A stretch of 47,185 nucleotides of DNA from Pelomyxa schiedti. Lineage: Eukaryota > Protista > Evosea. The position numbers and the translations under genes are program-made. The notes beneath the pieces were generated by a model. That model searched no databases. It was not told where the DNA came from and was given only the letters and a program-made list of their open reading frames with translations. The stretch is taken from NCBI GenBank assembly GCA_020536535.1, contig JAHLWZ010000630.1, positions 1 through 47,185 on the forward strand, written 5' to 3'. Shown in pieces: positions 1 through 47,185 of the stretch; position 1 is the first letter of the stretch; the number at the start of each line of letters is the position of its first letter.

Positions 1-407
1 TCTCTTGTGATTCCTCTGAGGCCCTGTCGTCACTGTCAGAGGAACTTTGGTCGCCACAACTGCTTGATTCGTTGCGATCATCATCAGGCACAACAAAGCT
101 ATCACTTTCCCCACCACTACTGCTGCTGTTAGAATCTGATTCCTCTGCCCGGCGATTAGAATTCCTGTGACCAACCAAAAGTCGCGTCTTTGATCCTGGC
201 CAAAAAATAAGTGCGAAAAGCGAGCTTAATAAACCAAAGCACACCAATCGCACCTTCATCATCATAATCAGCATCAACTCCCGCGTCTTCGGAATCGCGG
301 CTAGTCTCCCTCCTAAACATGTCGTCAGCGACTTGGCCGTTAAGTGCAATTAACGCGTTTCGCAGACAGACATACTCGAGAGCAACCGTAACAGTTGACG
401 AAGACAT
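1..407 (-). CDS. 5' part of a spliced gene with an acidic, Ser-rich N-terminus; runs off the window start
   Basis: ATG at 407 (MSSSTVTVALE). Two plausible GT-AG introns give ...DADYDDEGAI-GSKTRLLVGHRNSNRRAEESDSNSSSSGGESDSFVVPDDD..., open to position 1. Divergent from the SAM gene. No domain recognised. Confidence 0.45.
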
Positions 408-612
408 AGCAGCGGAGATGGGGATGGGCAGCGGCACCGGAAATGGAGCGTTGTTCGTTGAGGAGTTGTTTTTTAGCAGTAGTGACCAGTAGTACCGGTT
501 GTCCATTGTCTCATACAACCTCCTCAACGACGCCATCTCCGCCTCCATTTTCTTTTCTTTGTGGTTGTCATCTTTCGCCGAAAACCAACAACAACGAAAA
601 ACCAAGGCGGCG

Positions 613-1992
613 ATGGGGAACACCAATGAAACAGCACCACCTGCACGAGCGATCGCACCGGTGCCTAACGAACGACCTCAGGTGATGCCCACGGACCGGT
701 GCTGCCTGTGCTTCACGCCCCGCGTGGCACCCTACGCCCTCATGGTGGAGCTGCTGTTGCGCTGCGGCGGCGTGTCTTCGCTGCGCAGGCACGTCCTGCC
801 ATCCTCTCCCTCTACGTCGCCATCGTATCCCCTAATGGGAGGAGATGCAGATGTGGGGGGTGGTGTGGGGCAATTCGACTTTGCAGTTGCAGTTGCTGCA
901 GCTGATGACCAATACACTTACGAACACGCAAAGAGAATGGTTGGGCTGGGTGCACCAGAGCACATTGATAGTGGCACCAGGGGGCACAAACCGGTACGCC
1001 AGAAATTTGTCATTGTGTATTTGCTTGGAAATTGCCGCTGGCCGATACCTAAGGTGGACTGGATTGTCGCCGTGCGTGCCCTGACTGTGTATGACCTCAC
1101 GGATATCGTCGTGTACCGGGGTTGGATGCACTGTGTCGTGCTAAAGTTCAAAGATGTTCTGCTCCCCCCACACAACCAAGACCTGCCATTGGTTCCACTA
1201 GACAGGGAAGAGTGTTCAGCCGACTGGCGAGTATTTGGGAAACATACAGATTGGGATCGCAGTGTTGCAGGCTGGCATATCTGTTTTTTACTTGTAGCAC
1301 TGCACAGGATTCCTGGATTACACATTGACAATGTTCACTATCTCACGGACCTTCGCCACTGTCACTCCATTGGTTACCTAAAGACAATTGATAAATATCT
1401 TTCTGAATTTGGGTCACCATTACCTTGTCTGTCAGTGGACTTTGATGAATTGGATTTGGCCTGGATCCAAACACTGCACAAAGAAGAACTCCTTGTGTGT
1501 GACCCATATTCTCCATATGAAAAAGTACGAGATGCATTTGTTGACATCACTGAAGCATTTTATGTCTCCTTGGCCCTTAGCCTCCACCCACAGATGAAAG
1601 CCCAAGTTTTAAGGGTTTTAAGTTCCAAAATGGGAGACACCAAATTGCCAGCAACTTCTTTACCAACTTCTGCCATTGAAACCCAACAGACAATTGCTGA
1701 CATGACTTCAGAGTGTGCATCACTGTTTCAGATTAAAGCCGCCAATGTAGAGCAAGTATGTGCTTGGCTCAGACCTCTTGGTGTCACTGAAAACTCCCTA
1801 AGTATCATCACAACAAAACAGCTTGAGGGAAGCATACTTGTGAATTTCTCTGTGGAGCAGTTGTGTGATCTTGGCCTCACTGTTGGAGATGCTGAGCACA
1901 TTTCAGAACATGTTTTAGCTAATCTTATGTTGGAACCTCATCAAGAGCAAGAAGTACAATCTGATGCCAGGGAAAAGGGCAGTCACTTGTGA
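613..1992 (+). CDS. Intronless protein (459 aa from first ATG) with a C-terminal SAM domain
   Basis: Uninterrupted ORF 499..1992, first ATG at 613 (MGNTNET). The C-terminal segment NVEQVCAWLRPLGV...LEGSILVNFSVEQLCDLGLTVGDAEHI fits the sterile alpha motif pattern. Central region not recognised. Confidence 0.75.
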   Translation: MGNTNETAPPARAIAPVPNERPQVMPTDRCCLCFTPRVAPYALMVELLLRCGGVSSLRRHVLPSSPSTSPSYPLMGGDADVGGGVGQFDFAVAVAAADDQYTYEHAKRMVGLGAPEHIDSGTRGHKPVRQKFVIVYLLGNCRWPIPKVDWIVAVRALTVYDLTDIVVYRGWMHCVVLKFKDVLLPPHNQDLPLVPLDREECSADWRVFGKHTDWDRSVAGWHICFLLVALHRIPGLHIDNVHYLTDLRHCHSIGYLKTIDKYLSEFGSPLPCLSVDFDELDLAWIQTLHKEELLVCDPYSPYEKVRDAFVDITEAFYVSLALSLHPQMKAQVLRVLSSKMGDTKLPATSLPTSAIETQQTIADMTSECASLFQIKAANVEQVCAWLRPLGVTENSLSIITTKQLEGSILVNFSVEQLCDLGLTVGDAEHISEHVLANLMLEPHQEQEVQSDAREKGSHL

Positions 1993-3951
1993 GTAGTAGA
2001 AACATGCCCTGCAGGGTGCTGCCACCAGTGATGGTTGAATCAGGAGGTAGTGAAGTGTGACTCAGTGGGCACATCAGTACCATTTTTTGAAATCACACTC
2101 TTTTTCACTGTGGTTGCTTTCTGAAAAAGTCACTTCACTTCAGACCATTTAAATTTTACTGTATTCTTTTTGTGATGTTGTTCCCACACCACCAAAACAT
2201 GGCTTCCTTTGTCTTATGATGAGCTTGTGGTGGTGCTCACAGTGGCGGTGGTGCTTGTGGTGGTGACAATGGTGGTAGAACAAGCCATAAACTTGCATCT
2301 CATCCTTGGCTGAAGGGTAAAGCTTCTACCCACCTTCTGTAAATCAGGTAAAGGTTCATCAGTCTCCTTAAGGACTTGGTCCAGACCAAAAGCATGCCCA
2401 TTGTGTTGTTGAAGGACAGTACTATCAGTTGTACTGTCTGAATCCGGTCTCTTCTTCCATCCGGCTGAACGAAAGCGGTTATGCTGGTTTCGGACTCAGT
2501 CAGTGGGTCTGAAAAAACGAATTTGAAGGGCAGGTGGTATGTTGGTGGTGCCATTGGCTGTGTGGTGAGTCAGTGCAACAACAACAAATGGGATAATCAG
2601 GATATGAACATATTTTAGTTGTTTAAAATTTGAAGTTACACTCTGAAATTGAGAAACCTGTACTCATTGTGCTGTGGGAAGCAGGAATTGATCTCAGAAC
2701 AAAAAAAGTTCACTGTGCAAGACATGAGAGATTGACTTATATCTGAGCAAATGCCTTCAGAGGGCCTCTGACCAGAGCTGATTGAAAGAATAAGAAAATG
2801 TGGTTTTGTTTTATTCACTTTTACCCTCCACAGACGGGGTTCAATCCCGGCCAAACCAATTTTTTTTTAAATTTTCCTATATATATGGTGAGTGCATGTT
2901 GTTGGCCACAGTCTGTCACACACCACAATTGTCCAAAGTAGGGCAGCAAAATGCTTGTAGACCTGTGGTGTCACAACACCCCTGCATTGTGGAAACACCA
3001 AGCTTTGATGTAACACTTCATTTCCCCCAGTGTCCACACCAATTCAATGTAATCCAACAACAGGGCACCACCAATTAGCTGCAGGTGCCCCACAGCTTGC
3101 CAACCAAAAAGGAGCAGGATGCTGTGGGGCACCTGCAGCTAATTGGTTGTGATTTAAGCTCCTGCCAACCTAGTCAGGCTTTTGCCAATGAATCAGGTTT
3201 ACAGAACCCAGGAAATAACACCCAAAAAGCACAAAATTACAGTCAAATTGCGACTCTGTGGTTGATATTGTGTAAAAATCCTTGCTATTTTTGTTCGTTA
3301 GTACAAGACCTAGCCCCAGTGATAAATAAATGTAAGTTACTAAGGCACTCATGCCCAATCAAATGTGGCTCTACACACTGTCTTTCCTAAGACTTCATTT
3401 AAGCAAGACTAGAAAAAAATGAGAGGTTCTACCATAATAACCGAGAAGAAGAAAAAACAACAAATAAACGAGAAGAAACAAAAACAAGGAAACCTTTAAA
3501 CTTGTAACTATGTAAAGCAAACCCCTGCAACTTGTTGACCAAGTACATATCTTGCTCCAACTTGCGTTTTGAATGAAGCTTCTCCCTTGCCTGCTGTATT
3601 TCCACCAAACTGAATGCGATCACACAATTGTGAGAACAGTGTCAGTGGTGACCCACTGGTTGCCATAACTGCAGGGCACACCCGGAGCAAGTTTTGTTTC
3701 TGGTTAGTTTTAGTGTAAAGAAAGTGAGTAGGCAGTCAATTACATTCACAGAATAATAATAATAATAAAAGCAGGGAAAATGCCAAAGCCACACGCAATT
3801 CAGATACACTGTATCAATATCAAATAAAACTAGAAAACCGTGCATATAAACAAGAAAAGTAACACAACACAAAACACAAAAACAAAATGAAACCAATGGA
3901 AGGCGACAGTTCACGGAACAGATCCAATCACTCTCAGAGCACAAGACATCA

Positions 3952-5536
3952 ATGGAGTCTCTGACGGTGTATCGCGGTGCCATGCAGGAGGTGTGTTGTT
4001 TGTGTTTTGCTAATTAAAAATGGAAAAATGTGGTGAAAACAACAAAGTGTTTGACCGGCACCGGTCAGAGAACCAATAGTGGAAGTGATACCCACTTTTG
4101 CAAAACAACCCCCATGCCCGCTGTGGTGGTGCTGGCCGGCGCCGGTCAGAAACAAAATGAAGAATGGGTGGTTAAATCAAAGATTTATGGTGTTTCTCAC
4201 TTTTCATAAGCAAATCTCAGACTCACTCACCCAGAGTACCTCTCTATTGAGGAACAATCACTTGATGAGATGAATTTGCACCAGAATGGGCAATGGTCCT
4301 CTACGACCTGCACAAGCACGACCTCAAGTTCATCTCTTACAACCTCTTCCTGCTTCAAGTGCCGCATCTCTACACCTCTTGACACAGCCTCCTCCAGCTG
4401 TTGAAAGTCAGAAAACATAGATTGAAGAGGAAGATAAAAAACCCAAGCTACATGCAGAAACAGATCCACTGTGGTTTTTCTTTATCTGTGGTTTTGCATG
4501 TATCTTACTCATCTTAGAACAATTCCAGAATTTGTGGTGGTGTGCGAGCTTTACCTTCTACTGCTTTGAAACCAAACCACAATGAGACAGATGACTTTAA
4601 CATCGCTCACTTCAAACAAACTATCTCTCGGAAGATGCTCAGGCAGGCTGGACGGGATCAGGAATCAAGTGATGTTATGAAGCTTTCTGAAGCAATTACT
4701 GCGGGATTACTTGATGGTGATCTGCGCACTGATGTCACTGGCTTTCCCACACAATATCAGCTTGGTATAGTTGGCTATGCTGTGATGGATGGTGTAATTA
4801 CTGCAAAATTTTACCACTCATTGCCGAAGTGAAGAGGGTAGCTTTCTCTGTAAAGCCTTGTTTAACTTGTTCACAAGGCAAAAGCAAATGAAGATTGGGA
4901 AAAGAATATCCTTTGGAACTATAACTCAATGGTTTACGGAAAGGTCTCAAACCTGCCCTTTTGTAATGCAGTCTGACTTTGTATCCAGCAGGGTTACTCT
5001 GAAGGCCTGGTGTCTTTGGATGCCTTCTTGGGCCAATGTGTGTTTACTTTGGAGGAATGTCACACAATGAAGTTGGCTGATGCAGTACAGAAGGAAAAAT
5101 GTGCTGCTGAGCTTTGTTTCCTGACGCCCTCTCTCCATGGGCACAACTTCACATCTGGTGGGACTTTAGAGCAGTTAACAACAAATGGATGTGATTTGCT
5201 TTTACTTTCTATTGATCTCTATGAGGTTTATTTGTGATGATTTCTACTCAAGAGGATTGGGATTGAGTATTTCAAATGCCAACTCCAGGACTACAGCTTT
5301 TGAAGCCAAACATTGTCTTGATAGCCTCCAAGAATCTCAAAATTCCTGCTGGTGGCCCATGTAAAAAGGGTACACAAGTTGCTGTAATGCAGTTCTACTG
5401 CCGTGATGGTCTGCAACAGCATTTTCACATTCTTGAGGCCTTCAAGGGGAACACTCTCAAAGTGGATGTGGATCAGCGGCTTGTCCATTATCTCCCAGCA
5501 GCCTCCCCTATTGAGCCAATGCTGCGTCTGAATTAA
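3952..5536 (+). pseudogene. Frameshifted spliced pseudogene of unknown family (includes repeat A)
   Basis: ATG exon MESLTVYRGAMQE|GT at 3952, then coding-like pieces (PEWAMVLYDLHKHDLKFISY; FVVVRALPSTALKP...; MPTPGLQLLKP...) in shifting frames. A second copy at 45766-46511 has different indels. Confidence 0.5.
4531..5530 (+). repeat. Dispersed repeat A, copy 1
   Basis: Near-identical to 45766-46511 apart from scattered substitutions and indels. About 233 bp (~4982-5214) is missing from copy 2, with TTG microhomology at the junction. Confidence 0.95.
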
Positions 5537-6689
5537 TTTACACACAATTAAAACTGCAATTCAAACCATAATGGCTTCAAATATTCGTGTTAATCTGCTT
5601 GAAAGTAATAATTCATTCACGATTGTGCTTCACTTTTTACCAAGCAGATATCTTGTTGTGAGTTGAACTCACAGTTGCCGCCCTGTTATTGCCCATGAGA
5701 AATGACGGCATTTCTTATGCCTTGGGTGGATCATGGGGCATACAGGAGCGAGGCGTGTCCCTGTGGCAGAACCCAGCCTTGCACTTTTGCTGGACTGTCA
5801 CGCTCTTATTTATTCTCATTGAGACCTCACACATCTTTGCCCTGCAAGACGTAAATACTTCCAAAAATGGAGAAGTGCGCACATATCCTTGCAGAGGACC
5901 AAGCAGCTCCCCCATATTGTATCATAAATTCGGGCAAAAAGTATGGGAGTTCATGAATGCTGGACATTCATATTGCTTCCGAGGTCACCCTGTTATCTGT
6001 GGGGACACAGTAAACAGGGAGAAAACGAAAGGTCACCCAACCAAATGAAATAGTTGCCCATGAGAGAAATAAACCCAAAGTAATCAAAAGCAAGCCTTCA
6101 GAGTGTTCTTTTCAAAGTGAGGAAGGCTACAATATGGATAACTACCTTTTTGAGAACTTGGAGACAGCTTTATATTGCTGGCACTGCCTACGAGCTCTTA
6201 CAGGCAGAGAGTAGTAATACACATGATAGGCTATTCCAATGCTCTGAGGAGACAAGCTGTCTCAACGAATTTCGGGATTACCCCAAGGCAGAAACAATCA
6301 ATGATCCTAGTGAGCCATAAGGGTCAAGAGTTTGGCGCAATCAAGAGTGAGTTGTTACCTGCTTGAGCATAGCGAGATTTCAAGCAACAAGGATCAAATA
6401 AGTAATGGGCCACACCTAAGAGAATAACAAGACCCAGTCTCATGACGAGGAATGAAGATAAACCAGCAGGAAGGGGGCAAGAAGTTCCTGAATCCAGAGA
6501 TGGAGGCACTTGAAAGCGCCAATTCTGAGCAGGAAATTAGAAATTGCAGCATGAGAGGGGATGAAAACCCAAGTGTAGATCCGGCAGCAAGCAAGGAGAG
6601 GTTCCGGACAGAAGCAGAGTACGTGGAGGTGACGTATACTGGCATGATATGGGATGCAGAAACTGTGCAGAGATCGACCCACAAGCTTT

Positions 6690-9199
6690 GAGAATCACCT
6701 GCGTTAAGTAAGGATCTGAAAGGCTGAGAATAGGAGTACCTGAGGGTTCCAATTTGGCTGAGTATTCATACTGGAATACAGAAATAGATCATGAATGACT
6801 TTGGACTATGTCAGGCAAAAGAATGTGAGGACACCACATACTTTCATGCACCAAAAGAGCTTTGGCATTTGGCACATCTCTAGCACCGCTATCTATGGAG
6901 CAACTGGCGCAGCAATACTTGCAGCAAACCAGTATCTGCGTGCCACTATTCATATCATCTGGAGGCACCAGAATCCTTTGATGAAGTTAGTACGGCGTTT
7001 CAATTGAGAATGGTGTTACCCTGCACAACACGGGAGGGAATACAACATGAATAAGCCGTTGTAATTCTGATGCCAAGTCAGCAGGAAGCATAGGCATCAA
7101 CACAAGAAAGGCACAGCATAAAGCTGGAATATTTAGTGGCAGAGGAAACGCAAAAGCACCAGAAAGGCAGCAATACAGCCAGACAAGAACACCAGCCTCG
7201 AATTAGTGTGGAAAGCAAGAAATTACTCAGCATTCTGGCAGTTTTCAAACCGGACTTACTACTTGAGTTAGAAGCAAGCTATGAGGAGCTAGACATACCA
7301 GAGTTGCCAAGCAGCATCAACCTAGCAACGCGAGCATTGAGAGTAATTCAGCACTGCAATTAGGACCGCCATAAGCAAGAATAGTGGGACAAGGTATCAC
7401 AGTGATCACTGGAACAAAGCTCAAGACTTTGCGATGTGCAAGTGAGACTAATATGCACTCCTTTTCAAAAGGGAAAAGCAAATGCACAGCTCAACAGTAA
7501 TGCTGCAACGCAGACACTGTTTAATTAATTCAGGCAGAATTAGCAGCACACAAGTAGAATTGCAGAAGTGGAAGCCTTGCTCTCAACACCTATAATCGGC
7601 TTAGAATTCAATGCAACCCAATTCAGCATACTTTCTGGAAGAAGTCAAAGCTGCAGTCAGAGTGGGGATAGCGTAATCTGTCAGGAAGGTACAGCACATG
7701 GAAAGAGAAGCAGTAGATATTGACATTCAGGGAGTTTTTGCCAAGCTTAGAGCCCAGCACTGAGTAGTACTACGCAAAGCGGCAGGACTCTTTTACAACC
7801 TAAAACAGAATTAGAATTTGAATATCGTGAGAAATAAACCTGAATTATTTGGAACATCGTAGTAAAGACCTGCAGAGAAGCACAGCCCAGTGTAATAGGC
7901 AGCAGACACATCTGGAAATTTCGGATTTGCAGAAAAGGGCATGGCAACGGCAGTAATGATGACTTCTCACAACAGGGAGAGCCCTAACCTGCTAGCCACA
8001 ACTGCAATCCAGGAACTGCTTTGTACAATTCTAAGTTGGGTGGAGAGTCAGCAAAACGCAGGAAATACCTTCAGGTTGGAGGGATCTGTGGTGAGCAGCT
8101 AGGCATCTACTGTAGTGATATTGGACTACTGGAGCACTGAAAACGAATCTGACATGCAAGGCATCATCAACAGCGATTATTGGCAAGAAGGAGGGAGTGC
8201 AAGCAGAAAACGCAAATTTCCTGCAATTCGAACAGAATCCTGTATAGGGATGCCACAAATACTGCGCTAGAAGGAATCTGAGAGACGTAGGAGAAGTGGC
8301 AGACACACTTGGAGATACACAAAGCACAGCAAGCAGCACGAAGGACTCAGTATTCTATTCAAGCTGGACATAGTTTTTTGGAACAGCATTCAACGCTAAT
8401 GGTCCTGCAGAGCCAGTACAGATATGAAGGAACCTTTGTGTGGTGTTAGCAGTGTTGGAGGGAAAGCACAAGTTACCAGCAGCACTGAATCGAAGCAACA
8501 TTGTGGGGAATAGGAGTCCTACAAGGTACGAAACTTTCAGCTGAGGCAGGAGTCATGCATCACTGACATTGCCACGAATACCAAGACAGAGGTGAGATGA
8601 GAACCAATGGCATTGCAAGCATTGATAAATCGTTACTACGAAGCCTTGCAAATATCTCTGAATTCAGAGTTGGAACAGGAAAATATTCTGAGTACAAACC
8701 ACAACGAGAAAGGCAAGGAAGCAACCCAGTAAATGGAATCAATACTCTTCTCTGTGGCTATACATAAAGACCTGATTACTATTAGAAATAACCATGCAAA
8801 CACGAATTTGCAGGGATACTTGAGTTGGGTGTGTGGGCAAGCCAGTGGAACTTCCAAACCCAGAAAGAGGTTGACCCTGGGTCACTGTTAAAAGCGAGAT
8901 TATACCAAGGGGACAGCATACCCAATCAATTCATCTTAGCGAGTGGCAGATGGGAAATCCATCCTGAGTACAACTGTGCAACTGGAGATTCACAAGTGAA
9001 AATTCTTTGTCCTTTTTTCTTGCTAGAACAGTACCAAACATCTGAATGGTTAGTATTGAGACCCGAATCAAACTACAGACCACACCTACAGTATGGCTGA
9101 TGTGGCACAAATAAAACTTTCCAGTTCAAATTCAAACTCGCGGCAAAGACCACACCTAGTAGCGCTTATGGTTACGATGCTATCTAACTTTGGGGGGAA

Positions 9200-9225
<26 letters not shown>
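6690..9225 (+). mobile_element. Highly degenerate non-LTR (LINE-like, APE+RT) retrotransposon relic
   Basis: RT-like motifs occur in the expected order across frameshifts: EIPSGWR (~8060), KASSTAII..AENANFLQFEQ (~8160-8235), ILFKLDI..AFN (~8352-8395), GVLQGTKLS (8513-8539), LQALINRYYEALQISLN (~8610-8665) and thumb-like KARLYQG (from 8891). Weak APE-like remnants lie upstream (GAAILA ~6905; frameshifted GDFN ~6995). The strand is A-rich, with an A28 tract at 9198-9225. Confidence 0.6.
6947..7385 (+). repeat. Diverged repeat C, copy 1 (inside the LINE relic)
   Basis: Shares TATTCATATCATCTGGAGGCACCAGAATC and TAGGACCGCCAT(A/G)AGCAAGAATA with 12232-12675, colinear between these anchors. Confidence 0.8.
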
Positions 9226-9230
<5 letters not shown>

Positions 9231-10004
9231 CACTGGATCGCCGCTTCACTGGCGGGATCAACGCACTTGCGGCAGCAAAAACGCAGCCTCGCTGAGCTCT
9301 TACTGCTCCTACTTTACTTTTCACACCAAGAGCGATCGGCCACGAACCCGGCCGAGTTCATACATGCTCACAAACTACGGCATCATGATCCCGACCGTTT
9401 ACACTTCACCGGACTACCGCCGCGATCCAATCCGTGTCGTCGGCTACGCACCACTGACTGCGCATTTTTTGACTATGTATTATTATGTGAACTCTTGTGA
9501 TTGGAACACACATTCGTGCTGAAGAGGAGGGGGAACGTGTGTACTTTATCAAGTACACGAGCTTTAGCTCTATGGACACCCTGCGGACTCTGTACGAATC
9601 CCGACTCTCGAGATCCAATGCGGGCTTGATGGAATTACTGGAATAAGGCAGCGACGATCTTATGAGACGCAGAACGCACTAATGCGGACTGCAGCGGTGA
9701 TTGATTCTAAGGTAATCTTGACTGAGAATTGGACAACAGTGTGGCTTCGAAGCTAACCGCACCTAACCGCACCAAAATTAATTATCCTTTTCACACGTGC
9801 ATACCATGCACGAGAACAAGCAAGAGAACCTTTACACTCACACTCTCTTTCGTTCTTTTTCCTCTGTGGGGCTTTATTCTCTTCCCACAGAAGCTAACAC
9901 ACTTTGTCCAAAGTGTGCACTAGCTCAGCAATTGGGAGGCTCACTTTGGTTCTGATTTTGAAATTGGAAGATTGATAATTTATTTTTTTTTCCCCTTACA
10001 CCTG

Positions 10005-10084
10005 TGTGGTTGTGTGGTTGCATGGTTGTGTGGTTGTGTGGTTGCATGGTTGTGTGGTTGCGTGGTTGCGTGGTTGTGTGGTTG
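10005..10084. repeat. Tandem octamer array, 10 x NNTGGTTG
   Basis: Ten exact 8-bp units; NN = TG (6), CA (2), CG (2). Confidence 0.95.
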
Positions 10085-10171
10085 CTAGCTGGTGGTCCAC
10101 AGAGAGGCTGTCACAGTTGTACTCTACAAAATAATTAAAATAAAATAAGATATGCGGAAAGAACAAACCTG

Positions 10172-10972
10172 CAGGCAGACTCTCTTGCTCTTTGGCAAAG
10201 GTGCATACATCAAATAATTGTCATGTGAACCTGTGTGGATGTTAGAAGCAGAAAGCCAATAAAAAGGACAAACCAAGTTTGCGGCCAACTTGCGGCAGTC
10301 TTGAACATAATAGCAGCTTGTCAATCTGTGCCTTGGTTAGCTGGGGGAAAAAAAAGGGAGAAGGACATACTGGAGTCGGCAACTGGGATCCAGGCAGACT
10401 CTCTTGCTCTTTGCAAGGGACAAAAGCACATATATCAAATAATGGTTGCCTGTTGTCATGTGAACCTGTGTGAATGTTAGAAACAGAAAGCCAATAAATG
10501 GGACAAACTGGCAAACTCGCTGAAGTCATGAACTTAACAGCAGCTTGTTACAAAATCTATGCATTGGTTAGCTGGGGAAAAAAAAAGGGAGAAGGGGATA
10601 CCAGAATCGGCAACTGGAATCCTTTAGCCGTTCTGCACTGGCTTGTCAGGTTAGTTGGAAAAAGAGGAGTAAGTTGAGGGCACACCCAAGAGGAGAGCCG
10701 CCAAAAAGGAAAGTAGCCCTGATGTGCAAGGATGTCAAGATTTAGCACGGGAGCTTGGTGGAACTGCCGATCCAATTCAACCAAGCTGTTCAGTAGTTAA
10801 CGGGAAAAAGGGGGAAAAGGTAAAAAGGGGGAAAAGGGAAGTGCACCACACTGCGATCAGCCATAAAGGGTGACCGCTGGTCCAATTTCAACCAAGCTAC
10901 TTGGACCCACCCTGACGAGCTTCCGATTTGGAACAGGGTGATCCCAATCTGTGGCTCTCCAAATTGCTCAAA
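10172..10972 (+). repeat. Dispersed repeat B, copy 1, with an internal ~220-230 bp tandem duplication
   Basis: 10277-10972 matches 44723-45665. CAGGCAGACTCTCTTGCTCTTT recurs at 10172 and 10391, and TTGGTTAGCTGGGG at ~10333 and ~10564. Contains polypurine tracts. Confidence 0.95.
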
Positions 10973-11099
10973 GTGTAACCACTGTGGGGCTTTTCTCCCA
11001 AAGTGGGCCTATTTACTGGAGGGTGGGAACACTTTGACTTTAGGGTGTGTACCAGCACTACATGATCCTGAGATGATCCTGAGATCACATCTTGCACTC

Positions 11100-13430
11100 A
11101 ACATCACACAATGAGACTGCATTTGAGCACGACATTACAACCACGTGGATCGCTGATCGTTGCGTTCTATCCACGAGAATTTTCTTCGTTCGAAGAAGGC
11201 ATCAGTTCTGTTTTTCTGCAACATCAAGGCATGTGGAGATACCGACATAGTGGCGAGAGAGAATCCGGCATGGTGGAATCATGATTGCACTGCGAAGTGA
11301 TAATGCAGAATCGCGTCCTCAATCGGCATTTTCGAGGATATTACCGGCACTGAAGCGGACATTTCCGGCACTGGCAGCATGCACCCTGCAACACAATTAG
11401 TACGGAAATGACGGGAATCATGCATACAACATTCAGCAAACGTTCTTACAAACGCGGGAATGCTAGATATGCAGAATCGAAGTTCAGATCATCCAAAGCT
11501 ATGTAGCATTATTACCACTCTATTTATTCATTTCGGTTGTATTTATTGGTTTATTGGCTTGTATTTGAGTTATATTAAGCAGTTAATGCTACTTGGGTAG
11601 CGAATTTCACTCTATGACATAGAAATTTTCGAAATAGTCATGGTAAACATTATTTTGAATGAGGAATACATACCCAATGTTTTGCACTCTGTCTGTGCAT
11701 ATGGATTAGCTACAAAGCTACGTATCAATTTCCACTCTCAGAATTGTCATAAAATCGGTTCACCAACCCTAAATGATTTGTTAGTCAATTTGAATTTAAA
11801 AACAAAGATTACCTGAACCTATGTTTCACATTTCTGCACAGGGATTGCAGAACCCTCTGGATTATGTGACACCATCTGAGATATCATTAGTAATGGAATG
11901 ACTATGTCACACTGTGTCGACCTTAGGGAAGGGTGCCCTCAGGAACACAGTAGTGAGGCTGCCTTCATGGAAGCTCACTGCATCTCATGATGTCATAGCT
12001 ATCATGGCCAGGACTTATCTATGTTAGACCTCATTGTTAGTTGGCCAACAGGATGTGATAATGGGAAAAAAGGTGTGCACTTTGTTCCCCTGTAGGATTA
12101 CCCAGGGCACTCCAACATGGAAATTTTAGCTGCACTGAAAAACAGCATTGGAATTGCTGAAATCAATGTGAACAGCATTGGAATTGCACAGCCTGAGAGA
12201 TCTGGACACCAAGCCAGAATCTATGAGTTGATATTCATATCATCTGGAGGCACCAGAATCTTCTGCATGAAGTTAGTTTATCATCTCTGGAAGAGAATGG
12301 CATTACCTTGCTCAAATTGGAGGCAGTGCAAGATGGACAACCTGAGGATTTTCTGGCAATTCTGACACCAAGTCTGCACACAGCATAGGGTCAAATTCGA
12401 GAATGGCACTGCACACACAGGAGACACCTGGAAGCATGGGAAATGCTAAAACGCCAGCAAGGAAACCAAGGCAAGGAAGCCACAATTTGCATATATTCAC
12501 CAAGCATGGAAATTGCTCAGAATTCTATCGTTTTCAAATCGGACCTATTTCTGGAGTTAGAGGAAATCTCTGAGAAACTGAACATACCTATTCTTGCCAA
12601 GAACATGAAGCTCAGCAACGAGAGCACTGCACGCAATCTAGCACTTGCTCTAGGACCGCCATGAGCAAGAATATTCTGAGGTGTACACTATTCAATTCAG
12701 CTGAGAGCAGCAAGCAGATCATTGGCAATGCCAAGGCAATGGCACCTAATGGTTATCAGAGGCTGATACAAAGGGTAGGAGCAAACCTGATCCAGCAAAA
12801 CGCAAGAAGCACATCAGCACAGCTCACAGCATGCTAGATCATTCAAGCTGCACAAAGCCAAGCAAAGGAGCACTCAGCAACAACAGCAGTCTTTGCTACC
12901 TTCGCCATGTAAGAGATCATCTTATGGAAAATGGAACCATACCTGGGAACAATTCTTGCTTGCAATTCATCCAAGCTGGAAGCTGGCAGCACAAATTCCA
13001 AGGAGAACATCCAGACCAATCACTGCAATGAGTGGACAGCATCCCAACAACTACAGAACGAATTGGCAAGTCACTTCAAGCTTGGAAATACAATCAGCCC
13101 AATTTCAGTTCCACAAGAGTCCCTTGTTCTGTCAGAAGTCAGACGCAGAACAGCAACTATTCTGGACTTACCCAAAGGCTTTAGGCATACAGAGCACTTT
13201 CTCAGGTGCAGGAGACATCAGCATCAATCCCTATGACACATCTGTATCTGAGTTAGCATGGTAGCTAGAATTGCATCACATACGAACCTGAACAAATTTC
13301 TGTGCAATCAGGCAGCTTTCACACAAGCCTGTCATCAGCAGCAACTCTACTCTGGCCAGCATAGCATTTTCTGCACAGCAAATCACTGGTCCGATACACT
13401 GGAAACTCTATCTGGAACACCATTGTAGTA
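11100..13430 (+). mobile_element. Mosaic of degenerate retroelement fragments, including repeat C copy 2 (12232-12675)
   Basis: Contains a copy of repeat C. Weak motifs: RHGGIMIALRSD (APE GGV-like, ~11265-11300), SNGMTMSHCVDLREGCPQ (RT motif B'-like, ~11890-11943) and a frameshifted LIYV-DLIV (~12015-12040). No intact ORF. Confidence 0.4.
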
Positions 13431-13722
13431 GGTCAAGCAAAAGTAATAAATAATAAACTTCTGTTTGTATTTGGGCTTCTTTCTCCCTTACTACACAAGT
13501 AAAACAACACCCCAGCACACCTCACAGTGTGGTGGTCACTATCCAAAACCAATCTACCTCGGCACAATGATGGTTGAAAAAATTCTGCGGTGGTGTGGGC
13601 AACGAAATGTGCATTGGTTGAATTGATCCACACCTTGCTGCCGGCGTACTGTGCTTTCACTCACTCCCTCGATGCATCTCTTCACGATTTTTTTGTTTTT
13701 TTTAGTGTGCTTTTTTCTACAA

Positions 13723-16644
13723 TCAGAGGAGTTTTTTTCGTTTACCCCCTGTTGACAACAGTGATGAGTGTAATGAAGTGCACGTGGTGGTCTTGGGCTA
13801 CACCTAATCCTAAAAAAAGTAAGCAACAGCAATGGTTAGTGCCAAGAAACCTTGTGGTCAAGAGGGGATGCCAGTGCTTTCTTCCCTTTCATCTTAGCTG
13901 TGTAAATGTGAATAATCAAGTTTGTGGTGTGCTCTTTACCTTCTCGTGCTGCGGTAGCTTGCGCTCTTTGTTGCTCTCTTGAGGGTAGGTGTGCCGGCAC
14001 CACGAAACCGGGAATTTGATTCCCATATAGGGCAAAAGAATTGTCCGTAGCTGTAAAAGGAATATCCTCTGCAGACAAAAAGATGCGGCAAGCTAGATGG
14101 TTGAGAGAAAGAAAGTTATTCTACTATGTATACTTACCACTTTGTTTTATTTGTGGACACATGTTATTCACGAAGTCATATGCTTCTATGTTTAGTCCCT
14201 GGGCAGTCTTGCAATCAGTCATTTGTATAAAATCTGAGGTTTTTTTATTAGCAGAGAAAAATCACCTAAAAGATTGGGCAGGTACAGTAGCTATCAGAAA
14301 CCTCACTATTGTTTTTCCGGGTGATGCGAACGGGGGTAATGACGGTAAAAGGCTTTTTATCTTCTACCAATACAAGGCTAGCTCCATAGCTGCAGGCTGT
14401 TTCCACGGCAACGTTGCACATAAGTCCAACTCTAAAATCTACAAGAAGTAGGTACCTACTCTGTAATAACCGGTTAACGCACTTGGAGTATCGGAGAAAG
14501 ACCAGGAGAGATTCAATTTTGAAGCCCAAACATGGAACAGGTTCCGCAGTCTACTGCCCGGTGTAATTAGTTCTTGAAGGCAATAACTTTTAAATGGTGA
14601 ATCTAGGTATCGCCTCAGCAAGTGCATCCAGGGGAAACTTGCCATCTAAAAGAGGTTATATTCTTTTAGAAAAAGAATGAGGGGCATACAGCATGATAAG
14701 GGGCAGCGTCAGGGTCTGCAAGTACAGGCAGACTCCCAAAAGTAAATGGGGGCACAAACCGGAACTCAAGCGTTGAAATTCGCTCTACAATAGAAAAGCT
14801 GTTCATGTTGAGGTCGTGACTAAGAGTATGAAAATGCTGCGCTTCCGCCATTGTGGTTGCTGTGAAACGCATGCAATCAGGTGTTTCACTTTGTATTTCT
14901 CCTGGGTGCAATGCCCCTTGTAAATCCTCTAAACAGCTTGATGCCCCAGCTTCACGTGCATATCTACCATGAGAATGAGACAAGGAATACAAAGGAAAGC
15001 AAACCTAGATAGGATTCCTGCCTGCAGTTTACTGGCTGCCATTTTTATGGCTCCATATTGTTTATGTTGGTTTGATTTTACCCTGAAAAAGTGAGTCTTG
15101 CTGCTACTAGATTGTAGTGTACATGTCTATGTAGGCCATCATCATACTGGCTGGGCCAAAAAAAAATGATGCCAGTTCTTTCCACAAATTCTCTTCATAG
15201 GTTGTACCAAATAACCCTAATCTAAAGATCAGCGGAAGTATTATCTCTGCCACCGGGGGTGTTATTAGAGGGTTCTACACAGGAGAAGAGAGTTATTAGT
15301 AAACACTAGAACGTTATGTACGTACAACTATATTGCGGAATTGTATGACATTAGAAATTGGTGGGATATCAATGGGTGAGCTGCTAGAGGTTATGATGAT
15401 GACCTTGCTTGAAATCATGATTTCGTGTAGTTTTCTAGGGTGAAAGGAGTTAGTGTTATGAAACAATGTTGCACTCATACGTAAAACCAATAGAAGCATT
15501 AGGGAAAAGAGGTGCTGCTTGAAGTCTGCTCACATATAACACGGAATGGGCGGCTGTCAACCAAGCGCCGTTATTCTCTGCTATTAGGTTCATAAGTTCG
15601 GTGCTGGTACCTATTGAGGAGCGTGAGAAGACTCTACCTAAGTTGGAAGAGACCTTCGTGTTGACATAGATCTGAAAAATAGAGATGTACAATGGAGACC
15701 TTAGAAGCAGTGCGAGTTTCAAGCTCCGAAATGAAGCCCATAACATTGTAGTCGCAGTATAGCTCGTCACCTTCACATAGTGTCAGTGAAAATGCTACCA
15801 AACAAAAACGAGTGAAAGATAAAAACTCACCAACGGTTATCCAGCAGGCTTGCAAATTTATACTGGCTTCTGCCCACTCACGAAAACACTTGGTCCTCCA
15901 CCATATTGTTCTAAGTGGCCTGCAATTCCAAATGTTGAGCGCTTCCGGGTCTGTATCAAGCTCCACGGAGTCAACTCGTACCTCGTCCACGGTGTATTGC
16001 GACAGGTGTGGTTCTGTGAAACTTGATGAAGATGTTGTAGTAGTTGATGTGGTTTGTGCGGTAGGGGCAACATTCGAGCAGGGCTCTGCCCGTTTGTAAA
16101 TTGTTTGTTCCGGTAGCTGTGGCATAGGCCGAGAGTTGAATTGTGCAACTGTCGGCGGTACTTTTGGGTGCAGGGGAGGGGGTTCTTCAAGTTGGGCAAG
16201 GGCAGCGCGTATGATGACTGATAGCTTTTCGCTTTTGGGTGTGGGGTTCCTGGTATAACCACTCGCCGCTCGAGCACTTCGGCTGCAGAAGGCCATCAAG
16301 GCCAACAATCGGGACCCCACATTTGCCTTCAGGAATTCAGGATTTTTCCATAATGCAGGATCATCGAGCAACTCAGTTATTTCAGCCAGTTTCCCACGAT
16401 GCCCAGCCATGAGGTTTTCTTCAACATATTCTACAACCCTCACAAATGGCCTGGGGCCGTGTTGTCCAGTTTCCTCGAAGAGTTTAGTGCCAACATCAAT
16501 GAACTCATTCCAGACTTCCACATTCGCGATGGGACAGCTATTTGTCTCTATGTTCTTCGAAAGAGCAACGAAACTCCTTGAGTGCACGTTGAGATCTCGC
16601 CCCACATCCGACTCGTATTTTTCAGCATCCCACCCTGTTGCCAT
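13723..16644 (-). CDS. Multi-exon protein, paralogue of the divergent gene at 17140; putative degenerate NTPase + restriction-endonuclease-fold (Crinkler-like) architecture
   Basis: ATG at 16644, exon 1 to 15831, intron 15830-15771, then several short introns. Motif-level similarity to the + gene runs along its length. The 3' end is uncertain (possible stops at 13836, 13804 or 13723). The domain call is inference. Confidence 0.7.
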
Positions 16645-17139
16645 GGATGTTTTTTTTCGATTTAGTAACTGATGCAGAGATCCTGAACGTGGCGCAGCGA
16701 TTTAATAGCAAAATGGACTTTACTGCATTAGGTTTTGGGCTTGACAAGTGTTTTGACAGGCAGGGAACTAGTGTCGCCCAGGAGACAACTCAAAGTTATG
16801 TTGTAGATCAACTCCTAAAATTAAAAAACCCAAGACCATGAAAGCTGGTGTGTACCGACCTCTGCGATATTTTTTGTTGCTGTTGCTTGGCTTTTTATTC
16901 TCCAGTGCTTTGGACAGGCGTCTTGTGTCCTACGTTAACGTCCGTGTGGTCTACGTCGATAAGGCAACACGCCCATTGTGAAGTGCATCGTACTCCAGTT
17001 CCTCGGGTTCCACGGTGGGATTTTGCAGCTTCCTTTTTTACTAAAACCATGGTGGGAACATTCTAGATTTTCTATCGCTGCACAGGATCGGCGTGCTGCC
17101 GAATACACGCACGGGACCACTTGGACGCAATAACACGAG
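16645..17139. promoter_or_regulatory. Probable bidirectional promoter of the paralogue pair
   Basis: 495 bp between two divergent ATGs; CpG-rich towards 17140. Confidence 0.5.
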
Positions 17140-20100
17140 ATGTTATCGATAGACAACGAGCTACGACGATCGCTTCGGACCGGTTCGACAACGCCGCCGG
17201 TACCTACGGCCCCCACGTCGATTTCTGCCGAAACCCCCGCAACGTCCCCGGCCCCGTTGGCACCACTTACGGCGAGCACGACCGCGCAGGGACCAGAGGA
17301 GGAGAGGACGCTGGACCGGAAAAGGTGCACGCCGTCAGCCGCGATCTCGCCCGCCCAGGCGCTCAACGACACCCTGCAGCGGACCTTCTCGCTGCGCTCG
17401 CAGGCGTTTGTGGCGTTCCGCGGTTTCATGGAAGATGAGATGCTCCCACAAAATTTCACAAAATCTGAGTGGGATTCCGTTGTGGAAATGGGTACTCAGC
17501 TACAGCAGAAAATGAGGTCAGGCCACAGCATCGTCTCTGATGCCCACGCGATGCAATTTGATGTGAGATTGAGAGAGAAATTGGAGGCTACCATGAAAAC
17601 CTTCACTAAGGTATGGAAGAAGAAGGATGCACTCAAAAGCGAACCCGTGGTGGTTCAGGTTTTAGTCGCCATTGCATATTTCCTGAAGTGCAAAAAACAA
17701 TGCGGAAGTTCCCCTTCCAGTGGAGACATCCCTATCTCCACTAGATTTACACCTACAGAGCAACAACCGAAAATGCCTTCAACACAGTATCCAACTGCCA
17801 CTTCCTTCCCAGGTTCAAATTCCTCCTCGGCTGCACCTGAAAAAGACCCCAATAACTACGTTTTATGCTTAGTCCCACTGCCAACTCCAGAGATTCCTCA
17901 ACTCCATTTACTACAGCATAATTCATTGGATACTATTGTTGAAATCCAGTGCAGTGGTGTAGATATGGAGCCATTGCGGGGTTGGAATTTTCGCCCTGCA
18001 AACCCCTACACAGTGTCGTATAAAACACAGGAGCATAGAAATGTTGCCATAAAGATGCTTTGTAAGAAAATAAGTGATCCTCTCAAACTATGGACTATTG
18101 CCGGTATTAAGTTCAAGTTTTACTTTATATTGAAAGATAACGTTCGATAAAAAAGGAAAGGAGGATATCGCCTCCGAGACTGTTGACAGTTTGGAGGGCG
18201 AAATTAGAAACATCTGGAAAACAAGATATTACTGCAATGCGCACACAACGGCGCCTTGTTGCTGTCACATTTCATTTGATCGATTCCTTCAAAACCAAGG
18301 TGTGGAGTGAACGACACTTTCATACAAATCTCTGTTTCCTTACTTTTATAGTTGATGCTGAAACTTTATTTTCTGAACTTCATGAGTTCAGAGACGACTG
18401 GAACTCAGTCAATGGTATCTTGCACGTTAGCAATGTCAGAGATCCGGAGGGGACAACACCAAGGAATATACAAGATGCACTCTTGTAAGCATGATATTGT
18501 TTTATTTGCGTTTCCATTGAATGTGTTTTCTCCAGGAATCTTATTGAAATTGGGAAGAAAATTGCCTTGATTATTTCTGGATCTCTTTTGGTTCTGTCCA
18601 AATATAATTTAGAGCCAGGAATCTTTGAAAATGTTTTGGTGTGGCATTTACAGTGCAACTCTCGGCCTTTATTAACTTCCACAATAGACTCCAATTGTAT
18701 CTCGCGAAGTAGCTTTTCAGCTACTCTATAATATTTTTGATACAACACCTGGCAGTTCCTTCTTTGGGTTGGAACAAGATAGAATATTGGACCAAATGCG
18801 TCTGGTTGCTGCAGCTCTAGAATATACTCCTACGCTTTTTTTGGAGTTTCTCTCAGTGTATGAAACATTTTACACACCTCAATATCCACCAACCATAAAC
18901 TACCTAGCATGCAAAGGTTCTCTAGTAAATACCCAGATCGTTCCCCAGATTTGTTAGATATAATATTGGAAAGTTGGAAACAAGTTCTAAACGATATCAC
19001 TGAAGAAACTAAGTATAAGGAGAGGTGTTTGTTATTCCCTGTTCTAAAGATTGTATCCCTTTTGAGGTCTATTGGTCGCATCAAGATCTCCGAGTTGAAA
19101 GAACACCTGTTGCGTATCCTTCCAGAAATAGATTGGTGTGGATTAAGATCAAGAGGAACTTTTGAAGTTCCGTCAAGTAAAAGCCAAAGTTATCCCTTAA
19201 CATTTTTAAACTCACGAAAAGAAGGTAAAAAACTAATAGAAATTGGAGAGATACTGGATACCATAGGGTGGAGCTGTTTTATTCCGCTTCCAGGGGATCG
19301 TTTCAAAGTCTATGTTCCTTTTGCAGTCTTAGCACCTTTGTATGACCCTGAATGGCAACTAGATCTTGATGTATTAACATATCATTCACTTTTTTTTGTT
19401 TTAATCCTTTTTTTTCCAGACAGAGTCTTGGCGTCACAAAATGGTTTTGATGAAACCAACAAAAGGATTCTCATTTGAAGAATGTGTTCAACGTGTTCAA
19501 ATGGATCCGGGATCTCCTGGGTTCTGTGCCATGTGGGAATCGCCAAGATATCATGCTGATCCCAGTACATTTTTTTTTGTTTGTAGACTTGCATTAACAT
19601 AAAAAAGATTCACACAAAAGAATAAAGACTTTTACTCATTTGCATGAGGTGTCCACAGATTGGATGATAGTCTATAAGGTTCTTGGCTGTAAAAATGATG
19701 TAAAAACAGAAACCACGACAGAAAAAGTTGATAGCGTCAGTTTAGGACTTAAAAGTGTGTTATTTTCCCTGTTTTCCTCTTAACTAATCCATTCTCTAAA
19801 GATAAGATATGCATTGCAAATCCTGATGCGCCAGATTACATTCAAAGTGCGAAATGTGTTATGTGGTTTTTTTGTATTTACTTCTCTCCCCCAGATCAGT
19901 CGCAAATTACCTGCAAATCTAAAGCCCTGGAATCAAAATGTGAAAAGGGCTGGGTAGAAGCCCTCAAACGAAAAGAGAACGGTGAGTTTCTTTTCTATTC
20001 TTCGTTTCACTAAAAACAAATTAGCAGTGTACACATTTCTTTCAGCCAATCAGTTAGTGCCCACACCTGCATTGCTGGACTACATGAGAAGAGACCACGT

Positions 20101-20349
20101 TGTGCTCATTGACGGCATTAAATTCTGGAAGGAATTTCGGATAATGTCAGGGCCATATCTCTTCTGTCTTTTCCCTGAAGCTTTTTTATATGCCATTGAC
20201 CCTGCCTTAGGAGCACGCGTGTTTGGTATGAAAAAGTTTCTACTTGCTGCCCTGCTAACTTTCTGGCAGACCCAAATATTCATCATGAACAAAATCACCC
20301 ACCTATACCAAAAAAGTCACGAGCCTGTTCTCCAGCAAATAGCTCATAA
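17140..20349 (+). CDS. Multi-exon protein, paralogue of the divergent gene at 16644; putative degenerate NTPase + restriction-endonuclease-fold (Crinkler-like) architecture
   Basis: ATG at 17140, exon 1 to 18103, intron 18104-18155. The spliced frame reads WTIAGKEDI...GILHVSNV...KIALIISGS...TPIVSREVAFQLL...ALEYTPTLF...KGFSFEECVQR...ANPDAPDYIQNQSQITCK...VYTFLSA...PKKSRACSPANSS* (TAA 20347-20349). Confidence 0.75.
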
Positions 20350-20700
20350 AATCAAAAATACAAACAACAAATCAAAATTTTTTTCCATACCAAGCCAGCT
20401 CCCTCAGCCCGCTTCGCATTGGGTGCGACAGTTATTGCTCAAATTGTTCTTCCCAACAGGCCACATCAGCCCTATCCCACACACACCAAATCACCATCAC
20501 CACAACCACCACGATTGCACCCGTAATCCGTTCCACCGGAACCGACGAGTTAATTTGCCAGAACAACTGCCCGTTGCAGCTTTTTTGTTCCCAGGTCACA
20601 GAAGTGCTTGTTTGGCAGAACCCCACACCTAGTAGATTGATGAATTTCCAACAGATTTATCGTTCTTCGCCGAGTTTGCGCTGAGCTACCCAATAAGACG

Positions 20701-23700
20701 ATGACGAGCAACCGGGGAGCTATTGTGCCATCTACGCCCGCCACGCCGGGCTTCGCGCTAAGCACCACGGCGCCGCCGCTCACGCCCCTCAGCCCAATCC
20801 CCATGCCATCCCCCATCTCCTCCTCATCCACGTCCCACCCGCAGCAGCCGCCAAGCCACAGCCGCCTCGGGGTAGAGACCGGCGGCCCCGCCGTATCCGC
20901 GCCGGGCGCAGGCGGCGCCTCCGATTATGGGAGGATGGACGGCGACGCCGACGCAGCCAGGCGGGCCACGGCCGGCGACGTCGAGGCCGCGCTGCGCATG
21001 CTCGGCGTCGGGCCGACCGTGGATTGGGCGCAGCAAGCCCTCGGCGAGCCCCTGTTGTTGTTCCTGCTGCAGAATGTAGTGCCCAGGGTACGTCGTCCCT
21101 CGAAATTGGCTATTATGGGTGGTGTGGTGGGTGTGAAGTGCGGGGTGTTGGGTTTTAATTAATTCCAACGTTAGTAGTAATAAAACAAAAATTAAATGAG
21201 GAAAATGAAGTAGAATGTTAACTTTTTTCTGTTTTTTTTTAGCCAAGGTCAGGAGATTGTGAGAGGAGGATTATGAGTGGAACTCTTACTCGCGTACATG
21301 AAACCCTCACTTCGGAACAAATACAAAGGGTATCTGGAATTTTACATGAAACTTGTTTTAGTACTAAACGACTTCACAGGTTTTGGAAATAAGTGGTTTA
21401 CTTGATCTAAACGAAGAATCGGCCGCTGAATTACTCTTGGAGTCAAGGCGAAAGGTGAGCTTTTGTTAATACCTGATATAACATGAATAATGACTGGTGC
21501 TATAGGCTCAGTTTTTCACACCAGGGACAAGCTCTGTGAATATTGTTATGCGCTATTTTTTTGCTGATACTTGTGAAAGGCTCGAATTGATATTTTACCT
21601 TTTTTTACAAGTAAATTGACTTATTTTTTTTATTTTCTAAGTGGATCTCAGGAAAATAGCCCTACGTGTGATCCAGAAGTGTGTCAAGTTATTCACCAAT
21701 TCACTGACGCACTTATGAGTGCACGCCCAAACAATTTACTATCCCTGTTAATAGGGAGATTTAGAGTAGTATGTGCTCCACTTTCCTTTTTTTTTTAACA
21801 GGCAGAACAAAAGGCAATACTGTCATCAGAAAATGGAAATTTTGGGACCTTGTTTCGGGATGAATGTTTCTGGCTCGCTGCCTGCATCAACGCAATATGT
21901 TCCACAAGATCTGAAAGGCTGGAGCAGGTAACCATATTTTTTCCCCCCTCCAAAGTTCATTGATATTTGTCTAGAACTTTGAAGAGCTCACCAATTTGCT
22001 GCAAATGATAAGCGGACGATTCCCAGATCCCTTTAATGGCACCAATAGCTTCAAAAAGGTTCTCTGACTCACTTTATTTCTTGCTCTCAGAAGTCTTTTG
22101 AGATTTCTGTGGACATTTTATTTGGAGTTATGCACTGTGTTTTACCTGACGTCAGACTTCCTACCAACATGTTAGCTACTCTGACAGCTCTTCCTGGTAA
22201 CACTATTTTCTTTTCTCTCCAGTCTTTTGATAGTTTATCCCAGACCCGTACTCTGCCCCCATTAGTCTGTGCCTTTCTATATCTTCCGAGGTGTGTTCTG
22301 CACGCCAATAACCACAATTCAAAAAAACCTCAGGATCTGAAGCTTAGTAATGAATCTGTACGCTCTGCTTTTTCCAAGGCATGTGACCATTCACTATCCA
22401 CAATTAACAACATATTCCCATAGAATGTCTTTCAGTACCTGAGCCATTTTGTTGGAAGTGATACATTTGAGTACAACAATACAACATGTGAGATCATTGG
22501 CACCTTATTGAGCCGTGTCCTCCAAGGGTTCCTTTCTAAGCCATATGCATCCAGTCAACCAAGTACCTCAAAAAAAAAAAAAAAAGTACGAGTATTAATT
22601 TGGAAAACCTGTAGAAGCAATGGCTGATATTCTTGGATTAATCTATGGTCTCTACAAAGTTGTCTTCAATTTTAGTCCTTAAATTTTGGTTTCAAGCCTT
22701 AATTACCTGCAGCGATTTCCACGAAAAGCTCATTACTTTTGGTTTTCTGAGCCCATTGAGGATATGAATGAAGATACTGACATGCAAGCAAGCCAGTTGG
22801 CCTCTACTTTTCAGCCGTACCCAAACCCAAGGAAATTTTCTCTGACTCATTTTTTTCCCAGACACAAGTTTATTGAGAACGTCTACCAGCAATTATCTGG
22901 GCAGACATTCGTGCCCTTTGTTGATGCAATGTCAGCCTTGGTTTACAGTCCCAAAACTGCTAAAGCTGTGAGTGTGCTTTCAAATTTTTTCCCCCTGTTA
23001 CCTGCAAGCAGGTATTTGACTTTTTAAACCGTCCAAATGTTCAACCCCGTTGCCACTGGAACCACTTCCTCTCTATGCTCAATCAATTTTATGCGGCAGC
23101 CAATGCCAAGGTAGATTTCCGCGCCATTTCACTAATTTCTGTTTATCTTCTCTTAGAAAAAGATGAATCAACCAGTTGCTATCCCACCAGGTGATCTTCA
23201 AGCATATGTCTCAGTGCTGAAGTTGATTGAGACTGTATGAGTCGAAAAGCTCTCTCTTCTCTAATTTTTTGAAGGTGCTGGGAAATGACGCTGTGAGACG
23301 TGAAACGTCCCCCCTTAATGTAATCAATGTGCTCTTCTCTGTTGGGTACGGCAGTCCTGCACCTCTTCGACTTAAATCCGCTGTTACAAACGCCATCTCT
23401 GCATTGGTTGATGCTTCCACTGCAAGCACTGTACGCACCAGTTTCTGATAAAGCGGATTTTTAAAAACAAAATCAAACAGATTTGGAGGAGATTAGAGGA
23501 GTACTCTGTATTTGGTGCCACAGGTTGTACTCCAATCTCAATTTTTTCTGTCAATTGACTTATACACCTAATCTAGTGGGCATAAAAAACGATTTCGAAA
23601 ACGAATCCTCACAGGGTGTTTATGAGCACTCGAGATCAGTGCTTGCTCTACTCGAAAAAGTGTGTTTGCGAATGTCCAAGGCCTAAGACATCTCACTCAA

Positions 23701-26700
23701 TTGAATAGCTTATTTTATTTGATCCAAAACCGCTCTTCAGAAATGAGGGACAATGTCTTTATCATCCTTCTTATCTCTTTGTGACTGAGACTATTTTTGC
23801 CAAGTATACATTTACTTATTCCTTCACATAATTAAATGGAGATACGATAGTATGATGAACAAGCACTATGTAAATGACACTGAGAAGTGGGCTTTCTGTG
23901 GGTCTGTTCTCCACTGGATGAAACATGTGCACTTCCCCTTTTTAGTCCTATCCACTCTTATGACCCTCAACAAATGTTCACAGATATTAAGTCTATATTC
24001 TCCCCACGTGGAAGATGCCATTGCCATCAAAGTTCCAAGCTCTGCCATTCCACATCCAGGTCTGATGCTCCTTGTTGACATCCTTGGGGGTGGCCCAATT
24101 CTTAGGAGTCTATTGAAGTTCCTTCTAGACTACACCGTAATTTCTTTTTCCCTGTTGCTTTTTTCCCTTACTTCTACCCAGCAGCCGTCTGGTATCCCGC
24201 CGGACTCCTGCTTTCCTTGTGTGCAGCTTGTCTTTGAGGTACTTCCCAACGAACAGTTATTCCAGTTCAAGAGACCATATAGATTATTTTGCTAGTAATC
24301 GAAAAGCAAGAGGACGTTATCAGATTCATCACGAACTCTCACGCACCCTTCTCATTACACATGTTGCACACACACCTCCGGGACAAGCAAGGTAATTACT
24401 TCATTCTTGTGCCTAACTCATTTTTTTTTTTTTAGCCATCATGAAATTCGTTGGTTTTTTGAAAGGGGAGCTACCAGCACAAATAATCCTGTGCAACCTA
24501 ACTTTTTTGGGCTATCTGAGCAAGAAATCAGTGGGCTCAATACCAACACACATTAATCAACCTAATGATCACCAAGGACAAAGGAGCCCAATTGATCCTC
24601 GGCATGCCTGACGAAGAAAGGAAAGTTCTCATTTCTATGCTAGTATACCTCATCATGTACACAAAAACCTGATTGTTTTTGTTCTAACCTTTCCCCGTAG
24701 AAAGAACCCTCCTCTGTTGGAAGGTGGTCCCACTCCAACAGGACCTAAGTCTCCCCAATCACATCTCTCTTACCTGTCTCACCACAATTCAGGGAAATGA
24801 GGTGGTATGTTTTGAGATACTTAATAGACAACGTAACTGGCACCAAAACTTTGGGTCTTGCCTTGCTTGGATTGCATGCAAAAATACAGGTATTCAAAAT
24901 TCAAAATTTAAAAACAAATGAATGGAAAATAAAAAAGCGCACGGACTTGGTCCATCTGCCTTATGCCTCTCCAGTCCATGCTGTGCTGGATATATTGAGT
25001 GAGGGTGGTGCCGCAGAGGCCAAGTCTAGCCCCGACACCTTTGCGTTGTGCTTTGAATTTCTCTACCACCTTCTGAATTCTCGTTCAACGTTCACAGCCG
25101 TAGCTGATTTTCTTCAAAGTCAAGGTAATAAGAGATTGAAGTCTTATGAAATTCCTTCACACTAATTTGCCACACAGAGTTCTTCCATAGGCAACTCCCT
25201 ATCCTTGTCACACTTATTCGAAATGCACACCGCGAAGGTGCAACTGCGCCGGTAACTTTGGCAGTGTCTTGGTTCATAAAAGTTTGTACTATTAAAAGTT
25301 CTTGTACCTGTAACCTTCACATAATAGTCTATGACACTCATAGTAAGCATGATACCCAATCAACTCTTTGCAAGTAGACTACTCGGTTTGCTTTTCCCTA
25401 GTGGTAGTTCTTTTGGAAATCTTTTCCGTAGCTTACACTGTTCATTCAGATTTACAGGAATCCCAAAACTCCATCATAAGTCTTCTTTCTGGTACGCCTG
25501 TTCTGTCCAACACATCATTTCATTTATCTTTCTTCCCACAGTCTTTCAGGCAATTCCTGTTGGTTCATCCGATATGGAGGTAATTTCGCTTTGAGTTAAC
25601 ATTGTATTAATGTCCATTCCAAGGACATACAAAGTACTCCAGTAAATAATCATTTGGGCGGACTTGAAACATGTTGCAGAGCACTGAAGCAACTCTTTGT
25701 TATTTTCTTTTCTCCCGCCATTTTCCAGTATCTCGGGTTCTCCCTCATATTTTCTCAGTCGTTTTCTTAGCCCTTACTCCAGCGAAAACTCATACGACAC
25801 GCTCTTCGCTACTGCAGCTCGAATGTGTAAAATACTAGAGGAGATAAATGCTTCATACCAATCCCAGCGCCCTCCAACTGTTGTGCTCTCACTTACAGAA
25901 AGTCTTGTTGCTGTGACTGCAGTTTTTACACAAAGTGCAGAATTGATTCAATATGGTTGGTAACCTTAGGAACCCCTTTCTTTGTTCTCACTTAGAAGAT
26001 AACAGGACCCAGTACTTTATTTCAACCACAAGTCGTACAAACTCTCGTTCATGCATATTTATCCGCTAGGAGTGATTTTAATATCAGGGGAAACTTACTT
26101 TCAAGCACCCTTCAGATCCTGTTGTGTGTCTCCTTCACAATCAATCTTGCCCTAAGTCCCAAACTAGGTATCTTAACGCAGTGAGTCATACGAGCACCCC
26201 CCAGGTAGTTTCTCCTCGATGACTACTGTGAGGTTTTTTAATATAACTCAGTTGATCAAATCTGCTGTGACTCTTATCAAACCATCATACTCGACGTTTT
26301 TGGAACAAGTCTGCTCAGATGCACTTACAGCTCCTGATGCATGGAAGGCGGTGGTATGATGACTGAAAATTTGTTGTAAGAATCTGAATTCATTTCATGC
26401 AATAGGCACTGAGCATGTTGGACTTCCTTGTGGCTGTTGATAGCGTGGGAGATGTTATGGCAGTCATAACTTCACGAGGTCATCTTTTGGCAATGGTGAT
26501 GAAATTGCCAAGTGCGCTTAACCCAAGCGGTATGTTTTGCCCTTACTCTTTCCCTGGGGTATTGAAGTAGACTCATTTGATATCAGCTATAGAATCTAGT
26601 TCACTTGCGTACCAATCTTTAACTTCATTTCTTCTTCGTGTGGCTTCTCACCCAGAGGGGGCAATGCACTTGGCTCAAGAAGGTATCATACACATTATTG

Positions 26701-28092
26701 GTGAGTGTCCCTGGTTAGAGGTACCAATGAAAGGTAAAATACATTTTGGCACCCACCCAAACAAATAATCCAACCCGGCGCAGGCACTATTTGGTCAAGA
26801 CACTACAGTCGGTGGTGTGAAAGGATTCTGCAGCTCATCAACTGTCTGTTGATCACACTGAAAGGCAATGTTGAACTTGCCACTCAGGTATAATGGAAGG
26901 GAGTTCATTGTGCTGTACTGACCACTTTTTTTTTTTGTTTTTTGTTCTCAAGGTTGCCTCTCTAGTTCAAGCCAAGTACTCAGAATTTTCGTATTTCCTT
27001 CGTGATGATGAAGCGAACTCAAGCTTAAGCTGTTCACAGCGCAGTCCGTTGCATAATATATCCCTCACTATCTCCCTGTTCTACATTCTATATTCCTGTA
27101 GATATTCGGAAGTTACGACCATTGTGTGTAGTTTATGAGTGATCTCGGCCTCTCCGTAACTCGTGACATTTAGCTTCTGACAACTGAAGAGGTATTCCAT
27201 GCAGTTATCATGAATTGCTTCAATAAGTATTGTTGCGATTCTCCCTGGCCACAACAGGTTGTAACCGAACTTGCATCTCTGGGTAGGTTTTTCCCCCCAC
27301 CATGTCTCCTTGGCTTAATAAAAACACAGATCCAGCTAAGCGAGGACTAGCAACAGAGAACCTGAACTTATCCGCTCAGAATATCTGCAGCTACGTTGTG
27401 TTATATTCCCGGGCCAGAATAGAGTCCACCATTGCTGCATCAGGTTTGATTTTGTCTCTGTATTTTCTTGGTGTGTCAACAAAATGCCTCCAGGAAAACC
27501 GCAGTTATTCTTTTCTTTGGAAGAGGAACCTTCAACCATGGATGAAACCTGCAAGCAGTCCACATTACGCCACCTGGTAACTTTCATCAAAAAAATTGGA
27601 AGAAGAGAGCTCTTTGAAGGATCCGCCAAAGGAAACAAGAGGTTTTTGTTTGGTAAGGGCATCCTCACATCCCCGCTTTTCTTCCGTTTGTTCACTCACT
27701 ATTTCCAAGGTGTTGTGGAAAGTGCCCTGCTTTTGCTCTGGAGACAAACCGAGGTGGCACTACAACAACAACCAACCGGACCCCGTGCCCCTGTGCGTTT
27801 TTGCTCTCAATACTTACTAACAATCCCATCAACTAATTATTGTATAATAAATACTTTACCGGTAATTACAGCCGGAAACCCACAGCAAAACTTTTCTAAC
27901 AGTTAAACAAACAAACCACACAACACCCCAAACACAAAACAGAAAGCCAGGAGCGAAATTACACAACTTCTTACTGAGAACTGCCCACCAGTTCCACCAC
28001 TACTTCAGTCCCTCAGTGACTTGGAGCTAGTGATGAAACCCAACATCATAGCAACTACAACCAGACAACTTCGTCAACTCCTTAAAATGTAG
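20701..28092 (+). CDS. NUP205: Nucleoporin Nup205/Nup192 homologue, many short introns
   Basis: Family-like segments in order: ISGLLDLNEESAAELLL; GIKNDFENESSQGVYEHSR; YVNDTEKWAF; HPGLMLLVDILGGGPILRSLL; TLGLALLG; VHAVLDIL; LCFEFLYHL..FLQSQ-EFFHRQL; VCSDALT; YQSLTSFLLRVASHPEGAMHLAQEG. Likely stop TAG at 28090-28092. Confidence 0.85.
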
Positions 28093-28167
28093 TTGACTGT
28101 TACCAAAAAAAAATCATAGAGTCAATGAAAAATACTTTTTTTTTGTTTGAAATGACTGACTAGTTGT

Positions 28168-31100
28168 TTACATGAAGCAGAAGACTTCATGCTTGAGCTT
28201 ACCAAGAAGACAAATTTCTTCTTTACTGAGTTCAGTGCCGTACTGCTTCTTCAGAGCGGCCAAGCTTTCGGGAGTTATCTTTGTGAACGCGGTTAATTTT
28301 ATTTAGTTTGTTCAAGGGCTGGGTCACCTCTGAGACGAGAAGGTCGAGGTTGTCAAAGTGCCTTCCGTACATGTACTGCTGTTGGCCCTGTCGCTGTTCA
28401 ATGCGGAGGCAAACTTCTTCACCCTTGTTGCCCTGTGGTACTGTGCGGTTGTTGACTTCGATTGATGCCACTCGTCCAACGGATATGAACTGATACAACG
28501 TTAGATAAGGAATAAGAAAACCCAGGAAAATTGACCTTCTTGGAAGGGACGCACAAAGGTGTGCCCACACGCACAGAGCCATCTCTGACAGCCACACCTA
28601 CGATAATAGGATCGCGGGTGGCAAATACAAACTGCGGAAGGACTTCCAGAATACAAGGCCATATAACCTCCCCAGATTTGTTTGCGGCTTCTTTCTCGGC
28701 TAGGCTTTTTGAAGGTTAATTAAGGCTACGACGGAAGGAAAGAGTTAACGTACTCGATATTCTTTATATATTCAGTGAATTGATCAAACAGATGATAAAT
28801 AATGTCTGCTCTAAATATGGTCACTCCATTGGTTGCTGCTATCTCCTCAGCTTCTCTCTCTATCCGAACATCAAAAGCGAGAATTACAGCAAATCTTCGA
28901 ATCAAGGTTAGAGAGTGTCACTTCGAAAGATATCGGGTATACTTTCGCGTTGCTGGCTTATCGATCATGACTGAAGCTTTGATGACATCCTTTTTGTGAA
29001 CAGGCCCAAGATTAATGGCGAACACGGGAATGTTGCTTTCTTTAAGGAAAACAAGTAGAGCCTCAAGTGAACCAAGAGTAGAGGCTTGAACGTATACACC
29101 AACCCCGCTCTTGTCGACTTTTGCTTGCATGTTCTTCAAATCTCTTTGCACTTCTTCCTGAAAGGAATGTGGGTGTGGAGCCAATACGCAAAAAGGGTAC
29201 AAACCCTCAGTTCATCAACAGACACAGGTCCATCTGGGTGGTACACCAATAAACTACTTCCAGCAACAGCTTCATCCAGGTTGGCTGCGGCGATTTTTAC
29301 ACCCATAGCTGCTCGGACTTCGTCACAATGCTCGTAGGGACTCTATTGTAGAGAAAAAGAAAAAATTAGATGTGGAACTAGGCTGACGATTTTATGGTAA
29401 TTACCTTGACCCTCATCTCCCTTAGAGGTTGTGGTATGAGCAGAGCCCGAATTGTCGTGACAATTGGCTCGTGCATTCCACAAACAACAATGGTGTCACC
29501 TTGATGAAGGACTCCATTCACAAGTATGACATCTATGCAGGTTCCTAGACCCTCCGTGACTTTCACCTGAAATTTGCGACTAACTTGAGCTCAAAGAATA
29601 GAAGAAAGATCTGGTAACCTCCAGCACTGTGCATTGAAGTTTGTCTTCAAGGAACAACAGGCGACTTGACATTCGAGTTTGTGTGAGTCTCACAAGCAAG
29701 TACAGTAAATCAGGAATGCCTTCCCCTGTACTGTACTCTCATTGGTAAAAAGTTGTAAAAAAGGAGGAAATTTTACATTGCAGAAGTTGGAACTAGAGAC
29801 ACCCAACGGGCCATGTCCTAATACATGGTTAGATCACAAAAATCTTCTGGCAAGTGTCATACGGTATTCTCGTAGTATAAACAGGCATTCAGATTTTGAA
29901 CGGCAAACTGGGCAATGGTTTCTTTCACACGTCGCTCATACTCATATCGCACCTAAGGAAATGGGTTACCAACGGATAAGATACAGAACACCAACACACA
30001 TCAGGGGTCTGCCTTTCAAGAGCGTCACGTATAGGAGCATTGCCGAATGCCTTCCAGCTGTACAGGCAATCGACCTAGAGAAAACCCAGTTCAACAACTA
30101 AAAACCCAACGCATTTCGCTTACCTTATTGAGAGCCACAACAAAAGGAGTTTTCCTTTCCCTCAACATATTTATGGACTCGATTGTCTGCGGTTCTAATC
30201 CGTGCATCAGATCGACAACAAGGATTGCAATGTCGCACAATGACGAGCCACGAGAACTAAACAATTTTAGTGGGTAGAACCCTTGTGAAAAAAATTACCG
30301 CAAATTGGAAAAAGAGGCATGTCCAGGGGTATCAATAATAAGCAGACCAGGAACTTTGTAAGCCAAAGGAGCTTGCTAAAGAAACCAGATTAAAACTGGG
30401 GGGAAAAAAACAAGCTCGCAAACCTCAGTCAATCTCTTGGTGAGAACTTTGATTGTTTCCATGGGGAAGTATGATGCACCGATCTGTTGGGTAATACCTC
30501 CAACCTCACCTATTTTCTTTTGTTAAAAAAAAGAAAAAGACTGAGGAAGATGAATTGTTACCATCCTGCACATTGGTTCTTCGGATTTTGTCCAGAAGTT
30601 TCTTGAAGGTATAATTGAGTACACAACAGAACTACAAACTGGGTGACATACAGTTTTTCCGGTATCGACGTGGCCAAGAACACAACATATAGGAGACCTC
30701 ATCTCCTTGACTACTGGTTCGGCTGGTGCTGGAGCCTCGGTGGCAACCTTGGTGGCCGCCTTTTTAGCCCCTTTGGTTGCCTTGGCATTTGAAGGGCCAG
30801 AGGTCTTGGCTCCTTTTGTTGCTGGTGCGGATGCGGCCGGTTTGGCGCTGTCTTTAATTGGTGCCACCTTAGTTGCACCTTTGGACTTGATGATAACATT
30901 TTCATCAAGGGCAGCTAAAAGAACATTAGAAAACAATCGAATAAGAAGTAAACACACCTTCCCAGCTGTCAAGTGCTTCAGTATGTCCATCTGGCTTAGT
31001 TTCAACTTTAATGTCTTTGGTTGTCTCCGCTTTGGCACTTGCTTGTACTTCTTTCACATCCGTCTCTACGGCAGGCTGGGCACTCTCTTGAGGGTCTGGC

Positions 31101-32406
31101 GTAGGTACCTTATCAGTGGTACTTTCGTTGGATGGTGATGTGGCACCTCCCTCTTGTGGTTGTTCCTTCGTTTGGGTGAGCATGATTCAGTCCAGGAAAA
31201 AGAAAAAGATACTCTAGCCTCTTTAGATTTGGAACTCCAGGTCTTTGGGGTTTTCTGAACAACACCACCAGATGTAACCTCTATGCCAAGGCGTTGAAGA
31301 GCCAGAAGTCGTTTATTGTTGTCTTCTATTTCCTTCCGTTTCTTATCCCGCTCTTTCTTTTTTTCCTATGTACCGTTAACCACTCGAGAAGCCAAACGTT
31401 CATAAATGCCTTGTTAATGTGCCTCTGGATTTCGAGTTTTCTCTCTCTTTCTGCTTCTTCAGCCTCTCTTTTCTTTGCGTCCTCCATTTCCTTGGGTTTC
31501 GTAAGGAAACGAATGAAAAGAGAGGAAAAGAAATAACCTTGCGGCGCCTCTGTTCTGCTTCTTTGCGTAATCTTTCCTCTTCCTCCTGGCGTTTCCGAAT
31601 TGCCTCCAGCATCAAGGCTTTTCTTTCAATTGCCTTTTCTTTTGCTGACTTGACAGCGGGCTTCTTGGCTTTGTCTGCTTTCTTGGGCTTCGATTCTGTT
31701 TCTGGGGGTGCTTCTTCACTTGCAGTTGATGATATTGCAGCTGCAGGCTCCGTGGACTCCGCGCTTGTTGTGGGGACTTCAGGCTTTTCTTTCAAATCGG
31801 ACTGGGCAGGGGATTTCTGGACCTCGGTATCCACAGTGCTTGCATCGGTACTTGCTTTGGGAGAAACCTTGGTTACAGCAGGTGTGGTGGTACCCACTTG
31901 TTCTTGTTCAGGGACTTTCTCAGCTTCAGAGGGTGCCGGCTTGGATTTAGTTGCCGCAACGTCTGTTGTACTGATTTCATTCTCACTGGTCTCCGCTGGA
32001 AGGTAAGCACTGTCATCTTGGGCTTTGCCTTTCTTTCCTGGCTTGGCAGACTTCTTGGTGCCTTGGGAAGCAGCATTGTTTTCAGGCTTGTTGGCTGGAG
32101 ACTTTTTGGAAGAATTCTTGTCGTTTTTAGGACCTTTTTGAAGGTTAACAGTTCTGTCTGTACCAATGACACTTACCAGGCTTGGTTTCTGGTTTACCCT
32201 CAACTGCGGTTTTCTTGGCCTGCGGAACATCACCAAAACAAAAAAAAAAAGGAAAAGAAGTGCAAACATACAGGTTTAGTGGCCACCTTTGCGGGGGCTG
32301 GGTCTGCCTTTGTGTCACTCTGTGGGGCAGGGGTGCTTTCTTCGTCTGCGTCGGCAGCGATGTAGAAATCTTCCGCTGCCTCGTTCTTCTTTTTGCCCTT
32401 CGGCAT
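28168..32406 (-). CDS. EIF5B: Eukaryotic translation initiation factor 5B
   Basis: [69 protein letters not shown] and YGRHFD, with a long K/E/A/P-rich N-terminus. ATG at 32406, TAA at 28170-28168. Confidence 0.96.
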
Positions 32407-33343
32407 TGACAAGTAGTTGTGCGGTGCCGCTGCTCAAGCAGAGCTTGCTTGTTTTTGTGTCGGCTGTGAAAGTGAAAGCAGTAGTGGAGTTGGAGTTGGC
32501 AACAGAGAGGAGGAGATCAGAGTGTGTTGCTGCCGACGACGGTCTGGAGCCGAGGGAACAGGGGAAGTGGCCCTGAGAAGTAGCGATGGTGAGGAAGGTG
32601 AATGAGGCGGGAGCAGCGGTGCTATCGACCGTTTCTTCGCTCGTTCCTTGTGTGGATGGGTTGCGGGGTTTTTTCACGCCTTGTGTGGGACCGCGCGATC
32701 TACGCTCAAACTACTCCTTTGTATTGACGTCTATGTCGGTGATCCGGTGTACGGTACTCGTGCGGACGAGATTGTTTTTGTTTCGAAATGTTATATTTTT
32801 TTCTACTGCTTTCTTCTGATCCTCAGTTGCACATCTTCAAAGTGATTCGTTTCTCATCTGGCATCAGTTCCCTGCCAGGAACCCAGGCACCACCGTACCC
32901 CTTTCTTCAATAGGGTTGATGTTCTCTTGACACATTGAAACGGTTCTTCCTCCTCAGTAACTCACACCAGTCTGTGGAACAAGCATCCCTCAGATCTACT
33001 GTTGTGAGGTTTCCCTGATTGGCTCAGCAACCCATCGTGCAGTCCATCTCTTGATTGGAGTCGGCTCAGCGCCATTTTTTTGCACAACAGGTCCAGCTCC
33101 ACGTGGACGAAATACGTTCTCGGGTTCCCATCCACACCGGCGAAAGCCATAACATCCACACGCATTCGCCGATGGAAAGTTCACTCGTCCACGTTGATCA
33201 CCCGAATTCCACAGTTCCAATCAATTTTAAATCCACACCCAACCAACAAACCGCAAACACAAAACACAGAAAATAAAAAACCAACAAACGCACAAGAGCC
33301 GTACAAGCACTACACTACAAAGAAGTCACAACAAAAAACACAA

Positions 33344-36300
33344 ATGGACAGCACCTCCACACATGATATTGACCCTGCTGAGAATAGTAACAGAAACAGC
33401 ACCTTCCATGTTGTAGATCAGGATCAACAGCAGCGCCCACCACCCACAACCACCACAACCACCACAACTACAACTAGTTATAGTAGCACCGCTAGTGCTA
33501 GTCAAGGTGTCGGTGGTGCGGCCGAGGAGCCGTCGTCCCATAACAACAACGCGGCCGGCGCCGCCGCATCCACGCAGGAGCAGCAGCAGCAAAAGCACAA
33601 GAAGCGCCACAGGAAGCCCAAGACTGTGCACGTGGATGTCAGCGACTCGGACACCCACAATCGCAGTCGGCCGCATCAGCAGCAGCAGCACGGCCACCAG
33701 CGCCGGCCCTCCCAGGGCGGCGAAGTCACAGGCTCGGAGGGCTCCCAGATGAGCCGCCCAAACAGCAACGCCGGCGACGACTTGTACACTAGCAACAACA
33801 ACAACAATAATGGGACCGGCAACATCAACCCAGAAGCCTACGGCGTGGAACTGGAAGGAATTCTCGTTTCGCAGCCTCCCGAAAATGGCGAGGCAGGGGA
33901 CGAAGAGGGCGACCGCGAGGACGAGCCCATCAGGGAAGAGGGCTCTGATGTCCTGGATGCAATTTCCGGGGGCCATTCTTCCCACTCGTCGTCCACGCTT
34001 TCTTCCGGATCCACATCACATGCCTGGAGTGACATAGACAAATCCGAAACTACTTTGGGCTTCTGGAGGATTCAATTTGGTAATTTTTTTTATTTTTTTG
34101 TTTTTCCCCTTTTCCCCCCCCCTTTTTGGGTTGGAAAATTAACTGCGAATTGATGTATAGGTATTGCGCAGAAGTTGTGCTTCCATATTATGCAGTACTC
34201 TCCTTTTACATTGTACATGACAATTCTCGTGGTTCTGGAGTTGGCTCAACTTGTCACATTCCCTTTAAGATTAGTTCTTATACCACCCACGGAAGAGATT
34301 GCTGTATACTCCTCGTCATCGTACGAATCACTGTTATCCTCATCATCAGGCGTATCGGGCTCGGACAACTCCAGTGCGAGTAGTGTTGCATCTTTTACTT
34401 CTAAACGGCCTGACTCTGCAGCTGTGTGGGTATGGCGAATAATATCTTGTATTAGAGCGCCACCTTTGGCTGTCTGGGTGAGCTTCACTGCTCACATCGC
34501 GGTGACATACATTCTGTTTATATTTGTTGTATTACTGGCAGCTGCAATGGTGTTGGAGTTTTTTATAATGTACAGGGGAAGTGCGGTGCCTCACCTCAAA
34601 GTAATGCCGTTTTTCCATTATGCTACATCCCTTCTTCGAGTTCTGATGCTCCCCATGATGTTTTTCTTTCTCACAAGTGGGTTTGGTCATCGGATTTCCA
34701 TTAGTGCATTTTTCTGATGATACCCCAGACTTGAAATGTGAGGAGCTGTATTATATTTCCGCCGGCACTAGGGTGGAGTGTGACACGGACTTACAATTAT
34801 TTGTCACTTCTTTGATTGGCCTAGTCCTCACAGTCTTGCTCAGTTTAATTCATACCCTATAGTAACCTTTCCTTTTCTATTTATTCTCTTGTAACAGTAT
34901 TCATAGTCTTGTGCACGTTATTCCAAGTGCGAGCTTTTATGCTGTTTCTCACGTTCGAGTTTCTTTGTGTCTCTTCCTATGCAAATTGGGCCTGGCCACC
35001 CTGGAATTCGGGCTTTTATCTGTGCAAGCTTTAGTCTATACCATATTTGTAACAATAATGCTATTTGCGGTACTCTTTATGCAGTTCTGGTTCATGCCAT
35101 TCTATAAGAAACTGTGTAACAATATCACAGTTGTTGGGTCAGTCTTTGTTTCCCTCCTGTATTTGAGCTAACAAAAAAATCTCAGCCTTGGTATCGCTGC
35201 TGGATGCAGTGTCGCCATGATTGCATCATCTGTGCATGTAAATATTCTCATATCTGGATCTCTTTGTTGCCTTTCTCCGTTCGTTGGGATAGGTGCGAGC
35301 GATTTTCTTCATTATGAATTGTAATGCTTGATCAAACAGGCATGCTATTCCTCTCAATGCTTCGAACCCGTAGCTATGAAAAATATATCAGGGGAGTTAA
35401 ATCCTTGGATTTGTTCTATGTCAAGCACCCCTTCCAAGTACTTCCATTAAATCGTAGAATGATCTCTAACGCCACAACAGTTGGATCTATCTCTGCGATA
35501 TATGTATAATGGGAAATCAGTAACTCCTGAAGAGGCACAACTCGCAGAGCAGCTAATTGCTAAAGCCCGTGCCCAAATTTCCTCTTCACCATTCGTGCAC
35601 TTGTGCAGTGCCATTTTACTACTTGATGTATTCGACGACCTTCATGGCGGTATGCCCATTCCTACCTTTTCTCGAAACTAAGTCTGTTTTTTCCTGTGTC
35701 TCCTTTGTAACTCAGCCTCAATGCAAGCACGGACTGCTAAAAGGCTTAAACCTTTCCCCGACATCTCGTATATTTGTAGTACTGTCATCCAGACTTCTAT
35801 GCAACGAACACTGGAAGGAGACACCCGCGGAGAATTAGAATCCCGTATCTCTCAAGTTAATAAAAACATCAAGTAAGCTACACATTTAAAGCGTAAAGAC
35901 TTATTAGCCCCTAGAGTTGCTACTGCCTATGCAAATAGGTTCTGGAACTACATCTTGAGGGCACATAGTTCAGCAGCTGTGGACTCAGTCTTTAAAATTG
36001 TCCGATCCTTTGGAGAATATCAAAACAAAGTGGAACGGGAATTTGACAATCTCATGCACGCATATCCCAATAACTACAAGTACTGTGAATTTTCTTTCTT
36101 TTATGGCTCACAGTTCACCAGAGTGGTGAGAGGGTATGCCTTGTTCCTTAAAGAGGTGAAAAATGATGAAACTAATGCTGAATTGGCATTTCTTCATGCC
36201 GATGAGTTGGAAGATCAAGCCAGTAAGAAAGCAAGGTTTTTTTCTTTCTTGTTCTGGAATTGAGAACCTAACAAAGTTCTACAGTAGGACAGCAAAACCT

Positions 36301-39300
36301 GAAATACGCTTGTATTCAATTACTTCTCTCTGTTTTTAGGCTTACCCGTTCATTAGTGAAAACATGCAGGAATTTCCCTCCAACGAGGTCCAGTATGCCA
36401 GGTAACACAGTCAAAACTTCAATCCCTTCCTAAGGAATTCCAAAGAAACTCTGACGCAGACGATAACCGGTCAGAAGTTTCCTCCATTTCAGGTTCAGCA
36501 ACCCAAATGGGCAGTCCACTTGGAGACGTTCGGAGCCTGCGGAAAAAAATTGAGAACTACAGGTACTCGTCCCTCACTAATTACAATCTTCTCACTCTTC
36601 ACAGACTGGGAGTGATGAACCAACTTCACCTCAGCATTGTATTCACAATTTTCGTTATGTTTTTGAGTATTATTCTGGAGTATGCGTTATCTCGAATTAC
36701 ATTTGCGACTTTCCAAGCAAGACTTGTTGAGATGAATAGGTAACAGTATAGCCATAATACTGGGTCCAACGTACCACAGCACTGTAACGTGCAAAGACTA
36801 TTCCCAAACTGCTGTATTTTATGCACGAAGTCTAGAGCTTGATTTCATGAATAAAGATCTGGCCTCAGCAGAATCCAAGTATATATTACTGTCCCAACAT
36901 TACATTTATGGTTCCCAGGTTAGCTCTTATTGACTCTCAGACAGTTGCATTTGTTTCTTTGTTCAATGACATGTTTATTGATAGGTTCTTCCTTGAAACT
37001 TTGGTTTTTCCCATTTGTTCTAATATCTTGAATTAGCCAATTGAGTTCCGAGATATCTCATTTCTGGTCTCTGCCGCAAGTTGATGTAAGTGTACCTCCC
37101 TTCCAACCATACCATAAACAAATCACAGGTGCAAATTTTCCTCAGGGAGGACTATTTCCATTACAGTAACGGCCATACTTCAATAAATTCATTGCCCCTG
37201 TGGGATGCAGGGTATGTGCCCACAATCCACAAGAAGTTTCTTACAGAGCGCCAGTTCTGCATTTGTCAATAACTTGCGAGATCTCGCAACTGTCCGTGAC
37301 ATTTTTTTGAGTCAAAGTATCTTGTCTGTCGGGTGCTCACACATAATTCATCCTGTTAAAAAGATCTTACCGACTTTCGCTGCACGGCTCCCTTCCGTTT
37401 TGTCATGGATAACGGGCCAACAGTGATTGTTTCTGCTCTGCGGGATTTAGGAGGGGTTTATAGTGATCTCAGTGCTGATGGTACTCCGCTTCTGCTCAGT
37501 GCCATTGTATTTAAAAAAAAAACAGATGGGAAACAGATTCTTATTTCCTTGTGCATCATATTCCCACTGACATTTGTTGTTGCTTGTATTATGGTACTTT
37601 CCACCTGGCCATTCAATTTTTAACGTAGACCATTCCAGTTTTTCGCTGTTTTTTTCCCAACAATGATCAAAGTGTCAAAGGATAGAAAGACCGTTCTTAA
37701 CCTCTTCCTTGAAGTCCCCAAGTCAACAGTTCACAATGCTGGTTGCGTGCCTTTGTATCCAAGTTATCTGATAACTTCTTTTAGTTGGATCTGGAAGTGA
37801 TGATGACAGAGATTCTTTGAGCGATGTGGGCGACACTGCAAGGTATACATGGACTGTGTTCATTTGTTGTACCTAATGAGTTTTCAGTGCTTCTGTTGTA
37901 AAGCAGACCTATGTCGCGTTCTTTGTCACAATTGCAATATTCCTTATTTTATCTGCCGCCATTTTTACTTGTGTTATGGTTAGTCAATTTGAAGGTTGTA
38001 AGCTCTAAACAAAGTTCAGATCTACACTACCAACTACCGTTATGCTGCTTATGAAATAGATGCTTCTGGTTCCTTTCTTCTTTCTGGTTTCATTTCTTGT
38101 AATTGCTCTGCAAAAAATAGGAACTCGATTGAATTTAGCCACTCAGCTAATTCTTTGGGCTCAGGAGGCCATTGTGGATGACCCATCTTCATACACAAGG
38201 AATGAAAGCCTGAGTGTGTTTCAAACCTCCTCTATTTTCTGGTAACATCGGCCAGCTCAATGGGAATCGCTATATAACAAGTTCAGTACGTTTGATTCTG
38301 CCCTCAAGTATGGAAATGACTCTATGCACATCACATCGTAAGCAGTTCTTATCTTTTATTCCAAATTTCCAACTCGGAACAAGGCGTATAACCACAGATC
38401 CTGTGTTAACCAATCTATGGCTTTACGAACCCTGCCCTGCTGCTGTTAATTTAAGCCAGTGCCAGGGTTTATCCTCACTGCAAGAGATCTACCTCAAGGA
38501 CTTGCTCCTTCTAGTAAACAGCCCAGACTCATTGTAGGAGATCTTACCCCTGAGACCCACTAACGCTATGTCAGGCTTTCAGACAAGTCTCCTTACTTTC
38601 AGGAAGCAGTAACAATTCTTAACCCCTTACGTGAGTGGCTGGTTTTAGACACAATCATGCTTGGAAACAATGCTTTGGAGGAATTAGATCAGTGTGCATC
38701 TTTGCTCCTTTTTCTATGTTCCTCTTGTGACAGCTCAGTAGAACCAAACATCAAATTACAATTATTTTTTGGGTCACATTACCCTGTGTTCTGTTTTTAT
38801 ATTTGCTCCTGAGATACCAAATAGAAACAATAGCCATGGAGACCGAAAAGTGACCCTTTCTTTCACTTTACGTTTTTCTGAATTCAAACAGAATGTTCAA
38901 GATGTTTCTCTTCTTGCCTTTACCGGAGCTCATAAAAATCCCCAACCTCAAGCAGTTCATTGAAACAGGGAGATCTTACGAAAGAAGATCTGAAAAAACC
39001 TTCAAGGTTTGAACCTTCGAATTTGTCCCCTTAATTTTTCTCTGATTCTTTCAGGACCAAAAACAACAAACGAAATCCATTCTGGATGCTTGCGGAGATG
39101 CAGTGATCGTGTGCAATGAGGATAGGTTAGACCGCCACTTCATTATTTGATTACTCAAAGTATACCAGGGCTATTGAAATCTTCAATCCTGCCGCTGAGA
39201 AACTTACTGGATTCACGGCTGAGGTACCACTATACAGTATGGAATGTATTTCTCACTCTCCTCAGGAAGTCTTGCGACAAGATGTGACTGATTGCATCAT

Positions 39301-40881
39301 TCCCAATGGCGTTGGTAAGAAACTGATCCAATCTCGAGTTACTTAACCACCTTATAGTGCATAATACTGGTCTCATCAGAGAACTCTTTAGCTCTGACAC
39401 AGACAAAAAATTCAACAGTGAAGTGACCATTCAGACAAAAAGTATGATGTCCTTGTTTCTACTTATTTTTTTTTGCTAAGTGACCTCTAGCCAAGGAGCA
39501 ATTCACTGCGCTGATGTCTGTAAGTCACACTTCTTTCTACAACAGAAACTGTGTGACACTATTCATACGTGACATCTCCGAGATGAAGCAACGTCAAGAT
39601 GCATTGATTCATCAGCAACACAGGGTACTTCGCCTCTGGTACTGACCTATCCTGACACAATTCCTCCAGGCCGAGCAACTTCTCCTTAACATACTACCTA
39701 AAACTGTGGCTGAAGAACTGAACAGCCAACAATCTGAAGGGGATGGTAATAAGAAAAATTATCTGATTGCGCACCATTTCGATGAAGTTACCATTCTATT
39801 TGCTGACATTGTTGGGTACCCCTTTGTGGCGTGTGGCTTTCTTTTGTTCACCTTAATTAGATTCACTTCTATGTCTTCCTCTATGAAGCCTGAAGAGCTG
39901 GTGTTGATGCTAAACTCGGTGTTTACCTTATGGGATCATCTCTGTGATTCTTTTGTGAGTAATCCATTAGTACAGTGGAAATACAATAACCTCCTACAGG
40001 GTGTCGAAAAAATAAAAACCATTGGAGATTGTTTCATGTAAGATACTCCCTACAGTTTCTTCTCAGGCTTAATTTAATTCAGGGCAGTCTCCGGTGCTCC
40101 AGTTCCTTTTCCTGGTAAGTTCCTCCTCCCTTCCCAACGTAATTCGTTGTAATGGTCGTTAAGAACATGCTGATGTGATGATGGACTTCGCAATAAGCAT
40201 GCTTGACAGTCTGGAAATGTTCAACTCGGTTTGTTTCTTTAGTTCTCACTTTACACTAACCTCCCGACAGACAGTGAACAACAAATTGTCAATCCGCATT
40301 GGAATGAACACCGGTTGGGACATCCATTCTTTCCATCCCACATATTTAATTGAATCACAGGGAGTGTTGTTGCCGGTGTTATTGGGTGGAAAAAGATTGC
40401 ATGGGATATATGGGGTGATTGTGTGAATGTTGCTTCAAGGTTAAAAGGAGAGGGAAAATCTATCATGTTTCTAAAATGGCAATTTCTCCTGACAGGATGG
40501 AACACACAGGATTCCCAGGACACATTCAGATATCAGAATCAACTTATGAAAAACTAAAAGGCAAATACCCCTTTGAAAGCCGAGGGAAAGTGAACATTGC
40601 GGGCAAAGGGGAAATGCCAACTTGGTTACTCAAACCCACGCCTTCTGATAAACCAAGGTATTTTGAACCAAACAAACACAGCATTTTTGCCTTATTCTGA
40701 CTATTTTTACAGAGTTGTACATAAAGGGCCAACAGCATGCAAAGAGGGTGCTACGTCAACAGAACCATCCTCTATCAGCAATAATACACCAAACGCAACA
40801 ATGCCGCAGTCATTCTCAGTCCTTTCTATGGCTTCAACTATTAGTAGGGATGTGACTGTGGAAGAGCTGCTGGGAATGTAA
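33344..40881 (+). CDS. Multi-pass membrane protein with a TmcB/TmcC-like helical region, a PAS domain and a class III adenylyl cyclase domain
   Basis: Low-complexity N-terminus, many hydrophobic segments and a helical region ([28 protein letters not shown]). PAS-like [35 protein letters not shown]. Cyclase motifs [37 protein letters not shown] and [16 protein letters not shown]; the Lys/Asp specificity residues indicate ATP. Confidence 0.9.
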
Positions 40882-40980
40882 ACTTATACACAGGCTCGAG
40901 AAAACTAGAGTGGCTCATAGAGTGTCATGTTTATTTTTTGGAATTTTTAGTAAATTCTACTTGTCTTCCTTTACATACAA

Positions 40981-42641
40981 CTAGGAGTGGTTTTCTTCAT
41001 TTTCTGTTGTGTGTTGTGGTGTTGCCTCTGGCTGAGAATTTGTTGTTGTGGAAGGTGACGCTTTAGTTTTGGCTTTTAGAATTTCTTCTATTTCATGGAG
41101 TGCATGTTTGCAGCCATCTTGCATGAGAATGAGTTCCGCATTATCGTGCATCGCGCCGTATCGTTTGTCATCACAGCACTCTGTTCCGAGAGTAGTTAGA
41201 TGAAAATGGCATGGTTTTCTAGTTAATAATGGAGTGGAAACAACCTTTGGGTGATGGATTTATTCTAACAAGAGTGCATTTTCCACCGCCTGTGCTCATG
41301 CGGTCTAGAAGGGATGCGGTCATCCCTCTATTTGATTGTGAGGTGAAGAACAAGGCTTGTGATCCCTAACCTGATGGAGGGTACTCTTAGACCGCATCCT
41401 ATTTCAAGAATAAGGAGCCGGGCCTCAGGGGCGTGTTCAGAGAGATATCTATTGAAAAGTAAGTGGTACACTGTTACAGTGGGTGTTTTTGTACTTGGAT
41501 GTTTTGGATTCCCATTCATAGAGGTGGCAGTTTCTTTCCGGAGCAACCCAAGAATCATCTCCAAACATCAGAATAGCCGGTCTGGCATAAGCCCCGCAAT
41601 GCGGGCATTTGGGATGATTGTCTTCCCAGCCAGGGGCACTGACCTGCGGTTCCCCTTCTGGTGCGACCATCGTCTCCATGTCTACTTTAAACCTGAACTG
41701 GACCGGGGCGTTCCAAGTTTGTCTTGTACAAACTTTGCTGCACTGCCACGTCGTTGTGTTCCCGTGTATTTCGTGTAGTTCATCCGGAAGAACAAGATCA
41801 CAATTCTGCGGGTGGCAGTCAATGTTACTACTGATGCAAATAAATTTACAGTGTCTCTGGTTGTACTGTAAGAACTACTCAAACCAGAAAAAAAACTTTA
41901 ACCTTATTTTTGTATGTATGGGCAAGGTAATCGTCGGATCGTTCCGGAAACGGAGATGAAAAGTAGCGCCTCTTCCATTCTTTCAAAATTTGATACCCTT
42001 CATGAGGGGGAGTATCCTTGTAAATATTGTAACAGCTTCCCCAGAACTAAGTTATCAGTCAGCGGGCTGTAGTGCTTTAACATATGTTACATACACCATA
42101 AAACAGTTTCGGGTCTCTTTCAATCCAGTGAGGTTGGCATATATCTTTTAAAAAGAGTGAGGCAAAATACGGACATAACTACCCCGTAGTACTGTACAAA
42201 TATAGTAGCAGTTGGTATATTACACACCCACATACTGCAGCCTTAATGCCCTGTATGCAGGTATATCAGCTATCTCCTTGAATACCTTTAGTCCACCATC
42301 GGCCCCAGCCCCGGCCCCCAGTGCCACCACCATACACGCACTCCTCTCTATCAACTCAGCTACCCTCCTATAGCACACATATAAGTTTACCATTCCCATG
42401 CGTATAATGCAAAGTAACACATATAAACCAAGGTTGCACTAGCCATTATAATATTTATTATGTGTTTAGTTATATAAATAAGCAACAATAAATACATGTA
42501 CTGATCGCGTAATAGGGTCAATCCAGGGTCGTTGGTTTGGCTCTCTGTTGGTGAAGTAGTAGTGGGGGTACTGATGATAGCATTGTTGCTGGAAGTAGAA
42601 GTAGTTGTTGTTGGTGGTGGTGAGGGTTGTTGGCTGCTCAT
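40981..42641 (-). CDS. Sir2-family NAD-dependent enzyme (prokaryote-like sirtuin subgroup), spliced
   Basis: VALGAGAGADGGLKVF, FWGSCYNIYKDTPPHEGY, ISSNIDCH, catalytic EIHG, Zn ligands CSKVC..CPHC, RPAILMFGD, LEIGCGLRVPSIR and LVRINP. ATG at 42641, TAG at 40983-40981. Confidence 0.88.
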
Positions 42642-43028
42642 GTTTGTTGGGTTACAACTGAGTTGGTTTTTCTTTTTCTTGCCCTGTGGTTGTGTGTTTA
42701 TGAACAGAACAAACAGAACCAGCTGCTTCAAAACTTTTTCGTTTTCAAAGTAACTCAGCGTTTCAGATCTTTCGGAGTTTTTGAACTCAAGTGTGTGGCT
42801 CTGAGGAGGTTGGCACTAATCAAAGAGACGCAACGAACCTATTTACTCAGGATGGGAGGATTCTCTTAATTGTTGTCATGATCGTCTGTGCCTGGAGTGA
42901 TGGTGATGTCGGGGCTATAGGAGATCACAGAGTCCTGAGTCTGGTTCCCCGGATTGGGGTCCTCTACTGTGTAAGGACTGAAAACAGTCCCAGTTCAGGG
43001 CAGGCAGCCCACGTAATTGTCCAATGGT

Positions 43029-44537
43029 TTAGCAGAAGCTGCCCCAGAGCCTGCGCCACCGCAGTGCCTCCCTCGCGTCCCTGGTGCTGGCCCCTTCCCC
43101 TCTCTTGTAGCACACGGCCAGGTTGAACTGTGCCACTCTGTCTCCAGCAATTGCTGCCAGACCGAACAGCTGGAACGCCTCGTCGAGGCCGCAGTGGGGA
43201 ACACCGATCCCTCTGGCGAGGCACAGCCCCAGCTTCGTTTGTGCTGGGACACTGCCTCTTGCTGCTGCAAGCCGGAAGTAGGGAACTGCAAGGCTCAGCT
43301 GCCGTGCCACGCCTTTCCCGGTGAGATACAGGTGGCCCAGCCTCTCTTGTGAGTGCCATTCCCCTTGGTCAGCTGACAACTTGAAGAATTTGGCAGCAAG
43401 AGTGAGGTTAACGGGAGTGCCAGTTCCATGCACGAATGACTCGGCCAGGTTCTTCTGGGCGAAGGGGTCGCCCTGTGCTGCTGACAGCCTGAACAACCGA
43501 AATGACTCTGCTGGATTCACCTGTGAATTGAGCAGGGCGAGGGTATGCTGTGCCATGGGTTCGCCCTGTTGCATAGCAAGGATCCAAATCCTCGTGGATT
43601 CATCCTCATCCTTTGCCACACCAACTCCATATCTATAGCACATTGCAAGGTAAGTGCAGGCTTCTGAACTCTCTTTTTCATAGCCTTGTGTTAACCACTG
43701 AACTGCCTTGGGCTCATTTTTATCAACACCATGTCCACGTAGGTACATCAGACCAAGGAGGGTCTGTGCGTAAGAGCTGCCACCCTCAGCAGCGCCCAGA
43801 TAGTACTTTGCAGCCTTCTCCATGTCTTGCTCTACACCATTTCCCCAATTGTAACACATCCCAACTATCTCAAGTGCCAGAGGGAATACAAAAGGATCAC
43901 ATTCCAAGGCTCTCTGCACTGCCCCTCTCTCGTCTTTAGGCACCCCAACTCCATACAACAGGCAACAAGCCTTCACAGTCATTCCAATACACCACAGTGC
44001 CCTCTCCTCCTCCCATTTCCTGAAGTCCATCACACAGCCTGCAGGCGGTGGCCTGTTGACACACGCAGCATCAAGCGCCATGTGCATGAACCTCAGTGAA
44101 TCCTCCCTGCACCGCATAGCAGCTTTCCGCAGACCCTGCACAGGTAGAACAGTGTACGGCCTGTGCTCCTTGAACAGCGATGGCTTCTCACTATACACAT
44201 ACGCCAGCACCATGCAGCACAGTGCTCCCCACGGCACACACCGGCGCCAATTCTCTGACCCCTGTGTGCGTGGCCTGCCTTCGTCATCGTGATCAACAGC
44301 ACTGTCAACACCACCGCTACTACCCTCATCATCATCATCATCATCATCAGTGTAGGTACATCGTGGGTCCAGAGTGGATTCCAGCAGCGGGTTCAAGTCG
44401 AAATCGAAGCGGCATTTCGGCGACGGTGACGTCGACGAAAATGACGGCGGATGGGGACTCAGCAACTCGATGCATGAATGCAAAGCATCAGAGTACTCGC
44501 CAAGGCCCAGTTGTTGCAGCAGTCTGAGGGCTATCAT
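43029..44537 (-). CDS. Intronless Sel1-like repeat (SLR) protein with about 9 repeats
   Basis: Repeated units of the form A..LG..Y..G.GV.KD...A..W...AA.QG. The first ATG in the ORF is at 44537; the last repeat is truncated. Confidence 0.88.
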   Translation of the reverse strand: MIALRLLQQLGLGEYSDALHSCIELLSPHPPSFSSTSPSPKCRFDFDLNPLLESTLDPRCTYTDDDDDDDEGSSGGVDSAVDHDDEGRPRTQGSENWRRCVPWGALCCMVLAYVYSEKPSLFKEHRPYTVLPVQGLRKAAMRCREDSLRFMHMALDAACVNRPPPAGCVMDFRKWEEERALWCIGMTVKACCLLYGVGVPKDERGAVQRALECDPFVFPLALEIVGMCYNWGNGVEQDMEKAAKYYLGAAEGGSSYAQTLLGLMYLRGHGVDKNEPKAVQWLTQGYEKESSEACTYLAMCYRYGVGVAKDEDESTRIWILAMQQGEPMAQHTLALLNSQVNPAESFRLFRLSAAQGDPFAQKNLAESFVHGTGTPVNLTLAAKFFKLSADQGEWHSQERLGHLYLTGKGVARQLSLAVPYFRLAAARGSVPAQTKLGLCLARGIGVPHCGLDEAFQLFGLAAIAGDRVAQFNLAVCYKRGEGASTRDAREALRWRRLWGSFC

Positions 44538-44722
44538 CACATCCACCCTAACTCCAAAAATTTCCCAATTTAAGCGTCAAATTGGAACCAAAGTGAGCCT
44601 CCAAATTGCTTAACTAGTGCACACTTTGGACAAAGTGGAGGAATTTCAAAGTGGCACCGCTTTGAGCATTCTCAAATCGGGCACAAAATGGGGATTTTCC
44701 CAGGTTGCCTACAAATTGGAAG

Positions 44723-45665
44723 GTTTGCTGCCAACTAGCGGAAGTCTTGAACATAACAGCAGCTTGTCAATCTGTGCCTTGGTTAGCTGGGGGAAAAAAA
44801 AGGGAGAAGGACATACCAGAGTTGGCAACCGGGATCCAGGCAGACTCTCTTGCTCTTTGCAAGGGACAAAAGCGCATAAATCAAATAATGGTCGCCTGTT
44901 GTCATGTGAACCTGTGTGGATGTTAGAAACAGAAAGCCAATAAATGGGACAAACCGGCAAACTCGCTGAAGTCATGAACTTAACAGCAGCTTGTTACAAA
45001 ATCTATGCATTGGTTAGCTGGGGAAAAAAAAGGGAGAAGGGGATACCAGAATCGGCAACTGGAATCCTTTAGCCGTTCCGCACTGGCTTGTCAGGTTAGT
45101 CGGAAAGAGAGGAGTAAGTTGAGGGCACACCCAAGAGGAGAGCCGCCAAAAAGGAAAGTAGCCCGGAAGCTTGGTGGAACTGCCGATCCAATTCAACCAA
45201 GCTGTTCAGTAGTTAACGGGAAAAGGTAAAAAGGGGGAAAAGGTAAAAAGGGGGAAAAGGTAAATGTACCACACTGCGATCAGCCATAAAGGGTGACCGC
45301 TGGTCCAATTTCAACCAAGCTACTGTGAGTAAAAAAGAAAGAAAAGAAAAAAACTGTGGATTGGAAGAATCGACTTCTCCTTGCGATTCTCCGAAGAAGC
45401 CGCCAGGCACGCTAAGTCAGTGAGGAGTCCTCAAGTTGAGAAAAACCCAAGGTGGCTCAGCCACCATTGCGATGTGCAGTGGTGACTAAGTACGGTGAGC
45501 GCACTCTTTCTCTGGGACACGCCATGAATTCGGTTGTCCTCCGCCGTCGTGTTTGACTTCAAAAAACCAAAAAAACTTCTTAAACTTTCCAGAATGGACC
45601 CACCCCGACGAGCTTCCGATTTGGAACAGGGTGATCCCGATCTGTGGCTCTCCAAATTGCTCAAA
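44723..45665 (+). repeat. Dispersed repeat B, copy 2, ending in a possible first exon (ATG 45594, MDPPRRASDLEQGDPDLWLSKLLK)
   Basis: Matches 10277-10972 and carries an extra 270 bp (45325-45594). Ends at the gap. Confidence 0.95.
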
Positions 45666-45765
45666 NNNNNNNNNNNNNNNNNNNNNNNNNNNNNNNNNNN
45701 NNNNNNNNNNNNNNNNNNNNNNNNNNNNNNNNNNNNNNNNNNNNNNNNNNNNNNNNNNNNNNNNN
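45666..45765. other. Assembly scaffold gap (100 N)
   Basis: Run of N. Confidence 1.
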
Positions 45766-46511
45766 TTTGTGGTTGTGCGAGCTTTACCTTCTACTGCTTT
45801 GAAACCAAACCACAATGAGACAGATGACTATAACATCGCTCACTTCAAACAAACTATCTCCCGGAAGATGCTCAGGCAGGCTGGACAGGATCAGGAATCA
45901 AGTGATGTTATGAAGCTTTCTGAAGCAATTACTGCGGGATTACTTGATGGTGATCTGCGCACTGATGTCACTGGCTTACCCACACAATATCAGCTTGGCT
46001 ATGCTGTGATGGATGGCGTAATTACTGATCATGCCAAAATTTTACCACTCATTGCTGAAGTGAAGAGGGTAGCTTTCTCTGTAAAGCCTTGTTTAACTCG
46101 TTCACAAGGCAAAAGAAAATGAAGATTGGGAAAAGAATATCCTTTGGAACTATAACTCAATGGTTTACGGAAAGGTCTCAAACCTGCCCTTTTGTAATGC
46201 AGTCTGACTTTGATCTCTATGAGGTTTATTTGTGATGATTTCTACTCAAGATTGGGATTGAGTATTTCAAATGCCAACTCCAGGACAGCTTTCGAAGCCA
46301 AACATTGTCTTGATAGCCTCCAAGAATCTCTAAATTCCTGCTGGTGGCCCATGTAAAAAGGGTACACAAGTTGCTGTAATGCAGTTCTACTGCCGTGATG
46401 GTGTGCAACAGCATTTTCACATTCATGAGGCCTTCGAGGGGAACACTCTCAAAGTGGATGTGGATCAGCGGCTTGTCCATTATCTCCCCTATTGAGCCAA
46501 TGCTGCGTCTG
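45766..46511 (+). repeat. Dispersed repeat A, copy 2 (pseudogenic)
   Basis: Matches 4531-5530, with an internal deletion and frameshifts. Confidence 0.95.
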
Positions 46512-47185
46512 TCTATGAACTCATGGATTAATATACTCCACTGCTTGTACTCTGTGATTGGAGGAAGACCAGATGTCCACCTGCTTCAGGTTGGTTTTGA
46601 TTCTGGCTTCAATTTGTGTGCCCTTGCTCTTCGAGATAACCTGAATTACCTGGGACTTGACACTTCAGTGTCTGCAAATATGAAACAGTTTTGAAAGACA
46701 CCTTGACTCATGAGGTATGACTGTCTCTGGGTTGCACTTTCCTGAAATATAACAGGTTCATCTTCACTGTTGGGGGAGATATCTCCGCACTCATGCGAGT
46801 TGGTTTAAGATGATGACTTCCTATTGCACTATATCTTTGCGGTACAAAGAAACTGCCATCCAAAATTTGTATGAAGCTCGGGCAGAGCGGCAGTCTGCTT
46901 TGAGAAGGATCCAACATGAAGATGAACCTGTTATATTTCAGGAAAGTGCAACCCAGAGACAGTCATACCTCATGAGTCAAGGTGTCTTTCAAAAACTGTT
47001 TCATATTTGCAGACACTGAAGTGTCAAGTCCCAGGTAATTCAGGTTATCTCGAAGAGCAAGGGCCACACAAATTGAAGCCAGAATCAAAACCAACCTGAA
47101 GCAGGTGGACATCTGGTCTTCCTCCAATCACAGAGTACAAGCAGTGGAGTATATTAATCCATGAGTTCATAGACAGACGCAGCAT
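46500..47185. repeat. Long inverted repeat (fold-back): arms 46500-46766 and 46917-47185, 150 bp spacer
   Basis: The arms are reverse complements apart from two 1-nt indels in homopolymers. The right arm reaches the window end. Confidence 0.95.

Follow-up and report, generated by a model that had tools for sequence, protein, structure and literature searches.

The analyzed window comprised 47,185 nucleotides of the Pelomyxa schiedti genome (contig JAHLWZ010000630.1 of assembly GCA_020536535.1, here C630), in which two intact, oppositely oriented genes of 12 to 14 exons each were located at positions 13836-16644 (minus strand) and 17140-20349 (plus strand). The minus-strand gene, a divergent member of the family described below that falls in what we term the "M clade," was reconstructed as a 12-exon model encoding 766 aa with no internal stop (exons 1 to 6, 16644-15831, 15770-15654, 15610-15481, 15434-15326, 15274-15123, and 15082-15005; exons 7 to 12, 14963-14690, 14645-14483, 14438-14286, 14233-14138, 14092-13940, and 13897-13836; open frame throughout). 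All of its introns are of the GT-AG type and 40 to 60 nt long, and its exons are conserved in the paralogues on C1505 and C1233. The plus-strand gene, which has paralogues on C1301 (61 to 66% identity) and C1314, corresponds to the NCBI entry "hypothetical protein Pelo_8022" (P0010, 859 aa), and its model likewise contains no internal stop (exons 1 to 6, 17140-18103, 18156-18299, 18352-18484, 18536-18638, 18688-18857, and 18908-19370; exons 7 to 12, 19420-19564, 19608-19754, 19802-19857, 19900-19981, 20025-20225, and 20270-20349; open frame throughout). Compared with this model, the NCBI version adds two in-frame introns within exon 6 (~19014-19067 and ~19179-19226) and differs by 2 to 4 residues at one junction, the remainder being identical. 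Micro-introns of ~25 nt or frameshifts, considered at two junctions, were rejected in favor of ordinary introns of 43 nt and 52 nt. The 43-nt intron of the plus-strand gene (19565-19607) ends in an AAAAAAG acceptor, and a canonical 52-nt intron of the minus-strand gene (14285-14234) contains the motif "ANKKTSD," which the first-pass annotation had read as coding; this motif looks conserved because the branch point (GCTAAT/GCTAAC) and the CTCAG acceptor are common to the C1505 copy. In addition, the lower boundary of the pair, first placed at 13723, overshot the gene end at 13836 by ~110 nt, since the exon at 13897-13836, which is conserved with C1505, is the last one of the minus-strand gene.

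The two encoded proteins are true paralogues with ~20% identity. Smith-Waterman alignment of the joined, spliced models (which served only to derive the alignment statistics, the HMMs, and the tree) gave a local score of 101 versus 42 ± 5 for 300 shuffled sequences (maximum, 62; z = 11.7), and hhalign of the clade profiles returned a probability of 96% with an E value of 3.3e-9 over 641 collinear columns. Moreover, seven introns occupy the same aligned residue in the same phase in both genes, including the three reported as equivalent by the first-pass annotation, and three further introns agree in phase. Single exons carry far less signal, as BLASTP with exon 1 alone was weak (24 bits, E = 0.002) and exon-level tblastn yielded no matches across the clades, which are linked by profiles only. 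Such results are what would be expected if the similarity or the gene models were artifactual, i.e., a chance likeness of unrelated neighbors or a pseudogene in place of one partner. However, this explanation is effectively refuted by the Smith-Waterman score, the hhalign E value, and the exactly shared intron positions, and it also conflicts with frames that stay open across at least 12 exons in both genes and with an iterated family HMM that joins both clades, so that we assign it a probability close to nil. The proposal that the two genes are anciently diverged paralogues lying head to head was thus borne out, supporting the conclusion that the pair is an old inverted duplication kept as two intact genes.

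These genes belong to a family with at least 14 to 16 copies in P. schiedti, and 15 matches to exon 5 were detected in the genome, spread over 13 contigs. The copy on C1314 is truncated and lacks the NTPase core, while C156 carries family copies in tandem. When a profile of the C-terminal block was searched against 1.84 billion (1.84e9) protein representatives, nine proteins were retrieved, and all seven that were looked up were P. schiedti entries named "hypothetical protein Pelo_..."; by this profile search, the family is restricted to P. schiedti, with no member found outside the species. Searches of Pfam (with exon pieces and six full-length members), NCBIfam, PADLOC, and PDB sequence profiles returned nothing above noise, and ESM Atlas feature searches with exon 6 and with the N-domain gave no usable match. 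A word-based protein search with the two first exons was also blank, an outcome to be expected from its length window. A MutH match in P0005 (E = 0.11) and a nucleoside-hydrolase match (E = 1.2) were disregarded as noise. The earlier impression that the genes fit no nameable family therefore holds at the level of sequence, given the blank results from Pfam, NCBIfam, and PADLOC, but not at the level of the predicted fold, where an NTPase, a winged helix, and a restriction endonuclease (REase)-like domain can be named.

The head-to-head arrangement recurs among the homologues, as had been anticipated. Besides C630, divergent pairs were found on C964 (Pelo_14820/14821; spacer, ~220 bp) and C642 (spacer, ~1.9 kb), which means that pairing was seen at 3 of about 11 loci, and in the family tree each of the three pairs consists of one short-branch and one long-branch partner. 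Two related expectations of the first-pass annotation failed. First, the partners of the three pairs do not fall into two clades spanning the family, because the minus-strand gene of the window is the sole paired copy in the M clade (which also holds C1505 and C1233), to which neither the C964 nor the C642 pair contributes a partner. Second, unpaired copies are not rare, considering that C1301, C1314, and C1233, the nearest relatives of the window genes, are single genes with 2.3 to 6 kb of upstream flank devoid of a partner. With these nearest relatives unpaired and the copies on C156 in tandem, pairing is facultative. A hidden divergent partner at C564 was also considered and rejected, the upstream ORF there matching a different, nonfamily flanking gene of C642. 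On C630, the start codons are separated by 495 bp (16645-17139), and this spacer is, from its geometry only, a putative bidirectional promoter region; no k-mer common to it and the upstream regions of nine other family members beat shuffled controls (10 promoters). Such a short spacer makes coregulation plausible, and the partners may be coexpressed and assemble into hetero-oligomers.

Regarding the protein products, fold evidence came from AlphaFold2 models built on shallow alignments (9 to 12 rows), with a whole-model pLDDT of 61.6 and values of 70 to 93 over the N-domain and the NTPase region (residue numbers refer to the plus-strand protein). The predicted layout starts with a disordered N-tail and ends with a short basic tail, which would be compatible with nuclear or nucleic-acid targeting; neither a signal peptide nor a membrane segment was predicted. 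An N-terminal domain at residues 70 to 190 (17347-17709) was modeled entirely as helices, not as a Ubl fold, with pLDDT values of 83 to 93, and has its minus-strand counterpart at about 16629-16200; it is through this conserved N-domain that the clade HMMs detect each other. An S/T/P-rich linker connects it to the NTPase-fold domain.

The central domain (residues ~291 to 505; exons 1 to 5, 18010-18857) is predicted to adopt an AAA+/STAND NTPase fold, in which a helical lid comes after the ASCE alpha/beta core. In the model, beta1 corresponds to "LKLWTIAG," the degenerate Walker A to "KEDIA," the Walker B strand to "ILHVSNV," the sensor-1 strand to "KIALIISGS," and the next helix to "TPIVSREVAFQLLYNIF." Three structure-based comparisons point to this fold. 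Foldseek searches against PDB gave E values of 6e-5 to 5e-4 (probability of ~1 at 6e-5) with NRC3/NRC4, Apaf-1, NLRC4, DnaA, ORC/Cdc6, RFC, and FtsH. VIA-align superimposed 200 to 220 residues over model positions 291 to 535 with Z scores of 9.4 to 7.7, 44 chains reaching a Z score of at least 8 and all 50 listed matches being AAA+/ORC-type ATPases. Finally, nine of ten ESM Atlas neighbors were of AAA+/STAND type, including AAA_14, NACHT, AAA_16, and AAA_22/TniB, and one was unnamed. The signature residues, by comparison, have eroded: the GK[S/T] of the Walker A motif GxxxxGK[S/T] occurs in no copy, the sequences after beta1 reading "IAGKEDIA," "VSGKDDIA," "ITGKKKHC," "VSGDHADR," "VWGPGNDC," and "TVGDELYC," and the acidic pair of the Walker B motif hhhhD[D/E] is missing from the corresponding strands ("ILHVSNV," "ILHVHGL," "LLHVYDV," "IIHISNV," and "VLYVSRL"). 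Behind the lid, the helix and beta-hairpin block "GKKLIEIGEILDTIGWSCFIPLPGDRFKVYVPFAV" (19221-19343), which is among the three blocks that the family conserves best, is a predicted winged helix, a label read from the H-E-H-E-E order of secondary structure at residues 563 to 606 of the model.

The first-pass annotation had drawn an analogy with plant sensor/helper NLR pairs, of which RGA4/RGA5 and RRS1/RPS4 are examples, and this analogy survives in part. On the one hand, the predicted central fold matches STAND/AAA+ proteins, with the NRC3/NRC4 resistosomes, Apaf-1, NLRC4, and NLRP14 among the top Foldseek E values over 430 to 640 columns and with NACHT and AfsR/SARP among the ESM Atlas shapes. 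As modeled, the order of nucleotide-binding fold, helical domain, and winged helix resembles that of STAND/NLR proteins and would form a tripartite arrangement with the helical N-terminal domain. The motifs "KVIIITSSS" and "L-x-P-L...A..LF" resemble RNBS-B and RNBS-C of NB-ARC domains. Further shared traits are the lineage-specific expansion of a species-restricted, fast-diverging family and the divergently transcribed gene pairs, whose partners are asymmetric in all three cases. Taken at face value, these traits would describe a paired, NLR-like (STAND) immune module, with a sensor or decoy and an executor coexpressed from the bidirectional spacer as a hetero-oligomer. On the other hand, a compact alpha/beta C terminus takes the place of a repeat-type sensor, no C-terminal repeat family (LRR, WD40, or TPR) being detected in the Pfam search of six full-length members, and hmmscan of the same members against Pfam (E ≤ 1) found neither NB-ARC (PF00931) nor NACHT (PF05729). 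NLRs work by nucleotide exchange, whereas no copy of the Pelomyxa family retains a canonical P-loop. Moreover, VIA-align places classical AAA+ proteins at least level with STAND proteins, and the facultative pairing of partners that do not sort into two clades differs from what the analogy implies. On balance, we consider an NLR-like immune pair rather improbable.

The C-terminal alpha/beta domain (19608-20225) includes the best-conserved block of the family, "YTFLSA...WKxFxIxSGPxL...PEAFL," which is conserved in 9 to 12 copies. Its fold is modeled less well: a domain-only prediction was poor (pLDDT of 49.6, with 75 residues confident), and a wide VIA-align comparison with this model reached Z scores of at most 5.8, under the tool's caution level of 8. 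Judged by entry titles, the top 30 VIA-align matches were mostly restriction-endonuclease-fold proteins, and the nearest ESM Atlas shape, spanning query residues 293 to 812, was an AAA_14-DUF4143 protein, so that the domain may bear a weak resemblance to the PD-(D/E)xK fold. The Asp of a "VDxVxL" motif is conserved in most copies, and the next strand reads Y-I-Q, Q-Y-Q, Q-Y-K, or C-I-Q, the strands having been assigned to motifs by eye on the weak model. Across the copies, the core strands do not preserve the catalytic D...(D/E)xK, and this lack of conservation at the candidate PD-(D/E)xK positions makes nuclease activity doubtful.

This domain order invites comparison with two further groups of proteins. 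According to the part of PMC5289972 that summarizes Zhang et al. 2016, Crinkler (CRN/CR) C termini combine an NTPase, an HTH, and an REase, with alpha-helical headers in some cases. The architecture predicted for the Pelomyxa proteins, namely a nonenzymatic header, P-loop-fold NTPase, HTH/winged helix, and suggested REase-like C terminus, would fit this order, and both families are multicopy and rapidly diversifying. In bacterial proteins that join AAA_14 (PF13173) to DUF4143 (PF13635), an ATPase core is followed by a C-terminal domain that is regarded in the literature as PD-(D/E)xK-like. They are the nearest ESM Atlas shapes (~293 residues; TM scores of 0.48 to 0.49), ranking first and tenth, with AAA_22/TniB ranking ninth. 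The Pelomyxa family could accordingly be of the Crinkler NTPase-HTH-REase toxin class or derive from transposon-linked prokaryotic ancestors (AAA_14-DUF4143 or TniB-like), its members being selfish or domesticated and its pairs uncoupled by-products of local inverted duplication. The abundance of REase folds among the C-terminal matches would agree with such an origin, as would a multicopy family that includes the truncated C1314 copy and the C156 tandem. However, the sequences matched no CR or DUF4143 model in Pfam: when the six full-length members were run through hmmscan, the Crinkler N-terminal, AAA_14, and DUF4143 models all gave no hit, and PF13635 was not found when sought in the P. schiedti genome. 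Unlike Crinklers, the Pelomyxa proteins have no Ubl/LFLAK header, their Walker A and B motifs are degenerate in all copies, and the catalytic residues of the weakly assigned REase-like domain are not conserved; in contrast to AAA_14-DUF4143 proteins, they possess an additional N-domain and linker and no P-loop signature. Furthermore, both sides of the family's deepest split have introns in common, which marks the members as old host genes and not as recently mobile DNA, and such intron-rich genes, arranged head to head in a free-living anaerobic amoeba, set the family apart from Crinklers. We therefore regard a Crinkler-type or transposon-linked identity as unlikely, while granting it some weight.

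Our preferred explanation, in which we place moderate confidence, is that the locus holds head-to-head ancient paralogues of a P. schiedti-restricted family whose products are predicted to combine a degenerate NTPase fold, a winged helix, and a weakly nuclease-like tail and would act as a conflict- or defense-type switch. In this scenario, the old inverted duplication would have given rise to the pair, and the recurring pattern would be that of a conserved partner facing a fast-evolving one, with pairing optional in the family. The proteins would function as an intracellular, oligomerizing switch or scaffold, possibly directed at nucleic acid, in which canonical ATP hydrolysis is no longer used by the NTPase-fold domain. 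A bolder version, which we consider a long shot, would be an amoebozoan module of two genes serving immunity or conflict, in which conserved and fast-evolving pseudo-ATPases of STAND/AAA+ fold with nuclease-like C termini, coexpressed from a bidirectional promoter, form asymmetric hetero-oligomers, acting as a functional analogue, of independent origin, of plant NLR pairs and possibly policing the prokaryotic endosymbionts of Pelomyxa, viruses, or mobile DNA.

P. schiedti lives with several prokaryotic endosymbionts, and to our knowledge, no innate-immunity or genome-conflict gene families have been described in Archamoebae. The family may serve as a concrete, testable candidate for an immunity or conflict system in this endosymbiont-bearing amoeba and, if the predictions are true, would extend the NTPase-HTH-REase architecture to free-living Amoebozoa; should the folds prove to be mispredicted, it would be no more than an ordinary orphan family with local duplications. 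In addition, its copies would provide naturally occurring "pseudo-ATPase" variants with which to study how modules of this kind operate once the P-loop has been lost.

For the head-to-head gene pair in the window (contig C630), exon models drew on open reading frames, GT-AG splice sites, and sequence conservation against paralogous contigs of the Pelomyxa schiedti assembly (52.4 Mb, 5337 scaffolds). The plus-strand gene (17140-20349) was modeled with 12 exons and equals NCBI protein Pelo_8022 (859 aa), except for two in-frame stretches in exon 6 and 2 to 4 residues at one junction, while the minus-strand gene (16644-13836) has 12 exons encoding 766 aa with no internal stop. The two start codons lie 495 bp apart, and intron lengths are very uniform in both genes (40 to 60 nt), with GT-AG borders throughout the minus gene. 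Within exon 6 of the plus gene, NCBI removes ∼19014-19067 (54 nt) and ∼19179-19226 (48 nt) as introns; the exon is also open with both retained, and breaks occur at these sites in both paralogues, on contigs C1301 and C1314. Such stop-free, in-frame introns would permit retention without a frameshift. Two other plus-gene introns (18104-18155 and 19565-19607) have purine-rich acceptors (GATAAAAAAG, ATAAAAAAG) rather than a polypyrimidine tract.

The first-pass annotation had proposed a paralogue pair with a common promoter at 13723-20349. Its lower boundary overshoots, because the minus gene terminates with a conserved exon (13897-13836) ending in ...AKMKGKKALASPLDHKVSWH at the stop codon (the counterpart on contig C1505 reads ...AKQGKRALEP...HKVSLHQTHR before its stop). 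Its minus-gene motif ANKKTSD falls inside a 52-nt intron (14285-14234) and is not coding, the likeness to C1505 there being that of a branch point (GCTAAT/GCTAAC) and a CTCAG acceptor. Between this intron and C1505 ∼1476-1425, the pattern TGCTAAT/TGCTAAC ... CTCAG is kept while the proteins are only ∼40% identical, and this stretch, read in the wrong frame, mimics a conserved peptide (F-x-A-N...SD). In this genome, conserved branch-point/acceptor sequence can thus mislead exon calls that rely on reading frame.

The minus protein was examined exon by exon and by profiles of spliced models. First-exon BLASTP between the two genes gave a weak match (E = 0.002), and exon-by-exon tblastn gave no cross matches between them. 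Local Smith-Waterman alignment of the spliced models scored 101 versus 42 ± 5 in 300 shuffles (maximum, 62; z = 11.7), and hhalign of profiles made from each gene and its two nearest paralogues gave 96% probability and an E value of 3.3e-9 over 641 collinear columns. Moreover, seven introns occupy the identical aligned residue and phase (plus/minus residues 322/272, 370/311, 414/354, 449/391, 505/441, 708/613, and 803/696), providing sequence-independent support for paralogy; three further introns agree in phase where the alignment is less certain. Considering these alignments and intron positions, the motif pairs of the first-pass annotation are correct apart from ANKKTSD, and so are the three shared introns it listed.

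A maximum-likelihood tree of 14 copies (386 columns) grouped the minus gene with C1505 and C1233 (support 100/100), a clade set well apart from the rest, and the plus gene with C1301 and C1314 (96/98); partners of a pair were never sisters. The head-to-head arrangement recurs on contig C964, where Pelo_14820 (−) and Pelo_14821 (+) are 23% identical and are separated by a spacer of ∼220 bp counting an upstream-encoded N-domain, and on C642, where the minus and plus copies lie ∼1.9 kb apart. It was not general: C1301, C1314, and C1233 carry single copies with 2.3 to 6 kb of upstream flank free of family signal, C156 carries a tandem arrangement, and the flanks on C1505, C867, and C1451 are too short to decide. 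All three pairs were asymmetric in terminal branch length, with one partner short and the other long (in the window, plus 0.22 versus minus 0.56 and a long stem; C964, plus 1.16 versus minus 2.01; C642, minus 0.21 versus plus 1.52). The long-branch partners did not form one robust clade: the C964 minus and C642 plus copies did not group robustly with the minus-gene clade, and their own weak join was flagged by the tree tool as possible long-branch attraction. No upstream motif common to family members was found in a k-mer comparison of 10 family promoters. An analogy with NLR pairs is attractive for the divergent genes in view of this asymmetry, although pairing is not obligate.

A cross-clade profile of exon 5 gave 15 matches on 13 contigs of the genome, and an iterated family HMM connected all 15, the minus-gene clade included. 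When 1.84 billion protein representatives were searched with a profile built on the most strongly conserved C-terminal block, only nine proteins were retrieved; the seven looked up were all P. schiedti proteins, named "hypothetical protein Pelo_... [Pelomyxa schiedti]" by NCBI. The paralogue P0001, used at full length as a word-search query, matched only itself and the plus protein of the window, and Pfam, NCBIfam, PADLOC, and PDB sequence-profile searches of the family were blank. The lineage-specific expansion would also suit the NLR analogy.

Among individual copies, Pelo_17326 (530 aa) on C1314 runs, at 1692-1709, from N-domain and linker straight into the sensor-1 strand without ∼175 residues of NTPase core, which makes it either a deletion variant of natural origin or a copy undergoing decay. 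On C964, a family-type helical N-domain (3469-3813, minus strand; first ATG at 3810) lies in the same open frame just upstream of Pelo_14820, whose NCBI model (585 aa) begins at 3471 and omits it; that annotation is probably 5′-truncated. C642 1790-3942 and 9434-10000 match C564 6929-9082 and 5721-6317, respectively (82 to 88% nucleotide identity), a recent segmental duplication that takes in one family member together with a flanking gene, their order having been rearranged.

An AlphaFold2 model of the plus protein from a shallow 12-row family alignment (mean pLDDT 61.6) had three confident parts: a helical N-domain (residues 70-190, pLDDT 83 to 93), a domain of alternating beta and alpha elements with helices after it (∼290-560, pLDDT 70 to 88), and a beta-alpha-beta-alpha-beta-beta unit (735-810). 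Three structural searches were concordant on the central region: Foldseek against PDB (E = 6e-5 to 5e-4) ranked NRC3/NRC4 resistosomes, Apaf-1, NLRC4, DnaA, ORC/Cdc6, RFC, FtsH, and NSF at the top; VIA-align matched, over model residues 291-535, ClpX, Rpt subunits, FtsH, p97, ORC, and Vps4 (Z = 9.4 to 7.7, 200 to 220 residues aligned); and the ESM Atlas shape search gave AAA_14+DUF4143 (query 293-812), NACHT, AfsR/SARP, AAA_16, and AAA_22/TniB. On this predicted fold, WxxxG maps to strand beta1 together with the Gly that opens a degenerate P-loop, ILHVSNV to the Walker B strand, KIALIISGS/KVIIITSSS to the sensor-1 strand, and TPIVSxxVAFQLLxxIF to the following helix; GK[S/T] and the acidic Walker B pair are absent from every family copy. 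The predicted STAND-like fold would favor the NLR analogy, but a working P-loop is missing and the family has no repeat sensor.

Modeled alone, the C-terminal region was poor (pLDDT 49.6). In an exhaustive VIA-align search with this weak model (best Z = 5.8), most of the top 30 matches, judged from entry titles, were restriction-endonuclease-fold proteins (VC1899, LlaBIII, EcoT38I, Can2, Cdn1, AF1548, BspD6I, NucS, MspJI, XPF/ERCC1, AspBHI, PaqCI, FokI, and Cap4). The candidate catalytic positions are unconserved among copies, and the matches are only suggestive of an REase-like unit.

The predicted layout is a helical N-domain, NTPase fold, winged helix, and REase-like C-terminus. As reviewed in PMC5289972, Zhang et al. 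(2016) describe most Crinkler C-termini as NTPase, HTH, and REase, the same layout, and some CR proteins as having alpha-helical headers, comparable to the N-domain here; bacterial AAA_14-DUF4143 proteins also share it by shape match. From these matches, we take the family, at the level of predicted folds, to be a variant, specific to Pelomyxa and degenerate in its P-loop, of a Crinkler/AAA_14-DUF4143-type module, probably conflict or defense related. No signal peptide or membrane segment was found in the proteins, which would act intracellularly. Their tails are basic and, in P0010 (the plus protein), the paralogues P0001, P0003, P0004, and P0005, and the minus gene (13897-13839), otherwise unalignable C-termini carry recurrent short basic patches (PKKSR, KMKGKK, AKKPR, SKRCR, QQRRKASK) that may be nuclear-localization signals.

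Two open frames unrelated to the pair were also seen in the window: a long one at 43029-44546 (minus strand), in which Pfam detects six Sel1 repeats (E = 1e-49), and one of 497 aa at 499-1992 (plus strand) with a subthreshold SAM_2 match (E = 0.006).
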